Assembly (NCBI GenBank): GCA_043814545.1
Contig: JBDRJY010000007.1
Coordinates: forward strand, 6,819 to 70,818
Source: an archaeon
GTDB taxonomy: Archaea > Nanobdellota > Nanobdellia > SCGC-AAA011-G17 > GW2011-AR17
Length of the DNA: 64,000 nt
Reading direction: 5' to 3'
Below are positions 1-64,000 of the stretch, in pieces; position 1 is the stretch's first letter, and each line of letters starts with the position of its first letter. The notes below the pieces were generated by a model. It did not search any database, had not been told where the DNA came from, and worked only from the letters and a program-made list of their open reading frames with translations. The position numbers and the translations under genes were made by a program.

Positions 1-965
1 AATTTAGTTAAACGTAAATAATTTGTTATAACATCTAACGTCAAAGCTGACATTATCGCTAAAATCAAACCTAAAAACAATAAAGCTTCATTAAGATTAA
101 TCAGCTTCAAAGCCATAAGAACTAAGTCAGATAAAACTAAAGCACTCATGAAATAAACTGTTTTAGTTTTCTTAAGCCAAAACCCTACAACAAACCCACC
201 CAAGCCAAACAATAAAGGTATCACACCTAAAGCAGTTACAATACCTAACGGCGTAGCTTCACCAAAATAATCTACCAAAAGTTCTAAAGGTACGTTCTGC
301 CAGACAGCTTGAAAACCATATTCTAAAAAAATATTTTTAAACATGATTATATTAATTAAAAGAATTAATAACACACAAAACAAAATAGCTTCATTTTTGA
401 TTTTCTCTAACTTAAAATTATCTAGGCTTAACAAAAGATAATAAAATATTAAAGATATTGGCAAAAGAAAACCCATTGGATTAATCAAAGGTAAAATAAA
501 AGATGCAATTATAAAATATGTTAAATAATTTTTAATTTCGAAAAAAGTGTAAAGCAAAAAGAAAAACACTAAAACAATCAAACAATAAACTGATGCTTGG
601 TTCAAAGTTTGTGTGATAAAAATTGGCGAAAACCCTGCAATGAACGCACTTAACAATGCAGCAGTGTTATTATGTGTGATACGCTTCGTTAACGAATAAA
701 CTACAAATACTAAAAATGCGGCTAACAATTCTGGAAAAAACTTTAACACCCATACTGCCGGCAAAATCATTGTAAACAACGCCATCAAATAATAAAATAA
801 GAATGGTGTTAAAATAAACCGTCCACCATAACTTAAATTATCATAAACCATTAAACCAATGTTATCATGAATATATTCAACATTCCTTAACTCAAAATAA
901 GCTTGATCAGAACTGAAAAACGGCGATTGTACAACAAAGAATAACCTAAAACATAATGCGAACAA
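1..965 (-). CDS. polytopic membrane protein, 5' part only (continues past window start; start codon uncertain, possibly TTG near 965)
   Basis: The reverse-complement frame is open from about 980 down to position 1. Its translation is strongly hydrophobic (..GFWLKKTKTVYFMSALVLSDLVLMALKLINLNEALLFLGLILAIMSAL..), consistent with many TM helices. It is missing from the ORF track because no stop falls inside the window. Confidence 0.35.
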   Translation of the reverse strand, partial: MFALCFRLFFVVQSPFFSSDQAYFELRNVEYIHDNIGLMVYDNLSYGGRFILTPFLFYYLMALFTMILPAVWVLKFFPELLAAFLVFVVYSLTKRITHNNTAALLSAFIAGFSPIFITQTLNQASVYCLIVLVFFFLLYTFFEIKNYLTYFIIASFILPLINPMGFLLPISLIFYYLLLSLDNFKLEKIKNEAILFCVLLILLINIIMFKNIFLEYGFQAVWQNVPLELLVDYFGEATPLGIVTALGVIPLLFGLGGFVVGFWLKKTKTVYFMSALVLSDLVLMALKLINLNEALLFLGLILAIMSALTLDVITNYLRLTK

Positions 966-984
966 AAAAATTATGATCAGGACC

Positions 985-1548
985 TTAATTTCCTTTCTCT
1001 TCAATAGATTCTTTATCATCTTCTAACTTTTCCTGCTTTTCAATTTTCCCAACATTGCCAACAACTTCTTCCATCTTAGACTGCAACCTATCATCAACAA
1101 CATCAAAATAATCATAAAATTTTGGTGCAAGTTTTAAAATTCGTGTACGGCCATGCTTTTCAGCAGTTATGAACTCATTTTCTCTTAGAGTTTTAATTTG
1201 ATCGTAAGCGCCGGAACCTCGGACTTTAATAATGTCGGCTTGTATAACTGGTTGCTTATACGCAATAATTGCTAATGTTTGTTGTGTTGGGCCGTCAAGC
1301 TCTGCACTATCTAACAATTTCGTTGTAAGATAAGTATATTCTTTTTTCAAACCTAACTTATACTTCCCGTTATCTTCATAAACCATTAAAGCTGAATCAG
1401 ATTCTTTATATTTTTCAATCAAAATCTTCAAAGAAGTTTTAATTATACCAATTGATCCAATTTCACATAATACAGCAACCTCTTCAACACTCATAAACCT
1501 GCCTGTGGTGAATAAGATAGCTTCAATCTTTTGTACAACGTCAGACAT
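985..1548 (-). CDS. scpB: segregation and condensation protein B (ScpB)-like
   Basis: N-terminal IEAILFTTGRFMSVEEV matches the ScpB signature (IEAxLF..G.P.s..eL). The 187-aa size fits a tandem winged-helix ScpB. Confidence 0.65.
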   Translation of the reverse strand: MSDVVQKIEAILFTTGRFMSVEEVAVLCEIGSIGIIKTSLKILIEKYKESDSALMVYEDNGKYKLGLKKEYTYLTTKLLDSAELDGPTQQTLAIIAYKQPVIQADIIKVRGSGAYDQIKTLRENEFITAEKHGRTRILKLAPKFYDYFDVVDDRLQSKMEEVVGNVGKIEKQEKLEDDKESIEEKGN

Positions 1549-1595
1549 ATGTAAGGATTAAAGAACTAACAGTTTTTAAAGTTTATGTTAGTATA

Positions 1596-1618
1596 GGTTT
1601 TTGCCTTCGGCTGAAGGG
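1596..1618 (+). promoter_or_regulatory. intergenic hairpin motif copy 1: GGTTTTTGCCTTCGGCTGAAGGG
   Basis: Lies 29 nt 3' of the stop of 1647..1898(-). It is followed (in minus-strand sense) by a TTTAAAAA box about 25 nt before the ATG of scpB. Confidence 0.55.
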
Positions 1619-1646
1619 TTTAAATCTACTGGTTAGTGGACAAAAA

Positions 1647-1898
1647 TTATTCAACAAATTCTCTAAAAATTTTATAACTTTTAAGTTTTACTGCATGTAA
1701 TAATTGTGATGGATATATTAGTGTATAAGTAACAAAACCTAAATTACCTTTAATCCCATTTTTTTGATATTCTTCTATATCACTCCCATAAGATTCTAAA
1801 TCTAAAGAGTCAATTGTATCACAATTATGGCTGCGATACGTTGTCAAAATTTTATGAGCCAATTTAAATCCATCAACAAATTTCTCTCGATTTGGCAT
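1647..1898 (-). CDS. hypothetical protein
   Basis: 83-aa ORF with its own upstream motif and TATA-like box. No recognisable motif. Confidence 0.35.
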   Translation of the reverse strand: MPNREKFVDGFKLAHKILTTYRSHNCDTIDSLDLESYGSDIEEYQKNGIKGNLGFVTYTLIYPSQLLHAVKLKSYKIFREFVE

Positions 1899-1969
1899 TA
1901 TAATTTATTATTGGAAAAGTTATCTTTAAAAATATTATGCATCTTATCCACAAATCAAATAATTAAAAA

Positions 1970-3460
1970 CTAATCAATAGGATATCTTAAGATAGCAGCA
2001 ATCCCACCTAATTGTTCTAACTGCTGACCTTCCATTGTATCAGTAGAAATAATTTTAACTTCGGTCCGAGAATTCTCTGCATCATCTTCCATTTTTTCAA
2101 TATAATCCTCATCTAAAGATTCAGATAATAATAAAGTTTCAACCGCAGCCATTTCCATAACTTTTTCAACTTGTTTTTTACCATAACTAACACGTTTATC
2201 ATCAGTTGACAACAATTTAAAAAATTTTTCCAAAATCTTTTTCTCTTCTATGATAGCCTCTTTGGACAAAATCTCCTGACTTTTGTTAACAAGCTCTTTC
2301 AATCCAAAATCGCCAGTATAACTTAAATCTTGTAAACCTAAGACTTTTAATTTAATTTGGTTATTCAAAAAATCGCCATTGTAAAAAGTTTCTTTGGTAG
2401 GCCCGGGACCGCCAATCAAAATACCTTTCAAAGTTTTCATCTCAAGAAACTCTTTTTGTACTGTCTCTGCTATACGCTTGTAAAAATCTTTAGCTGCACC
2501 TTCCCTGATACGAGCAAACCTTTGCGCACTGTTATGAACAATAAGACCTTCAGCAACAAAGTTTTTGTTAGCAACAGAGATGTCTATAAGATTAATCTTA
2601 ATTTGTTCATCAACTTCAATCTTTTTAATTTCTTTACCAGAACCATCACGGCCCAACAATAAATCACCAACTTGCAACTCTTCACTCGCTTTGGTCAAAC
2701 CGTCTAACAAGAAAAACAAATGATCTTTAGAAGCAGTAACAATTTCTTCAACATGAATTTTGTATATGTTTTCCGTAGGCTTAACCCATTTATCTAAAAC
2801 TTCGGAAGGTTTCAACGTTTTAGATTCAAAATCGTAACTTAAAACTTCATCACCAACTTCAACTTCTTCCAAAGAAAGAAACTGACCGTCAGCCATTGCA
2901 ATCTCAGTGTCAAATGCTAAACACTGCCCACCTGCCCTAGTTTTACCAGGCACACCCGAAGTCAAAGTTTGAAGTTCAACTATGTTCGTACCTTTCAACA
3001 AACCGATAGTAGCTTCACGCCTGTCAACCACAATCAAACCATACGTTTCTTTCACGTCAAGCATTTCACGTAAAATGTCTAACTGAAAAGTTTGGTCACA
3101 TCTATAGATTCGATTATTAATCGCTTCAGGCGGTTCTATGCTCCATACTTGTACATCTAGCTTACCTTCCTTGTCAGTAGCATTCCCTGCAAACGCTGCA
3201 AGACCATTGTCAGGAGTTTTCTTGAACAACCTTAAATGCCTAATCATCCGTTCAAGAGAATCAATAACATGTTTTTGTGTAGTTTTATCTTTAATATTAG
3301 TAGCAGTACCTTGCTCTTGCCCTAAATGATTAATAATTTTATTAATATCATAACCAGCAGGAATGTATACAGTAACTAGTTCTGTATGCCTACCACGAAT
3401 ATTTTCAAGTTTACGTACGAACTTTTTCAGTTTATGTTTCTGTTTAGGGTCAAGAACCAT
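1970..3460 (-). CDS. prf1: peptide chain release factor aRF1 (eRF1 family) carrying a mini-intein
   Basis: N-terminal domain has the TATNIKD (NIKS-like) motif. GGQ sits at residues 177-179, followed by a Cys-started insert that ends in HN. The host sequence then resumes as SAQRFARIRE, the conserved GGQ-S-xxRFxRxR context of eRF1/aRF1. Confidence 0.85.
   Translation of the reverse strand: MVLDPKQKHKLKKFVRKLENIRGRHTELVTVYIPAGYDINKIINHLGQEQGTATNIKDKTTQKHVIDSLERMIRHLRLFKKTPDNGLAAFAGNATDKEGKLDVQVWSIEPPEAINNRIYRCDQTFQLDILREMLDVKETYGLIVVDRREATIGLLKGTNIVELQTLTSGVPGKTRAGGQCLAFDTEIAMADGQFLSLEEVEVGDEVLSYDFESKTLKPSEVLDKWVKPTENIYKIHVEEIVTASKDHLFFLLDGLTKASEELQVGDLLLGRDGSGKEIKKIEVDEQIKINLIDISVANKNFVAEGLIVHNSAQRFARIREGAAKDFYKRIAETVQKEFLEMKTLKGILIGGPGPTKETFYNGDFLNNQIKLKVLGLQDLSYTGDFGLKELVNKSQEILSKEAIIEEKKILEKFFKLLSTDDKRVSYGKKQVEKVMEMAAVETLLLSESLDEDYIEKMEDDAENSRTEVKIISTDTMEGQQLEQLGGIAAILRYPID
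2531..2923 (-). other. mini-intein (131 aa, no homing-endonuclease domain) inserted between Q179 and S of the GGQS motif of aRF1
   Basis: Block A CLAFDTEIAMADG, with Cys1 encoded by TGT at 2921-2923. Block B IVTASKDHLFFLLDG (T..H). Block F/G NLIDISVANKNFVAEGLIVHN, with the terminal Asn encoded by AAC at 2531-2533. The +1 Ser is encoded at 2528-2530. Confidence 0.75.
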
Positions 3461-3694
3461 GGTTTTTCACATGAATAGGAGAATATTTAAGCTTTTTGAT
3501 AGTTAAAAAAATATAATACTGATGTCCGAAGTCTAAGCTTCAACAGAAAGGCGTCATGATCCGAAGACCACTCAACCGGATATCTATATCCACTTCAATT
3601 CTCCCACCAATACTGCAAATAGATCTATGACTTTTTCATATTTAAAATTTTCTATAAAGAAAAGTTTTTATATTGCATTACTAAATGTGTTATC

Positions 3695-4489
3695 ATGAAG
3701 AAACGTACAGTACGTTTGATTAGTATTGCAATCATTCTAATTCTCCTTTTAACATTCAGTTCAGCTCTTGTTTTGAAAATAGGTATCTTTTCAGTCTTAA
3801 ATTTTTTTGATGAAGAAGAAAAAATCTCACCTTACTCAGAATTAGTGCAAGACTTTGTTGAAGATTGTATAGAAAATACTGCTCTTGAAGGTATTACTTT
3901 CATAACAAAGGAAGGCAAAACTGTTGTCATTGATGATGAAAGTTTAGACAAAAAATCTAACCTTTCAATTAAAGAAGATTTAGAATTAGAAATTAGTAAC
4001 TATATTGACGAATATTTACCATTATGCACAAACGATTTTGTAAAATTCTTAAACATGGATGTGACAGCTAACGATGAACCGCACACTATTGTTACAATAA
4101 ATGAGAAAGAAGTTATAATTTTAACAAAATGGCCTACTCATGTTAAATACGGCAATAATCTTGATACAATTTCTGAATATGAAATAACATTAGACATGAA
4201 ACTAGGTTTTATCCACAACTTAATCACTGACATTTTCACAACTAAAGAAGAAGTTTGTTTTGAATGTTTACAAGCCGAAAGCGAAAAAGAAAATGTTTAT
4301 GCAAGCTTTTCTTTGTATAAAGAGGATGAGATTATTATTACTATCCTTGAAGAATCCGGTTTATTAGACAAACTACCTTTTACTTACATGTTCAGAATTA
4401 AACATAAGTTAAACGAAAAAGAACAAGAATATTTGGCTAACTATACATTGTTAAAAGATTTAGCACTTACACAAGACGCTCTTGCTTGA
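3695..4489 (+). CDS. hypothetical N-terminally anchored (signal/TM) protein
   Basis: N-terminus MKKRTVRLISIAIILILLLTF is a charged segment followed by a hydrophobic helix. The rest is acidic. Confidence 0.45.
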   Translation: MKKRTVRLISIAIILILLLTFSSALVLKIGIFSVLNFFDEEEKISPYSELVQDFVEDCIENTALEGITFITKEGKTVVIDDESLDKKSNLSIKEDLELEISNYIDEYLPLCTNDFVKFLNMDVTANDEPHTIVTINEKEVIILTKWPTHVKYGNNLDTISEYEITLDMKLGFIHNLITDIFTTKEEVCFECLQAESEKENVYASFSLYKEDEIIITILEESGLLDKLPFTYMFRIKHKLNEKEQEYLANYTLLKDLALTQDALA

Positions 4490-4880
4490 ATTCCCCGATT
4501 AATTCTTTGAATGCCAAACCTTTTTTCTTAGCAAAATCAAAAGTTAAAACAAAATGTTTACCTTTGGACTTAGGAACTTCCGCAAGCGGTACAAAAAACC
4601 AACCTTCATTATCAAATCTAACCGCAAGCCACGGTTCAGCGCCAAACGTTGTTGCAAACTCATTTAACTGGTTAAGCTCTTCTGCGTTAAAATATTTCTT
4701 TTTATCTTTGATAGCTTTACATTCTAAAGCTAAAGTTTTAGTACCGTTACTTGCTATAAGGTCTGGCGAGGGTTTTTGGGTTGAGCCACTGCCAGCAGAT
4801 CTTACAACTGCCCATTCTTGAGTGTCCCAAAGTAAATGAAACAATTCTCTTTCCGCCCTACTACCTTTCACTTTTGACAT
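4467..4880 (-). CDS. hjc: Holliday junction resolvase Hjc
   Basis: KGSRAERELFHLLWDTQEWAVVRSAGSG, followed by the PD-(D/E)xK nuclease motif PDLIA..LALECK. The 137-aa size and alignment fit archaeal Hjc. Confidence 0.75.
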   Translation of the reverse strand: MSKVKGSRAERELFHLLWDTQEWAVVRSAGSGSTQKPSPDLIASNGTKTLALECKAIKDKKKYFNAEELNQLNEFATTFGAEPWLAVRFDNEGWFFVPLAEVPKSKGKHFVLTFDFAKKKGLAFKELIGEFKQERLV

Positions 4881-5013
4881 ATTATTTTAGAAAGGCAAAA
4901 GAGTATATAAAATCTGTTGAATCATAAAAGAAAGTTCCTAAGATTTTCAAGAATTAAAACATTTTTACTTTGTTTTTCAAATACCATTTTATTCAAAATA
5001 AAAAATAAAAAAA

Positions 5014-5184
5014 TTAAAGGTCTCGTGCCTTTACTGTGCTTCTTTTATTTGCTTTAGCTCTTGCTGCTGCTTTTTGGATTAAACCAACTACTTCATCACT
5101 CAAAGCACTTGCAAAATCACTTGAAACGTTCATGCCATCAGCATGTTCTTTAATTTTGCTTCTTACTACAACTAAATCTGCCAT
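5014..5184 (-). CDS. small histone-fold-like DNA-binding protein (56 aa; not in ORF track)
   Basis: Translation is [56 protein letters not shown]. Its columns align with archaeal HMf-type histones (..[52 protein letters not shown]), but it ends right after the start of helix 3. A GGAGGT Shine-Dalgarno-like sequence lies 10 nt upstream of the ATG. Confidence 0.45.
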   Translation of the reverse strand: [56 protein letters not shown]

Positions 5185-5280
5185 TTTATCATTTACCTCC
5201 TTAAAATTGTTAGATAATATCTTTAATGAGTAAAAATACGGCAGTATTTAAATTTTTCGACAAATATAGAGTTTAAAGGC

Positions 5281-6330
5281 TTATTTCGTCCAAATTATCA
5301 AGAAATAAGCTTGTCCACCTATTTTAATCACTCGTTCTTCAACTTTCTTAAACTGCTTAGAATAATATAAAAGAAGTTCTTTCTTAGGCGAAACCATAAT
5401 AATCCTACCTTTTTTCTTCAAAATCATTTCAGCTTGTCTAAACAAATCTTCGTACAAATGTTTAACTTTCTTTTCAGGGTTAGAAGGCGACGGGAACGGC
5501 GGATTTGTCACAATACAATCAATTGACTCTTCCTTAAACTTAATATCTAACCAATCAATCGAAGTTTTACTCAAATTAATTTCTTTCCTAATACCAGCAA
5601 GCTTCATATTAATCTCAGTGTTACGTATATCAGAAAGCAAATTATCATAACCATATATATTAGATTTAACATCCCGAATTTTCTTATCTAAACCAGGGAA
5701 AGATAATATTTTTTCAAAATGTCCTCTCGGGACCTGTTTTGCATATTGTGCAGCTTCAATAACAATAACTCCATCTTTAACAAAAGGGTCAAGAAGAATT
5801 TTTTTCTTATCCCAGTTAGCCAACCTTACCATTGCATAAGCTAAACAAGCGTTAATAGATTGCCTGTGAAACCTAATCCGATAATCTCTTTTATGCAAAT
5901 CATCATATTTCAGGTAACCGATTATACAAACGTCATCCAAAAGTTCAACAAGCACAGTCGTTTTTGGTTTCTTCAAATTAACTTTAAAACCTTTTTTAAA
6001 AATTATCGCACCCACAGCTTCTTCAATCTCTCGCGTAGCAAAAGACAAATCTGTTTTACGAACACATCTGGCAACAAAAGGCTGTTCAAACTTAAAATCT
6101 AATTTCTCAACTTCTTCCTCAATTTGTTTTAAGGTTTGAAATTTGAACTTGTGAACAAACTCATACACTTTAATCATAGAACGAGACATGTAAACAAATT
6201 TATCTATATCCTTAGTCTCAAACATTACACGACCCTTTTTAATTTTTTTAGCATTAGAACCAAGAATTTCTTTAATCTCTTTAATTAAAACATCTTCAAT
6301 TCCAGGCAAAGTTACAGCTATATATTTCAT
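5281..6330 (-). CDS. THUMP-domain tRNA (guanine-N2)-methyltransferase (Trm14/TrmN-like)
   Basis: N-terminal THUMP-like region followed by a class I methyltransferase with the VTNPPFP (NPPF/Y) motif typical of N2-G and N6-A methyltransferases. Confidence 0.65.
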   Translation of the reverse strand: MKYIAVTLPGIEDVLIKEIKEILGSNAKKIKKGRVMFETKDIDKFVYMSRSMIKVYEFVHKFKFQTLKQIEEEVEKLDFKFEQPFVARCVRKTDLSFATREIEEAVGAIIFKKGFKVNLKKPKTTVLVELLDDVCIIGYLKYDDLHKRDYRIRFHRQSINACLAYAMVRLANWDKKKILLDPFVKDGVIVIEAAQYAKQVPRGHFEKILSFPGLDKKIRDVKSNIYGYDNLLSDIRNTEINMKLAGIRKEINLSKTSIDWLDIKFKEESIDCIVTNPPFPSPSNPEKKVKHLYEDLFRQAEMILKKKGRIIMVSPKKELLLYYSKQFKKVEERVIKIGGQAYFLIIWTK

Positions 6331-6366
6331 TCAATAATAGAGTATAACTACTACTTATAAAATTTG

Positions 6367-9300
6367 TCATAACTTTAAAATAATCCAGTCCAGAATAAAT
6401 CGAAACAACTTTACTACATAAAGTTTCAAATACCAAGGCTCTTTTTCTTGTTCTTCAACAATTTCTTCTTCTAATTCTTCACCTAAACTATCTTCTATTC
6501 CTTTTTCACTTTCATCAACCCCTAAAACTTCTTCTTCAGTTTCAGGTATTTCTTCTTGAGTAACAGGATAATTCACTGAACCTCCACCAGAAGAACTATC
6601 CGAACTTTGATCAGTGTTTGATAAGCCATTATCCAAATAAATTAAAACAGAAGTTGAATTAATATTGTTAAATGAATCATTAACAAAAACATATATAACA
6701 TGCGTTACAGTTGAACCGCTCGGGCTTGAAAATGTAAGACCAACCGTACCATTTCTAAACGTAACATTATTCCCACCATCTAAATTATACCAGTAACCTG
6801 AAACTTCATTATCATCAGTTGAATTCACATTTAAAGTTACATTAATAACATCACCAAAAGTAAAAGTCGTTTTTTGTAATGGAGAACTGATGTTTATGCT
6901 AGGTGGTACAGTTTCTGCCATTTGAATTTCAGATATGCCAATATCATAATAATCAAAATCTCCCGTACCAACATTAGGAATCCATAAGGCATCAACTCTA
7001 CTATTCCCTGCTTTATCATAAGAAACTGAAAAACTACTGTTTGCCGCATCTATTGCAGGTGAACTAATGTTAACAGTAAAATTTTTAATATTAGGCTGAA
7101 TAAACAAAGGATCACCATCAACAGCATTTGCACCAATGGTAGTCCCACTAACATTCGCAGTATTACCATACCAAAGATTATAATTTAATATTGTGTTAGC
7201 TGCTGAAGATCCATCAACAACTCCGATAGTGTTATTCGTAAAGATATTATTTTGAATTATAACATCGCTTGTAGTTGCACTACCACTTTCCAAATCAAGA
7301 CCATTAACATTGTTATAAAATACATTGTTAAAAACTTCCACAGTCCCTTCATCAAGATTAAATAACCTCATTGACTCAGCATTTTGGTAAAAAATATTGT
7401 TAAAAAACTGAATTTTTCCAGTTGTACTATCAGCAGTTTCATAAAAAATAATTCCTCCTGCATTACCATTGAAAGAATTCCCTTCAACCTTATTCACTCC
7501 ATCGCAAGCGTATAACCTTAAACCACGATTACTCGAAGAAGAACCTATCTCGTTAAAACTATTATTTTTTATTGTCAAATTTGTAACTGCCCATTCACTT
7601 AGTTCTATATGCCCCTCATTAATATTATCTGAACCATTAAAGAAATTATCTGAAATTGTTAAGTTTAACAAATTAAACCTTCGATTAGTATTATCAGATA
7701 AAAAATAAATGCTTTGCATATTATTAATAAACTTATTATTTCTTACAATACAATTATCAGAAGTTATTGTGTTATATATATCTCCACCTAAGTATAATGC
7801 AGAATGAGCATTGCTATCAGTACCGTTAAAGTTTCTAAATGTATTATTTTCTATAAAATATTGTGTACCATTTAAATCGTAAATAAGAATACCTTTTCCA
7901 TTAGTTGTTGAAAATCCTACACTGTTATCTATTGTAATATTATTATTGTAAATGTAAATTTTACCGCCTAAATTTGGACCCATATTTTGAGGCAAAATAC
8001 CTATCGCTGCAGAAGATGCACCAGCTCCCTGAAAATAATCTTCCAAACCATACCAAATATTATTTTCAATTATAATATAACCATCATCACCTAAATAATA
8101 ACTCAAAAATTTTAAATCTCCTGTATCAGTGTTACCGCCATGAAGTTCATGCTTAAACGTATTACCTTTAACAATATACTCTTGTATAGGATTACGGTCG
8201 TCAGTATTTCCGTGAGATTCCCAACCGTCCCAAATAGTAGAGTTAAAAACAAAACCGTAAATGTCTGCCGCATCAATCAACGAATGAGAATAAGCTTGAT
8301 TACCAGCAGCTTTTCCTGCCACCATGTTATAAAATATTAATCTTGTCGTTAGAATATGGGCAATATGTCCTCTATTATCAGAATAAAACTGTCTATGATT
8401 TCTAAAAATTATATCTCCATCCATATTATTTGTTTTTATTACACCATTAGCCACAACAGTACTACCAAACCTAAACTGTAAGAATTTTCCTTCACCACCA
8501 TCAATAACAACACCAGTCTTATCATCCAAGTCCATATAATATCTAGAAGTTTTAACTAACTCATAATCAACTGTACCGTTGGTAATATTAACATTTGTCC
8601 CAAAAGGATTTACATAAAGTATTTTTGTTGAATTATCAAAATAATAACTACCATCAGTATCATTAGCTTGCTGTACTGTATCATTCATTTTCGCTAAATA
8701 CCTGCAAGCATTTTGTAAAGACATGTTAGTAACATTACAACTTGCTAAAGTACGTGTATCATCTGCTGCCATCGTTCCAGTTGCTTGATAAATTTCACTA
8801 AAAGTTGCATTATGAATAAAACCAGTGTTAACAGCACCGTTAGTTGTCTTACCAAACAATTCTGAACCTGTTATAAGAACATCTGAATCTAAGGTACCAT
8901 CAGAAGCGTTTGCAGTAATAACAACCCAACCATCAGCAGCTAACTCATCATTAGTCATGGTACTCAGATTTAAGTAAGTAGAATTATCAATCCTAGTAAA
9001 CCCAGAACCGTTCGCACCAACAATCAAAGGTTCTTGATACCTTCCTTCGTCAATGTATAAAATATCTCCTGCACCAACTTCTCCAAAACCGTCACCCCAT
9101 TGAACAACACTTAAGTTAGGCCATGCACCGTCCCAAGAATGTGGGTTTGTCCCGTCGCCACTAGACGAAACAAAATAACTTGAAGAATCTGTTGAAACAT
9201 TAAACGTAATTGTATGGTTTAAGAACGGCGTATCTCTTTCATCTTCAGTATTAAAAGTTATGTTTAAACTTAAATTCGTTGTAGTTTCAGGAAAAGTAAA

Positions 9301-10308
9301 AGTGTAATAATCTGTATCATTAACTATTGTCACACTTGAAGGAAACCAAGAAACATTATAATAAGAAAAGATAAACGTCATGTTAGTTCCAGCATTAATG
9401 TTATTCGCACCAAAACTAAAATTTGCTTGCGTATAACCAGCTGCAAAATTAAAATTAGAACCGTTATTCAAAACTAACTCAGCTGCAGGTTTAAAATATT
9501 TAGTTTGATTATTATATAAATCAATAATCTCTGCTTCGGTCAAACTTCTGTTAAAAACTATTACTTCGTCTATTGAACCATTAAACTCTCTTAATCCTGC
9601 AGTGTTAGAACCAAATACCATATCAGCTGTTAAACCGTTAGGTCCCTCATTTACTGTTGTATCTGAAGCTAAAAGAACACTATTACCAAACAAATAACAA
9701 CCTGACTCATTATATAACAATGCATAATGGTACCAAATATCTACAGTCAAAGAATAAGTAGATTTTATAGCTGAACAATCGTTCGAACCATTAGGTGAAG
9801 AAAATTGAAAATAAAGTCCGTTCGTATCATAAGCCTGTATCAATGAAACAGCTCTATCGGCAGAACTTGTTTCTTGATCTATTATAGAAGCAAAATTATC
9901 TCCACTCGAAGTATCACCTCTTGACGTTACCCAAAGAGAAATTGTATAAGTATTGTTTGATGTAATAACATTACCAACATTAATATTTTCATCAATACCG
10001 TCAAAGTGCGCACATTTATCATTAAAACAATTTGAAGCATTAACATAAGCACCACCAGTACCTAGACCATCTTTATTCCTATAACTCAAATCATAATGGT
10101 TAGTAAGTACTGTATCAACTAAATCAGGTTCAAAGTTCCAAAAACAAATAATGTCAGAATCATTTAACGCTATATGGCTCCAGTTTCCGCTTTTAGTAAC
10201 ATTCAAGGCTTCATCAAAATCTGCAACTTCTAAAGACGAAACTAAAGTGATTAAAAGAATTAAACTAATTATACTAAATGTTACCTCTTTAACAAAACGC
10301 ATCTTCAC
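6367..10308 (-). CDS. giant secreted surface protein (1313 aa): LamG-like jelly-roll domain plus parallel beta-helix repeats, rich in N-glycosylation sequons
   Basis: Sec-type signal MKMRFVKEVTFSIISLILLITLVSS. The LamG_3 signature is ..FNGSIDEVIVFNRSLTEAEI. The middle has repeated NNxIxxN beta-helix rungs (NNNITIDNS, IENNTFRNFNGT, IVRNNKFINN). The C-terminus has an acidic EEEIVEE tract and a hydrophobic end. There are many N-x-S/T sequons. Confidence 0.65.
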   Translation of the reverse strand: MKMRFVKEVTFSIISLILLITLVSSLEVADFDEALNVTKSGNWSHIALNDSDIICFWNFEPDLVDTVLTNHYDLSYRNKDGLGTGGAYVNASNCFNDKCAHFDGIDENINVGNVITSNNTYTISLWVTSRGDTSSGDNFASIIDQETSSADRAVSLIQAYDTNGLYFQFSSPNGSNDCSAIKSTYSLTVDIWYHYALLYNESGCYLFGNSVLLASDTTVNEGPNGLTADMVFGSNTAGLREFNGSIDEVIVFNRSLTEAEIIDLYNNQTKYFKPAAELVLNNGSNFNFAAGYTQANFSFGANNINAGTNMTFIFSYYNVSWFPSSVTIVNDTDYYTFTFPETTTNLSLNITFNTEDERDTPFLNHTITFNVSTDSSSYFVSSSGDGTNPHSWDGAWPNLSVVQWGDGFGEVGAGDILYIDEGRYQEPLIVGANGSGFTRIDNSTYLNLSTMTNDELAADGWVVITANASDGTLDSDVLITGSELFGKTTNGAVNTGFIHNATFSEIYQATGTMAADDTRTLASCNVTNMSLQNACRYLAKMNDTVQQANDTDGSYYFDNSTKILYVNPFGTNVNITNGTVDYELVKTSRYYMDLDDKTGVVIDGGEGKFLQFRFGSTVVANGVIKTNNMDGDIIFRNHRQFYSDNRGHIAHILTTRLIFYNMVAGKAAGNQAYSHSLIDAADIYGFVFNSTIWDGWESHGNTDDRNPIQEYIVKGNTFKHELHGGNTDTGDLKFLSYYLGDDGYIIIENNIWYGLEDYFQGAGASSAAIGILPQNMGPNLGGKIYIYNNNITIDNSVGFSTTNGKGILIYDLNGTQYFIENNTFRNFNGTDSNAHSALYLGGDIYNTITSDNCIVRNNKFINNMQSIYFLSDNTNRRFNLLNLTISDNFFNGSDNINEGHIELSEWAVTNLTIKNNSFNEIGSSSSNRGLRLYACDGVNKVEGNSFNGNAGGIIFYETADSTTGKIQFFNNIFYQNAESMRLFNLDEGTVEVFNNVFYNNVNGLDLESGSATTSDVIIQNNIFTNNTIGVVDGSSAANTILNYNLWYGNTANVSGTTIGANAVDGDPLFIQPNIKNFTVNISSPAIDAANSSFSVSYDKAGNSRVDALWIPNVGTGDFDYYDIGISEIQMAETVPPSINISSPLQKTTFTFGDVINVTLNVNSTDDNEVSGYWYNLDGGNNVTFRNGTVGLTFSSPSGSTVTHVIYVFVNDSFNNINSTSVLIYLDNGLSNTDQSSDSSSGGGSVNYPVTQEEIPETEEEVLGVDESEKGIEDSLGEELEEEIVEEQEKEPWYLKLYVVKLFRFILDWIILKL

Positions 10309-10338
10309 CTCTTTAATTATTATATAGAGAATAATTAA

Positions 10339-11313
10339 CTATTTAAATTTTGCTACGTAAATACTGTTTTTATTTTCTAAAATTTCTACCTTAACCCTAT
10401 CACCAACTTTAGCTTTACAATTATTCACAGTTATGGCAACGCCTTTAGCTGTTCCTACCATTTGACCGTTTAACCAACCAGGACATACAATGTCAACATA
10501 CAGTTTATCTTTAACATTAAACACAACTGGTAAACGTTTAGACTTTTTAATTTCCAAATCTTTAGAAGTAAGTTTTAACTTAATATCATATTCTTTTTCC
10601 CATTTTTTTAACTGGTCATAAAACTTCCAATAATTTAATGGTTTGATACCTTTAACCTTTTGACTATACCTATAAATTTCATACTTCTGAATTCCGATAG
10701 AAGCGTTTAATTTTTTAGCTAATTTTATAATTCCTTCCACCTGTTCATTATTTAATTTTGGTATCCAAACAGGGCATAATCTTAAAGTAATATCTTTAGT
10801 AGACAAATATTCAGCATTCTTAACAATCTTACCAACATCATAAAACGTTTTTCCACATAATTTTTTTGCCAAAGGTCCATCTAAAGAATTAATAGATAAA
10901 TTAAGAGTAGTTAATCCCGCTTTAACTAAATCGTCAATAAGTTTTTTAGTAAGGTTAGTACCATTAGTTTGCATTGAAACTTTAGGAACTAATTTAGACA
11001 TTTCTTCAACTAGTTTAACTAAGTCTGAATAAGATGTCGGTTCGCCCATAGAATCTATATTAATTTCTTCAACATCGCCTTTATACTTTACAACTTTCTT
11101 AACTTCATCAACTAAATAATCTAATTCTACAATGAAAGAATAAGGATGAAAATCCGAGTTAGCAGTTGAAGTTGAACAAAAAATACAATCTAAGTTACAA
11201 ACTGTTGTAGCCCTAACTTGTAGCAGAGTAGTACCTCTATCTATAATTCCTAAAAAGATTGTCCCAATCAAAGGTATCCCGGACTTTCTAGTTACTTTTA
11301 CAAGCTTTTGCAT
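10339..11313 (-). CDS. radical SAM domain protein
   Basis: CNLDCIFC (CxxxCxxC) cluster motif near the N-terminus. About 324 aa with a C-terminal beta-rich extension. Substrate unknown. Confidence 0.65.
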   Translation of the reverse strand: MQKLVKVTRKSGIPLIGTIFLGIIDRGTTLLQVRATTVCNLDCIFCSTSTANSDFHPYSFIVELDYLVDEVKKVVKYKGDVEEINIDSMGEPTSYSDLVKLVEEMSKLVPKVSMQTNGTNLTKKLIDDLVKAGLTTLNLSINSLDGPLAKKLCGKTFYDVGKIVKNAEYLSTKDITLRLCPVWIPKLNNEQVEGIIKLAKKLNASIGIQKYEIYRYSQKVKGIKPLNYWKFYDQLKKWEKEYDIKLKLTSKDLEIKKSKRLPVVFNVKDKLYVDIVCPGWLNGQMVGTAKGVAITVNNCKAKVGDRVKVEILENKNSIYVAKFK

Positions 11314-11351
11314 AAGAAAAAAATATATAAGAAATTATAAAAAGGTTTTCT

Positions 11352-11969
11352 TTATTCTTCTTCAGTATTAAACTCGTCTTCAGAAGATTTCTCCTCATCT
11401 TCATCGTCAAGAATAGAATCATCTGATTCTTCAACCGGTTTTTCATTCTTCTTAGGCTTATTAACAACTAACAATACACCTACTATTCCTAAAACCAAAG
11501 CTGCAATAACATAAACGATTGAATAATTTTTCTTAAGATCTTCGGAAGGTATAAGCCCTACATCACCAGTAATTCCTGTATCGGTTAACTTTCGTGCATC
11601 AGCATCTTGTAAACCTATTACAACACGACCATCATCTTTAAATTTTAACAAACCTATAGCGAGATCGTTTTCACCGTCTTGATCTAAATCAGTTTCCAAA
11701 GACATTCCAAAATATAAAAACCCGTAAGATTGCTTTTCAGTATCTAAGAAAGGTATTAAACTTATTTTAACATCGCCGTCACGTCCAATACTTTTAACAT
11801 ACAACGAATGTGTTGCACCTAACAATTCAAACCGTACTTCATCTTTTTCTTCTAAAGTTATAGCATTCAATGTACCTTCCTGCAATTCAAGGTCATAACT
11901 ATTTGCAAGAACTAAAGGTAACATTAAAAGTAAAATTAAACTTAAAATAATTATTTTTTTCATCTTCAT
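11352..11969 (-). CDS. secreted protein with C-terminal TM anchor and acidic cytoplasmic tail
   Basis: Signal MKMKKIIILSLILLLMLPLVLA. C-terminal IVYVIAALVLGIVGVLLVV helix followed by a D/E-rich tail. Confidence 0.5.
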   Translation of the reverse strand: MKMKKIIILSLILLLMLPLVLANSYDLELQEGTLNAITLEEKDEVRFELLGATHSLYVKSIGRDGDVKISLIPFLDTEKQSYGFLYFGMSLETDLDQDGENDLAIGLLKFKDDGRVVIGLQDADARKLTDTGITGDVGLIPSEDLKKNYSIVYVIAALVLGIVGVLLVVNKPKKNEKPVEESDDSILDDEDEEKSSEDEFNTEEE

Positions 11970-11975
11970 ACCTCC

Positions 11976-12983
11976 TTAAACTCGCTTTCTCCAATATTCT
12001 AAAATATCTCTAAGAGTTTGATCAAATGTATACCTAGGTTCCCACCCGGTCAACTCTTTCATTTTTGAACAATCACCTGATAACAACGGCACATCAGAAG
12101 GTCTTACCCTTGCAGGGTCGATCTTAACTTCAACCTGTACTGTTGACATTGCTAATAACTTGTCCAAAACCTGCTGCATTGAAAATGTTGAAGCAGGTCC
12201 AGAACAAATGTTATACACTTCCCCAGGAGTTCCTCTTTCTACTATTAATAAATATGCACGTACAACATCTCGTACGTCGGTAAAATCACGTTTAGCTTCT
12301 AAGCTACCAACTAAAATAACTGGATCTTGTTTACCTTTTTCAATCATAGCAATTTGCTTGGCAAAATTACTACAAACAAAAACATGCCCGCGACGGGGAC
12401 CCGTGTGGTTAAAAGATCTGGTAGCAATAGTTTTCAAGTTATAAGATTTTGAATATTGATAACATAACTTATCACAAGCTACCTTTGACACTGCATAAGT
12501 ACTTAACGGTCGTAATGGATTTGTTTCTTTAATAGGAGTTTCTTCAGGATATACCATTCCATATTCTTCAGACGAACAAGAAACTTGTATAACAGGGTTA
12601 CACGAAGATTTCCGTACAGCTTCAAACAACTGTAAGGTACCTACAACGTTTGTAACCATTGTATCTGTTGGAGCTGTCCACGACATTGGCACATAACTTT
12701 GCGCAGCAAGATGAAAAATGTAATCTGGTTGTGTTTTATCAATCAAAGATTGCATCGCGTGCGCGTCAGTAAGATCGCCAAAATGCAAATCTAATTTATC
12801 TTTGATATGCTCAATGTTATCCATTGGGCTGCGCCATCTAATAAGTCCAGAAACTTTATAGCCTTTAGCCAGCAAATATTCAGACAAGTGTGAACCGACA
12901 AAACCAGTTATACCAGTAATTAAAACATTCTTCATTATTAGGGGAAAGAAAGTCAAGGTCTTTATAAAATTTATTATATTCAA
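11976..12983 (-). CDS. NAD-dependent nucleotide-sugar epimerase/dehydratase (extended SDR)
   Basis: GITGFVGSHL Rossmann motif (GxxGxxG) and the catalytic YAVSK (YxxxK) motif. The 335-aa length is typical of 4,6-dehydratases and 4-epimerases. Confidence 0.75.
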   Translation of the reverse strand: MNIINFIKTLTFFPLIMKNVLITGITGFVGSHLSEYLLAKGYKVSGLIRWRSPMDNIEHIKDKLDLHFGDLTDAHAMQSLIDKTQPDYIFHLAAQSYVPMSWTAPTDTMVTNVVGTLQLFEAVRKSSCNPVIQVSCSSEEYGMVYPEETPIKETNPLRPLSTYAVSKVACDKLCYQYSKSYNLKTIATRSFNHTGPRRGHVFVCSNFAKQIAMIEKGKQDPVILVGSLEAKRDFTDVRDVVRAYLLIVERGTPGEVYNICSGPASTFSMQQVLDKLLAMSTVQVEVKIDPARVRPSDVPLLSGDCSKMKELTGWEPRYTFDQTLRDILEYWRKRV

Positions 12984-13021
12984 GTCTTTCTTTATATATG
13001 AGTTATTGTTTAATAGCTAAA

Positions 13022-13375
13022 TTATCTTACTCTAAAGACATCTCCTGCCCCTATTTCTATTTCAGGTTTATCAGGATCATAGAATTTATGGTTTTTTCTT
13101 GGTTCCATGTTTGTAAAAAGAGTCATACGAGATGTTACAAGAAATTTATCTCCTTGTGAATATAAAGTATAACCATTAACATCACGAACATCAAAATCTT
13201 TTAATTTAGGATAAACTTTCATAGGATCAAAGTCAGGATTTAAATCTAAAAATGCAGGTACTAACCAACCATATAAAGTTTGGTCACGCCAATCAGAATG
13301 ACTTTCAGTTAAAACGTCAAACAATTGTTCAAGTGGTGATTTTTCACGGATTTTTAATTTCAAAATCGAGCTCAT
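13022..13375 (-). CDS. hypothetical protein (possibly part of the sugar-modification cluster)
   Basis: 117-aa ORF lying between the epimerase and surface-protein genes. No diagnostic motif recognised. Confidence 0.35.
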   Translation of the reverse strand: MSSILKLKIREKSPLEQLFDVLTESHSDWRDQTLYGWLVPAFLDLNPDFDPMKVYPKLKDFDVRDVNGYTLYSQGDKFLVTSRMTLFTNMEPRKNHKFYDPDKPEIEIGAGDVFRVR

Positions 13376-13427
13376 AAAAATAAATTATAATATTTAAGTT
13401 TATATAATTTATTATAGTAAAGTCATT

Positions 13428-15674
13428 TTAAGGTAAAGAATACCCTGAGCTAAATATTGGCACTGTTTCAGATTGATAGGTGTATAACACAGAGATAGCA
13501 TAGTTTTTACCACCATACCTTCTATCATCCATTTCAACAGAACTCCAATCAGATAAACTCTCATCAATATTCCCAGAGATATAATAAGTCGTAGGATAAG
13601 CTCGATACCTGCTACAACTTGAACCAGCATCAACTGTACAATGATTTTCAGGGTCAGAAACTTCGTGGCAAGAATTGTCACGATTAACCAACCAAGAATT
13701 AGTGTCAAGTAAAGCATATGCCCAAGCATCAACTATTGAATAATCAGCTTCTAAATAAGCTGCAAATTTCTTTGAAACTTTTTTAGAATGATAAGTGTTA
13801 GATACTAGACTACCATGCATGCCTGATAAAGTGTGAAGACCTGCAAACACACTGCCACTATCACTGGTAGTTGTATACCTTTGCCTTCCATAATCACCTT
13901 GACAATATACGACAGAATTACTTAAACAAGAAAATTGTGCCAGATATTCTAAATCTTTTTCACCTAACTGCGATAAAAAGTAATCGTATAAAGCCGAAGA
14001 TTTATTTTCATAAAGGTAAATTGGTTGATCTTCTGCCCATACTGAACCTAAATAACCGTGACCAAATAAAAATAATAAATCAACATCATCAGCATAATCG
14101 TACGAATCTTCAACAAACCTATTTTTGTAAGATAAATACTTATCATAGTCAGGCCAATAATCCTTAAACTCATCACGAAATTCCTTAGCTGCTGTTTCAA
14201 ACAAATCTTCATCAGTCGAATAATACACTGCAAACTTTGCACCAGCTACGTCTCCAGGGAGCGGCTCACCGGATTGAGGAGGCTTTGTTGTTGATACTGC
14301 GCCTGAAAACTTACACGTACCATGAACACAAACGCCACCGTCATCATCATAATCAAAACAATGTTCATCAATTACACAAGGAAACTTACCATGTCCTAAA
14401 GATTTGTCAACGTAATACATTGGAGTTAAAGAAGTCGAAGTAACTACTGGCGAATATGCGACAAGGTTACCGTCTTTAACTAATGTACCATGACAAGTTA
14501 CTGTCGGCAACAAAAGTTCTTGTGATTGAAAATATGTAGATTCACAATTAGTTACATAAATATTATGCGACTCACCTGCTTCATAAGCCATAACTTCAGT
14601 AATTTCTTTTTTTAATTTTTCAACATTTTTTAACAGAACCTCTTCCTTTTTTTCCGTTGAAAGCACCCAGTTACGTAAGCTTACGCCTGTAACTTCTCCT
14701 GTAAGAGAATTAACTTCAACTTGAATTAAAGAATTTGATACTTGCCTGCCACCAACCAAACGATAAAAACCCGCAGTTTGAAGCACAAAAAAACTGCCTT
14801 CATCAGTTACATCTTTAGTATAAATTATTGCAGCAGTTTGACGTTGATCTAATTGCGTTTGCAAATCTAATTTGTTTGATTGTAAAAATTCTTCTGCTGT
14901 TTGCCAAACTTCATTTTCTTGTAAAGGTTCTAAACTTCCTTCCCTACTAGCTAAAGAAGATCTTACTGCCAACAATTCTTCATCATCAGTTTCATTCGGA
15001 GCAAAATAAACAAAAGATGCGTCAAGATTACCTTCGTTATCTAGCATTACACCAATTTTACTTTTATCTTCTAAAGTTTTTATTTCTTTTACACCAAACG
15101 CTGAAGCCAATTCAACCATTTCTTTTTCAGTTTCTAATCTTGCCGTCGATGACAAGGTAATAAGAACATTATCATCACTATTTAAAATTTCTACCAAATC
15201 TTCTTCAAAACCGGAATAAAATTCAACTTTAGGCGATTCATCTTCAAAATTAAGTTTAGCTAAATTTTCAATTAGAAATAATTTAAGTTTATTAAAAAAC
15301 CCATGAGGCTCAATTCCAATTTGACTATTTATGTATAACCTCTGTAACATTAAACCTTGATTTTCAGTTGACAAAAAATCAGTTAAATCTTTTTCAGCAA
15401 CTGTTAAAGTAAAATCTATGTCTTTAGTATTAATAAAATTAATTTTATCATCTTCAAAAATAAATTGTAAATTTAAACCACAACCTTCAACAACAATTTC
15501 TACTTGCATCCCATCTAAAAAAAAGTTTAAAGGTTGTATATGAGTCAACAATTGTTGATTTTCCATAATCAAACTTTGCGTTTCATCTGCCAAATCATCA
15601 CATGTTGCGGATACGGTAAAAGAAAACAGAATTAAACATACAATAAACAAAATTAAATTTCTTTTTACATTCAT
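13428..15674 (-). CDS. secreted protein (748 aa), last gene of a surface-protein operon. C-terminal part has a His-Gly ... Ser-Cys pair reminiscent of clan CD cysteine peptidases
   Basis: Signal MNVKRNLILFIVCLILFSFTVSA. Overlaps the upstream gene by 4 nt. Contains the segments LLFLFGHGYLGSVW and AQFSCLSNS. The peptidase assignment is speculative. Confidence 0.5.
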   Translation of the reverse strand: MNVKRNLILFIVCLILFSFTVSATCDDLADETQSLIMENQQLLTHIQPLNFFLDGMQVEIVVEGCGLNLQFIFEDDKINFINTKDIDFTLTVAEKDLTDFLSTENQGLMLQRLYINSQIGIEPHGFFNKLKLFLIENLAKLNFEDESPKVEFYSGFEEDLVEILNSDDNVLITLSSTARLETEKEMVELASAFGVKEIKTLEDKSKIGVMLDNEGNLDASFVYFAPNETDDEELLAVRSSLASREGSLEPLQENEVWQTAEEFLQSNKLDLQTQLDQRQTAAIIYTKDVTDEGSFFVLQTAGFYRLVGGRQVSNSLIQVEVNSLTGEVTGVSLRNWVLSTEKKEEVLLKNVEKLKKEITEVMAYEAGESHNIYVTNCESTYFQSQELLLPTVTCHGTLVKDGNLVAYSPVVTSTSLTPMYYVDKSLGHGKFPCVIDEHCFDYDDDGGVCVHGTCKFSGAVSTTKPPQSGEPLPGDVAGAKFAVYYSTDEDLFETAAKEFRDEFKDYWPDYDKYLSYKNRFVEDSYDYADDVDLLFLFGHGYLGSVWAEDQPIYLYENKSSALYDYFLSQLGEKDLEYLAQFSCLSNSVVYCQGDYGRQRYTTTSDSGSVFAGLHTLSGMHGSLVSNTYHSKKVSKKFAAYLEADYSIVDAWAYALLDTNSWLVNRDNSCHEVSDPENHCTVDAGSSCSRYRAYPTTYYISGNIDESLSDWSSVEMDDRRYGGKNYAISVLYTYQSETVPIFSSGYSLP

Positions 15675-18600
15675 TTTTTCTTTACCAGATCAGACGTTTT
15701 CTTAAACGAAGATTCCAATTGTTGGTCTAACTTAGAAGGTTTAAACTCTTGTTTCTTAGCAGTAAACAATTTTTGTGGATTCACAGGCGTAAGTTTTCGC
15801 TTCGTGTTAAATGTTTGAGACTTTTGTTTCTTTTTATAATATATGTAACCTAAATAAACTAATGCTAATAACAAAATCAGGAAAACTAAAATATAAAACC
15901 AAGGTAAAGCAAAACCTTCTTCACAATCTTCAGGACAATTGTTTTCAGTTTCACCATAAGAAGAATCACACCTTTCATTCGGACACAAAGGCATACTATC
16001 AGTTGAATCATCTAAACCATCAGAATCTGAATCCACTTTATACGCACTCGTCCCAATAGAACTTTCATACTTATCACTCAAACCGTCACCGTCAGAATCT
16101 TTGTCAATATCACCAACACCTGAACACGAAGGACATGATGAACCGCCACAATCAACACCGTCTTCGTTACCGTTTCGTAAACCATCATTACATGAAACAC
16201 TTTCACAAGGTTCACAAATAGAACCGCCACAATCAATCTCTTCTTCATCCTGGTTCATAACTGTATCATAACAAGTTGGAAATAAATCGTCAGTAACTTG
16301 ACAATTTTCGTCGTCATTATCCACATAACCGTCACAATCATTATCCAAACCGTCGTTGCAAACTTCTGGGAAAGATTCAATATCATCTTCACAATCACTC
16401 CACGAACCGTTAACACAGAATTGTATACCAGCAACACAAATACCTACGTCAACGCCACAAGTTTGATTCATTCCTTCAGAACAACCACAATTTTCATCAA
16501 CTTCGCCATCACAATCATTGTCTACATTATCACAAACTTCATCACTCCCACCACTGTAAGCAGAACCCGAACAGATTGACCATAAACCATTATCACAATA
16601 TTGTACACCCGACGAACACGCACCAACATCAGTGCCACAGTTTTTAGTTTCGCCAATTGTACAAACACAACCTTCATCAGTTGACCCATCACAATCATCA
16701 TCTAAAGTGTTACAATATTCAGTTTCAGCATAAACAGCACCTTCACAATCACCCCAACCACTATTACTACAAGTTTCAACACCGTACAAACATATGCCTA
16801 TATCAGAATCACCGCATTGTTGCGTATCCTCGTCGGTACAAGCACAACCTTCCTGATCTACACAGTTAGGGTCAGTACAATCAAAGTAACCGTCACAGTC
16901 GTTGTCAAGACCGTCGTTACAGGTTAACTCTTGTTCTTCAGTAGCTTCACAAGTTTCAGCACAATGGTCTTGGTCGTAAGGATCACCAGTCCGGCCACAA
17001 ACAGTATAATCACAATAACTTTCACTAATCCATTTATAATTGTTACACCATTCACCAGCATAAGTATCACAAGTATTTTGCGAACAAACATCAGTACCAC
17101 AATCATAATCTTTGCTACCACAATTCAAACAATAATCTTCAGTTGTCCAACCGTTACTATCACAATATAAATTTTGACCTACATCACACGAACCTTCAAC
17201 ACAACTTTCATAATCAGCATCAACACCACCACAGTTTTGTTCATAATAAGCATAAACCCATTCGCCAAAGCTACAATACGAATTAGATTCAGTGTCACAA
17301 TATCCAGCCAAACATTCACCATACCCAGAACAATCATCATAATCATAAAGTGAACAAGTGTCGCAATAATCAGTCGAGTCCCAACCGCCGTTATGGCACC
17401 ACATATCAGAAGCAACATCACAAGCATTTTCAACACAACCTGACGAGTTAGCAGGATCTTCAGTTATAGATTCACAATATGTATCATCTTCGTCGCAAAG
17501 AACTTGACAATCCGAATCTTGCGCACCGCAAACATGACAATAGTTGTCAGAAACTTGGTTACCTAAATCATCGCACCAAGTGTTATCTTCCAAGTTACAT
17601 ACACCAGGAGTACAAGCACCAAGACAATCAGAATCTTCAGCATCAGTATCACCGTCGCAATCATTATCAATGTTATCTTCACAAGTGCCAAAAGTTTCTT
17701 TTTCAGCGCAAACTAAAAAATCGCCGGAATTATATTTGAAACAATCAAAACCTTCACCGCAAACCCATGAAGTGTACGAAGTATATTCACCAGCATCTTC
17801 ACTTTCAACAGTGTACGAACATTTCACATCTTCATCATACATCTCCACTGTACAAAACGTTTTATTATAACATTCGTTGTTAACCGGTGGCACATCACCG
17901 TCACCGCAAACGTAAAGATTCTTTGTACAAACACCACCTTCATCAATTTGTTCATCACAATCATTATCTTTTCCGTCGCAAATTTCTAAAGCGTAAGGAT
18001 TTATTGAAGGGTAAGCATCATCACAATCTAACTGTTCATAGGTACACTCAGAATGTTCGAACGCACCAAACCCGTCGTTATCTTCATCATAACAACCGCC
18101 TAAAGGATAAACTTGCATCTTCATAAAAATATTAAAATCAGAAGGTTGCACAGCGTCAAAACTAATTGACTTCACTGGTAATGAACGAGTAAATTCAAAC
18201 CCTGAAAACGAATCATAAAATCCGCCTTCTTCAGTATCACCGTTAACAATAATTTTGTTACCTGTTGAATCATCTTCACTTGACAATGCAAACTGATACT
18301 GGCAACCGTTATACAACTCGACAGTAAAATCTCTTATTTTGATTGAACTAAAAGTTTCATAATCAGCATTGTTATAACAATGTTTATCTTTATCATTTTG
18401 TGTAACACAACAATCAGGACGACAATAACCAGCAAATTCAATATGTCTTCTTAACGGTTTATTAATTTCATACTCATAATGATAATAATTTCCACCTGAA
18501 GGATACAACCCAATTTCAGTAAACGGCGTTGCATCATTTATTGCACATTCAGACTCAGGATCAACCCCTTCTTTTGAACAAACACCTTCACTAATAATCC

Positions 18601-19606
18601 AACCTTCATTAAAATCTACCAAGTTATCTGGGACTTCAAGCTTAATTGTTTCAATATCAGAATTATCATTTTCAATTGAAGAAATTTCTCTAACTTCTGA
18701 ATCAGTATACGAATAAATGTTCCAATCGTAAACATCAGAATCGTAATCTAAAGTATACTGTGCATTTGCGCCAACCTGACCATAACATTGGTAAACACCG
18801 TCACCGTCAAGATCTTCACAGGTAGGATCAATTTCATCAATGCGCGGACACGAAATATCTTCAGGCACACAGTCAAGGTCTAACGAATCAATACAATCAT
18901 TCTCGTCCCCTAACTCTTTTCCAGGATAACAACAATCTTGGTCACAAACAGGAAGCACGCCAGGTGTATCACTTTCAGAAATAGGATAACAACCATTATC
19001 AGGAAGATTATTTACTTGAACATCAGCGCAATCAGGATCATAATTACCAGGACAATACGTGTTACATACACCATCTTCGTCAATGTTACACCCCATTGGC
19101 ACGTCACAAAAGATAAATTCCAAATCACTACCGGCTTGAATTTCGGCGTCGTCAGGGTTAGTCATGAAATGTTGCCAGTCACCGCAAGTATGATACTCAC
19201 ACTCTTCCTCGTCGATAATTATCGCATAATCTCCAAAAGAATCAACTTCCGCATGTAAGGAAAAATAATCTTCGTCTTCAAGGTAAGAACTATCTATTTC
19301 GACCCATTCACCATTTTCATATTTGGCAAACAAAACATCACGTTTATCTTCGCACGGCACTCGATCTGTTTCATACATGTAAGGATAAGCTGCAGGCAAA
19401 ATTATTGTAAGACCATTCGGCACTTCGTCAGCTCCTGAAAAACGAAAAACATTACCAATAACAAGGTTACAATCATTATAACCAGACAAAACACAGTCAG
19501 GAATTTCTTGGATAGTATAACCTTCATTATCCGCAGTTGCATTTAAAGAAAATATTAGTAAACATAAAATTAAAAGTAAAAAAAGTTTAGCACGCAAAAC
19601 ATACAC
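15671..19606 (-). CDS. giant Cys-rich surface protein (1311 aa) with MopE-like CxDxxDNDCDGxxDE repeats and a C-terminal TM anchor
   Basis: Signal peptide, then repeats such as CNDGLDNDCDGYFDC, CNTLDDDCDGSTDEGC, CDNVDNDCDGEVDENC and CEDNIDNDCDGDTDAED. These match the Pfam 'putative metal-binding motif' (MopE-type). The C-terminus is LPWFYILVFLILLLALVYLGYIYYKKK, a TM helix plus a basic tail. Confidence 0.65.
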   Translation of the reverse strand: MYVLRAKLFLLLILCLLIFSLNATADNEGYTIQEIPDCVLSGYNDCNLVIGNVFRFSGADEVPNGLTIILPAAYPYMYETDRVPCEDKRDVLFAKYENGEWVEIDSSYLEDEDYFSLHAEVDSFGDYAIIIDEEECEYHTCGDWQHFMTNPDDAEIQAGSDLEFIFCDVPMGCNIDEDGVCNTYCPGNYDPDCADVQVNNLPDNGCYPISESDTPGVLPVCDQDCCYPGKELGDENDCIDSLDLDCVPEDISCPRIDEIDPTCEDLDGDGVYQCYGQVGANAQYTLDYDSDVYDWNIYSYTDSEVREISSIENDNSDIETIKLEVPDNLVDFNEGWIISEGVCSKEGVDPESECAINDATPFTEIGLYPSGGNYYHYEYEINKPLRRHIEFAGYCRPDCCVTQNDKDKHCYNNADYETFSSIKIRDFTVELYNGCQYQFALSSEDDSTGNKIIVNGDTEEGGFYDSFSGFEFTRSLPVKSISFDAVQPSDFNIFMKMQVYPLGGCYDEDNDGFGAFEHSECTYEQLDCDDAYPSINPYALEICDGKDNDCDEQIDEGGVCTKNLYVCGDGDVPPVNNECYNKTFCTVEMYDEDVKCSYTVESEDAGEYTSYTSWVCGEGFDCFKYNSGDFLVCAEKETFGTCEDNIDNDCDGDTDAEDSDCLGACTPGVCNLEDNTWCDDLGNQVSDNYCHVCGAQDSDCQVLCDEDDTYCESITEDPANSSGCVENACDVASDMWCHNGGWDSTDYCDTCSLYDYDDCSGYGECLAGYCDTESNSYCSFGEWVYAYYEQNCGGVDADYESCVEGSCDVGQNLYCDSNGWTTEDYCLNCGSKDYDCGTDVCSQNTCDTYAGEWCNNYKWISESYCDYTVCGRTGDPYDQDHCAETCEATEEQELTCNDGLDNDCDGYFDCTDPNCVDQEGCACTDEDTQQCGDSDIGICLYGVETCSNSGWGDCEGAVYAETEYCNTLDDDCDGSTDEGCVCTIGETKNCGTDVGACSSGVQYCDNGLWSICSGSAYSGGSDEVCDNVDNDCDGEVDENCGCSEGMNQTCGVDVGICVAGIQFCVNGSWSDCEDDIESFPEVCNDGLDNDCDGYVDNDDENCQVTDDLFPTCYDTVMNQDEEEIDCGGSICEPCESVSCNDGLRNGNEDGVDCGGSSCPSCSGVGDIDKDSDGDGLSDKYESSIGTSAYKVDSDSDGLDDSTDSMPLCPNERCDSSYGETENNCPEDCEEGFALPWFYILVFLILLLALVYLGYIYYKKKQKSQTFNTKRKLTPVNPQKLFTAKKQEFKPSKLDQQLESSFKKTSDLVKKK

Positions 19607-20189
19607 CTCCAGCTTTCATGCTTTGCCCGACTGCAATTGACCAAGACATCCCGCAAGTGTCGGTATACACGCCAGATTCCTGAGCTATACAACTACTGTC
19701 CACTTCAACAAACACACAACAATTTTGTACAAGTTCTATTTGCGCATAAAATTCAGTTAAAGACTGAGTGTTATCATTTTTGGAAATTGTAAGCTTATAA
19801 TCCATTGTAGACGAAATTAAAGTTTCATCATTACTCATGATTGTCGTAACACTGCTTAACGTACCAGTTGTTATGTCCAAATCTTCAAAAGAATCTAAAT
19901 TGATACAATCAAAAATATTATCGCGTATGTATTCCGAAACTAAAGATTCGTAACTTGCCACATGGTAAGAACCTAAATTAGTAACAGCATCTCTTAAAGT
20001 TAGTTTTAAACAAGATTCAACATGTGCGTTAACTTCCTCTACTTGTGCAGAAAAACCTAACCCAGAAATAATTTCAGTTTCAACAATATCCGAAACTAGT
20101 CCTGATCTAAACACAAAAAATAAAATGACTAACAGGATTAAAACTATGCCTAATATGATAAAAATAGTAGCTTGACCTCTTTTGTTCAT
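19587..20189 (-). CDS. small surface protein with prepilin-like (class III) signal peptide. First gene of the operon
   Basis: MNKRGQATIFIILGIVLILLVILFFVF: a short basic N-terminus ending in KRG, then Q at +1 and an uninterrupted hydrophobic helix. This fits an archaeal type IV pilin-like signal. Overlaps the next gene by 20 nt. Confidence 0.5.
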   Translation of the reverse strand: MNKRGQATIFIILGIVLILLVILFFVFRSGLVSDIVETEIISGLGFSAQVEEVNAHVESCLKLTLRDAVTNLGSYHVASYESLVSEYIRDNIFDCINLDSFEDLDITTGTLSSVTTIMSNDETLISSTMDYKLTISKNDNTQSLTEFYAQIELVQNCCVFVEVDSSCIAQESGVYTDTCGMSWSIAVGQSMKAGGVCFAC

Positions 20190-20227
20190 ACAAAAAAATT
20201 AATAGGGAATAGTATATATAAAATCTT

Positions 20228-20250
20228 CGGATTTTTGGCTTGCAACCAAT
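20228..20250 (+). promoter_or_regulatory. weak variant motif copy (CGGATTTTTGGCTTGCAACCAAT)
   Basis: Between the FMN-binding gene stop (20261) and the start of the pilin-like operon (20189). The T-run is conserved but the stem is degenerate. Confidence 0.3.
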
Positions 20251-20260
20251 ATAAAAATTA

Positions 20261-20785
20261 TTAATCCTCTTCTAAATATGTACAAGGATAAGTTTCTACC
20301 ATCTTTCTTACACCGTCTGTTACAGCTCTTGACGAAATCGTAGCACCAGTCACTGCATCTATTTTTCCACCATATTTTTTTAGCTCAAGCTCATCTTTAC
20401 TTTTCCCAACAAACTGCTCCAAAAAATAATCTTTTTCAATATTTGAACCTATGCCGGGAGTTTCCTGATGAGTTATAACATCAATCCCTGTAATTTTATT
20501 TTCCAAATCAATGCCTGCTAAAACAACAATCAGTGATGAATAACCAGGAGTTTCAACTTTTAACACTCTTCCAACTAACTGTTCATTTTTATCATAAGCA
20601 TTATAATATTTTTCTTCTTTTAAGAATGAGTCAGCAATTATTACTTTATTTAGCGATTCTTGAATTACAAGTTGCTTTTGCATCTCTATTAAGGGAGCAG
20701 TATAATCGTTAGTTAAAGCCAAAACAAACCCAGCCACAGTAGCCACTGTTGTCAAAGTTATTATAGACTTAATTAATTCACGCAT
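20261..20785 (-). CDS. FMN-binding domain protein (RnfG/NqrC-like), membrane anchored
   Basis: N-terminal TM helix. C-terminal IDAVTGATISSRAV matches the FMN_bind TGAT(I/x)(S/T)S flavin-attachment motif. Confidence 0.6.
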   Translation of the reverse strand: MRELIKSIITLTTVATVAGFVLALTNDYTAPLIEMQKQLVIQESLNKVIIADSFLKEEKYYNAYDKNEQLVGRVLKVETPGYSSLIVVLAGIDLENKITGIDVITHQETPGIGSNIEKDYFLEQFVGKSKDELELKKYGGKIDAVTGATISSRAVTDGVRKMVETYPCTYLEED

Positions 20786-20825
20786 TTCTCTTTTTCATAA
20801 AACAAAAGAAAAATATAAAATATTC

Positions 20826-20849
20826 GGTTTTTGCCTTACGGCTTAAAAG
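20826..20849 (+). promoter_or_regulatory. motif copy 2: GGTTTTTGCCTTACGGCTTAAAAG
   Basis: 24 nt 3' of the tfb stop. A TTTTATATTTTT TATA-like box starts 6 nt beyond it, about 25 nt before the ATG at 20785. Confidence 0.55.
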
Positions 20850-20872
20850 TTATAAAAAATAAAAGAAGAAAT

Positions 20873-21796
20873 TTAATCTTCGTCGTCACGAGGTTTCTTA
20901 ATCTGATCTTTCAGGTTCAACTTTCTTAACAACTCTTTGTACCTGTTCCTGATAGTAACTTCAGTAACACCTGCAATATCTGCAACTTCTCGTTGCGTAC
21001 GTTTTTCGTTGTTAATCAAAGCTGCTACGTATAACGAAGCTGCAGCAATACCTGTCGGTCCACGACCTGAAGTAAGTTCAGATGCTTGCGCCATCTCCAA
21101 AATCTCAACAGCTTTACTTTGCGTTTCAGCAGTAAGTTTTAAGGCAGATGCAAACCTCGGGATATAATCAACCGGGTTTGAAGGCAAGATTCTAATACCA
21201 AGTTCACGTGTAACAAACCTGTAAGTCCTACCAATCTCTTTCTTGTCGATACCTGAAGCTTCACTAAGCTCATCTAAGGTACGAGGAACTTCATGTCTAC
21301 GGCAAGCAGCATACAAAGCACCAGCAACAACTGATTCCATGCTACGGCCCCTAACCAATCCACGCTGTACAGCCATAGTATAAATCCGTGCAGACTCTTC
21401 CTCAACAGATTTTGGTAACTTCAAATAACTAGCAACTCGTTTCAACTCAGCTAATGCTAACTTCAAGTTACGTTCAATAGCTGTAGAAATTCTGTACTGC
21501 CATTTTCTTAACCGGAAAAACTTGTTTTTCTCTTTAGAACCTAATTTATAGATATCCTGTTTCTGACCAACATCAGTACCAAGACCTCGGTCATACTTGG
21601 TATAAGTCATCGGAGCACCAGTACGCCTTTTCTTATCACTAGAATCAGAATCAAACTCTCGCCATTCCTGGCTAAAATCAATCATTTTATCTTCAATAAC
21701 TAAACCACAATTTCGACAAATAACTTCGCCTTTCTCTTTTTGAATTATTAAATTTGGATTCCCGCATTCGGGACATTTCTTCAAAGAACCTGCCAT
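20873..21796 (-). CDS. tfb: transcription initiation factor IIB (TFB)
   Basis: N-terminal Zn ribbon CPECGNPNL..CRNCG, a B-linker and two cyclin-fold repeats. 307 aa, with no intein. Confidence 0.9.
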   Translation of the reverse strand: MAGSLKKCPECGNPNLIIQKEKGEVICRNCGLVIEDKMIDFSQEWREFDSDSSDKKRRTGAPMTYTKYDRGLGTDVGQKQDIYKLGSKEKNKFFRLRKWQYRISTAIERNLKLALAELKRVASYLKLPKSVEEESARIYTMAVQRGLVRGRSMESVVAGALYAACRRHEVPRTLDELSEASGIDKKEIGRTYRFVTRELGIRILPSNPVDYIPRFASALKLTAETQSKAVEILEMAQASELTSGRGPTGIAAASLYVAALINNEKRTQREVADIAGVTEVTIRNRYKELLRKLNLKDQIKKPRDDED

Positions 21797-21900
21797 TTTT
21801 TTTTGCCTCCAGAGGTGTTTATTTTACTTCAAAACAACAATATTTAAATACTAGATTAGAAGTAGTATATAAACCTTTCGGAAGCTTTATATAAAAAACA

Positions 21901-22281
21901 TTATTTTATTAAAACAGCGTTAATCACTCGTTCTTGACCAGGCCTAGAAGTAATCTTAGCCTTCCCTTTATCGGTCTCAATCACAGTACCTTTAGTCAAA
22001 ATGTTACGCCTAACAAAGTTCCTGTTAGCAGGGTTTTCAAGAACAGTTTTAATTTCTAACTTCTCATATTTTTTAGTATCAGGGTTAAATACGTTAGCAA
22101 TTTTTTCAGAAAGCAAACGTGATTTTTTGTTTGCACCGCGTACTCTAAGAACTCTAAATATTTTTTCGCCTAGTTTAGTTAATGTAGGTAAGTTACGAAC
22201 TTCACTAATTCTCTTCTTTCTATATCCCACATATCGTCCACCAGTAACTTTTCTTTTAGATCTTGAATTTGTTAAAGCCAT
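21901..22281 (-). CDS. rps8e: 30S ribosomal protein S8e
   Basis: MALTNSRSKRKVTGGRYVGYRKKR... is the classic S8e N-terminus (KRK.TGG.....RKKR). 126 aa. Confidence 0.85.
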   Translation of the reverse strand: MALTNSRSKRKVTGGRYVGYRKKRISEVRNLPTLTKLGEKIFRVLRVRGANKKSRLLSEKIANVFNPDTKKYEKLEIKTVLENPANRNFVRRNILTKGTVIETDKGKAKITSRPGQERVINAVLIK

Positions 22282-22436
22282 TTTATGTGTCGAAGGAAAC
22301 AGGATTGGTTTATAAACGTTTTGTTTTTGAAAAATAAACTCAAAAAACCTCTAATACAAAACGAAAACCCTAAAACGTAACATTTAAATATAGACACAAT
22401 TTCTATCCAACTTATTAAAGAGGTAAATTTGAAAAA

Positions 22437-22658
22437 ATGGAAGCAAGACCACTAGATGCATTGAATGCCGCTCGAGGCAAAAGAGTTATAGTAGAACTAA
22501 AAAATAAGACACAGTTAACTGGTATTTTGAAAGCGTTTGATATTCATATCAACACTGTTTTAGATGAAGCAGAAGAAAGAGAAAACAACGAAATCAAAAG
22601 AAAGATCGGTACTACTTTTATTCGTGGCGATACAATCATCTTAATTTCTACAGCGTAA
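22437..22658 (+). CDS. Sm-like (LSm/SmAP) RNA-binding protein
   Basis: 73 aa with Sm1 ([29 protein letters not shown]) and Sm2 (IRGDTIILI) motifs. A Shine-Dalgarno-like AGAGGT lies upstream. Confidence 0.8.
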
Positions 22659-22659
22659 A

Positions 22660-22833
22660 ATGACTAAAGGAACACCATCCATGGGTAAGAAGAGTGGAAA
22701 AGACGTCCACATCCTTTGCCGTCGATGCGGTAAAGCTAGTTACCACAAAATTCATAGTCGATGTAGTTCGTGCGGTTATGGTTCTACAGCTAAGATGCGT
22801 AAATATAATTGGAATAAGAAACTTAATCATTAA
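22660..22833 (+). CDS. rpl37e: 50S ribosomal protein L37e (57 aa; below ORF-track cutoff)
   Basis: Hand translation gives [57 protein letters not shown]. This carries the L37e C4 zinc ribbon (LCRRCG...CxxCGY). The track ORF 22648..22830(-) is the antisense artefact. Confidence 0.85.
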
Positions 22834-23636
22834 AATTCTATTCTATCCACAATTCTGCTACGATTAATTTCGCACCTATTAGGTACTTTATGAAACACTG
22901 CTTTAATCTTAGTCTTCCACCTTTCGTCCCGATAAGTTTTCTTAATCAAAGTTGCAGCAAGCTTTTTGTATTCTATAGTAGAATTAGATTTAGGCGAAAA
23001 CGAAGTTGAAGGTATATGATTTGCTAACGCAGCCAAAATATTAACATCATCAGGCAACATTGCCAAAACTGAAGCTCCTGCACAATGTTCAACTTCTTCA
23101 ATTGGAACTTCAAATTTTTTATTACGTACTTTGTTAAGAACTATGCCCACAATAGGAGTATTTTTCTTCAAAGCAATTTGGGTCGCATAAATTGTACAAC
23201 TTAAAGTAGGATAATCCGGTGTTGTCACAACAAGAATTTCATCAGATGCTGTCATTGCAGCCAACAGTTCTTCGTGCATTGATGGGCTTGAGTCAATCAA
23301 AATAATATCATAAAACGGTTTTAACGTTTCAAGCTTAGCTGAAAAATTATTCATTTTGTTAATTTTTGTCGGCGGCACCCTTGCAGGTAAAACATGTATA
23401 CCATCGTATTCGTAAATCGCATCTTGAATCTTAGCTTTACCATTAATCACATCATGAATAGTTACATCAGGCTTAACTATCCCTAAATGAATACCAAGGT
23501 TAGGAGCAGAGAAATTTGCATCTACCAAAAGAACTTTCTGACCAAAATCATGAGTCAAGACTGCGCCTAAAGCGACTACTGTTGAAGTCTTACCAACTCC
23601 ACCTTTAATAGAAATTACACCTATCGTTTTCCCCAT
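22830..23636 (-). CDS. ParA/MinD-family P-loop ATPase
   Basis: Deviant Walker [13 protein letters not shown]. 268 aa. Confidence 0.75.
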
Positions 23637-23712
23637 TACAAACCTCTACTTTATATATTGTGTTAAAAATATTTAAACTTATCGTTAATATACGTTTAAG
23701 TCTAGATAAACT

Positions 23713-23735
23713 GGTTTTTGCCTTCGGCTTTTCCG
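23713..23735 (+). promoter_or_regulatory. motif copy 3: GGTTTTTGCCTTCGGCTTTTCCG
   Basis: In the divergent ParA(-)/LAGLIDADG(+) intergenic region. Confidence 0.55.
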
Positions 23736-23792
23736 TAAATTTTCCGGTTTTTTCTAGTCAAAGTTCTTGAAGCGTAAAAACAGATTTTCTTT

Positions 23793-24416
23793 ATGTATTC
23801 AAAAGACTTGTTTTATTTAATTGGAGTAATTTATGGAGATGGACATATTAGGCATGGACCTAAATCAAAAAGTGATCCTTCACTTCATTATGGAATTGCT
23901 ATAGATATTTCTGATATTAATTTTTTAAGAGAAGAGATTCTTCCTTTATTTCAAAAATTTACTAATACTAAAGCTCAAGTAAAAATAAGAACATTTGAAA
24001 ATCGAAAAACAAGAGGTTGTTTAGTTGTAAGTTGTAAAAAATTCTATAAACTTTTAACAGAAGAAATACAAACACACAAAGGACCAAAGACAAGAGATAT
24101 AGATATTTCTCCCGTAATAAAAGCTGCTTCAATGGAATTAAAAAAAGAATTCATTGCTGGATATTTTGATACTGATGGAGGTTTTAGAGGTAAAGTTATT
24201 GGTATTACTACTAACAATAAAAAATTTCAAGAATTTTTCTATCAAACTGTAACAGAAACTGGAATTCGTTGTAGTTATGAAAAATGGTTTAACAAAAAAT
24301 ATCAAAAAGACTATTATGGTGTTAGAATAAAAATTGGCAATATCGATAAGTTTTTAAAGACCTATAGATTACGAAACTTTGAGAAGTTAGCTAAAATAAA
24401 AGCTAAATTTTCTTAA
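23793..24416 (+). CDS. free-standing double-motif LAGLIDADG homing endonuclease-like protein
   Basis: Two LAGLIDADG motifs: LFYLIGVIYGDGHI and FIAGYFDTDGGF. 207 aa. It is not embedded in an intein or in an obvious intron. Confidence 0.7.
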   Translation: MYSKDLFYLIGVIYGDGHIRHGPKSKSDPSLHYGIAIDISDINFLREEILPLFQKFTNTKAQVKIRTFENRKTRGCLVVSCKKFYKLLTEEIQTHKGPKTRDIDISPVIKAASMELKKEFIAGYFDTDGGFRGKVIGITTNNKKFQEFFYQTVTETGIRCSYEKWFNKKYQKDYYGVRIKIGNIDKFLKTYRLRNFEKLAKIKAKFS

Positions 24417-24417
24417 C

Positions 24418-24535
24418 GCGGGGGTGCCGGAGTGGTCAAACGGGCCAGAAATTAACAATAATTGTTGTTAGTTGGTCATGCTTAGGACCTGGTGGCTTAG
24501 TGCCTACGCAGGTTCGAACCCTGTCCCCCGCACCA
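24418..24535 (+). tRNA. tRNA-Leu (anticodon TAG), class II, with ~31-nt intron (24450..24480). CCA encoded
   Basis: Acceptor GCGGGGG/CCCCCGC plus ACCA. Long variable arm TGGCTTAGTGCCTAC. T-arm CAGGTTCGAACCCTG. Removing 24450-24480 gives the anticodon stem-loop CCAGA-CTTAGGA-CCTGG with U33, TAG and G37. The intron boundary can slide by about 1 nt. Confidence 0.7.
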
Positions 24536-24546
24536 TATTCTCATAA

Positions 24547-25377
24547 TCATTTCAAAGCGAGATAAGAAGCAAATATAATTAATACCCCACCAATTAAAGT
24601 AGGAATCGTTAGAACTTCAGAAAAAACTAACCATGCAAAGATTACAGCAAAAAAGATTTCTGTATAACCAATGATTGAAACAGTTGTAGCTTGCATTATT
24701 TTCAACCCTTGAAACTGTAAAGCCGGCGCTGCAAACTGATGTATCAGACCTACTATTAACAAACAACCCCAAGCCATAGGCGTGATAGTAAAAATGTTCA
24801 TAAAAAGGAACGGTGAAAATATTACAAACGTTACCAACATTTGCATGAAAAGGATTTGTTTAAAATTAAAATGTTCAAACGCTTTTTTGTAAAGAATAAA
24901 CGATATTGCATAAGATATTGCTGAACCAATTGCAAACAAGTTACCTATTGTTTCCATTGAAGAAAACGTAGGTTTACCTAAAATGAAAATCAAACCAATT
25001 GTAGCAATTACTATAGCTAAAAACGACTTCCATGTAAACTTTTCTTTCAAAAATATTAAAGATAAAACTAAAACTATTGGTGGCGCTAAATAATGTAAGA
25101 ACGCTGCATTTGAAATTGTTGTTAAATTGAAAGCAAAAAAGTATAAACTGTTATTTGCTGCACCTAAAATACCGATTAAAACTAAAAACCAAAACTTATC
25201 CTTGAATATTCCTTTAAACTCTTTAGCATTAAGCCAAATTAAAAACGCAAACGCTGAAAACAGTGAAACTGCTGACGCAATAATTATACCGTTCTGTCCA
25301 GTTAACCTAGTAAATATTCCCATAGAACCGAATATAAAATAAGAGATAAAAACAAAAAGTGGATATTTAAATTTCAT
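24547..25377 (-). CDS. EamA/DMT-family transporter
   Basis: About 10 predicted TM helices in two repeated halves. 276 aa. Confidence 0.55.
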   Translation of the reverse strand: MKFKYPLFVFISYFIFGSMGIFTRLTGQNGIIIASAVSLFSAFAFLIWLNAKEFKGIFKDKFWFLVLIGILGAANNSLYFFAFNLTTISNAAFLHYLAPPIVLVLSLIFLKEKFTWKSFLAIVIATIGLIFILGKPTFSSMETIGNLFAIGSAISYAISFILYKKAFEHFNFKQILFMQMLVTFVIFSPFLFMNIFTITPMAWGCLLIVGLIHQFAAPALQFQGLKIMQATTVSIIGYTEIFFAVIFAWLVFSEVLTIPTLIGGVLIIFASYLALK

Positions 25378-26183
25378 TGTAAAAAGTGTTTGTAAATTTC
25401 TATTACTCCTTGACCATATTCAGCTTTAGCAACATACCCTTTCTTTTCGTTAACATAATCCTTAACTTTTTCGTCTGAATTCGCAGGACACGCTACAAAC
25501 TCGGAACGTTCAAACATGTCAATATCGGAATGATACGAATCCCCTATACCTAAGGCTCGTTGTCCGTCGCGATTATAAGAATTCTTGTAAAGATAATCTA
25601 TACCTTCACCTTTACCAATATCCATTCTAATATCAATAGCAAAATCGCAGGTAACTTTTTTTATTGTATCTTGGGTTAAACCTTGTTTGATTTCATCTGA
25701 CATTTTAGTGTAAAGAAACTGGAAAACATCTTCAGCATCAATCTTCGGATCAAATTCATAAGTTAACATATAAGCATTATCTTTTCGACGCCAAATTCTG
25801 CCTTGACCAAAAACATTTTCTATATTAAAAGTATTTGAACTATCAATAAAACTTTTCAAACTAGTAAATTGACTTTGTAACTCTGGTTTAACTTCTGGTA
25901 AAAGAGGAAAAACTTTTCTAGTATTAGGCGAATAAATTACTTGCCCCATCTCTGCAACAGAATCACCGTTTATGTGTAAAGCATTAACAATATCTTGCGA
26001 CAAATGCCAAGAACGCCCTGTACAGACTGCAAAAGTCGTTTGAGGGTTAGCAAGCATAATCTTTTTCATTTCAGCAAGCTCAATTAAGTGAGGTTGTAAG
26101 TTTTGTCTGTCCAAACCGCTAGGCTTTTCAAACTTACCTATACAGCCGTCAATATCGTTCCATACTAGATTTACGTTAACCAT
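25374..26183 (-). CDS. HAD-superfamily (IIB-like) phosphatase
   Basis: Motif I WNDIDGCI (DxDG) and motif IV GIGDSYHSD (GDSxxD). Overlaps the downstream gene by 4 nt. Confidence 0.55.
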   Translation of the reverse strand: MVNVNLVWNDIDGCIGKFEKPSGLDRQNLQPHLIELAEMKKIMLANPQTTFAVCTGRSWHLSQDIVNALHINGDSVAEMGQVIYSPNTRKVFPLLPEVKPELQSQFTSLKSFIDSSNTFNIENVFGQGRIWRRKDNAYMLTYEFDPKIDAEDVFQFLYTKMSDEIKQGLTQDTIKKVTCDFAIDIRMDIGKGEGIDYLYKNSYNRDGQRALGIGDSYHSDIDMFERSEFVACPANSDEKVKDYVNEKKGYVAKAEYGQGVIEIYKHFLQ

Positions 26184-26269
26184 GTTATGATTTGGTCACA
26201 AAGTCCTTATTTATATAATTTACGAAAAGAATTAAATATCCCTAAACCTATAGATACTATATCTCTCAG

Positions 26270-27424
26270 ATGGTATCGAAAAAGAAAGCTAAGAAAACAT
26301 TATGGATATTTTCAGTTGCTGCGTTCTTGAACGATGTAGGTTCAGATATGATAATGCCAATATGGCCGTTGTTCGTTACAACTTTTCTTGGCGCAGACTT
26401 AACAATTTTAGGTTTGTTGGACGGGTTAGGTAAAGCTTTTGTTTCAATTTCTCAAGCAGTTTCAGGTTATGTTTCTGACAGGATTAGAAAACGTAAAGTT
26501 TTTGTCTGGGTAGGTTATCTTTTCGCAGGATTCGCAAGGGGCGGTTACGCTTTGGTAAACACTTGGCCTTGGTTAGTACCATTAAAGATTTTGGATAGAA
26601 GCGGTAAAATACGTGACGCACCACGTGACGCTATCATTGCAGACATTAGTAAATATAAGTCTAGAGGGAAATTCTTTGGCATATTAGAAATGATGGATAA
26701 TTTGGGAGCCATAGTAGGTATTTTAATTTCTATTGCGGTTTTCAGTTTGTTAGGTTTCAAAAAATTATTTTTGTTAGCAGCAATCCCTTCTTTGATAGCA
26801 GTAATTTTAATAATATTTTTTATTAAAGAAAAACACGATGGTAAAATCTTTAAAGGATTAAAAATAAAAAACTTAGACTTTAACTTTAAACTATTTTTAT
26901 TTGTTAGCGGAATATTTGCATTGGCAAACTTTAGTTATTCTTTTTTATTAGTATTTGCAAACCAGTTCGGGATACCAACAACTTTTGTTCCAGTATTTTA
27001 TTTACTGTATACAGTTGTTGCTACAATAGCAGCAATACCTTTTGGTAAAGCTTTGTTAAAATTAGGAAGAAGATCAACAATAACAATATCTTTTGCCTTA
27101 TTTGCAGTAATGTGTTTAGGTTTTATTTTGATTAACCAAACATGGATGTTATACATTTTGTTTATTTTGTACGGTTTACATTTAGCTTCATTAAACGTTT
27201 CACAAAAAACAATTGTAAGCGAGTTAGCGCCTAAGAAATATCGTGCAAGTTCTTTAGGGTTATACCAAATGGTGATTGGGATTTTGGCGTTGCCTTCGTC
27301 GGTAATAGCAGGCGTTTTATGGGAAAAGGTTGCAATGTGGGCACCATTCGCTTTAGCGTTGGGTTTGACGAGCATTGCTATCGTGGTATTATCTTTTGTT
27401 AATTTTAAGAACCACGATTCGTAA
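26270..27424 (+). CDS. MFS transporter
   Basis: 12-TM topology, with a G-x-x-x-D-R/K-x-G-R-K/R-like loop (GYVSDRIRKRKV) after TM2. Confidence 0.7.
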   Translation: MVSKKKAKKTLWIFSVAAFLNDVGSDMIMPIWPLFVTTFLGADLTILGLLDGLGKAFVSISQAVSGYVSDRIRKRKVFVWVGYLFAGFARGGYALVNTWPWLVPLKILDRSGKIRDAPRDAIIADISKYKSRGKFFGILEMMDNLGAIVGILISIAVFSLLGFKKLFLLAAIPSLIAVILIIFFIKEKHDGKIFKGLKIKNLDFNFKLFLFVSGIFALANFSYSFLLVFANQFGIPTTFVPVFYLLYTVVATIAAIPFGKALLKLGRRSTITISFALFAVMCLGFILINQTWMLYILFILYGLHLASLNVSQKTIVSELAPKKYRASSLGLYQMVIGILALPSSVIAGVLWEKVAMWAPFALALGLTSIAIVVLSFVNFKNHDS

Positions 27425-27491
27425 ATTTAACGGATTCTTTGAAAAAATAAAGTAAATTTACAAATAAAAGTTATAAAGCAAAATTTAAATA

Positions 27492-27710
27492 GTGTCTTTC
27501 ATTAACAAAAAGGAGATGAAAGAAGTGGATGGAACAGTAACAATACCAACTGAAGAGTATAATGAATTATTAGAAAAAGCTAAACAGTGGGAAGAACATT
27601 TTGAAACTGAAGAATTAACTAAAGAAGAATTAAAAGAAATTGAAGAAGCTCGCAAAGGCCCGTTTATGACCAAAGAAGAATTTCTTAAACGCCATCCTGA
27701 ATTAAAATAA
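27492..27710 (+). CDS. putative antitoxin of a RelE/ParE-type TA pair
   Basis: 72-aa acidic, helical protein ending 3 nt before the toxin ORF. Confidence 0.4.
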   Translation: MSFINKKEMKEVDGTVTIPTEEYNELLEKAKQWEEHFETEELTKEELKEIEEARKGPFMTKEEFLKRHPELK

Positions 27711-27713
27711 AGG

Positions 27714-27962
27714 ATGTTTTCTGTTATTATTGGTAAAAAGTTTGAATCTAGTTTATCTAAAATTAAAGAGAAAATAATTAGAAAACAAATTTGGAAAAAA
27801 ATTGATGAATTAGAATTTAGATGTCCTATTGGTAAAAAATTAAAAGATGACTCTAGTTGGTCTATTCATATTAACAAATATAGAGTAATTTATGAATTCA
27901 AAGGTAAAAAAATTAAAATTTTAAAAATTCTCCCTAGAAAAAAAGATTATAGAGATTTATAA
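27714..27962 (+). CDS. RelE/ParE-family toxin
   Basis: 82 aa. C-terminal YRVIYEFKGKKIKILKILPRKKDYR resembles the RelE/ParE fold signature (YRiiY...i.Il.i.hRkd.Y). Confidence 0.55.
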   Translation: MFSVIIGKKFESSLSKIKEKIIRKQIWKKIDELEFRCPIGKKLKDDSSWSIHINKYRVIYEFKGKKIKILKILPRKKDYRDL

Positions 27963-28607
27963 CTTCTGTAAAGTTTTCAAATTTTCAATTCTCTTCTTAG
28001 CAGGTATAGAACTACGAAAATAATTCCAAAAAACTTTTCTCATCCAATCAACCCAATGTTCATCAAAGATTTCGTAAAAGATATAAGTTTTTTTTCCACA
28101 AGTTTTCCCTCTTAAAGAAGGATCATTAATTTCTTTAAACTTAACAAACTTATTATCGACAATGAAAGCACGTAAAGGCTGCATACAATGCCTAACTTCA
28201 ACACGATCTTTACAAATACGATCGTTAATAGAATTCATTTTAACAATATTTTCCTGACTGTTAAGATCAACATTAGCAAGAAATTTAATACTAACATTTT
28301 TTTCAGCTAATTCTTCAAAAACTTCAATTAACGGTTTATTATTTTGTATAAGATTAGACCAAGAAATATTTCCGGAAAAAATTAAAATTTCTAGTTCAGC
28401 TGAACGTAAAGAACCGATTAAATCTTGCTTAACATTAATTAACTCTTCTTCTTGATTTTCAAAAAAAGAATTACGTTGAGTTTCGTCAACATGTTGATAA
28501 ATATCGAAAGGCGAAAAATCAAACTTATCTTTACCTATTTCTAACTGTTTAAACAACCGTTCTTGAGCAGAAGTATGCGGAATTTTATCCAAATTGCTCC
28601 AATACAC
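27957..28607 (-). CDS. hypothetical protein
   Basis: 216 aa. Its 5' end overlaps the plus ORF 28563..28922 by 45 nt, so one of the two starts is probably downstream of the annotated one. Confidence 0.35.
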   Translation of the reverse strand: MYWSNLDKIPHTSAQERLFKQLEIGKDKFDFSPFDIYQHVDETQRNSFFENQEEELINVKQDLIGSLRSAELEILIFSGNISWSNLIQNNKPLIEVFEELAEKNVSIKFLANVDLNSQENIVKMNSINDRICKDRVEVRHCMQPLRAFIVDNKFVKFKEINDPSLRGKTCGKKTYIFYEIFDEHWVDWMRKVFWNYFRSSIPAKKRIENLKTLQKL

Positions 28608-28922
28608 AAAGGTGTAACAGATTGTACAATAACGGGAATAGCTTACGTTGCAAAAACAAAAAAAGAAATTGCAAACTTACCAGAACACCAGATCTTAGTA
28701 ACACAGTATGCAACACCAGATTTAGTAGAATATTTTCAAAGAGCAAAAGCAATCGCAACCGACCATGGCGGAGCCACTTCCCATGCTGCTAACATTGCAA
28801 GACAACGAGGGTATGTGGTAGCACTGGGCCTTGGAGAAGCTACTAAACTTATACAAACAGGTGACGAGATTACTATAGAAATCAAAAATGGTTTAAGTAG
28901 AGTTATTTTAAAAGGGACTTAA
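28563..28922 (+). CDS. stand-alone PEP-utilising enzyme mobile (phosphohistidine) domain protein
   Basis: ..AIATDHGGATSHAANIARQRGYVVALGLGEA.. matches the PEP-utilisers swivel-domain signature, including the phospho-His in GGxTSHAAI(I/V)AR. The true start may be internal (GTG/TTG). Confidence 0.6.
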   Translation: MSRSMRNFIQIAPIHKGVTDCTITGIAYVAKTKKEIANLPEHQILVTQYATPDLVEYFQRAKAIATDHGGATSHAANIARQRGYVVALGLGEATKLIQTGDEITIEIKNGLSRVILKGT

Positions 28923-28980
28923 TTCCCTTTATAAACAATCTGCATAAAATATATAAAACGAATCTTTACTCTTATTAATT

Positions 28981-29979
28981 ATGACTGACCATATTGCTTT
29001 AGTTTATGATTTAGACCATACTTTAACCACAGCTTACCAGCAGACAGCTTTGTTTCAAGATCATCTTGTAAATTTACAACAAGAATATGGAAAGAGAAGA
29101 ATAACTAAACCTGACGATTACTGGAAACTTGTTTCTAAAAGAGTTGATTTAGGCATTGGTTATATGGAACAAATCTTGAACGATATTCAAAATAATATTT
29201 TCGCAGGCATAACTAATGAAGTTTTAGAAAAAGAATATGGTCCACGTCTAGAATTAGCACCAGGTTTGCCAGATTTTTTTGAACGTATTAACGAATTTTG
29301 TAAACAAGAAGGAATTAAGGTAGACCACCATATTGTCAGTGTAGGACTTAAACCAATTATTCAAGGAAGCAAACTTGCACCTTACATGAAATCTATCCAT
29401 GCGAGCGAATTTGAAGAAGATAAAGAAGGAAACATTACAGGGTTCAAACATGTTTTAGGTCCAACAAAAAAACCTAATGTTGTTAAAGACATTTGTCGAG
29501 GTAAAGGAAGCGATTTTAAACCTTTTCACGAATACGATATTTTTCACCGAGACATACTTGCTTTCGGTGACGGTCAATCCGATATTGAAATGTTTACATA
29601 TCTTAAGTCACGAGGTGCGACTTGCTTTGGTGTTTATCCAATAGGATCTTCTGAATCTTATGCAAAAGCACATGGAAACTTAGGAAGATGTATTAACATT
29701 TTAGTTCCAAGAGATTATAGGGAAAAAAGTGACCTTGAACGTTTTGTAAAAAAAGCAATCTTACAAAAAAGAGACAGAGAATGTATTGATATTAATCCAA
29801 ATATGATGCACAGGTACAGATATGGAAAAGTTTTCCCTTCAGAAGCACAATTGATTGAAAACCATTTACGAACAAATTGCCCTGAATGTAAAATCGAAGA
29901 AGAGCTCTTAGCAGTCCCACCAAGGTATACAGATAAAGAAGATCCATTGTATCACGTTAAACGTAACGGTTTCTCTTAG
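28981..29979 (+). CDS. HAD-superfamily hydrolase with C-terminal CxxC-containing extension
   Basis: Motif I VYDLDHTLT (DxDxT). Motif IV AFGDGQSDIEMF (GDGxxD). C-terminal CPECK. Confidence 0.6.
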   Translation: MTDHIALVYDLDHTLTTAYQQTALFQDHLVNLQQEYGKRRITKPDDYWKLVSKRVDLGIGYMEQILNDIQNNIFAGITNEVLEKEYGPRLELAPGLPDFFERINEFCKQEGIKVDHHIVSVGLKPIIQGSKLAPYMKSIHASEFEEDKEGNITGFKHVLGPTKKPNVVKDICRGKGSDFKPFHEYDIFHRDILAFGDGQSDIEMFTYLKSRGATCFGVYPIGSSESYAKAHGNLGRCINILVPRDYREKSDLERFVKKAILQKRDRECIDINPNMMHRYRYGKVFPSEAQLIENHLRTNCPECKIEEELLAVPPRYTDKEDPLYHVKRNGFS

Positions 29980-29993
29980 CTTAAAAAATAATT

Positions 29994-30818
29994 CTACAAT
30001 AACTTCTGTTTTTTAACATAAAGAACATAAAATGTTCTAAACAATCCTAACAGTATTACAAAGATTAATACAAAAATAATACCTAGCACTATACCAACTA
30101 TAGACTGTCCCACTAAAGAAACTAATAAACTAAAATAAAAAAATAAAAATAATAAAGTTAAAAATAAGAACAGTAAAAATAATGGAAACAATTTAAAAAA
30201 TTTCTTAAAACTTATTTGAACAAGTTTACCAAAATTAGATAAGTCAAGTTTTGTCAAAACAGCATAACTCAAAAACATTACATACAAAACAAAAGCTAAC
30301 AAGATTAAACCTAAAACTAGTTTAGAAAAAAAGTAAGGGACTTCTTCAAACAATACCGATGTTATCATGTCAAGAACCATTTTCAGTAACAAAGTTAATA
30401 TTAAAATTCCTGGAAAACTTAAAGCAAAAAACTTATACATGTGCTCAGAGTTGTAAAACTTTGAACTTTTAATTAAGTTAAAACTAAAACCTTGCGAAAG
30501 ACACCATAAAATAAAAAAACCTATTGGTATTATGATATAAAAAAACACTTGGATTTTAGCAGTGATAGGGTATAACTGTTCTAACAAAGTTGTAAACTGT
30601 AACTGTGCCATTGTTGCGTTTTCAACGAAAAGATTTTGTACTGTACTAATCTGGTCTTGAAACAACTGTATCTGGACAAAATACGTTTTTAATTTAAACC
30701 TAGAATATAAAACTAGTAAAGAAAGGAAAAAAACAAAGGCTAAATCTAAGACTAAAAACTTCCACCATTTATTAAAATACAATTCAAAGGATTTTTTTAT
30801 CAAAGATTTCATTTTCAA
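29994..30818 (-). CDS. polytopic membrane protein. Last gene of the giant-protein operon
   Basis: Multiple hydrophobic helices. Its start overlaps the stop of the 2745-aa gene by 4 nt. Confidence 0.5.
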   Translation of the reverse strand: MKMKSLIKKSFELYFNKWWKFLVLDLAFVFFLSLLVLYSRFKLKTYFVQIQLFQDQISTVQNLFVENATMAQLQFTTLLEQLYPITAKIQVFFYIIIPIGFFILWCLSQGFSFNLIKSSKFYNSEHMYKFFALSFPGILILTLLLKMVLDMITSVLFEEVPYFFSKLVLGLILLAFVLYVMFLSYAVLTKLDLSNFGKLVQISFKKFFKLFPLFLLFLFLTLLFLFFYFSLLVSLVGQSIVGIVLGIIFVLIFVILLGLFRTFYVLYVKKQKLL

Positions 30819-33800
30819 GCATTAGTACAATAAAATTTCGTAGTCCCTTCAATAAGAGCAAGTTCACAATTTCCAATATCACATATATCATTAGCGCAAG
30901 CTTGAGCAAGCATAGTCGAACCACCATAAACAGATTCAAAGATCAAACTATTATAACTATAACAATAATCTAATCCAAAGTCATAACATGAAAAACATCC
31001 GGAAGCACCTTGTTCAGTTGTACCTAAAAAACAACCATCAATCGCCACACATTTGTCATAGGATGTCCTTGTCCCATCATTACAATCTTCACAAGAAGAA
31101 CAATCTATTTCACCTACACCTGTCAATTGTTCAACATCATAAACATTTAAACCAGCATCCTGGCACGAAGCTTCATCACCTTCTTCTAAATAAAAATAAT
31201 CGCAGCCTAAATTACAAGGATCTTCCTTACAAGTCAACTCAACACTGGAATAAAGCGTCCCTAAATCTGAATAAGTAAAATCAAATACTTTAGTATTATA
31301 ATCATTACAATAATTAATCTCGCTACAATCGCCACACTCCGGACCAGTTCCCCCTTGATACAAAACACAATCGCCGTAATCCTTCATACATATATCATAA
31401 ATTGTTGCAATAGAAGTATCTGCTTGCCAGTATTCGTAAAGTGAATTATAATTTTCACAAACTTTTTCTTCACAAACATTATTTAATTCATCCCAAATAC
31501 ATTCTCCAACACCACATGCGTCAAGCCCACATTCTTTCTGTGCAAAAGATTCATCTAAAACATACCATTCTTCATAATCATAAATACCGTCGTAAGCATA
31601 AGTTGAATAATCAACACAAACGTCAATAGCGTTACAATCTTTGCAATACGATTTACCACCCTCATCACCTAAAAAACATTGACCTCGGTTATAATAATCT
31701 TGATGACACTCGTCAAACGCTTCATTATCTCCTGAAAAACAATCTTTGCCACAATCAGTACAATCGTATTTAGTAACTGAAACACATTCACCACCAAAAT
31801 CTAAACTAGAATCTTCACGCCACGAACAAGTGCCAAACCCGCACGAATCCATTTCACATTCTTTCTGTGCAAAATATTCACCGTCGTACTTATTATCATA
31901 CGCATAATTATAAGTTTCACAATCAGTAATAGCATCGCATGAACGACAATAAGCATTATCGTTATCAAAAGGAGATACAATCAAAACACATTCACCATTT
32001 TCATAATCACGGCTATGACATAAGTCAAAAGCGTTTTCATTTCCCTTAACACAATCATTACACTCTTCACAACTTAAAGCAGTCTTACAACTACCACCAG
32101 CGTTTAAAGTATCATCCTCTTCCCAATAACAAGGACCTTTACTACAACTATCCAATTCACACTCTTTTTTGTAAAAATGTTCATTATCAGTCGCAACACC
32201 GTAATAAGTATAATGTGACATAGAATAACTTTCACATGAAGTTATACCTTGTGAATAAGTCCAGCCCCAATTAACAAGACCAAACGTCCAACTATCACCC
32301 AAACAACTTTTACATTCAGGTTCGCCATTAGCATCATCGCCAAGGAAACAAGCAGTACCTTCAGTCGTACCGTCGTCAGAAAGGTAAACCGTGTCAAGGT
32401 CCGTCGCATAATAACCTACTTGATGACATTTGTCAAATATTGCATTTGCATCTAAAGCAGTGTTAGCATAATCACAAGTTTCATATTGTATTGTAGTAAT
32501 CTCAGGCACACAGTTATGATTTTCGCAAGTGTAAGCTATACCACCATAATAAGCAACATCCAAATCTTCATAATAAGTACCACAATCAGCAGTCGTGCTA
32601 CAATAGTCAGGATAAACATCTTCCTCTAAAGTATTTTCAAGATAACAATAACTGTTTTCACCTTCAGAAAGACATTCATAACCACTAGGACAACCTGTCG
32701 ATGGATAGTCGCAACTTATCCTAGAATCAATAGGGTAACAAGAGTGATACTTACATTCATATTCAATATCTTCATTATTATATACTGTACACTCAGAATC
32801 AACATCACACCAAGTTACAGCAACTCCTGTAAGTTCAAACGTTTGACAATAACCTGCAACACAAACATAATCAGTATTATCAGAACAAAGATTCTTTTCG
32901 TCGCATTCAATCAAACAAACTCCGCTTAAACAATCAGAACCGTCCACACACGTGTTGCCATAGTCACATTTAGGGAACTGTGTTTGTGCATTAGCGTTAA
33001 CATCTTTAGTAGGATTATAATCATAACATAAACCACTAATACAAATTTGGTTGGCAGGATCAGGACAAGGATTAGCATCGTCACAATCAGCAAAACAATA
33101 ACCATCTAAACATTCGCCACCAAGACAATATCCATCATCACATCTTGGTACAGTTATCGAACCAAGCTCTTCAGTAAAACTACCAATATCATCAGTCTTC
33201 AAACAATAATCAGATTTGATACATTCGTAGTCAATGGTAGGACAATCTTCATCTTTATCACACTCAAGCCAACAATCATCACCGTAACAAAGAGCATCTT
33301 GTTTTACACAACAAAGTTCAGGGTCAGAATTACATAACTTGGGCGAACACGAAGCAGAAACATCACACGAACTATAATATTCCCAAATACCATTTTGACA
33401 TTTGCCAACAGTAAGAGACACACCAGTAAGAGACACACCATAATAATCACTAATAATATCTAAGCACGCATAATCTTGATTATCATCAGAACAATCGCTG
33501 CCATATTCAAAATATCCTACATCAACTTGAACAACTTCTTCTTCGACAACAGTTGTAGTAGTTGTAGTAATATCATCTGCAGCTTCAAGCGCAGCTTCTT
33601 CTACGTCAGACAAAGGTTCTAAACCTTCATCTTCACCCATCAGAGTTTGCGTATCAGTTGTCTTCATACCACCCATTGTTTTGAACAACTGTCCGATTTT
33701 GTAAAGAGACTGCAATTCTACATCTGGAGATAAAGTACGCTCATACAAATCATTAAAGGCATTAACCAACTCCACCATTTCATTCATTGTTGTAGCTGTT

Positions 33801-36800
33801 CCAACTGCTTCTTCAAGAGTATCTAACATGTTCACGCTATCGTCTAAATCTAAAAGATCGTCAATGCCTAATTCATCTTTAATTTCTTCAATGCCAATAG
33901 CTTCAAGTTCAGTTGAAACAGTTTCGTACCTTTGAGTATCCTGAATAGTAATTGTTCTTGAATCAAGCCAACATCCGCCTAAGCTACGACCTTCACTATC
34001 CTCACCACAAGTTCCAACATACAACCAGTCGTTAGGGTTAGTACCTGACCCTGGATTATTAACTGCACATATTCTAATTAAACCAGTTGTTAACATGTCA
34101 ACATCATAAGGAGTAGTAAAACTTAACAAACTCGGGCTTGTGCGCGGAGCGCTAGGAACACAATCAGATTCTGAATCAATTTCGCGGCTTAACTCGTCTT
34201 GCACTAACAAGTCGTTCAAGTAATCTAAACTGAACGCAGTGCTAACCGAACCAAAACCACAATGTTCAACACCGTTTATCCTGACACAAATTTCATCATA
34301 ACCTTCAGTCGTTGCACAATCAACAGTATAATCTGCCATCTCGCCTTTCGCAATTGTCGACGAACGTTTACCACAAGTTTCAGTCACGTAGTAAGGCCAT
34401 AAAGTTCCAGTAGAACTTTTCAGGTAAACACTATACGTAGCATCTTCATCTTCGCCAGCATAAATATGATAATAAGATTGGTACGCTTCTTGTTGTTGAG
34501 TTTCAGCATAAGGTTTTACAGTTAAAAGAGCTGTGAACTGTGGCGGACTTTCAGGCTCAGTCAACTGCGTAAACAAGTCACCGAACTCAGGCATCTTACC
34601 AAAAATCGCTTGCTTACAAATCAAAGCACCTATCTCTTCAGTTGACCTTCCTTGGAAAGCTGAAAACGCTGTCTGAGCATAATCTTGTGTAAAATATTCA
34701 ATCGAGTTAGCAGCATTTTCAAAACTTGTCTGGAAAGTTAAATATTCGCCACCGCCTTCCTGTTGACCAAACACTTTTTCTGATAACAGTTCTAGGATAC
34801 CACCGTTAGCGTTAAAAATATTTATCAGTTCCCTAGCAATCATTTCACAAACGAAAACTGACCTAATCTTATCACAAATTCCGACAGACGTACCTTCAAA
34901 CTTAGCAGCTTCAAGACATTCAACATACCCTTCCATGAAAGACTGTATGTTTTGTAAACCTGCCAATACGCCAGTAAGACATACAGGCACCATATCTCCA
35001 CTGCCCCAAGGTAAAACTATCGAACCAATCAAACCTGTTTCAACTACGTTATTCACGTTCCATCTTCCACCTAAGTTAAACCGAGAAGTAGGACACATTA
35101 CAGGATCACATACATTAAACATAAGTTTACAATCGCCAGGGTTCATTACATCGTAACATGTCATTGACGCGCCAGGATCAATTGATTTTGCTTTACCTGA
35201 ACTAATCACAAAACTTGTACCTTCAATTGAAACAATTTCACCATCACTTTTACCTTCCATTTTTCTTATCGCTCGTTCAACTGACGACCTTAACCGATTA
35301 TACGTGCTATGTTCTAACTCTAACTGGCTACTATGCATAATTAAAACATCATCACCTGTACACAACCGACCGTCAGCGCCAACGTTCCACAATTCTAAAG
35401 TGTCAGGCGACCCGTCTTTATAGAAATCTAAGATTTTCACAAACTCGCCATTATTAGTTGGCACACAATATGGTTTATCATCACCATAACGCTCAATAGG
35501 AGGTATACCTGCATAATCAGTACGCGTTGTAAAACTTGAAAACGCTGTAACTTGCGCAACATAAAGCTTGTTAGTATCTTTATCAATGTAAACTTCGCCT
35601 TGCTCAGTCGCAACAACTGCAGTCAAATCATTTTCATAACTAGAAGCAATACGATCCATATCCTTAGATATTTCTTCAAGCTCAGCACCAGTAGCAGTTT
35701 TATTTTTATTTTCAAGATAAGTCTGATATTCTTCAACATCTAAAGGCGTTAAAACTAAAACTCCTGATAAAGTGTCAGCATAAATATTATTATCACTTTC
35801 TTTTTTGTAAACTGAAGTTAAAACATCAACAGTATCACTATTAATATACCTGAACTCAGACGGTGTAACTTCAGGTTCAGTTAACGCTTGATTATACAAG
35901 TTAGTAAAAATTCGATTTTGTTCGTCTTCATGTTCACTAAAATAATTTTTCCATTCTTTTGATTTAGTTGCATTAACAGCAGTGTTACAAGCGTCTTGCT
36001 TTTCCTTATTAGATAACGTAAAACCTGCAAGGTTAGTATTGGTTTCAGCTTGAAGATTATATTCTTGCGTGCCTGATAACGAATTATAACTTCTAGTTTT
36101 TGACATACCTGTCCAGTAAGCATGATTACGCAAAGCTTCCAAGTCATGGAACTCACTCGCACCTAAATACTCAACACACGTGTTCATGTCATCATAACCA
36201 GTTGTAAGATTCTTGTACCATTCTTGCGACAAATAATTATCGTCAGTAAACTGGTTGTTCACATCTGATACAACAGTTTTCGTGTCAGCTATCTGTTGTG
36301 TTATCTCGGACGAATGTGTAGCAATACAATCATCAAACGTTTGATGTAATTTACCTGAACCAGAGTTAGCTTGACAGTAAGCATACCATCCACTTTGACC
36401 ATCCTGGCCACGCATTACAAAACTTCTAGCTTGCGAAGTTGAAAATCCAGATAAGAATGAATTTTTCACTGTTAAGAAACCAAACGTTGCAAGGCAAACA
36501 GTTTTCCAAGTCTTAACCAATTTTTCTAAAGTATCAATAGTATTTTGCAACTTCTCAATTTGCTGCTGAGTTTTATTTATTTTTTGATCAATATTTTTCG
36601 GTGTTAAATTAAACGCAGCTTTGTCGACAGTAATATGCATTGAAAAGTTTGACCTGCTAATCAATTCACGACCAGTACCAGGTATGATTGAAACATGCGC
36701 ACGTTTATACAACTCAACATCATCAACGCGTACATTATAACCGTCAACAGATTCAGTATCACTTAAACTAATTGTTTTTGTTGAAAACGTTGGACTTACT

Positions 36801-39052
36801 GGTTGTTTATCAAGATAATTTTTCTGAAACGTTACAGAGTTAGAATTGATTGACTGTATAATCCACTGATATTCATAAGTTTCATCACCGTCAGACTCAG
36901 TTCGTGTAAAAGGCAAGGCTTGCCCAGTTTGATAATCGTTAGTTGACCCTTGCACATTCAAGGTAGCTTTAGGCATTAAATAAGAAGGCGTTTCAGCAAC
37001 GTTCAACAATTTTACTGTAAGATACTTACCATTATCATCAAGTTCAGCAATACCATACTCTAAATTTTGTTTAATTGCATTTTGTAACTCACTCATCCAA
37101 TCATACAAAGCGCCAAGGTCAGGAATATTATTGTTAGCAACACCACGTTCAAGATATTCTAACTCATACTGTCGAGCACCATCAATATCTAAATTACCTA
37201 ACTCTTTGTACACTTTAGCAATTTCTATTGCAGCCAAATCAGAATATAAGTAACCATTATCATCAGTTTTTGACGAATAAAAATCCATAACATTTTTGAA
37301 ATATTCTTTCGAAGTGCAAAAACGTTTAGCTTGTTCAACAGCTTCTACGTCTGCAGAAGTTAAACCAGCTGAAGGTATAACCATACTACCATAAACTTCA
37401 CAAGGATCGTCGCTTACTGCACGAATAATCTTAACAGTAACTTCGTTACCGCTTTGAGTTAAATCATACTGGAAACCTGCTGGCAAAATCTCTAACATAA
37501 CATCAGCAAGAGTATCATTTTCTTGAACTGTATAAGTCCGTGTCCAGCCTGACGACCCTGTTTGCGCCACAACAGTTGCAGCAGTTTCAAACCTGTCAAT
37601 TAAAGTGCTAACATCTCCACTGCCCCACAGGTTCTCAAGCTTAGCAACATCATAACCAGATTCTAAAGCTGCAACAATATTTTCGATCACAGGCAAATAC
37701 TCAGAACCTTGATCTTCAATCTTTTCAACAAGATCTTCTGCAAAGTCAGGAACATAATCTGCTAAAACAGATTTCTTTTCTTCAACATCAATTATCTGCG
37801 ACAAGTCAAAGTTAACAGTCATAGTTTTCAAACCTTTTTCAAAAGTCAAAGTTGAAAACTGCGTTTCAAGATCAGTAATATAAAACGAACTTAATTTAGT
37901 AGAAGAAGATTTTGAATAGTCAATATCTTTACCTTCTTCCTGTTCACCGCGCATATAAGTTGAAATAGTTTTTTTACCACGAGAACTTTTCAAAACAACT
38001 TGATACTCAGTATCGCCACCAGAAATTACAGGGTCGATTACACTAATGGAATATACTGTCCATATTGAACCCGGATACAGACTATCACCTTCGGACAACC
38101 TTTTTTTGTAAACAACACCATCAACATCAATTTCTAAATTAACTTCAACATTTTGCGGATCAGTTATACTGTTAAGTTTAATTCTAAACGATTCTTCAAT
38201 GATACCTTCGGTTTCTTGCAAGTTAAAATAACCTGAAGACTCCTCACCCACTTTTAAGGTAACATCAGCAATTGGACGAGGCGAACCAGTGAAAGGATAA
38301 GTAATATCATCGCCTGAATAAATCGTGAACGATGCAGATGTATCACTTACATCAGAAGCTCTTATTGCGCCACGATAACCAAAAAACCACGAAACTTCTG
38401 AAGTATCCATTACAGTTGTCGCACCAGCACCACCAACAGCGCCAAGGACAGCGTTGCTTAACCATTTATCTTCATCAGGCTCTTCAGCCAAAGACAAGTC
38501 CTGCTGTGCTAAACTATACAACCGTTCAGCATCTTCAAAATATACAACCGCAGAAAAATTTAAGTTAAAAGAATCAGGCACGTCAGCTTCGACAGGTATT
38601 TGTTTCAACCGCATCCAAACATGACCCATGTTATCTAAAGAATAATCTCTTGGAGCTCTAAACTTAGGACCAGACTTAATTAAATCTGAAGTACCTGCAT
38701 CTAAAGGCAAGACAACCATTTTCTTAACATTAATACCACCATAAAAAGGTTCAACTTCTGCAGGCGTACGCGTTAACGCACCTAAAGTCGTACCAATTAA
38801 ATATCCGTAAACATCAACATCATTATCTTCAATTAAATTTGCAGTAAGCATCAACGGCTCATAAGATTTCAAATTTACAATAACAGTTTCACCGGTTTCA
38901 GCTTCTTCAAAATCTCCACTAGCTTCTTCGATTGCCAGGTCAGGTGTTAAAGCTTCAGCAATTTGTTCAGGCGTACTAGTTTCTAAGGCTGACACAACCG
39001 GCAACATAATTACAAGAATCATACAAAACATAGCAGTGAAAATTTTCTTCAT
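30815..39052 (-). CDS. giant secreted surface protein (2745 aa) with a Cys-rich C-terminal third
   Basis: Signal MKKIFTAMFCMILVIMLPVVSA. An uninterrupted 8.2-kb ORF. The C-terminal ~1000 aa (about 30818..33750) is dense in Cys, with repeated C..C..C and Y/D-rich spacing (CEECNDCVKG, CTDCGKDC, CGDCSEINYC). Overlaps the flanking genes by 4 nt on each side. Confidence 0.7.
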   Translation of the reverse strand: MKKIFTAMFCMILVIMLPVVSALETSTPEQIAEALTPDLAIEEASGDFEEAETGETVIVNLKSYEPLMLTANLIEDNDVDVYGYLIGTTLGALTRTPAEVEPFYGGINVKKMVVLPLDAGTSDLIKSGPKFRAPRDYSLDNMGHVWMRLKQIPVEADVPDSFNLNFSAVVYFEDAERLYSLAQQDLSLAEEPDEDKWLSNAVLGAVGGAGATTVMDTSEVSWFFGYRGAIRASDVSDTSASFTIYSGDDITYPFTGSPRPIADVTLKVGEESSGYFNLQETEGIIEESFRIKLNSITDPQNVEVNLEIDVDGVVYKKRLSEGDSLYPGSIWTVYSISVIDPVISGGDTEYQVVLKSSRGKKTISTYMRGEQEEGKDIDYSKSSSTKLSSFYITDLETQFSTLTFEKGLKTMTVNFDLSQIIDVEEKKSVLADYVPDFAEDLVEKIEDQGSEYLPVIENIVAALESGYDVAKLENLWGSGDVSTLIDRFETAATVVAQTGSSGWTRTYTVQENDTLADVMLEILPAGFQYDLTQSGNEVTVKIIRAVSDDPCEVYGSMVIPSAGLTSADVEAVEQAKRFCTSKEYFKNVMDFYSSKTDDNGYLYSDLAAIEIAKVYKELGNLDIDGARQYELEYLERGVANNNIPDLGALYDWMSELQNAIKQNLEYGIAELDDNGKYLTVKLLNVAETPSYLMPKATLNVQGSTNDYQTGQALPFTRTESDGDETYEYQWIIQSINSNSVTFQKNYLDKQPVSPTFSTKTISLSDTESVDGYNVRVDDVELYKRAHVSIIPGTGRELISRSNFSMHITVDKAAFNLTPKNIDQKINKTQQQIEKLQNTIDTLEKLVKTWKTVCLATFGFLTVKNSFLSGFSTSQARSFVMRGQDGQSGWYAYCQANSGSGKLHQTFDDCIATHSSEITQQIADTKTVVSDVNNQFTDDNYLSQEWYKNLTTGYDDMNTCVEYLGASEFHDLEALRNHAYWTGMSKTRSYNSLSGTQEYNLQAETNTNLAGFTLSNKEKQDACNTAVNATKSKEWKNYFSEHEDEQNRIFTNLYNQALTEPEVTPSEFRYINSDTVDVLTSVYKKESDNNIYADTLSGVLVLTPLDVEEYQTYLENKNKTATGAELEEISKDMDRIASSYENDLTAVVATEQGEVYIDKDTNKLYVAQVTAFSSFTTRTDYAGIPPIERYGDDKPYCVPTNNGEFVKILDFYKDGSPDTLELWNVGADGRLCTGDDVLIMHSSQLELEHSTYNRLRSSVERAIRKMEGKSDGEIVSIEGTSFVISSGKAKSIDPGASMTCYDVMNPGDCKLMFNVCDPVMCPTSRFNLGGRWNVNNVVETGLIGSIVLPWGSGDMVPVCLTGVLAGLQNIQSFMEGYVECLEAAKFEGTSVGICDKIRSVFVCEMIARELINIFNANGGILELLSEKVFGQQEGGGEYLTFQTSFENAANSIEYFTQDYAQTAFSAFQGRSTEEIGALICKQAIFGKMPEFGDLFTQLTEPESPPQFTALLTVKPYAETQQQEAYQSYYHIYAGEDEDATYSVYLKSSTGTLWPYYVTETCGKRSSTIAKGEMADYTVDCATTEGYDEICVRINGVEHCGFGSVSTAFSLDYLNDLLVQDELSREIDSESDCVPSAPRTSPSLLSFTTPYDVDMLTTGLIRICAVNNPGSGTNPNDWLYVGTCGEDSEGRSLGGCWLDSRTITIQDTQRYETVSTELEAIGIEEIKDELGIDDLLDLDDSVNMLDTLEEAVGTATTMNEMVELVNAFNDLYERTLSPDVELQSLYKIGQLFKTMGGMKTTDTQTLMGEDEGLEPLSDVEEAALEAADDITTTTTTVVEEEVVQVDVGYFEYGSDCSDDNQDYACLDIISDYYGVSLTGVSLTVGKCQNGIWEYYSSCDVSASCSPKLCNSDPELCCVKQDALCYGDDCWLECDKDEDCPTIDYECIKSDYCLKTDDIGSFTEELGSITVPRCDDGYCLGGECLDGYCFADCDDANPCPDPANQICISGLCYDYNPTKDVNANAQTQFPKCDYGNTCVDGSDCLSGVCLIECDEKNLCSDNTDYVCVAGYCQTFELTGVAVTWCDVDSECTVYNNEDIEYECKYHSCYPIDSRISCDYPSTGCPSGYECLSEGENSYCYLENTLEEDVYPDYCSTTADCGTYYEDLDVAYYGGIAYTCENHNCVPEITTIQYETCDYANTALDANAIFDKCHQVGYYATDLDTVYLSDDGTTEGTACFLGDDANGEPECKSCLGDSWTFGLVNWGWTYSQGITSCESYSMSHYTYYGVATDNEHFYKKECELDSCSKGPCYWEEDDTLNAGGSCKTALSCEECNDCVKGNENAFDLCHSRDYENGECVLIVSPFDNDNAYCRSCDAITDCETYNYAYDNKYDGEYFAQKECEMDSCGFGTCSWREDSSLDFGGECVSVTKYDCTDCGKDCFSGDNEAFDECHQDYYNRGQCFLGDEGGKSYCKDCNAIDVCVDYSTYAYDGIYDYEEWYVLDESFAQKECGLDACGVGECIWDELNNVCEEKVCENYNSLYEYWQADTSIATIYDICMKDYGDCVLYQGGTGPECGDCSEINYCNDYNTKVFDFTYSDLGTLYSSVELTCKEDPCNLGCDYFYLEEGDEASCQDAGLNVYDVEQLTGVGEIDCSSCEDCNDGTRTSYDKCVAIDGCFLGTTEQGASGCFSCYDFGLDYCYSYNSLIFESVYGGSTMLAQACANDICDIGNCELALIEGTTKFYCTNA

Positions 39053-41049
39053 GTTAGTTCAGGATAAGTTATACCTGTCCCCTCCTCAAGTTTACTATAA
39101 ACATCTGAAAGCTCGTCGTACGTACTAGGCGTACCATAACTGTTAACATAAAAAGTTATGGTGGATGCAGACGACAGTTCATCTCGACCCAAGGTCCATA
39201 AGTATTCTCCCCCGCCACTTACTAAAGAATCAAGAGTCATTGACGGTATTTCCACAGTGGTACATTCTTCATCAGTTCCAAAAAACGAAAACAAACTTTT
39301 CACAGGGTTAGTAACACAATGTTCAACTTCTTGTTCTTCAATAACAAAATCAAAAACTGCGTCAGTTACAATGTAAGCATTAATATCATAATCGCCAGAG
39401 ATTAAGGTTATGGTATTAAACCCCTCCATAGGATACGCTACTGAAGTTGAATAATCTAACTCTTCATTGTTTAACTGAATACTAATTGACTCACTACTTA
39501 AAGGATCTCTTATAGAACCAGACTCGTCAACAACTTTTACTTTAACGTTAAATTCATAATACCTTTCTAAAATAACATAAGCTTCATCTTCATCAATACT
39601 AGAAAACTGCGTTTTACCAGGATGCAAACCTTCTTTTTCAGCTAAGATAAAACCGTTGTAACATGCCGGGAAATCAGCAGTGATACCAACACCTGTAGCA
39701 GTGCTAGAAGTTTCACCAATTTCGCAAACTTGCGTAATACATTTGTACGATACAGTCGCATCGTTAACAGTTTCTAACAAACCATCTTCTCTTGGCGCAA
39801 CTACGTAAACAGTTGCGGGCCAGAATGCGTTTTCGCATATAGGCGTTTCAGGATCAACCACATCTAACAAACCAAGTTCGTTTTCTCGAGGCTGGTTATT
39901 ATCTATGATAACCATATACGCAAACTGAAAAACGTAATCAGACGTTTCATCATATAAGGAAATTAATACAGGATATTTAATATCATAAACAAAATTATAA
40001 GTGTTAAGACAGAAAAACGCTTTAAGATATGAAGGACCTTCACCGCCAGGCATTTCAGGTATGACAGGTTCTGATAACATCAAGTCACCTTCCGAAGGAA
40101 ACACGTCTAAGTATAAAGGCCACGATGTAAAATATTCTAAGTTAGCTTTCACGTTATACCTGTTATAATCTAAAACGTCCCATTCATAATATACACTGTC
40201 AGAGTCAGACATATCATAATCAGTTCCTACTAGTTTCACTTGTGCAACGTTCGCATCTAAATAATTTTTTAAATCTTCTTTAACACCAGTCTTGCTCCAC
40301 GTATCAACTTCGCACGAAACTTCTAAGTCTGATAAAGGCAGTTCTTCATTGATTGCGAAAAGGTCGATGGTACGTTCTTCAAGGAAAAACTCATTATCAC
40401 TATTTGCGATAATCTCAGCAGCCAAATCATGCAAGTCACCTAACGGAACATTCATTGAATAAAAAAACGTGTCAAAGTTATATCTGAAAGAATCTAAGGT
40501 TACTCTTAACGGATATTCGATTGTAAACAAAACTTGATCATCTTGAATATCAACTTCAGTTTCTATAGGACCAGCTGTCATGTTATAAGTTTCAAACATA
40601 TCAAAATCATTGGTACACTTTCCTAAGTTTTGGTTTAAGTAATAAACTAAATGCTCTTGCATTTCTTCAATTGTAGGCGCTGCAGACTTTTGTACACCGT
40701 TAGCTGTTTCATAAAACCAATACGCTACATTATAATCCCCACCTTCAAAAACTTCTAAGTAATTAGAAAACATGTTCGCATCAGTTTGCGGAATAGTATC
40801 ACTCGGTATTAAAATATAACCGCCCTGCGATCCTAAAAGTTCTAAAGCGTTTTGGGTAGTTTCTTCAATACATGCTAAAATAAAATCATTCGGTTCTTGC
40901 ACTTCTTCAGGAACAATTAAAGAAGCTTGCCTTTGCCGTTCCCAATCCGAAAGAAAAAGAACATCTTTATACACAACTACAAAAACTGCGAAGATAAGAA
41001 TAATTAATCCTAATATGACTAATAAAGTCACCTGCCCTCTTTTTTTCAT
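39049..41049 (-). CDS. surface protein (666 aa) with prepilin-like (class III) signal peptide
   Basis: MKKRGQVTLLVILGLIILIFAVFVVVY: a KRG|Q junction followed by a hydrophobic helix. Nearly identical in pattern to the N-terminus of 19587..20189. Confidence 0.55.
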   Translation of the reverse strand: MKKRGQVTLLVILGLIILIFAVFVVVYKDVLFLSDWERQRQASLIVPEEVQEPNDFILACIEETTQNALELLGSQGGYILIPSDTIPQTDANMFSNYLEVFEGGDYNVAYWFYETANGVQKSAAPTIEEMQEHLVYYLNQNLGKCTNDFDMFETYNMTAGPIETEVDIQDDQVLFTIEYPLRVTLDSFRYNFDTFFYSMNVPLGDLHDLAAEIIANSDNEFFLEERTIDLFAINEELPLSDLEVSCEVDTWSKTGVKEDLKNYLDANVAQVKLVGTDYDMSDSDSVYYEWDVLDYNRYNVKANLEYFTSWPLYLDVFPSEGDLMLSEPVIPEMPGGEGPSYLKAFFCLNTYNFVYDIKYPVLISLYDETSDYVFQFAYMVIIDNNQPRENELGLLDVVDPETPICENAFWPATVYVVAPREDGLLETVNDATVSYKCITQVCEIGETSSTATGVGITADFPACYNGFILAEKEGLHPGKTQFSSIDEDEAYVILERYYEFNVKVKVVDESGSIRDPLSSESISIQLNNEELDYSTSVAYPMEGFNTITLISGDYDINAYIVTDAVFDFVIEEQEVEHCVTNPVKSLFSFFGTDEECTTVEIPSMTLDSLVSGGGEYLWTLGRDELSSASTITFYVNSYGTPSTYDELSDVYSKLEEGTGITYPELT

Positions 41050-41106
41050 ATATTGACTTATAGCGTATATAGGTTTAAAAATCTTTTGTTATATATAGAA
41101 GAAACT

Positions 41107-41129
41107 TGGTTTTTGCCTTCGGCTGGAAT
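41107..41129 (+). promoter_or_regulatory. motif copy 4: GGTTTTTGCCTTCGGCTGGAATG
   Basis: Abuts the 3' end of tRNA-Val(-), 58-80 nt upstream of the 39049..41049 start. Confidence 0.55.
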
Positions 41130-41200
41130 GGGCCCGCCCGGACTCGAACCGGGGATTCTCACCAAGTCAAGGTGATGTCATAGCCACTAGACCACGGGCC
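41128..41200 (-). tRNA. tRNA-Val (anticodon GAC)
   Basis: Reverse complement is GGGCCCG-TG-GTCT-AGTGGCTA-TGAC-A-TCACC-TTGACTT-GGTGA-GAATC-CCCGG-TTCGAGT-CCGGG-CGGGCCC-A. The acceptor, anticodon and T stems are perfect. The loop has U33, then GAC. Position 37 is T, which is unusual. CCA is not encoded. Confidence 0.7.
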
Positions 41201-41260
41201 CTTTTAATAAAAAAGAATTAGTTTGATTATAAAAAAGTTTCTAAAAAGAAATAAAAAAAA

Positions 41261-44200
41261 TCATTTTTTCTTTTTCAAGACTAGCGGTATAACAACTGCT
41301 GCTGCAACAATTGCAATTCCAAGACCTATTACAACCCACCACCACCAAGCCATGCCTGCTTCAATGATAGGTTCTTCTGCTATTAACTCTGGCTCAGTTT
41401 CTGCTTCAGGTTCAGTTGTTGGTGCTGCTGCAACTTTCGCTACAATTGCAAAGTATGACAATGCGTCAGACGTTGCTTCAAAGTACACATCGTCGTCATC
41501 TTGGTAAAGCTTCTTGGTTTTTAATTCATTCCAAACACCATTATCATACCTGTACAATATAATGTCTGAAGACTTATGATTATTGTCAGCTAACCATTCC
41601 CTTGTAACATGGAACGTTACTTTAGCCTCATCAATTTCACTATCTTCCAAACCAGTTTTTGTAACAGTTATGTAATAATACAAGTCACCCGGTGCATCTT
41701 TATTAACATCAGATTGCCTTTCAATTTCTTTGGTAACTGAAACTCTTACATTTTCAACATCAGTGTTCGTTGTTAACGAGATACCTGAAACAATCAAAGC
41801 TTTGTCGGTAAACGTTACTACTGCTGATTCCCCTGCAATAATCCTACTTAACGTTGTTGCTGAACTTACAACAACATCAACACCGTTACCACCTGTTGAA
41901 CTTGTACTTGATGAACCTGCTGCAGCTGCTGTCGTAACATAACTGTAAGTTGTACTGTTACTGGTTGTCATAATATTATTTTCTGTATCGTTACATCTTA
42001 CGTACCATGTACCAGCTATTTCTCCAGTGAACACTTGCGAATAGCTATGGTTCAATCCATTACCCAAGAACCTTGTCATCGACGCTATAGCCACATCTGT
42101 TGTTGACCAGAAACAAGTTGCTGTTTCATCCGTCTTAACTAACAAAGTCCAGTTAGCTGTATTACTTGCATCTGCTGTAGCTGAAATTTCAACAATTCTC
42201 GGATAAGCTGTATCATCCATTTGCCTTGCTAATACGTCCCCATCGAAACCAGTTACTTTAAAGAACTGTTGGTTATTAAAAATATGGCTAGAACAGTTAT
42301 ACTTATGTGCAGTAAACTGACTTGACCCTACATTTTCCCCTGGACAACGCAAGTACAACTCATCACTCGCTGTACAATTACTACTAAAGTTATATGGCGA
42401 CTCATAACTACCATCTTTCAGACAAATACCTGCAACATTTTTATTATTACTATAATTAGTACTGTTATAGATATAAATTGTTGTTGCATTTGCTTCAGGA
42501 TATAAGCCATAAGTCCAAACCATACCATAAGAGGTTCTGTTGTGCCAATAAATTGATACATTCCTTAAATCAATTTCTTTAGTTGGCCCAAACGTATAAT
42601 TAAACTCGATAATGTATGCGCTATGGTTATATGTTCCTGACCCGTTTGCTACATCTGAAGCTAGTGAAACATTCGAACCATTATAAAACCTTACAATGCT
42701 TGCTGCACCAGTCAGACTTGTAACATTCACACTCGAAATATTCCAATCTACACTCATGTTTAATTTTACATTAGTAGCAACATTAGTTATGTTACCTGTA
42801 AGGAAGTCAGACGTATCCATTACACCATCATTATCATCGTCCGGATCAATTGCATCTAAAGTACCATTTTCATCACAATCCTCTTTTACTTTAAAATAAT
42901 AATAGACTGCCTGAGCTAATGCATTAGATGCGTTATCTGTCATTCCTGTTAATAATAATGTATAAGTCACACCTGGGACTAAATTTCTGTAAGGGTTCAT
43001 CTCAAGAAACCCTGTTGTATTAGCTGAGATATAATCAATAATACTACCATTATTAGCAATCTCACTAGCATTAGATACGTTATAGTAGAAATGACCATCT
43101 AACCTTGTCGCCCCAGTAACATTTGTATCAAATAATCTTACAGTCGCAGTATTAAAAGAGTTAATATCCATTGTTTCTGAAAAATTCATAGAAATATTCA
43201 TCTTATACGAAACATTAACTGAAAGATTTCCAAAGTTAGCAGTTCTGTTAATGAAACTTACAAAGTTGGGTGCAACATCATCTATTATGAAAGATTGACC
43301 TACATAATTTACTACATAGCCCATATAATCAGATGCGTTAACATCAACTGTATACGCAGAAGAAACATTTGCTAATGTGATTGTTCCGGTATAGTTATTG
43401 TCATCTACCCTTGTTAATAAAGTTCCTTCTGCTGTTACGTTATGGATACCAGTTCCACTATCATTAACATTTACATAAATTGTAACTTGAGTTACATTTT
43501 GTACATAATAGTCACTTAGTAAAACTTCATTAACTGCTGGAGCCATAGTATCAACAGTGAACGTATAATTTGTTGCATATGTACTGTTAGAAGTTGTCGC
43601 TTTTGTTGTATTAATATCTATGTCAGCTGCTAAACAGTTCCAAATATATGTACCATCAGCCATATTACTAATATTTGTTTCAAAAGTTATAGCGTCAACA
43701 CCATAAGGATCATCAGCCACTAATGACTCAGTAAAATTTCCTCCCCATGATGTACCACGGGTAGCATTAGACATAAAAGTAAGACTATAAAGTCCTGATG
43801 CGTCCGATGCACTACAATTAAAAGTAAGATAATTGTTTGTAGTGTTAGTAAAGTTATAACCATTCACTGGAGAATTTAATGTCACAACAGGTGCAGCAGA
43901 GTTTCTTCCAAATTTTACCCTTCTAAAAGATTGCGACCCATTTGCATTACCTAACGAATCATTTGCATAGAACCAAATAGACAAGTTCGTACTTTCGTTA
44001 TTCACTGCAGGGAAAAGTGTGTTAACGTCACAAGGTACTGAAATGTTATTGGACCAATTTATTCCATCAGTATACCTATACCAACAAGACATACTAACAT
44101 TAGATGTTCGAGCATCACTAGCACGTATCTGGAAATTTTGGTTATTGTTATTCGTATAAAGGGTGTTATTAGCAGGAAGCGTAACAGTAATGTTTGGGGA

Positions 44201-44632
44201 AGTATAATCTACGCTTATTGTATAAATTGAGGAGTTTACATAGTTAGAACCTGCGGTTACATTTGTTTTGTTGGCAGCAGCACACATCCAAGTAAAGTTG
44301 CCTTCAGGCAAAGATGCATTAAAGATAAATCCAGTGCTACTTACAACTGCAGTACTGTTTGATACATTAACCATAAAAGTTCCGTTAAAATTGTGCCAGA
44401 AGGTTAAGTTAACAATACCGTCAGTAGCAGTTACACCAGCCCATGTTACATTACATGTAAAATTCTGACCACTTCCATTTAAGCCACTAATATAAATGTT
44501 ATTTCCTGGTGAAATCACATCAACTGATTGTACACCCTGCGTCTGATACTCTGCTATTACATAAACTGCACCTAGTACAATTAATAATACAAACAGAAAT
44601 AATATTCCTCTTTTTATTCCCCTTTTATTCAC
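41261..44632 (-). CDS. large surface glycoprotein candidate (1123 aa), extremely rich in N-x-S/T sequons, with a C-terminal TM anchor and KKKK tail. First gene of the operon
   Basis: N-terminus MNKRGIKRGILFLFVLLIVLGAVYV. About 17 sequons in the first 170 aa (NGS, NFT, NVT, NLT, NGT, NVS, NST, NAS...). C-terminus ..AGMAWWWWVVIGLGIAIVAAAVVIPLVLKKKK. Confidence 0.65.
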   Translation of the reverse strand: MNKRGIKRGILFLFVLLIVLGAVYVIAEYQTQGVQSVDVISPGNNIYISGLNGSGQNFTCNVTWAGVTATDGIVNLTFWHNFNGTFMVNVSNSTAVVSSTGFIFNASLPEGNFTWMCAAANKTNVTAGSNYVNSSIYTISVDYTSPNITVTLPANNTLYTNNNNQNFQIRASDARTSNVSMSCWYRYTDGINWSNNISVPCDVNTLFPAVNNESTNLSIWFYANDSLGNANGSQSFRRVKFGRNSAAPVVTLNSPVNGYNFTNTTNNYLTFNCSASDASGLYSLTFMSNATRGTSWGGNFTESLVADDPYGVDAITFETNISNMADGTYIWNCLAADIDINTTKATTSNSTYATNYTFTVDTMAPAVNEVLLSDYYVQNVTQVTIYVNVNDSGTGIHNVTAEGTLLTRVDDNNYTGTITLANVSSAYTVDVNASDYMGYVVNYVGQSFIIDDVAPNFVSFINRTANFGNLSVNVSYKMNISMNFSETMDINSFNTATVRLFDTNVTGATRLDGHFYYNVSNASEIANNGSIIDYISANTTGFLEMNPYRNLVPGVTYTLLLTGMTDNASNALAQAVYYYFKVKEDCDENGTLDAIDPDDDNDGVMDTSDFLTGNITNVATNVKLNMSVDWNISSVNVTSLTGAASIVRFYNGSNVSLASDVANGSGTYNHSAYIIEFNYTFGPTKEIDLRNVSIYWHNRTSYGMVWTYGLYPEANATTIYIYNSTNYSNNKNVAGICLKDGSYESPYNFSSNCTASDELYLRCPGENVGSSQFTAHKYNCSSHIFNNQQFFKVTGFDGDVLARQMDDTAYPRIVEISATADASNTANWTLLVKTDETATCFWSTTDVAIASMTRFLGNGLNHSYSQVFTGEIAGTWYVRCNDTENNIMTTSNSTTYSYVTTAAAAGSSSTSSTGGNGVDVVVSSATTLSRIIAGESAVVTFTDKALIVSGISLTTNTDVENVRVSVTKEIERQSDVNKDAPGDLYYYITVTKTGLEDSEIDEAKVTFHVTREWLADNNHKSSDIILYRYDNGVWNELKTKKLYQDDDDVYFEATSDALSYFAIVAKVAAAPTTEPEAETEPELIAEEPIIEAGMAWWWWVVIGLGIAIVAAAVVIPLVLKKKK

Positions 44633-44733
44633 TTAAAACACCTCTTGATTATTAATAAAGATTAGTAATCTATGTTTTCGATGATTTTTAAGTATTTAAA
44701 TGTTTTGACAATTTAAGAGAAAAAATTAATTTT

Positions 44734-44756
44734 GATTTTTGGCTTTGCCTTTAAAT
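44734..44756 (+). promoter_or_regulatory. motif copy with flipped stem: GATTTTTGGCTTTGCCTTTAAAT
   Basis: Between tRNA-Thr(-) and the start of 41261..44632. The stem is GGC-TTT-GCC rather than GCC-N-GGC. Confidence 0.45.
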
Positions 44757-44815
44757 AAAATATATTCTGTAAAATATAAATTAGTTTGTTTCAGTTTGTT
44801 TCAAAAAGGTTAGAA

Positions 44816-44887
44816 AGCCTCAGGAGGGAGTCGAACCCCCGACCTGCAGATTACAAGTCTGCTGCTCTACCACTGAGCCACTGAGGC
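44816..44887 (-). tRNA. tRNA-Thr (anticodon TGT)
   Basis: Reverse complement is GCCTCAG-TG-GCTC-AGTGGTA-GAGC-A-GCAGA-CTTGTAA-TCTGC-AGGTC-GGGGG-TTCGACT-CCCTC-CTGAGGC-T. All stems pair. U33, TGT, A37. Confidence 0.75.
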
Positions 44888-44960
44888 ATATAGCAATGTC
44901 AACAATTCAATAATTTAAAAAGGTTTCTAATTAAAAAATTTAAATAAAAATATAAGAATT

Positions 44961-45593
44961 CTAAACTCGTATTAATGCACGAATCTCAGCAATAGATACA
45001 GGATAAACTTTTTTCAAAGCACCTTTCATCTCACGCTGAATTTCTCCAGCATTCAAAGCCGAAACAAATTGCGTAAAAGTTTTATCTTTAGCATATTTTG
45101 CAATAAACTCTTGAGCACCTTTACGAAGATCAGTCAACACACCATTAGTAGTATGAGACTTGGTAAACAATACAGGTTTTACTCTAATCTTAACTTCATC
45201 TTTAGTAACTGTTACAAAAGAATCATCAATTTTTTCCTTAGACCGTTTAGCTAGACGTTTCACATAAGACAAGTTCATATCATAAGCAACAAGTTCTGTT
45301 TCAGCCTTATCACCTTTAACATCTTTAATTCTAAACTTAACAATAATGTTTTGCTTTTTCATATTACGCGTAACCGTCATAAGGTTCATTTTTACAATAC
45401 GATTTTTTAAAGAATCAGCATCAGCAGCCATACTTTCACCTACAACTACAGAGTTATATTCTACCGGAGCTAAAACTGTAAACCATTTTTTCTTATGTTT
45501 CGGTTTTATAACAGGTTTTTTCTTAGGCTTACTAGCTGCCTTCTTCGCCTGCTTAGCTTGTTTTTTTAATAACTTTTTTTGTTTAGATGCCAT
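44961..45593 (-). CDS. rps3ae: 30S ribosomal protein S3Ae (eS1)
   Basis: Lys-rich N-terminus, then ..KKKWFTVLAPVEYNSVVVGE.. (KxWxxIxAPxxF) and ..TVTKDEVKIRVK.. 210 aa. Confidence 0.85.
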   Translation of the reverse strand: MASKQKKLLKKQAKQAKKAASKPKKKPVIKPKHKKKWFTVLAPVEYNSVVVGESMAADADSLKNRIVKMNLMTVTRNMKKQNIIVKFRIKDVKGDKAETELVAYDMNLSYVKRLAKRSKEKIDDSFVTVTKDEVKIRVKPVLFTKSHTTNGVLTDLRKGAQEFIAKYAKDKTFTQFVSALNAGEIQREMKGALKKVYPVSIAEIRALIRV

Positions 45594-45595
45594 TT

Positions 45596-46051
45596 TTATT
45601 CAATCAACAGTTTAGCTTTTTTCTCATCGTATTTCCAGTCTTGAGGTAAGATTTTTTTCTTAATATAATATTTAGCTAACCTACGAATTTTAGAGAAAGT
45701 TAACTGTGCCCCTCTTTTAGAAACTTTATCGTGTTTGTTAGCTCCATAATGTTTGATTAAAGCAATATGTTTTTTAATCAAAGCAGTAAGATCTTCAGGT
45801 AATTTAGGATTTAATTTGTTTTGTTTTAAGATTTCAGAAATCTTTTTATTGGTAACAGTTTTAACGTCAGGCACACCATAAGTGTCTCTCAAGATTAAAC
45901 CGATTTTACTGGCAGTAATTTCAGTTTTAGCTAACTTGACTATTAACTGTTCAATCTCTTTAGGTGTATATGTTAACCAAGAAGGTTTAACTTTTTTAAT
46001 TGGCTTAGTACTAGAAGATTTTCCTCGCCGTCTTGAATACATTCGTGCCAT
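45596..46051 (-). CDS. rps15: 30S ribosomal protein S15 (uS15/S13e)
   Basis: MARMYSRRRGKSSSTKP.. is the archaeal S15 N-terminus. 151 aa. Confidence 0.85.
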   Translation of the reverse strand: MARMYSRRRGKSSSTKPIKKVKPSWLTYTPKEIEQLIVKLAKTEITASKIGLILRDTYGVPDVKTVTNKKISEILKQNKLNPKLPEDLTALIKKHIALIKHYGANKHDKVSKRGAQLTFSKIRRLAKYYIKKKILPQDWKYDEKKAKLLIE

Positions 46052-46136
46052 TTTTATATCTCAGCATGTGAAAGTCCGTTTGAACAATCTACATCCGTTA
46101 GCGATTAATGAATTAAGAGGTCTTTATAAAAGTTTC

Positions 46137-46159
46137 GGGTTTTGCCTGCGGCTGAAAAG
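46137..46159 (+). promoter_or_regulatory. motif copy 5: GGGTTTTGCCTGCGGCTGAAAAG
   Basis: Sits between two divergent TATA-like boxes: CTTTTATAAAG for rps15(-), and TTATAAAT at 46162-46169 for the plus gene at 46191. Confidence 0.55.
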
Positions 46160-46190
46160 ACTTATAAATAAGCGTTTCATACCGCATTTC

Positions 46191-46997
46191 ATGGTAAAAT
46201 GGCCGTTTTTACAGAAATTGGATAAAAAACATTTGTTAATCCCTACTATCATTGTCGTTCTTGAAGGCGTTATTGCGTTAAGTTCTTTACCTGCAGGCTA
46301 TAAAGCCAATAACAACCCTTATTTCGAGAAACATGTTTGGGCATGGCAACGTAGTGCTTATGTTATTGAAGAAGGGCCAAGGTGGGCAGCTTACCAAACT
46401 GAAATTAACCAAGTACCTTTCAAAGATATAGAAAACGCAGCACAATATTCTTACAAAGAGTTACAAACTTTACAAACTACTGATAATATGAATGAAATTT
46501 CTGAGATACAAGGCGTTATTACTTTGAATGAAGATAAATTAAAATTTTACCCGTTCGAATGTTCTAACTCTAAACACGCTGAAAATTTAAATGGCTTATA
46601 TGATTCCCCTGAACAAGCTAAAGATTATTTAAAAAAAAATCAAAAAGAGATAAATAAAATCTTAAACATTGACGGTAACATCCAATTAAAAGAAAATTTA
46701 AGTTTGGAAGAAGTTCAAAAAATTATAAATGTTTATGTTTACTTAAGCGACTCTGCATCAAGTTGCACAACTAATGATTATGTACAGTTTTATGCAAACA
46801 ATAATTTGGACGGAAAAGTTATTGGGAGTTTTCATACACATAATGATGGTAGTAGTCCATCTGATTTTGATTATGATAAAAGTTTAAAACGAAGAGAAAT
46901 TGTTATTTCTTTTACTCAAGAAGGAAACAGTTTTACTTTATACGATTTAGTTAAAGGCGACGAACAAAACATTACAGTTTTACCTTTTAAAGAGTAG
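46191..46997 (+). CDS. membrane-anchored protein with a possible JAMM/MPN-like HxH...S..D motif. Start re-assigned from track ORF 45882
   Basis: The track ORF runs antisense through the S15 gene. The first in-frame ATG after the divergent promoter (TATA TTATAAAT at 46162-46169) is at 46191 (MVKWPFLQK..). The C-terminus has GSFHTHNDGSSPSDFD. Confidence 0.4.
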   Translation: MVKWPFLQKLDKKHLLIPTIIVVLEGVIALSSLPAGYKANNNPYFEKHVWAWQRSAYVIEEGPRWAAYQTEINQVPFKDIENAAQYSYKELQTLQTTDNMNEISEIQGVITLNEDKLKFYPFECSNSKHAENLNGLYDSPEQAKDYLKKNQKEINKILNIDGNIQLKENLSLEEVQKIINVYVYLSDSASSCTTNDYVQFYANNNLDGKVIGSFHTHNDGSSPSDFDYDKSLKRREIVISFTQEGNSFTLYDLVKGDEQNITVLPFKE

Positions 46998-47339
46998 CCA
47001 GTTCTTAGAATCTTTCATTCTGATTAAAGCGTAATCACCTTTAAGTTTTTCACCATGAATAGTGATAAGAATTTTATTTTTTTCCCATTCTTCTAAATCA
47101 TAAGTACCTTTGTCCCAAATTTTTACAGTACCCTTACCATAACCTTCTTCTATTTCACCTTCAAACTTTGCATAAGATTTAGCATGATCAGTTACTTCTA
47201 CTGCTAAACGTTTCAAACCTTTTTTTCTTGGCGGAGTTTTAGGTACTGCCCAACTTTTCAGAACCATCCCTTTTTCTAATCTTAAATCCCAATGTAAGTT
47301 TCTTGCATGATGTTCTTGTATAACATAAATTTTTTTCAT
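46980..47339 (-). CDS. stand-alone polynucleotide 3'-phosphoesterase (LigD-PE domain)
   Basis: VIQEHHARNLHWDLRLE matches the LigD phosphoesterase signature (H.A....HyDlRLE). 119 aa, as in stand-alone archaeal PE proteins. Confidence 0.7.
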   Translation of the reverse strand: MKKIYVIQEHHARNLHWDLRLEKGMVLKSWAVPKTPPRKKGLKRLAVEVTDHAKSYAKFEGEIEEGYGKGTVKIWDKGTYDLEEWEKNKILITIHGEKLKGDYALIRMKDSKNWLLFKR

Positions 47340-47387
47340 TATGGATTATAATAATTTTAGAATTTAAAAAGCTTAACAAAGTTTAAA

Positions 47388-48122
47388 CTAATCCGCTTTA
47401 ACAATAAAGAAAGAAATAATTAACAAAACAAAAATATAAAAAATAATCAACACAATCAACGACCAATCCGTTACTTGCGTACCATTAATAAAATCTAAAT
47501 GATTTTTATACTTAAACCCTAAATAATACCACCATTGGTTAGCATGAGTGTAAAGCTGGTAATCACGATTCTCTAAAGAACTTTCCAAATATTTTGCATT
47601 AAGTTCTTCCAACGATTTTTCACGCAAATCAATATCATCAAAATCATAACCTTCAGGAGTAATAAAATCTGTATAACCGCAAGACTTTGCTAAATTAATA
47701 ACTTCTTCATTATATTGATCATAAGGAAAAATAAGAGTCGTTATATCTCTTCCAGTAATTTCATCCAACTCTTGTTTACAAACACAAACTTCGTAATAAA
47801 GGTCAGCTTCATTTAACGTAGTAAGATCTTTATGCGTATAACCATGACAAGCCACTATCCAATTTTCTTTAATTAAATATGCATACTTTTCAATAGACTG
47901 AGGATAATTTATTCCAACGATCAAAGTATAATTATAGTCTTCATACAAATCACTTACAGCTTTAATGGTTGGATAATATTTATCAACATAAACATAAGGA
48001 AAAAAACCATTCTTTCCTGTAACATCATCTATCCTAATTATCACTTCTGATGAAACTAATGGTATTATTAATAATAACAAAAATACAAAAATCAAAACAA
48101 ATTTTAAGTTACGCATTTTCAA
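47388..48122 (-). CDS. polysaccharide deacetylase (NodB-homology) family protein, secreted with C-terminal TM
   Basis: Signal peptide. IRIDDVT (the TFDDG-equivalent Asp motif) and CHGYTH (HxxxH metal motif). C-terminal hydrophobic helix. Confidence 0.55.
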   Translation of the reverse strand: MKMRNLKFVLIFVFLLLLIIPLVSSEVIIRIDDVTGKNGFFPYVYVDKYYPTIKAVSDLYEDYNYTLIVGINYPQSIEKYAYLIKENWIVACHGYTHKDLTTLNEADLYYEVCVCKQELDEITGRDITTLIFPYDQYNEEVINLAKSCGYTDFITPEGYDFDDIDLREKSLEELNAKYLESSLENRDYQLYTHANQWWYYLGFKYKNHLDFINGTQVTDWSLIVLIIFYIFVLLIISFFIVKAD

Positions 48123-48291
48123 ACCTTGTTAAGCAAAGTGCCAAAATAAAACAAACAAAAAAACAAAGGCACCTCCAGCTAATAACAATAAACTATTTTT
48201 AATTTCTTCTCTCATTTTTTTAAAACTCCCCTTTTTCAACTATTTTAGTATCAAATATCAAAAAGAACTCTATATAAAATTTATGAAAAAG

Positions 48292-48399
48292 TAGCCCCGC
48301 GCGGATTCGAACCGCGGTCTCCGCCTTTCCCTTGAAAGATATCAATTAAGACATCATCCATCCAAAGGGCGAAATGATTGGCCACTACACTACGGGGCT
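48292..48399 (-). tRNA. tRNA-Gln (anticodon TTG) with canonical 35-nt intron after position 37
   Basis: Reverse complement is AGCCCCG...GTAGTGGCCAATCA..TCGCC-CTTTGG[ATGGATGATGTCTTAATTGATATCTTTCAAGGGAA]A-GGCGG-AGAC-CGCGG-TTCGAAT-CCGCG-CGGGGCT-A. The exon CCCTT pairs with intron AAGGG, as in a bulge-helix-bulge. Confidence 0.75.
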
Positions 48400-48458
48400 G
48401 TAACAGTAGTCAAAAAGAGAAACAATTGGTATATAAATTTAATGATTCACTAAAAATC

Positions 48459-49247
48459 CTACTTCAACTTAACAATAAAAAACACTTCGTTAAAAACTTC
48501 AAACTCTTCATACTTATAATCTTTAATTATCTGCTTAAACCAACTTAAACGATTCTTGCTAATCTTATTTTTACCACCTAATGTCCGCGTAGGAAAACTC
48601 ACAACCAACCATTTTACATTAAGGGAATGTACTAATTCTTTAGAAACATTTTTCTTAATTGTTTCAAGAGTATCTAACAACTTAAACATAAAACACACAT
48701 CAGCTTTAGGAAGCATAGGAATAATTGTCAAGTCTAAAGCAAAAGCTTCACCTTTTATTTTCAACTTACTAAAATATTTGTTTAACAACTTAGCATCATC
48801 TTCAGTAAGTTCAGTTGCATAATACTTCAAGTTACGTTTATTCATGTAAGGGTACGAAATAGGATTAAGACCACAACCTAAATCTAAAACAGAATTTACA
48901 TTACCAGTAACAGAAAAGATTTTCAAATAAATTTCGGAATAGAACGGCAACCTTTCCTTAGTAGATGTATGCAAAGACAAAACTTTATCATGAGTCTCAA
49001 GATCAGTAATAGAAGATATTTCATCTACCAGATCATTAGCCTTGTGAAACTTATGCAATTTGAAAGCACCATAAACTTCGCGTAAGATACGACGAGATTC
49101 TTTAACAACTTCTTTCTGATGTTTTTTCTTAGAAAGATCCTTATCAAAAGTTTTGACGACAGAATCAACAACAGATTTGACAAACTCGTAATCTAAAGAC
49201 CGTAACTCTTTTTTCTTTTTTACTTCTTCTACAAGTTCGGTTATCAT
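48459..49247 (-). CDS. class I SAM-dependent methyltransferase (possibly rRNA/ribosome-biogenesis related)
   Basis: Motif I VLDLGCGLNP. Lies in an operon with the KH/Rio1 genes, with 4-nt overlaps. Confidence 0.5.
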   Translation of the reverse strand: MITELVEEVKKKKELRSLDYEFVKSVVDSVVKTFDKDLSKKKHQKEVVKESRRILREVYGAFKLHKFHKANDLVDEISSITDLETHDKVLSLHTSTKERLPFYSEIYLKIFSVTGNVNSVLDLGCGLNPISYPYMNKRNLKYYATELTEDDAKLLNKYFSKLKIKGEAFALDLTIIPMLPKADVCFMFKLLDTLETIKKNVSKELVHSLNVKWLVVSFPTRTLGGKNKISKNRLSWFKQIIKDYKYEEFEVFNEVFFIVKLK

Positions 49248-49786
49248 AATTTTTCTTCAAACTGTTTATTTTTCAAATTACGTACAGAAACTTCTAACCA
49301 TTTGAAAACGTTACCATGCGGCGAACCTTCAAGCAACATTTCAATTGCACGTTTAGCTAAAGACAAATATTCAATTTCACCAAGGATAGCAATTGTCTTC
49401 CCGTAAACAGAAACATGACATTCGGTAAGACGTTCAATCATCTTCCTAGACTTACCTTCAGCACCAATAACTCTACCTTTCAACCTCATTTGAGTTTTCT
49501 TTGATTTACCTACAAAATCTTGAATATTAAGAATATCCAAACCATATTCTTCACTAAACAACAACATAGCATTTTCAGGCGAAAACCCTCTACCTATAGC
49601 CTGGACAACAATTTTCATTTCAAAAGCAGCAACACTATCTTTGGATTCTAAACCAACATCGCCAGTGTCAGAGTTAACAGAAATTCTTACACCAGACTTT
49701 TTTTCTAAAAGATTTTTAATTTCCCCTTTAGTACCGATTAGAACAGCTACACGTTCCTTGGGAATCTTAATTTCTTGTCGACTCAT
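49244..49786 (-). CDS. KH-domain RNA-binding protein (aDim2/Pno1-like)
   Basis: Two KH-like segments (VAVLIGTKGEIKNLLEKKSGVRISV and GRVIGAEGKSRKMIERLTECHVSV). Classic adjacency to Rio1. Confidence 0.6.
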   Translation of the reverse strand: MSRQEIKIPKERVAVLIGTKGEIKNLLEKKSGVRISVNSDTGDVGLESKDSVAAFEMKIVVQAIGRGFSPENAMLLFSEEYGLDILNIQDFVGKSKKTQMRLKGRVIGAEGKSRKMIERLTECHVSVYGKTIAILGEIEYLSLAKRAIEMLLEGSPHGNVFKWLEVSVRNLKNKQFEEKL

Positions 49787-50481
49787 TTTATTACTCGTTC
49801 AAACTCTTTTTCAGGGTCTAATATAAAACCTTGTTTCTTAAACCGCATGCAAACGTTCTTAATATCACGTTTTAACAATTCTTTCACGTTCGGATATCTT
49901 AAATCAACAGCATGTGACCAGTCTATAATAATAGGCCTTTCCTCGTAATTTATCACGTTAAACGCAGACAGGTCACCATGGACCAACCTTGCTTCTCGAT
50001 ACAACATTTGAACGTCTTTTATAAGCCTTTCGTAAAAGATTTTTGGGTCTTCTGGTGGACATTGACTCATTAAAGGCGCTGGATCATTGTTTTTACCGAT
50101 AAATTCCATTACAAGAATATTTTTATATACTGCTATAGGCTTAGGTACTTTAATACCCACTTTCCTGCATTTTAACAGATTTCTATACTCTTTCTTCGCC
50201 CAAGAGTAAATTATACTAGTTTTGTTTCTCTTTAAACCTGCAAATCTAGGGTCAGGCGACATGTATTCGTACATTTTCTTAAAATTAGCTGACACCCTAT
50301 AGATTTTTACAGCAACGTAACCATCATCTTTAGTAGCGGAAAAGACATTAGCTTCCTTACCTAGAGAAATCAAACTTTTCAATTCGTCAAAATAATTTTG
50401 TGATGATAACTTAAACAAACTTCTAAGAGTACTTTGATCAAATACATTTTCATAAGCCTTAAACTTGTCTAAGCCACCCAT
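49783..50481 (-). CDS. rio1: RIO-type serine protein kinase (Rio1-like)
   Basis: LVHGDLSAFNVI catalytic loop and IIDWSHAV metal-binding loop. No N-terminal winged-helix domain, so more like Rio1 than Rio2. Confidence 0.75.
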   Translation of the reverse strand: MGGLDKFKAYENVFDQSTLRSLFKLSSQNYFDELKSLISLGKEANVFSATKDDGYVAVKIYRVSANFKKMYEYMSPDPRFAGLKRNKTSIIYSWAKKEYRNLLKCRKVGIKVPKPIAVYKNILVMEFIGKNNDPAPLMSQCPPEDPKIFYERLIKDVQMLYREARLVHGDLSAFNVINYEERPIIIDWSHAVDLRYPNVKELLKRDIKNVCMRFKKQGFILDPEKEFERVIK

Positions 50482-50532
50482 AATAATTCAGAATTTAACT
50501 TGGTTTAAATACGTTGTGATTAAAGGGAAAGA

Positions 50533-51465
50533 TTAACAGAATAATTTATTATAAAATTCTTCTCGGCCTATTAAATTAAGAGATTCTATTTTCTTTTTCT
50601 CACTTTCATAATCATCGTTGTCATGGATAAACCAGCCTATACTCATAAAAACTACCATTTTCAGTATATCGTACAAATGTTCTTTCTCTATTTGAGTTAA
50701 TTTTCTATGTTTATTATATTCTACAAGAAGTTCTTTTGCCTTGTTAAAAATTAGTTTCTTCTTATGCGGCCAAGCCCAAAAATAAATCATATTTGATATA
50801 TCATAAAGAAGATAAACATAACTAGCATCATCAAAATCTAAAACAGCAGTCAGTTTATTATTTTTATATAAAAAATTTGAAGGGTGAGTATCACAATGGC
50901 AAAGTCCTTTAGGAAGGTTGTTAGGAAGTTTTAATTTCTGTAATTCTATTTTTAACCATCTTAATCTATTTTCAGATTCTGATTTGGATTTAATTTTTCT
51001 TGAATTTAATTTTGCATTTTTCCAACAGGAATTAGGATCATAAGTATCACGAACTTTATAATACTCTGGCTTATATCCAATACTAATCTTATGAAGTTTG
51101 CCTATTGTTTGAGCAATCAATTTAGCATCTCCTTTTTTTCTATGTACTCCTTCCATTAACTCAAAAAGGGCAAAAGGTTTATTTTTATATTTTCCAAGAA
51201 ATCTACCGTGTTTGTTTCTTATTGGTGCAGGGCAAGGATAAGAATGTTTTTTTAAATATTGTAAAATGTTTGATTCAAATAAAGCATATTTTTCAGGTCG
51301 GTTTTCATAATATCTAAAAACAAATTTTCCTCTTGTAGTTTCAAGCAATAAGTTTGTTTGGACAGCACCCAACTTAAAAGGTTTAAATTTTTTATATTCG
51401 CCTAAATCATACTCAGAAAGAATTTTATTAAAATCTTCTTTTGAAAATGTTGTTTTAACTGCCAC
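50533..51465 (-). CDS. phosphotransferase (APH/homoserine-kinase-II/choline-kinase fold) family protein
   Basis: HCDTHPSNFL (compare HGDxHpgNil) catalytic loop and LDFDDA (DFxxA) motif. Confidence 0.55.
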   Translation of the reverse strand: MAVKTTFSKEDFNKILSEYDLGEYKKFKPFKLGAVQTNLLLETTRGKFVFRYYENRPEKYALFESNILQYLKKHSYPCPAPIRNKHGRFLGKYKNKPFALFELMEGVHRKKGDAKLIAQTIGKLHKISIGYKPEYYKVRDTYDPNSCWKNAKLNSRKIKSKSESENRLRWLKIELQKLKLPNNLPKGLCHCDTHPSNFLYKNNKLTAVLDFDDASYVYLLYDISNMIYFWAWPHKKKLIFNKAKELLVEYNKHRKLTQIEKEHLYDILKMVVFMSIGWFIHDNDDYESEKKKIESLNLIGREEFYNKLFC

Positions 51466-51520
51466 ACTCTTTATTGATATAATTAGATTTAAAAAACTTT
51501 CTTTGTCAATAAAATAAAAT

Positions 51521-52093
51521 TCACTTAACTCTTCTTCTATAAAAGTCAGCTAAAAATATATTTTTTGTAAAAGCTCCTGCAGGTATACCAACCAAAACAA
51601 TAATCATGATTAAAAAGATAATACCTAACAAAATACTTTGCCCTAAAGCCAAAAGATAATCTCCAAAATTATTAAAAACAGATTTTATAATTCTAAATTC
51701 AAAAAAAGATTCAATTGTTTGTTTGTTAAAGAAATTTATAGTTAACATTGGAACTATCAATAATTGTAATAATAAATCAACCAAACTCAGCACACCTTCA
51801 TTTAATCCTAAGACTTCAACAACCAAACCTACAACACTAATAAAAATTGCATATACTATCACAAAAGGTAAAGCTTTCAAAAACATAAAAAAACCTAACT
51901 TCAAATCACTCTTAAACTTAAAAATTGGTAATTTCTTAAATTTACCCTTACAAAACTCTTGAACTATCCGAATAGAATATCCACCAATTGCAAACCAACC
52001 AATAATCGGCAAAAGAATCCATAAAATATTCAATAAACCTTTAGGTCTGTTAAAAGGATATTTGAAAGCTTTCTTAAAATCTAATTTTGCCAT
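51521..52093 (-). CDS. hypothetical multi-pass membrane protein
   Basis: 190 aa with about 4 hydrophobic helices. Confidence 0.4.
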   Translation of the reverse strand: MAKLDFKKAFKYPFNRPKGLLNILWILLPIIGWFAIGGYSIRIVQEFCKGKFKKLPIFKFKSDLKLGFFMFLKALPFVIVYAIFISVVGLVVEVLGLNEGVLSLVDLLLQLLIVPMLTINFFNKQTIESFFEFRIIKSVFNNFGDYLLALGQSILLGIIFLIMIIVLVGIPAGAFTKNIFLADFYRRRVK

Positions 52094-52131
52094 GTATTAA
52101 TCCAAGTTAACCAAACTTATAAAACTAACTA

Positions 52132-52587
52132 TTAAACAATAATCATCACTAAAGCCAACACAGCTCCAAAAAGAAAACCAGCAAAAACATCAGTAACATA
52201 ATGCCTTTTCATAACAACCCGAGTAACACCTGTAACAACAACCAATACAATAGATAATATAGTAACATAAAAATTCTGCAAAGAAACCGAACAAAAGATT
52301 GCTAACATAATGACACGCATAGAATGTAAAGAAGGAAACGAACTTGCACCCATTTTTTCCAAAAAAGTCACAGCCTTCATCTTCTTAGGACGTTCACGAA
52401 AATAAACAGATTTTATTATAACAACAATTACCAAAGACAAAACGTAAGCAATAATTAACTGTGCAGCTAAGATATACATTGAATAAATTAAAGATAAAAC
52501 AATAACAAAACCGTAAAAAGCTGTACTGCCAAAAGCTGTTAAACCTTCAACCAAATCTTTTATAATCAAATGCATATAATAACACAA
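52132..52587 (-). CDS. PAP2-family (type 2 phosphatidic acid phosphatase-like) membrane phosphatase
   Basis: The three PAP2 motifs: KSVYFRERP (KxxxxxxRP), SFPSLHS (PSGH) and KRHYVTDV (SRxxxxxHxxxD). Confidence 0.65.
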   Translation of the reverse strand: MCYYMHLIIKDLVEGLTAFGSTAFYGFVIVLSLIYSMYILAAQLIIAYVLSLVIVVIIKSVYFRERPKKMKAVTFLEKMGASSFPSLHSMRVIMLAIFCSVSLQNFYVTILSIVLVVVTGVTRVVMKRHYVTDVFAGFLFGAVLALVMIIV

Positions 52588-52610
52588 GACTTAAACAATT
52601 AAAAATGTAT

Positions 52611-53006
52611 CTAAAACTCTTCCATATCTTCAATAACTTCTTTTACCATACCTTTTCTCTTTAGAACAGAAACTTGATTAGGTTTATACTTGTAAACAAC
52701 ATCACCTTTCTCGTCACCGCCCAAATCCCAAGGCTTAATAAGTAAAGTATCACCTTCACGCACCCATAACCGCCTTTTCAACCTGCCAGGTATACGACAA
52801 ATCCTCATTCTACCATCAAAACATCTTACTCTCATTCTAGAACCACCAAGTCTAGACTCTAAAATCCCAAGAACTTCGTTATCTCTAGGCATCCTAACAC
52901 GAACAAACTCTGGTTGTGGTTCAAGTGTACCTTTCTGTTTCTTTTTCTTATCAAATTTCCTGGGTGGTGGCATTAGAATAAAGAATTGTGGATAGTTTAT
53001 AAACAT
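52611..53006 (-). CDS. eif1a: translation initiation factor 1A (aIF-1A)
   Basis: ..GILESRLGGSRMRVRCFDGRMRICRIPGRLKRRLWVREGDTLLIKPWD.. is the eIF1A S1/OB core. The real start is probably the internal Met (MPPPRK.. or MPRDNE..). Confidence 0.8.
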   Translation of the reverse strand: MFINYPQFFILMPPPRKFDKKKKQKGTLEPQPEFVRVRMPRDNEVLGILESRLGGSRMRVRCFDGRMRICRIPGRLKRRLWVREGDTLLIKPWDLGGDEKGDVVYKYKPNQVSVLKRKGMVKEVIEDMEEF

Positions 53007-53019
53007 TCGGTTTTAGCTT

Positions 53020-54309
53020 TCAGCTTAAATGTTTAGGTATTTTTTCGCCAATTACAAGTTGTTCAAACTGTTGATGCTCTCTTATAACATGCGAAAAACC
53101 ATTTGTATCAATTAAAACTTCTGTTGGTAATAACATAGAATTATAATTAGATTGCATTGACGTACCATATGCACCAACACAACTTATCACAACTAAGTCG
53201 TCAGGTTTTGCTAAAGCTAACTCTCTCGGTAACATGTGCCCAATTTCATCACGAGTAAAAACGTCGCCAGATTCACATAAGTTACCCGCAACAACAACGT
53301 TAGATTTTTTTCTTTCACCATTAGCAATAACAGCTATCGGATGGTAAGCACCGTAAGCCATAGGACGAACCAAATTGTTAAACCCTGCATTAATCATAAG
53401 AAAAGTCATCTCAGACGTATTTTTCAAACCTAAAACTTCTGTAATCAACGAACCTGAATCTGCTAAAAAATATCTTCCTGGTTCAAGCTCAAACTGAACT
53501 TTACCATACTCTTTTTTAAATTTCTTCAAACGTTCAAGTAACCGAGGAGCAAACTCGTGCAAGTTAAATTCTTTCTCAGTTAAAGAGTTATATACTGTAG
53601 GAAAACCGCCACCGAGGTTAACAAAATCTAAATTTTCAAATCTTTTTGCAATGCATAAACTTTTGTCAACAATGTTTAACCATCTATCAAGATCATTACC
53701 AGAACCGGCGTGCGTGTGAACACCTTTAATATTTAAGCTATGTTCCTGGGCAATTTTCTGTAACTCATCAATTTGTGTATGATAAATGCCATGCTTTGAA
53801 TAAGGTCCAGCAGTTGTACAAGTTAAATGATGACCAGTGCCCATTCCAGGATTAATACGCACAGCAATGTTGGGATTACGAAATTTCATTTTACCATAAC
53901 GTTCAATATCATCTAACGAACCAAGGTTAACCATAATATTATTATCAAACATATATTCTAACGTATCATGCGAACCATCATCACTTGTGAAAATCATCTC
54001 TTCAGGCTGATAACCTGTCTTAAGGCAACGCCAAACTTCGCCCTGAGAAACAGCGTCAATCATAAGACCTTCACTTTTTATTATTTTAAGTATAGCACCA
54101 AGAGTGTTAGCTTTACAAGCATAACGTAAATTAATGCCAGGAAGTTCACGTTTAAAATCTTGACACCTTTCACGAATAATATTTTCTTCATAAACAAACA
54201 AAGGAGTGCCGTGTACTATTGCTAATTCAGAAACATAATTTAAATTATCTTTAAACAAATCAGACCGTAATTCTCCATAAACTTTACTCGTTACTTTCTT
54301 CGTCAACAT
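53020..54309 (-). CDS. PLP-dependent diaminopimelate decarboxylase-family (fold type III) decarboxylase
   Basis: YACKAN (PLP-Lys), GMGTGHH, EPGRYF and CESGD motifs. 429 aa. LysA, as opposed to ODC or ADC, cannot be decided from sequence alone. Confidence 0.65.
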   Translation of the reverse strand: MLTKKVTSKVYGELRSDLFKDNLNYVSELAIVHGTPLFVYEENIIRERCQDFKRELPGINLRYACKANTLGAILKIIKSEGLMIDAVSQGEVWRCLKTGYQPEEMIFTSDDGSHDTLEYMFDNNIMVNLGSLDDIERYGKMKFRNPNIAVRINPGMGTGHHLTCTTAGPYSKHGIYHTQIDELQKIAQEHSLNIKGVHTHAGSGNDLDRWLNIVDKSLCIAKRFENLDFVNLGGGFPTVYNSLTEKEFNLHEFAPRLLERLKKFKKEYGKVQFELEPGRYFLADSGSLITEVLGLKNTSEMTFLMINAGFNNLVRPMAYGAYHPIAVIANGERKKSNVVVAGNLCESGDVFTRDEIGHMLPRELALAKPDDLVVISCVGAYGTSMQSNYNSMLLPTEVLIDTNGFSHVIREHQQFEQLVIGEKIPKHLS

Positions 54310-54613
54310 GTTTTCGGAAAAGAACTGTTGCCCTATATAAATCTTTACTTTTCATATTATCGCGAGTGTGTAAAGTATGAGTTACTTTTACTTCTCCTTT
54401 AAACTTCTTAAGCTTTGCAGCAATAGACCGAGCATACCTTTGCGAACTTAAATAAATGTCAACACCGCCCTTAACTTCAAAAATTCTAGAAATAAAAACA
54501 CTTTTACGTTTCTTAACTTGATTTTGAATAAAACGAAAAACTTCGTCGTCAAAAGGTCTTAACTGTATTACCGCTTCCCAATAATTATTTCCTGAATCAT
54601 AAACAACTTTCAT
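54284..54613 (-). CDS. conserved hypothetical protein
   Basis: 109 aa. Translationally coupled in a run with aIF2beta and the upstream small gene. Confidence 0.4.
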   Translation of the reverse strand: MKVVYDSGNNYWEAVIQLRPFDDEVFRFIQNQVKKRKSVFISRIFEVKGGVDIYLSSQRYARSIAAKLKKFKGEVKVTHTLHTRDNMKSKDLYRATVLFRKHVDEESNE

Positions 54614-54897
54614 AAATTAACCTCGACAATCTGCGCATGGGGCACGTCGCCAATATAAATTATATTTTCCTCAGATACAAACCTATGTTTCAACACAAAC
54701 TTAATAGATTCTTTACCAATAATGTTAATGTTGTGCGCGTCTTGTAAAATATTTAACAACTCTTCCTCACTCTTTTCTTCACCACCGTAAAAACGTTCAG
54801 TAATTTGAATTTCCAAATTTTCGTCAGAAATAGTTTTACCAATAAGATCTTTATCACAAACAGCTACAACACCTTGATGAATCTTGACAAGTATCAT
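54610..54897 (-). CDS. conserved hypothetical protein
   Basis: 95 aa. 4-nt overlaps on both sides. Confidence 0.4.
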   Translation of the reverse strand: MILVKIHQGVVAVCDKDLIGKTISDENLEIQITERFYGGEEKSEEELLNILQDAHNINIIGKESIKFVLKHRFVSEENIIYIGDVPHAQIVEVNL

Positions 54898-55298
54898 ATT
54901 TTCGATTTGATAGGACTTTTTTCACCACAAGCTGTACATTTTAATGTTTTACCACCTTCAATAATCTCAGTGTCAGGTTTACCACACTTAGGACAAATAA
55001 CAAACTCATGAGCATACTGTTCAATCTTTGAATTAATGAACACAGAACTTAACTTTCTACCTAAGATTAAACGCGGACCATCAATCTTTGTCGGTGTAGC
55101 CAATTCATGTTGCAAGTATTTTAACAAATGCTGCGGATCTCTACTCAAATCTGAAGCAATCTGGAAAAAGTTTGTTAGAATCGTACGTATACCTTCAACA
55201 TGCCCTCTAACTTTAGGTATTTCAAACCGTTTTTCTTCAATAACATTCTTAGGCAACGTTTTCCCTGCACGTTTTAACAGTGTTTCATAATCAGTCAT
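54894..55298 (-). CDS. eif2b: translation initiation factor 2 beta subunit (aIF-2beta)
   Basis: Helical N-domain, central domain and C-terminal C4 Zn ribbon CPKCGKPDTEI..CTACGE. 134 aa. Confidence 0.85.
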   Translation of the reverse strand: MTDYETLLKRAGKTLPKNVIEEKRFEIPKVRGHVEGIRTILTNFFQIASDLSRDPQHLLKYLQHELATPTKIDGPRLILGRKLSSVFINSKIEQYAHEFVICPKCGKPDTEIIEGGKTLKCTACGEKSPIKSKI

Positions 55299-55322
55299 AA
55301 AAGGTTAGAAATTTTGTGTTGT

Positions 55323-55430
55323 TTATAAGCGTTTGGTTCTCTGCGGACCGCCTTTTTTATACACTCTCACCTTACGTTTCAACTTTTTCTCTTTCTTAGA
55401 TTTTCTTTTATCATAAGAGGGTTCTTCCAT
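55323..55430 (-). CDS. 35-aa highly basic small protein (not in ORF track). Possible small r-protein-like
   Basis: Hand translation is MEEPSYDKRKSKKEKKLKRKVRVYKKGGPQRTKRL. Its own motif copy (55461-55477) and an ATTTAAG TATA-like box sit about 25-30 nt upstream of the ATG. This is the same promoter architecture seen at the neighbouring genes. Confidence 0.4.
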   Translation of the reverse strand: MEEPSYDKRKSKKEKKLKRKVRVYKKGGPQRTKRL

Positions 55431-55460
55431 TAACAATAATCTAGATTTTAGAACTTAAAT

Positions 55461-55477
55461 GGTTTTTGGCTAACGCC
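55461..55477 (+). promoter_or_regulatory. motif copy with flipped stem: GGTTTTTGGCTAACGCC
   Basis: 13 nt 3' of the RPA-like gene stop, upstream of the 35-aa ORF. The stem is GGC-TAAC-GCC. Confidence 0.45.
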
Positions 55478-55489
55478 TGTAAGAAAAAC

Positions 55490-56140
55490 TCAAGAAAGAA
55501 TTTTTATAAAACCGTTCCGTGGACAAAACGCTTCACCTTCGCGAATAAGTTCTTCAATAACTTTTTCAGCTTCAACAACACTAACTCCGGCTTCCTTAAT
55601 TAACTGTTCAATATCTTTACCTTTAGAATCCTCACAATTTTCTATGATAGTAAATATTTTACCACGAACCAACATTGAAGGCTCGACTGGTTCTTCCTCT
55701 TCACTATCCATTTTAACTTGAACAGGTACATGTTCAGCCTTACCATAATCTTGTTCCAATTCTAAACGACGAAACTCATTCCATTTAGTATTACCTAAAT
55801 ACCGTGTAACTTCTGGACGTAAAAAAACTTCATCGTTTTGCACAGTTAACCGCCCAATAACAACGACTGAATCACCAACTTCCATATTCAAAACCATCGC
55901 AACATCTTCACCCCAAGCTTTAACACGAATTTGGCCAGAACCGTCGTCCAAAGTCAACGCAACGTAAGAAGAAGCTTCGCTAACATATTTTCCAATAACT
56001 AAAGCAATTAAATTTACACGTACAACACGTTTACCTTTAATGTCAAAAAACTTAAACCCTTCCTCATTGGTAACCACATTAGCACTAACCAAATCCCTAA
56101 TCCAAAACTTGTATGCGGTTTGTCTTTTTATCGGTGTCAT
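55490..56140 (-). CDS. OB-fold ssDNA-binding (RPA-like) protein with C-terminal winged-helix-like tail
   Basis: Central beta-rich OB-like segment (RVVRVNLIALVIGKYVSE..GQIRVKAWGE..VGDSVVVIGRL). Acidic linker. A C-terminal helical domain resembling the RPA32 wH. Adjacent to MCM. Confidence 0.4.
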   Translation of the reverse strand: MTPIKRQTAYKFWIRDLVSANVVTNEEGFKFFDIKGKRVVRVNLIALVIGKYVSEASSYVALTLDDGSGQIRVKAWGEDVAMVLNMEVGDSVVVIGRLTVQNDEVFLRPEVTRYLGNTKWNEFRRLELEQDYGKAEHVPVQVKMDSEEEEPVEPSMLVRGKIFTIIENCEDSKGKDIEQLIKEAGVSVVEAEKVIEELIREGEAFCPRNGFIKILS

Positions 56141-58173
56141 ATTTTCTGTATGAAATTCGGCTTAGGCTGGAAGATATCTCCCGAACGTTTAAGCTTTTCG
56201 ATTGCTTCTTCAACTTTATCAGCAGATATACCTTTTTCAGCAGCAAGCCTAATAATTTCTTCAATCTCAATCATTTTTTTACCTTTAGCATCTAAATCAG
56301 ATATAAGAGTTTTAATCCTAACAATTTTGCTCCGAGTAGCAGCAGTCATCCCGGTATTAATTATGTCAATATCTATTGTACCTGTCTCGGCATCAAAACC
56401 TACTTGTTGTAAACAATACATTTGCAAGTTGATAGCTTTCTCCGCATCTTGAAGATCAACAGTTTTCGATAACCGTATACGAGCTGCAGCTTCGGCCATA
56501 CGTATAATAGCTTCAAGCTGACGAGGAGATATTGGAATACTTTTAATTTCTTCTCTACCTTTACCTTGGTTACGCAATTTTACATAAAACTCTTTTATCT
56601 TGACAATAGCTTCTTCCGTCAAAACAGGTTTAACACGTTGACGAACATAAGCAATAAATTTACGCAAAGTAGCAGCAGATACCTCAGGTTCAGAATCTTT
56701 ATACGACTGATTATCCAAAATCTTACTAGCAATGTTTGTGTCCAAAATTTTGTCTGGAAGGTCACGTAAAACAAAAATCAAATCAAACCTGTTAATCAAC
56801 GGTAACGGCAAATTAATCTGTTGTGGTATTGAAGTGTACGGGTCAAACCTTCCCATCTTTGGGTTCGCAGCTGCAAGCACTGAAGTTTCCGAACGTAGGG
56901 TAGCTTGAATGTTAGCTTTAGCAATAGAAATCCGTTGCTGTTCCATACCTTCATGCAAAGCAGAAGTATCTTCCTCACGCATTTTATCCATTTCATCTAA
57001 AACAAGAATACCCCTATCAGCAAGAACTAACGCACCTGCTTCTAAAGCCCATCCTCTCAAAAATTCATCTTTAACAACAGTAGCAGTAATACCAGCACCG
57101 GATGCTGACCTTCCTGCAACATACCTAGACTTAGGCGCTGCCGCATGTGTGAAGGTAAGCAATTGCGATTTGCCTGAACCAGGATCACCTACCAACAAAA
57201 CGTGTAAATCGCCACGTGAAACTGTTCCATCTTTTTTCTTCTTTCTAACTCCACCCATCATTTGTAAAGTGATAGCTTCCTTAATCCTATCATGACCATA
57301 TATACTTGGCGCGATTGAACCAACAAGCTTTTGATAAAACCCTTCCTGCGCAGCCATTTTTTTAATTTCTATTTCATCCTCAGAATTAATTTCAATTTCA
57401 GAAAAATCTTCTTCAATAGGTTCAATATGATTACTATCCATTTTCAAATCATATCTGGTAGAAGTTGCACCTGTCCTCAACGGAACAGGAACATCTTTGA
57501 CAACACCTGTTACTCGAACTTTACTTCCAGGAGTAGTACGTTTTTCCATTTTAGGTTCAACAAGATCTTCAGATAAAAAAACCGATAGACGTTTAGGCTG
57601 CGCCCCCCCTTCAAGATCTTCAGGCGATTCTTCGATAACCAACCTTTGCACGTCAACTAACTCACGTGAAAGAATTCTAAACCGTCCTTTACGCCCACAC
57701 GAACATTTGGCCGGTTCACGAAACTGACTATCATGTTGTAAAACTGTTATAACATTCCCGCACGATGGACATTCAAATTTTGCAGAAACAACTTGTGGCC
57801 TAACTTCTGACGACTGTCTAATGATACCTTCAACCATTAAAAACTTGTTAAGATGCTCGCTTCGTAAATTCCTTATAGGCACTTTCTGACTTTGCGAGAG
57901 GTTCATAAACCTAACCCTAAAATTCTTAGGAGCTTCAAACTGTTCAAGAGCAATTTCTGAAGCTTTAACTGCATCATCAGGCTGTTCTAAAAGATCTTCG
58001 GCAAGGTCAACATCAAAACGGGACAAATCAGCAAAATCTACAACTAAGAAATTATTACCTTTAGACAACTGACTATGAATTTCATCTTTATAATTAGTTT
58101 CAAAAAATTCCTGAAAACGTTCTATTTGCTCAGTTGCATCTAAAGTCAAGTTACACCCCCTAATTATATACAA
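56137..58173 (-). CDS. mcm: MCM replicative helicase
   Basis: Zn motif CPSCG..CSCG. Walker A GDPGSGKSQ. Walker B ILVLDEMDKM. Arginine finger SVLAAANP. C-terminal wH. 678 aa, with no intein. Confidence 0.9.
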   Translation of the reverse strand: MYIIRGCNLTLDATEQIERFQEFFETNYKDEIHSQLSKGNNFLVVDFADLSRFDVDLAEDLLEQPDDAVKASEIALEQFEAPKNFRVRFMNLSQSQKVPIRNLRSEHLNKFLMVEGIIRQSSEVRPQVVSAKFECPSCGNVITVLQHDSQFREPAKCSCGRKGRFRILSRELVDVQRLVIEESPEDLEGGAQPKRLSVFLSEDLVEPKMEKRTTPGSKVRVTGVVKDVPVPLRTGATSTRYDLKMDSNHIEPIEEDFSEIEINSEDEIEIKKMAAQEGFYQKLVGSIAPSIYGHDRIKEAITLQMMGGVRKKKKDGTVSRGDLHVLLVGDPGSGKSQLLTFTHAAAPKSRYVAGRSASGAGITATVVKDEFLRGWALEAGALVLADRGILVLDEMDKMREEDTSALHEGMEQQRISIAKANIQATLRSETSVLAAANPKMGRFDPYTSIPQQINLPLPLINRFDLIFVLRDLPDKILDTNIASKILDNQSYKDSEPEVSAATLRKFIAYVRQRVKPVLTEEAIVKIKEFYVKLRNQGKGREEIKSIPISPRQLEAIIRMAEAAARIRLSKTVDLQDAEKAINLQMYCLQQVGFDAETGTIDIDIINTGMTAATRSKIVRIKTLISDLDAKGKKMIEIEEIIRLAAEKGISADKVEEAIEKLKRSGDIFQPKPNFIQKI

Positions 58174-58274
58174 AAGAATTCTACCGCCAATATAAAGTTT
58201 TATGTCTTATATTAAACAATTTTACGGGTTATATAAAAGAATGATGAAAAATGAAATAAAAGAAAAAGGTTTAT

Positions 58275-58832
58275 TTATACCTTTTTTTTATACCCTTTTG
58301 CAGCTAAAGTTTTAATCAACAATTCAACAGCTTCATGCAATTTTTTCTCTGAACGTGTACCCGTACAAACAATCTTACCATTACTAAACAATAGGAAAGT
58401 AGCTCTTGTATCAGGTAACTTATAAACCAGACCAGGGAACTGTTCCGGCTCGTATTCAGTATTAGGCAAGTTAATTGCTAACGAGTTCAAGTTAAGGTCA
58501 ATACCTATAGCACCAGATGCAACCATGTTCTGAACTTTACATACGGGGTTAATTGTTATTTTTATTTTAATTTTTTCTATATTTTTAATAATAGCTTCTA
58601 CAGATTCTTTCACTTTTGCCAAAGACTTAGCACCGGTACATACAACTTTACCTGAGCTAAATATCAAAGCAGAAGTTTTAGGATCTTTAATCCTCATAAC
58701 CAAACCTGGAAACTGTTCAGGGTTATATTCGGTGTTAGGTAATGTTTCAGCCAATTTCACCAATGGGATAGGCTGTCCTAAATATGTGGTAGCCACAATG
58801 TTTTGAATAATTACTTTTTTCTTTCCTGTCAT
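58275..58832 (-). CDS. tbp: TATA-box binding protein
   Basis: Two direct repeats (IQNIVATTYLG...GKVVCTGAKS / VQNMVASGAIG...GKIVCTGTRS). 185 aa. Confidence 0.9.
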   Translation of the reverse strand: MTGKKKVIIQNIVATTYLGQPIPLVKLAETLPNTEYNPEQFPGLVMRIKDPKTSALIFSSGKVVCTGAKSLAKVKESVEAIIKNIEKIKIKITINPVCKVQNMVASGAIGIDLNLNSLAINLPNTEYEPEQFPGLVYKLPDTRATFLLFSNGKIVCTGTRSEKKLHEAVELLIKTLAAKGYKKKV

Positions 58833-58987
58833 GTTTTTTGCCTCGCTTAAGGTAATTCTTTAAAAAGAAAGTTAAAAGTGTTTATAAAGGTATTTATAAA
58901 AGAAATTTTAGAATATAAAAGCTAATTCTTTAATATTTAAAGGAATTAGAGCTATTTGTCCTTATTTAGGAAATAAATTTTAGGGTT

Positions 58988-59009
58988 GGTTTTGCCTTTG
59001 GCTTTGATG
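58988..59009 (+). promoter_or_regulatory. motif copy 7: GGTTTTGCCTTTGGCTTTGATG
   Basis: 31 nt 3' of the ileS stop, about 155 nt upstream of tbp. Confidence 0.5.
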
Positions 59010-59039
59010 TTTGAAAATAGTGAATAAGGGACAAAAATA

Positions 59040-62000
59040 TTATTTCAAAATCTTAAAACTAACATTAAACATTTCACCTTTAATCATTTCTTTAGAACTA
59101 TGTTCAAACTCTTTACGTTCAAACACTAAAGATTTTGCACCAACTTTAATCATCATGTCATCTTTCCATTTATTCAATTCATAACCAGTTTGTATTGCTA
59201 ATTCTATTTCATCTGACTTTTCCAAACCTACTTTTTTTCTTAAATTCTGTACACGACGCATCAATTCTCTAGCAAACCCTTCAGCTTCTAACTCTTTATT
59301 CAATTCAGTGTCGATGTATAACACTCCACTTTTAAAATTAGCAGCAGTTAAGTTGGCAGGCAAAGTTTCTTTAACATGAATATGCGTCCTGTTCAATTCA
59401 AACTTGTCAACATTTGCAGAACCTTCCTTATAAATTTTTTTCATAACATCGTCGTTTAACATTTGTTTAATTTGAGGAGCATCAGCTTTGAAATCTTTAC
59501 CTATTGTGCCAGGGTTCATTGTAATTTCTACGCGAGCACCTTCAACTTCACTTTCAAACAACAATTGTTTAATATTAGTCTGACGCAAAACAATACTTTG
59601 CAATTTTTCTAACGAACCTAAAACATCTTTGTTCATTGTAAGAACTGTAACTTTTGACAAAGGCCATCTTACACTTATAATAGCTTTTTCCCGAGCAGAT
59701 AATATTGTAGCAATAACATCTTTCGCATGCTCAAAATTTTCTTCTAATTCAACAGAAACATAACTTGCCTCAGCCTTAGGCCAATCTAACAAATGCACAG
59801 ATTCTTCCGAAGCACCTAAACCATTTTCTTTCAGTTTCAAGTACAACTCTTCAGAAATCATCGGCATAACAGTTGCAAGCATTGTAATAATTTTCAACAA
59901 AACTTCATGTATAACATCAATCACAATCTGTTTTTGTTTAGGAGTACCAGTTGCAGCTTTATCACGTACTAACTGAATATAAGTTCTACTCAGTTCTAAA
60001 AACAAATCTTCAATCTGTAAAGGAACTTCGTTCAGCTGATACTTGTTAAACTTGTTAGTAACATCGTTAAGAGTAGAATGTAATTTTGATAAGATGTAAA
60101 CTTCTTCAACTTCCAACTTAGTTTTATCAATAGGGTTCGGTTTTACATTATTAGTTTTTACTAAATCAATAAGAAAGTTTACTAAGTTAGAAAGAATGAA
60201 AATATTTTTATGCTTAAGTTTCAAATCATCAAAGTTATAGTTCATGTCTACACCAGGATTAGCAGCACCAATTGCATAATACCTAAACGTGTCAGCACCA
60301 TACTTTTCAATAACTTCATAAGGAGAAATAATATTTTTTAACGACTTGCTCATCTTACGCCCTTCAGAATCGTTAATGAACCCGTGCATGTAAACAGCTT
60401 TATACGACGGTTGTTTGAACGCTACCATGCTTAAAGCCATTAAAGAATTGAACCAACCACGAATTTGATCTTTACCTTCAAGGATTAAATCCGGCTGTCC
60501 CAGTTTATCATAAAGTTCAGTCTTTCCTGGGTAACCAAGGGTCGCCCAAGGTGCTGCGCCTGAATCTAACCATACATCTAAAATATCTTCAATCCTCGAC
60601 ATTTCTTTTCCACATTTACATTTGATTTTAACTTCATCAATCCACGGCCTGTGCAAATTTTCTAATTTCATTCCGGAAGCATCTTCAACTTCTTTTTTCG
60701 AACCTAAAACTTTATGCTGACCACATTCACAAACCCAAATCGGTAAAGGTATACCCCAAAATCTTTGACGAGAAATGCACCAGTCTTGAAGATTTCGCAA
60801 CCATGAATCAAACCATTTATTACCTGCCCAATCAGGAACCCAAAGAATTTTTTTGTTATGCTCAATCATTTCACTTTTCAAGTTTTCAACTGCAAGGAAC
60901 CACTGGTTCGTAGCCCTAAATACAACAAGAGACTTACAGCGCCAACATCCAGGATACTCGTGTACGACCGGCGTTGAAGCTACTAAAAAACCTTTCTTAT
61001 CAATAGCTTCGATAAATTTAGGATCATCTTTCTTTGCAACTAAACCTTTGAAAAGCCCCATTTCTTCAGGGAACACACCATGTTCATCAATCAAATTGAA
61101 AGCAGGAATACCAAACTCTTTACCGACTTCATAATCTTCAGCACCACAACCCGGCGCCATGTGTACAAGGCCTGAACCTGACAACACGTCAACATACTTT
61201 TCTGACATTACAACCGAATACGCTTTTTCATTTTCGTCAAAAGTTTTTTGGTGGTAAGGTATTTCATCAAAGAACGGATGTTTGTACCGAGTTTTATACA
61301 AATCTAAACCTTTCAACTCTTCAACAATCTTATATTTGTGACCAGCAACCATTTGTATCACAGCACCAGCCAACGCTTTTGCCAAAATCCAAATTTCTCC
61401 AGTATCTTCAATCTTAACTTTAACATAATCATATTCAGGATGCGCCATTACACCCATGTTAAACGGAATAGTCCACGGCGTTGTCGTCCAAACAATTAAG
61501 AAAGTATTATCTTCGCCAATAACAGGAAGTTTTACAAAAATAGAATCATCTTTAACATTCTCATATTCTAATTCATGTTTTGCGAGAGCAGTTGCACAAC
61601 GCGGACACCAAGTCATACTTTTTTTACCTTGATACAAATAACCATTTTTGTTTGCCAAAGATAAAGCGTACCATGCACCTTCAATGTATTCGGTTTTAAC
61701 TGTCATGTACGGATTTTCCCAATCCATCCATATACCTAACCTCTTAAAATCTTTAATCATGGGATGCATTTTAGATATTGCATACTTTTCACACTCTTCG
61801 ATAAACTTTTTCATGCCAAGCTTTTCAAGAATTTCTTTTTTATTTTTCAAACCTAACTCTTTTTCTACAGAAACTTCGATAGGAAGACCATGCATGTCAA
61901 ATCCTGGTTGGTCCCAGACATTAAACCCATTCATTCTTTTAAAACGGATTAAGGAATCTCTAAGGGCTTTCCCCCAAGCGTGACCGATGTGTATAGCACC

Positions 62001-62132
62001 TGTAGTGTAAGGTGGACCGTCAAGATAAAAGAATTTTTTACCAGATTCAGTTTTAGCTTTAGCTTTCTGATAAATTTGATTATCATCCCAAAATTTAAGG
62101 ATTTTCTCTTCGGTTTTAACCACGTCTTGCAT
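59040..62132 (-). CDS. ileS: isoleucyl-tRNA synthetase
   Basis: HIGH motif PPYTTGAIHIGHAWG. KMSKS motif RKMSKSLKN. Editing CP1 region. 1030 aa. Confidence 0.9.
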   Translation of the reverse strand: MQDVVKTEEKILKFWDDNQIYQKAKAKTESGKKFFYLDGPPYTTGAIHIGHAWGKALRDSLIRFKRMNGFNVWDQPGFDMHGLPIEVSVEKELGLKNKKEILEKLGMKKFIEECEKYAISKMHPMIKDFKRLGIWMDWENPYMTVKTEYIEGAWYALSLANKNGYLYQGKKSMTWCPRCATALAKHELEYENVKDDSIFVKLPVIGEDNTFLIVWTTTPWTIPFNMGVMAHPEYDYVKVKIEDTGEIWILAKALAGAVIQMVAGHKYKIVEELKGLDLYKTRYKHPFFDEIPYHQKTFDENEKAYSVVMSEKYVDVLSGSGLVHMAPGCGAEDYEVGKEFGIPAFNLIDEHGVFPEEMGLFKGLVAKKDDPKFIEAIDKKGFLVASTPVVHEYPGCWRCKSLVVFRATNQWFLAVENLKSEMIEHNKKILWVPDWAGNKWFDSWLRNLQDWCISRQRFWGIPLPIWVCECGQHKVLGSKKEVEDASGMKLENLHRPWIDEVKIKCKCGKEMSRIEDILDVWLDSGAAPWATLGYPGKTELYDKLGQPDLILEGKDQIRGWFNSLMALSMVAFKQPSYKAVYMHGFINDSEGRKMSKSLKNIISPYEVIEKYGADTFRYYAIGAANPGVDMNYNFDDLKLKHKNIFILSNLVNFLIDLVKTNNVKPNPIDKTKLEVEEVYILSKLHSTLNDVTNKFNKYQLNEVPLQIEDLFLELSRTYIQLVRDKAATGTPKQKQIVIDVIHEVLLKIITMLATVMPMISEELYLKLKENGLGASEESVHLLDWPKAEASYVSVELEENFEHAKDVIATILSAREKAIISVRWPLSKVTVLTMNKDVLGSLEKLQSIVLRQTNIKQLLFESEVEGARVEITMNPGTIGKDFKADAPQIKQMLNDDVMKKIYKEGSANVDKFELNRTHIHVKETLPANLTAANFKSGVLYIDTELNKELEAEGFARELMRRVQNLRKKVGLEKSDEIELAIQTGYELNKWKDDMMIKVGAKSLVFERKEFEHSSKEMIKGEMFNVSFKILK

Positions 62133-62192
62133 ACGAAATTGGTTATGAGGCTTTATTTATATAATTTACCGTTTTAATATTGGGAAGGTTAA

Positions 62193-62215
62193 AGTTTTGC
62201 CTTACGGCTGAAAGG
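62193..62215 (+). promoter_or_regulatory. motif copy 8: AGTTTTGCCTTACGGCTGAAAGG
   Basis: Immediately 3' of the stop of 62217..62606(-). A TTATATAAAT box follows about 22 nt before the ileS ATG. Confidence 0.55.
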
Positions 62216-62216
62216 T

Positions 62217-62606
62217 TTATTTTGGTTTAATATCATGTACACTGCGCTTTACAACTTTCATATCAGACTTTAATCCAGTTATATCGCGTTTTAAATCCCT
62301 AACATCCATTTTCATCTCAGAAAAATCTTTTCTATGAGTTTTAAAATCAGAAGCTAAAGCATTAAATTGATTTCTTAAATGTTTTACATCAGAATTTAAT
62401 TTACTCAAAGAAAATCCTAAGCCAATAGTAATGGTAAGGTTTGCTACTAAAAATGCAATAATTATATCTTCTTTCACCCAAGATCCACCTAAAATTTTTC
62501 TTAATATTTGAAAAATAATAAACAATCCAAAAATGATTATAAAAATATATATTAAATGGCGTAAGGTTTTGTTCAAAAATATTTTATTAGTTATTTTTTT
62601 AAACAT
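62217..62606 (-). CDS. small membrane protein with coiled-coil C-terminus
   Basis: N-terminal TM (LIYIFIIIFGLFIIF) and a second TM, then a K/D-rich helical tail. A paralogous N-terminal fragment lies 300 bp upstream. Confidence 0.45.
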   Translation of the reverse strand: MFKKITNKIFLNKTLRHLIYIFIIIFGLFIIFQILRKILGGSWVKEDIIIAFLVANLTITIGLGFSLSKLNSDVKHLRNQFNALASDFKTHRKDFSEMKMDVRDLKRDITGLKSDMKVVKRSVHDIKPK

Positions 62607-62790
62607 ATTTTAAGCACCCACTAAGTTATATATTAACCAAATCCCTGTAACAATAGCCAATAAAATTGCTACAATCATAACTAAAGGAAATAATATGTCT
62701 TCATCCATAACTAAAACAAAAGTATTAATGTTTAAATAATTTGCTTAAGATTTTCTAAGAATTTTCCGAAAATAACGTAAAATCAATGGT

Positions 62791-63030
62791 TTAAAAAGCT
62801 TCAAAAATTTTAAGAATAATTTGCCAGATTATAATTAGACCAAAAACAATTATAAAAATATAGATTAAATGTCGTAAGGTCTTATTCAAAAATATTTTAT
62901 CCATAGTATTTACAAATTTTTTAGATAAATCCATACTAAAAATAAAGCTGTTATTGTTTAAATAATTATCCCAAAACCTGTAACAATCCAGTATAATTCC
63001 TTGGTATGAAAATTGTAGCTCTTTCATCAA
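62791..63030 (-). pseudogene. duplicated 5' fragment of the 62217..62606 gene (79-aa ORF)
   Basis: The protein segment KIFLNKTLRHLIYIFIIVFGLIIIWQ matches KIFLNKTLRHLIYIFIIIFGLFIIFQ in the neighbouring gene. At the DNA level, ~65 bp (62833-62900 vs 62524-62590) are about 88% identical. The fragment overlaps the next ORF. Confidence 0.35.
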
Positions 63031-63490
63031 ACTTTTTAGGATTCATTTTTTTATTAACAGAAACAATATCAAAAGGTAAACCGCTTGCATCTAAAACAGG
63101 ACGCATTGCAAAATCTTCTTTAGAATCGCCAAACAATAAAACTTGTTCTAAGTTAAAAGTTCTATCCATTTCTCCCATAGAATCTTTCAAAATAGAAGAT
63201 TTATCTTGGATACGCCAAAAACAGGCATCACAATTCAAATTTTTCACATCTCTCTCAACAATTTGTTGAATGTTTCTAGAAATAATTTCTTTACGAACCA
63301 TAGGATAACAAATGTCTAACATAAATTCAAACCCAGGATAATAAGGAGTGTCAGAAGCTTCAATTAACTCCTGCATGAATTCTTCAGAAAATGTAGGTAA
63401 TATGGTGTCGCAAACATATTCCCAGCTTGCATGTTCAGCATCTTTTGTTGAACCACCCTTGGCCCAAGTTTTAACAATTTCCCACGCCAC
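62966..63490 (-). CDS. hypothetical protein (GTG start), with a HAD-like GDSxxD motif near the C-terminus
   Basis: 174 aa. ..LLFGDSKEDF.. No motif I was seen in the window, so the call is weak. Confidence 0.3.
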   Translation of the reverse strand: MAWEIVKTWAKGGSTKDAEHASWEYVCDTILPTFSEEFMQELIEASDTPYYPGFEFMLDICYPMVRKEIISRNIQQIVERDVKNLNCDACFWRIQDKSSILKDSMGEMDRTFNLEQVLLFGDSKEDFAMRPVLDASGLPFDIVSVNKKMNPKKFDERATIFIPRNYTGLLQVLG

Positions 63491-63799
63491 ATGCGTTATC
63501 CAATTAGGATGTTGAATCCAATGAGAAACAAAGATGTTACATAGAAATTGACGAACAATTAGTTGAAGAATATTTAAAATAATCTTTTACCTATACAAAT
63601 TAACAAAGAATAATTTTATTTTCTTTCCTATTTCATTAATTTTTTCTTTTTTATCTACACATAAGGTTTAATTAACTGTTTAATTCCATAAACTGCAAAG
63701 AAAACTCGGAATTCTTCCAATAACAGAAACAAAAGCTTTATAAATTTCACAAAAAAATTAAATAAGGTGCTTTAGGGCACAAGTTAGGAGAAAGTTAAA

Positions 63800-64000
63800 A
63801 TGGAATATGACAATGGAAATAGAGGCGGTTTCCGCCAAAGCTTCGCTCCCGTTAAAGTTGGAGACGAAATAGACGTAACAATCGAGAGCCTTGGAGAAAA
63901 AGGCGATGGTATTGCTAAAGTTAACAACTTCGTTATCGTTGTACCAGGCGGTAAAGAAGGGGAAACCGTTAAAGTTAGAATAACTAGAGTTTTAAGAAAA
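63800..64000 (+). CDS. small TRAM-domain protein (3' end beyond window)
   Basis: MEYDNGNRGGFRQSFAPVKVGDEIDVTIESLGEKGDGIAKVNNFVIVVPGGKEGETVKVRITRV.. is the TRAM OB-fold pattern (G..y.v.Ie.l...G.GvAr.dg.vvFV.galPGE.v.v.i). An AGGAG Shine-Dalgarno-like sequence lies 9 nt upstream. Confidence 0.65.
   Translation, partial: MEYDNGNRGGFRQSFAPVKVGDEIDVTIESLGEKGDGIAKVNNFVIVVPGGKEGETVKVRITRVLRK

What the first reader, a model, noticed from the sequence alone, without database searches (positions are those of the whole stretch)
23793..24535. Free-standing LAGLIDADG homing-endonuclease-like gene ending 1 nt before an intron-containing tRNA-Leu
A 207-aa protein with two LAGLIDADG motifs (LIGVIYGDGH, IAGYFDTDGG) is encoded with its own promoter, in a region that also carries a motif copy. 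It is not inside an intein, a group I intron or an rRNA intron. Its stop codon (24414-24416) is followed 1 nt later by the first base of a tRNA-Leu that itself contains an intron. Archaeal LAGLIDADG enzymes are normally intron- or intein-encoded, so a free-standing copy adjoining a tRNA is unusual. It could be a domesticated endonuclease, a remnant of a mobile element that used the tRNA gene as an integration site, or a tRNA/rRNA-intron-derived ORF that relocated.
Basis: partly seen in the sequence, partly recalled or inferred. Interest (0 to 1): 0.55.

Follow-up and report, generated by a model that had tools for sequence, protein, structure and literature searches.

The report
Homing endonuclease gene docked on tRNA-Leu
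An intact DNA-cutting "selfish" gene sits flush against the start of an intron-bearing leucine tRNA gene, and its relatives in tiny DPANN archaea are almost always in that position, which hints that odd archaeal tRNA introns may shield tRNA genes from such enzymes.

Summary
The ORF at 23793-24416 encodes a 207-aa two-motif LAGLIDADG protein (Pfam PF14528). Its predicted fold matches I-DmoI and both catalytic Asp are conserved. One base later, tRNA-Leu(UAG) begins (24418-24535). It carries a 31-nt bulge-helix-bulge intron at the non-canonical position 30/31.

This is not a stray gene. About 35 distinct relatives, down to 33% identity, sit directly 5' of tRNA-Leu(UAG) in Woese-/Pacearchaeota-type genomes; one GC-rich locus is unresolved. 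Most ORFs run into the tRNA, so their C-termini are tRNA sequence translated in any of three frames.

- **Presence/absence:** closely related genomes carry an "empty" site, L37e-promoter-tRNA.
- **Decay and selection:** decayed copies exist, yet dN/dS is 0.11-0.22.
- **Embedded promoter:** an invariant TTTTTAA lies in the last codons, about 64 nt before the tRNA. It probably replaces the displaced tRNA promoter.
- **Insertion point:** some relatives keep an upstream relic of tRNA positions 1-21, marking insertion at 21/22.
- **Altered targets:** every carrier tRNA has an intron (27/33 at 30/31) or a substitution (11:24, or C32T) within about 11 bp of that point. Ten of 19 non-carriers are unaltered.

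Best reading: a selfish endonuclease targets the tRNA gene and the intron confers immunity. The cleavage site is inferred, not shown.

The parts
23793..24416 (+). Free-standing single-chain LAGLIDADG homing endonuclease gene (207 aa), I-DmoI-like
   Evidence: ORF. Pfam PF14528 E = 7e-10. Best PDB sequence hit is I-DmoI. AlphaFold2 model pLDDT 92.5. Foldseek best match I-DmoI, TM 0.69/0.80, rmsd 2.8 A. dN/dS 0.11 against L007.
23817..23843 (+). LAGLIDADG motif 1 (LIGVIYGDG); D16 aligns with catalytic D21 of I-DmoI
   Evidence: HMMER alignment to I-DmoI. G15-D16-G17 are conserved in all family members that cover this region. Motif present in nearly all loci.
24153..24179 (+). LAGLIDADG motif 2 (IAGYFDTDG); D128 is the second catalytic acidic residue
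   Evidence: F120, A122, G123, D126, T127, D128, G129 and G130 are invariant in alignment A1. Motif seen in loci L001-L141.
24351..24358 (+). TTTTTAAA inside codons F-L-K: probable TATA box for the downstream tRNA, embedded in the coding sequence (inferred)
   Evidence: Exact TTTTTAA lies at -63..-69 of tRNA +1 in 27 of 30 distinct loci. Codon usage would give TTT-TTA in about 32% of cases, binomial P = 4e-11. Loci without the gene have CTTTTTAA-type boxes at -28..-50.
24418..24448 (+). tRNA-Leu(UAG) 5' exon (tRNA positions 1-30)
   Evidence: Rfam tRNA 37.7 bits. ARAGORN calls tRNA-Leu(tag) after in-silico splicing.
24449..24479 (+). 31-nt bulge-helix-bulge intron at non-canonical position 30/31 (anticodon stem)
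   Evidence: A 4-bp central helix joins tRNA 25-28 (GGCC) to intron GGUC, flanked by bulges AG|A and AU|G. Across 31 relatives 124/124 cells pair, 14 with changes on both sides; slid controls pair 6-52%.
24480..24535 (+). tRNA-Leu(UAG) 3' exon with anticodon TAG (24483-24485), long variable arm, and encoded CCA (24533-24535)
23637..23792 (.). Divergent intergenic region between the ParA-like gene (-) and the endonuclease gene (+). It holds a terminator-like hairpin at 23713-23735. The endonuclease promoter was not identified.
   Evidence: Relative L007 has 381 extra bases (a 105-aa ORF) inserted at window 23701-23714.

Best explanation
The ORF is an active-type, single-chain LAGLIDADG homing endonuclease gene (HEG). 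It belongs to a lineage that lives at one address: the 5' edge of the tRNA-Leu(UAG) gene of Woesearchaeota/Pacearchaeota-like DPANN archaea.

Proposed mechanism, with each step marked as shown or inferred:
1. (Inferred) The enzyme recognises and cuts HEG-less tRNA-Leu(UAG) genes inside the D-arm/anticodon-stem region, roughly tRNA positions 11-32.
2. (Inferred from relics in relatives) Repair from a carrier chromosome copies a cassette made of the endonuclease gene plus a fresh copy of the tRNA 5' segment. The insertion point is 21/22.
3. (Abutment shown; promoter function inferred) The essential tRNA stays functional because the cassette ends exactly at tRNA +1. Its last codons also contain a TATA-like TTTTTAA at a fixed distance of about -64.
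4. (Inferred from allele patterns) The carrier's own tRNA gene escapes cutting because the 31-nt BHB intron at 30/31 splits the recognition site. In carriers lacking that intron, a D-stem 11:24 change, C32T or a 37/38 intron plays this role.
5. (Shown) The gene is under purifying selection. It is polymorphic between close relatives and occasionally decays.

In many relatives the ORF has no stop codon of its own and reads into the tRNA. The mRNA must therefore overlap the pre-tRNA, and 5' processing of the tRNA would truncate it.
For: Identity: Pfam LAGLIDADG_3; I-DmoI is the best sequence hit and the best fold hit; both catalytic Asp are conserved family-wide.

Linkage: the first 11 homologues all end at or inside tRNA-Leu(UAG). 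In the metagenome scan, every family locus whose downstream sequence could be read, bar GC-rich L136, has the tRNA within a few nt. Distant members L146 and L148 also do. C-terminal tails are tRNA sequence read in all three frames in 57/131 representatives against 1/131 in control windows.

Selfish behaviour: L022 is an empty site (L37e, 54-nt promoter, then a tRNA with an identical intron). L001 has 682 nt there instead, with flanks 98% and 91% identical. The L022 intergenic region looks homologous by eye to that of L032, so the empty site is probably ancestral. Carriers and non-carriers are interleaved on a host-marker tree. Decayed copies: L023, L130, L133/134. dN/dS is 0.11-0.22.

Target inside the tRNA:
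- Upstream relics of tRNA 1-21/23, all breaking after A21, occur in L131/132, L118, L114, L005 and L126. In L131 the relic lies behind a canonical promoter 40 nt after L37e.
- The 30/31 intron is present in 27/33 carriers and 5/19 non-carriers (P = 1e-4).
- An uninterrupted consensus across positions 20-41 is found in 0/33 carriers and 10/19 non-carriers (P = 6e-6).
- Three independent carriers lacking the 30/31 intron (L006, L007, L121) all have the 11:24 C:G to T:A change, which 0/27 carriers with that intron have.
- L006 differs from its HEG-less sister L028 only at tRNA positions 11 and 24.
- The window and L007 tRNAs differ by the intron plus 9 substitutions clustered at positions 10, 24-29 and 41-43.

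Embedded promoter.
Against: - No cleavage assay exists, so the recognition site is inferred only from allele patterns defined after looking at the data.
- Sampling frames differ. Carriers came mostly from a protein-pattern scan and non-carriers from a tRNA 3'-half pattern. Within the single GTDB scan the intron association is only 4/6 against 5/19.
- 30/31 introns also occur in other tRNA-Leu isoacceptors with no endonuclease gene nearby (L042, L063, L082, L094), so the intron may simply be old in these lineages.
- L001 and L022 differ in the endonuclease gene but share an identical intron-bearing tRNA. This shows the gene can come or go without the intron changing.
- Endonuclease identity never exceeds host LSM+L37e identity. 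No recent transfer between lineages is therefore visible, and long vertical inheritance is compatible with a host function.
- The window's own clade has no upstream relic.
Confidence: 0.55

Rival explanations
1. It is a selfish free-standing homing endonuclease, but its target is the junction between the tRNA promoter and the tRNA 5' end, or another nearby site. Insertion itself destroys that site. The 30/31 intron and the D-stem variants are then lineage history and have nothing to do with the enzyme.
For: The gene always ends at tRNA -2..+1. L001 and L022 differ only in the gene while sharing an identical intron-bearing tRNA. 30/31 introns exist in other Leu isoacceptors without the gene. 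Within the GTDB scan alone the intron association is weak.
Against: Sequence upstream of tRNA +1 in empty sites is AT-rich and not conserved, which makes a poor half-site for a roughly 22-bp LAGLIDADG target. This model does not explain why 0/33 carriers keep an unaltered 20-41 region. It does not explain the recurrent 11:24 change in three independent carriers that lack the 30/31 intron. It does not explain why the relics all break at 21/22 rather than at +1.
Confidence: 0.2
2. It is a domesticated LAGLIDADG protein kept for a host function tied to tRNA-Leu(UAG). Examples would be a maturase-like helper that folds or presents the relaxed BHB of the 30/31 intron, or a DNA-binding regulator of the tRNA locus. 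It would be inherited vertically and lost now and then.
For: Purifying selection is strong, dN/dS 0.11-0.22. The gene persists in one syntenic position across lineages whose host markers are only 55-85% identical, and endonuclease divergence tracks host divergence (Pearson 0.61) with no sign of transfer. It co-occurs with the 30/31 intron. LAGLIDADG maturases such as bI3 appear among the fold matches.
Against: Both catalytic Asp are invariant, whereas dedicated maturases and regulators usually lose them (established knowledge). Intron-bearing tRNAs do well without the gene: L022, L014, L031, L035, L106 and other isoacceptors. Very close relatives differ in presence. Decayed copies exist. Many ORFs end at an arbitrary point inside the tRNA, which fits a parasite better than an optimised host gene.
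Confidence: 0.15
3. The gene is, or recently was, intron-encoded. In relic-bearing relatives the true 5' exon would be the upstream copy of tRNA 1-21. The endonuclease gene would lie in a giant D-loop BHB intron whose 3' end repeats exon 1; the palindromic GGCC:GGCC helix with AA|A bulges would form the BHB. The window would be a derived state in which the upstream exon was lost.
For: The upstream copies are 23/23 identical to the downstream copy in L131 and L118. They lie behind a proper promoter and all end at the same point. The D-loop UGGCCA is self-complementary, so a 4-bp helix with two 3-nt bulges can be drawn (inference). The closest solved relative, I-DmoI, is encoded in an archaeal rRNA BHB intron.
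Against: The downstream tRNA copy is complete and would be released by RNase P without any splicing. The L114 relic has an acceptor sequence that no longer pairs with the 3' end, and the L005 relic is interrupted. Most loci, including the window, have no upstream copy. A duplex-fold trial was uninformative.
Confidence: 0.08
4. It is a dead relic ORF or a chance ORF with no function.
For: AT-rich genomes give long chance ORFs. A few relatives carry stop codons.
Against: dN/dS is 0.11-0.22. The fold is predicted with high confidence. Catalytic motifs are conserved in about 40 loci.
Confidence: 0.02

Closest known systems
I-DmoI and other archaeal single-chain LAGLIDADG homing endonucleases (I-PorI, I-Tsp061I, I-Vdi141I)
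   Same: Both are about 200-aa monomers with two LAGLIDADG motifs and the alpha-beta-beta-alpha-beta-beta-alpha x2 fold, and each motif ends in an acidic catalytic residue. I-DmoI is the best sequence hit and the best fold hit. Both come from an archaeal host and are associated with a gene for a stable RNA that carries a BHB intron.
   Different: Those enzymes are encoded inside rRNA introns. This one lies outside any intron, directly upstream of a tRNA gene, and the nearby BHB intron is only 31 nt and has no ORF. Sequence identity is only about 24%.
Collaborative (trans) homing: free-standing endonuclease plus ORF-less intron (F-CphI/psbA in cyanophage S-PM2; mobE/I-TevIII nrdB in T4; PMC2790892, PMC6083498)
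   Same: A free-standing endonuclease gene lies next to a gene whose ORF-less intron would interrupt the enzyme's target. The intron would give immunity and be co-converted with the endonuclease gene.
   Different: The known cases are in phages. They use group I self-splicing introns and HNH or Endo VII-type nucleases, and their cleavage sites were mapped experimentally. Here the host is a cellular archaeon, the intron is enzyme-spliced (BHB), the nuclease is LAGLIDADG, and the target is only inferred.
Free-standing mitochondrial endonuclease genes that insert into the end of a gene and carry a replacement copy of the displaced segment (e.g. the Allomyces atp6-linked ORF; recalled from the literature, not checked here)
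   Same: The mobile cassette brings its own copy of the terminal part of the target gene, so the gene stays intact. The resident fragment is left behind as a relic. This matches the upstream tRNA 1-21 copies in L131, L118, L114 and L005.
   Different: Those cases concern protein-coding genes and their 3' ends. Here it is the 5' end of a tRNA gene, so the cassette must also supply a promoter (the embedded TTTTTAA).
tRNA-gene-targeting integrative elements (integrase/att systems) and the Randau-Soll idea that introns protect tRNA genes from them (cited in PMC4090602, PMC4033280)
   Same: The tRNA gene is the landing site, a partial tRNA duplication occurs in relatives, and an intron is a possible shield.
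   Different: There is no integrase, the cassette is only about 0.7-0.9 kb, the duplication is of the 5' end rather than the 3' end, and there is no att repeat in the window.
SegB, the free-standing GIY-YIG endonuclease in the phage T4 tRNA gene cluster (from memory; see PMC2988022 for T4 mobile elements)
   Same: It is a free-standing homing endonuclease gene located among tRNA genes, and it cuts in a tRNA gene region of relatives that lack it.
   Different: It is a phage enzyme of a different nuclease family, it does not overlap a tRNA, and no intron is involved.

Membership tests
LAGLIDADG homing endonuclease (single-chain, two-motif) | Profile-HMM membership | tested here: met
   PF14528 39.4 bits, cut-off 22.5. 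PHROG endonuclease family E = 2e-6. PDB phmmer best hit is I-DmoI.
LAGLIDADG homing endonuclease (single-chain, two-motif) | Two LAGLIDADG helices, each ending in a conserved acidic residue | tested here: met
   D16 aligns with I-DmoI D21. D128 lies in the invariant DTDGG. Both motifs are present in almost all of about 40 loci.
LAGLIDADG homing endonuclease (single-chain, two-motif) | Pseudo-dimeric alpha-beta-beta-alpha-beta-beta-alpha fold | tested here: met
   AlphaFold2 pLDDT 92.5, pTM 0.90. Foldseek match to I-DmoI: TM 0.69/0.80, rmsd 2.8 A over 190 columns.
LAGLIDADG homing endonuclease (single-chain, two-motif) | Site-specific double-strand DNA cleavage of a long target | not testable with these tools
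   Needs the protein and substrates. Only allele patterns are available.
LAGLIDADG homing endonuclease (single-chain, two-motif) | Encoded within an intron or intein (I- or PI- type) | tested here: not met
   No intein, group I intron or rRNA around the ORF. This makes it the free-standing (F-) type.
LAGLIDADG homing endonuclease (single-chain, two-motif) | Selfish-element population signature: presence/absence at one site in close relatives, and decayed copies | tested here: met
   L001 against L022. Interleaving on the tree. Decayed copies L023, L130, L133/134.
Collaborative homing system (free-standing endonuclease + ORF-less intron) | Endonuclease gene adjacent to a gene carrying an ORF-less intron | tested here: met
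   The gene ends 31 nt upstream of the intron. 27/33 carrier loci have the 30/31 intron.
Collaborative homing system (free-standing endonuclease + ORF-less intron) | The intron interrupts the enzyme's recognition site and confers immunity | tested here: inconclusive
   Indirect only. 0/33 carriers against 10/19 non-carriers keep an unaltered 20-41 region. The 11:24 variant occurs only in carriers that lack the 30/31 intron. Relics place insertion at 21/22. Sampling caveat applies.
Collaborative homing system (free-standing endonuclease + ORF-less intron) | The intron is a self-splicing group I intron | tested here: not met
   The 31-nt intron has a BHB motif. No group I match in Rfam.
Archaeal bulge-helix-bulge tRNA intron | 3-nt bulge, 4-bp helix, 3-nt bulge at the splice sites | tested here: met
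   124/124 cells paired, compensatory changes at 27:(intron -5), slid controls 6-52%. The outer exon helix is weak, so this is a relaxed motif.
Archaeal bulge-helix-bulge tRNA intron | Removal yields a canonical tRNA | tested here: met
   ARAGORN calls tRNA-Leu(tag) after in-silico splicing.
Archaeal bulge-helix-bulge tRNA intron | Canonical position 37/38 | tested here: not met
   The intron lies at 30/31.
Integrase-type element integrated at a tRNA gene | Integrase gene and att direct repeat of the tRNA 3' end | tested here: not met
   No second copy of the tRNA 3' or 5' end in the window. Neighbouring genes are ParA-like, EamA and HAD.

The most novel reading that the evidence does not exclude
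A whole lineage of LAGLIDADG endonucleases attacks the tRNA-Leu gene itself in DPANN archaea. It has at least 38 clusters at 50% identity, probably hundreds. The non-canonical BHB intron at 30/31, and perhaps the pile-up of up to four introns seen in L005, would be maintained and/or spread because it breaks the enzyme's recognition site. This would be the first concrete molecular driver for the gain and retention of non-canonical archaeal tRNA introns. It would also be a cellular, BHB-intron version of collaborative homing, in which the endonuclease gene enters an essential tRNA gene by carrying a spare 5' exon and an embedded promoter.
Probability: 0.4. Interest if true: 0.88.

Novelty: new variant of a known kind. 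Interest (0 to 1): 0.74.

Why it matters
Why archaeal tRNA genes carry introns at odd positions, and how those introns spread, is an open question. [quoted passage not shown] The idea that introns shield tRNA genes from mobile elements (Randau and Soll, cited there) has lacked a concrete attacker.

This locus offers one. It has a defined enzyme, a defined 84-nt target gene, and natural alleles of all four kinds: gene present or absent, intron present or absent. The hypothesis can therefore be tested with a simple cleavage assay.

The locus also shows a new way for a homing endonuclease gene to occupy an essential gene without an intron or intein. The gene abuts or overlaps the tRNA, supplies a promoter from within its own codons, and in relatives carries a duplicate 5' exon.

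There is a practical point too. Gene callers extend these ORFs into the tRNA, and tRNA finders miss the intron-bearing tRNA-Leu, so both are mis-annotated in DPANN genomes. The family would also add new rare-cutting specificities.

Tried and rejected
- ARAGORN with default settings missed the tRNA, and in intron mode it mis-called it tRNA-Pro. Minimum-free-energy folding gave neither a cloverleaf nor a BHB. I used Rfam, manual parsing and covariation instead.
- Rfam at gathering threshold did not report the intron-bearing tRNAs in L001-L005. I found them by reading the sequence.
- No att-like repeats of the tRNA ends exist in the window.
- A test for recent horizontal transfer was negative. 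Endonuclease identity never exceeds LSM+L37e identity.
- NCBIfam hits to RFC and IF-2 models are far below their cut-offs. I take them to reflect intein endonuclease domains within those models; this was not checked.
- 'GCACGGGTGC' upstream of the L006 gene looked like a tRNA relic. It is part of a spacer motif (CTGGACA..GCGCG..TATTTAAA) shared with L005 and L131, so I rejected it.
- A duplex-fold trial of the possible giant D-loop intron was uninformative, because CCGG and GGCC palindromes allow many pairings.
- Two loci stay unresolved. L136 is GC-rich with no recognisable tRNA. L147 has a class II tRNA, perhaps Ser, with complex insertions.
- Literature searches found no description of this association.
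Full report
**1.
The window has an ORF at 23793-24416 (+) of 207 aa. It carries LIGVIYGDG (residues 9-17) and IAGYFDTDG (residues 121-129). Its TAA stop lies at 24414-24416. After one base (C24417), an Rfam-supported tRNA begins at 24418 (37.7 bits, cut-off 29). ARAGORN does not see this tRNA. Once 24449-24479 is removed, it calls tRNA-Leu with anticodon TAG. CCA is encoded at 24533-24535.

The 31-nt intron is not at the canonical 37/38 site. It splits the anticodon stem between tRNA positions 30 and 31. The flanking genes show an archaeon: TFB, S8e, an Sm-like protein and L37e. The closest public loci come from Woesearchaeota, Pacearchaeota and Nanoarchaeota metagenome bins.

**2. The protein is a homing-endonuclease-type LAGLIDADG enzyme.**
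- Pfam LAGLIDADG_3 matches at E = 7e-10.
- The best solved relative by sequence is I-DmoI, and D16 aligns with its catalytic D21.
- An AlphaFold2 model built on the family alignment has pLDDT 92.5.
- Its best fold match is again I-DmoI (TM 0.69/0.80, rmsd 2.8 A), followed by intein endonucleases.
- In the family alignment the GDG of motif 1 and the DTDGG of motif 2 are conserved. Both motifs are present in almost all of about 40 loci examined.
- dN/dS is 0.11 against the 95%-identical relative and 0.12-0.22 for deeper pairs. The protein is therefore maintained by selection.

**3. The intron is a real bulge-helix-bulge intron.**
Exon bases 25-28 (GGCC) pair with the intron bases GGUC that lie just before its last two bases. 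This leaves two 3-nt bulges, AG|A and AU|G, each holding a splice site. In 31 distinct relatives all 124 cells of this 4-bp helix form standard pairs. Fourteen cells changed on both sides. Sliding the partner by 1-3 columns drops pairing to 6-52%. The outer exon helix is weak, so the motif is of the relaxed kind. The literature associates relaxed motifs with broad-specificity splicing endonucleases (PMC3239211, PMC5829648).

**4. The adjacency is a property of the whole family.**
The word-indexed search found only 11 homologues. In every recovered locus the gene lies directly 5' of tRNA-Leu(UAG). In most, the called ORF has no stop before the tRNA and runs into it.

That explains the odd C-termini. 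'...CAGAGVVKRAG', '...RVPERSNGLE' and, in more distant members, '...CRSGQTG' are the tRNA 5' end read in the three frames. Thirteen representatives end in QA or YA because their stop codon is the anticodon TAG itself, following an intron that ends ...CCAA.

A metagenome scan added 37 loci. Every locus whose downstream sequence could be read has tRNA-Leu(UAG) within a few bases of the conserved protein end, except GC-rich L136. The excluded loci are the contig-truncated L139-L141 and the 26-29% hits L142-L145, which are probably not family members.

An exhaustive profile search gave 38 clusters (50% identity) at E <= 1e-30 and 380 at E <= 1e-10. tRNA-derived tails occur in 27 of the best 37 full-length representatives and in 57/131 overall. 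The control, internal windows of the same proteins, gave 1/131.

Spot checks of distant members:
- L146: tRNA-Leu(UAG) with a different D-arm but again a 30/31 intron.
- L148: tRNA-Leu(UAG) with 30/31 and 37/38 introns.
- L149: tRNA-Leu(CAG) without an intron.
- L147: an unresolved class II tRNA.
- L102: a separate LAGLIDADG_3 gene lies about 100 nt upstream of a tRNA-Leu(UAA) that has a 30/31 intron.

**5. It behaves like a selfish element, on a long leash.**
tRNA-Leu(UAG) lies in an old synteny, TFB-S8e-LSM-L37e-tRNA. About a dozen genomes have this arrangement without the endonuclease gene.

L022 is the clearest empty site. It has L37e, then 54 nt with a CCTTTTTAAAA box, then a tRNA whose sequence and 30-nt intron are identical to those of L001. 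In L001, 682 nt containing the gene replace those 54 nt. The flanks are 98% (upstream) and 91% (downstream) identical. By eye, the L022 intergenic region is homologous to that of the more distant empty site L032. The empty state is therefore probably ancestral and not a deletion scar.

On a rough LSM+L37e tree, carriers and non-carriers are interleaved as sister pairs. Decayed copies exist. L023 keeps only the last 78 codons directly after L37e. L130 and L133/134 have internal stops.

Against active spread between lineages, endonuclease identity never exceeds host-marker identity and correlates with it (Pearson 0.61). Any homing would therefore be within populations or between close relatives. 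Between the window and L007, the endonuclease dS (0.26) is lower than that of the neighbouring ParA-like gene (0.55). This is only a mild hint of more recent shared ancestry.

**6. How the tRNA survives.**
The gene occupies the place of the tRNA promoter. In 27 of 30 distinct carrier loci, an exact TTTTTAA lies 63-69 nt (mostly 64) before tRNA +1. It sits inside codons Phe-Leu-(Lys/Asn/Ser). In the window it is at 24351-24358. From the family's own codon usage (TTT 77%, TTA 41%), that spelling is expected in about a third of sequences (binomial P = 4e-11).

HEG-less loci carry the same kind of box 28-50 nt before the tRNA. I infer that the coding sequence carries a replacement TATA box for the tRNA. 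This is not shown. Where the ORF reads into the tRNA, its mRNA must overlap the pre-tRNA, and RNase P cleavage would leave it without a stop codon. That is a possible brake on expression (inference).

**7. Where does the enzyme cut?**
Three lines of indirect evidence point inside the tRNA gene.

(a) *Relics.* In L131/132, L118, L114, L005 and L126, a second copy of tRNA positions 1-21/23 lies 160-290 nt upstream of the endonuclease gene. Alignment scores are 10-23 against 7-9.5 for shuffles. In L131 the copy sits 40 nt after L37e behind a TATTTTTAAAG box, which is where the tRNA starts in empty sites. All full-length copies (L131/132, L118, L114, L005) break after A21; the L126 relic covers only positions 1-10. 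So a cassette of spacer, endonuclease gene and a fresh tRNA 1-21 entered at 21/22. A LAGLIDADG site of about 22 bp centred there spans roughly positions 11-32.

(b) *Alterations in carriers.* All 33 distinct carrier tRNAs are altered in that span or just beside it.
- 27 have the 30/31 intron.
- Three independent carriers that lack it (L006, L007, L121) share a D-stem 11:24 C:G to T:A change. This change was seen in none of the 27 intron-bearing carriers and in none of the 19 HEG-less UAG tRNAs.
- L137 and L038 have C32T.
- L135 has only a 37/38 intron.
- By contrast, 10 of 19 HEG-less UAG tRNAs are unaltered (Fisher P = 6e-6).

(c) *Sister contrasts.* L006 (carrier) and L028 (HEG-less) differ in the whole tRNA only at positions 11 and 24. 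The window and L007 differ by the intron plus nine substitutions clustered at 10, 24-29 and 41-43, in an otherwise nearly identical tRNA. L109 (carrier, intron) pairs with L032 (neither).

Caveats:
- The categories were defined after seeing the data.
- Carriers and non-carriers came from different scans. Within the GTDB scan alone the intron association is only 4/6 against 5/19.
- 30/31 introns also occur in other Leu isoacceptors without a nearby endonuclease gene.
- L001 and L022 show that the gene can differ while the intron does not.

**8. Verdict on mechanism.**

| Claim | My confidence |
|---|---|
| It is a functional LAGLIDADG endonuclease gene | about 0.9 |
| The family is specifically tied to the 5' edge of tRNA-Leu genes | about 0.95 |
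| The tie reflects selfish homing rather than a host function | about 0.7 |
| The target lies within the tRNA, with the intron or variants giving immunity | about 0.45-0.5 |

The main rivals are a junction target with a coincidental intron (0.2), domestication as a maturase or regulator (0.15), and an intron-encoded origin still active in relic-bearing relatives (0.08).

**9. Comparison with what is known.**
In fold and chemistry this is an I-DmoI-type enzyme. In genetic logic it most resembles collaborative or trans homing in phages (PMC2790892, PMC6083498). It also resembles mitochondrial free-standing endonuclease genes that bring a replacement gene end. It differs from all of these in several ways:
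- The host is a cellular archaeon.
- The target is a tRNA gene.
- The intron is an enzyme-spliced BHB intron.
- The gene abuts or overlaps the tRNA and seems to supply its promoter.

Full-text searches found no description of a LAGLIDADG/tRNA-Leu association in archaea. A review states that the mechanism of archaeal tRNA intron transposition is unknown and cites the protective-intron idea (PMC4090602).

I classify the finding as a new variant of a known kind.

Noticed in passing
L005 4655-4934: The tRNA-Leu(UAG) next to the distant family member P0010 appears to hold four introns: at 30/31, at 37/38, in the variable arm and in the T-loop. After removing all four in silico, ARAGORN calls tRNA-Leu(tag).
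   Followed up: partly
window 23713-23735; also about 20826-20851, 41095-41119, 46124-46148, 62195-62217: A recurring motif GGTTTTTGCCTT(A)CGGC, a short GC hairpin flanked by T-runs, lies downstream of genes. One copy is next to tRNA-Val. In L007 it follows the stop codon of an extra ORF. It looks like a terminator-type element of this organism.
   Followed up: partly
window 23701-23714 versus L007 2020-2400: The 89%-identical relative L007 has 381 extra bases here, encoding a 105-aa ORF with no Pfam match. The window keeps only the hairpin that follows that ORF. This is an indel right next to the endonuclease gene.
   Followed up: partly
window 24536 onwards versus L007 3197 onwards: Similarity between the window and L007 stops exactly at the 3' end of the tRNA. 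The window continues with EamA transporter and HAD hydrolase genes, while L007 continues with a 104-aa ORF and a TrmB-type regulator. L001-type relatives have a glycosyltransferase there. The 3' flank of the tRNA is a rearrangement hotspot.
   Followed up: no
window 22830-23636 (-): A ParA/MinD-like ATPase gene lies between L37e and the endonuclease gene only in the window/L007/L008 lineage. Other relatives have L37e directly before the endonuclease gene or the tRNA.
   Followed up: no
window 48292-48399 (-): A second intron-containing tRNA (Rfam 46.1 bits, with a 38-nt insertion in the anticodon loop region) that ARAGORN did not report.
   Followed up: no
L102 (oriented upstream segment), L149, L147: Related or parallel LAGLIDADG genes sit upstream of other tRNAs. 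L102 has tRNA-Leu(UAA) with a 30/31 intron, and the gene ends about 100 nt before it. L149 has tRNA-Leu(CAG) without an intron. L147 has a class II tRNA with complex insertions, perhaps Ser(UGA). The phenomenon may extend beyond the UAG isoacceptor.
   Followed up: partly
L005 about 3950-3990, L131 about 2930-2970, L006 about 3945-3990: A conserved spacer motif CTGGACA...GCGCG...TATTTAAA lies upstream of the endonuclease gene in distant relatives. It may be the gene's own BRE/TATA promoter. The window has only GAAGCGTAAAAACAG at the corresponding place.
   Followed up: no
window 16332-17986 and 31442-31880: Families of 24-67-nt direct repeats (TCACAATCATTATC...-type) fall within large ORF regions. 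They probably encode repeated protein modules.
   Followed up: no
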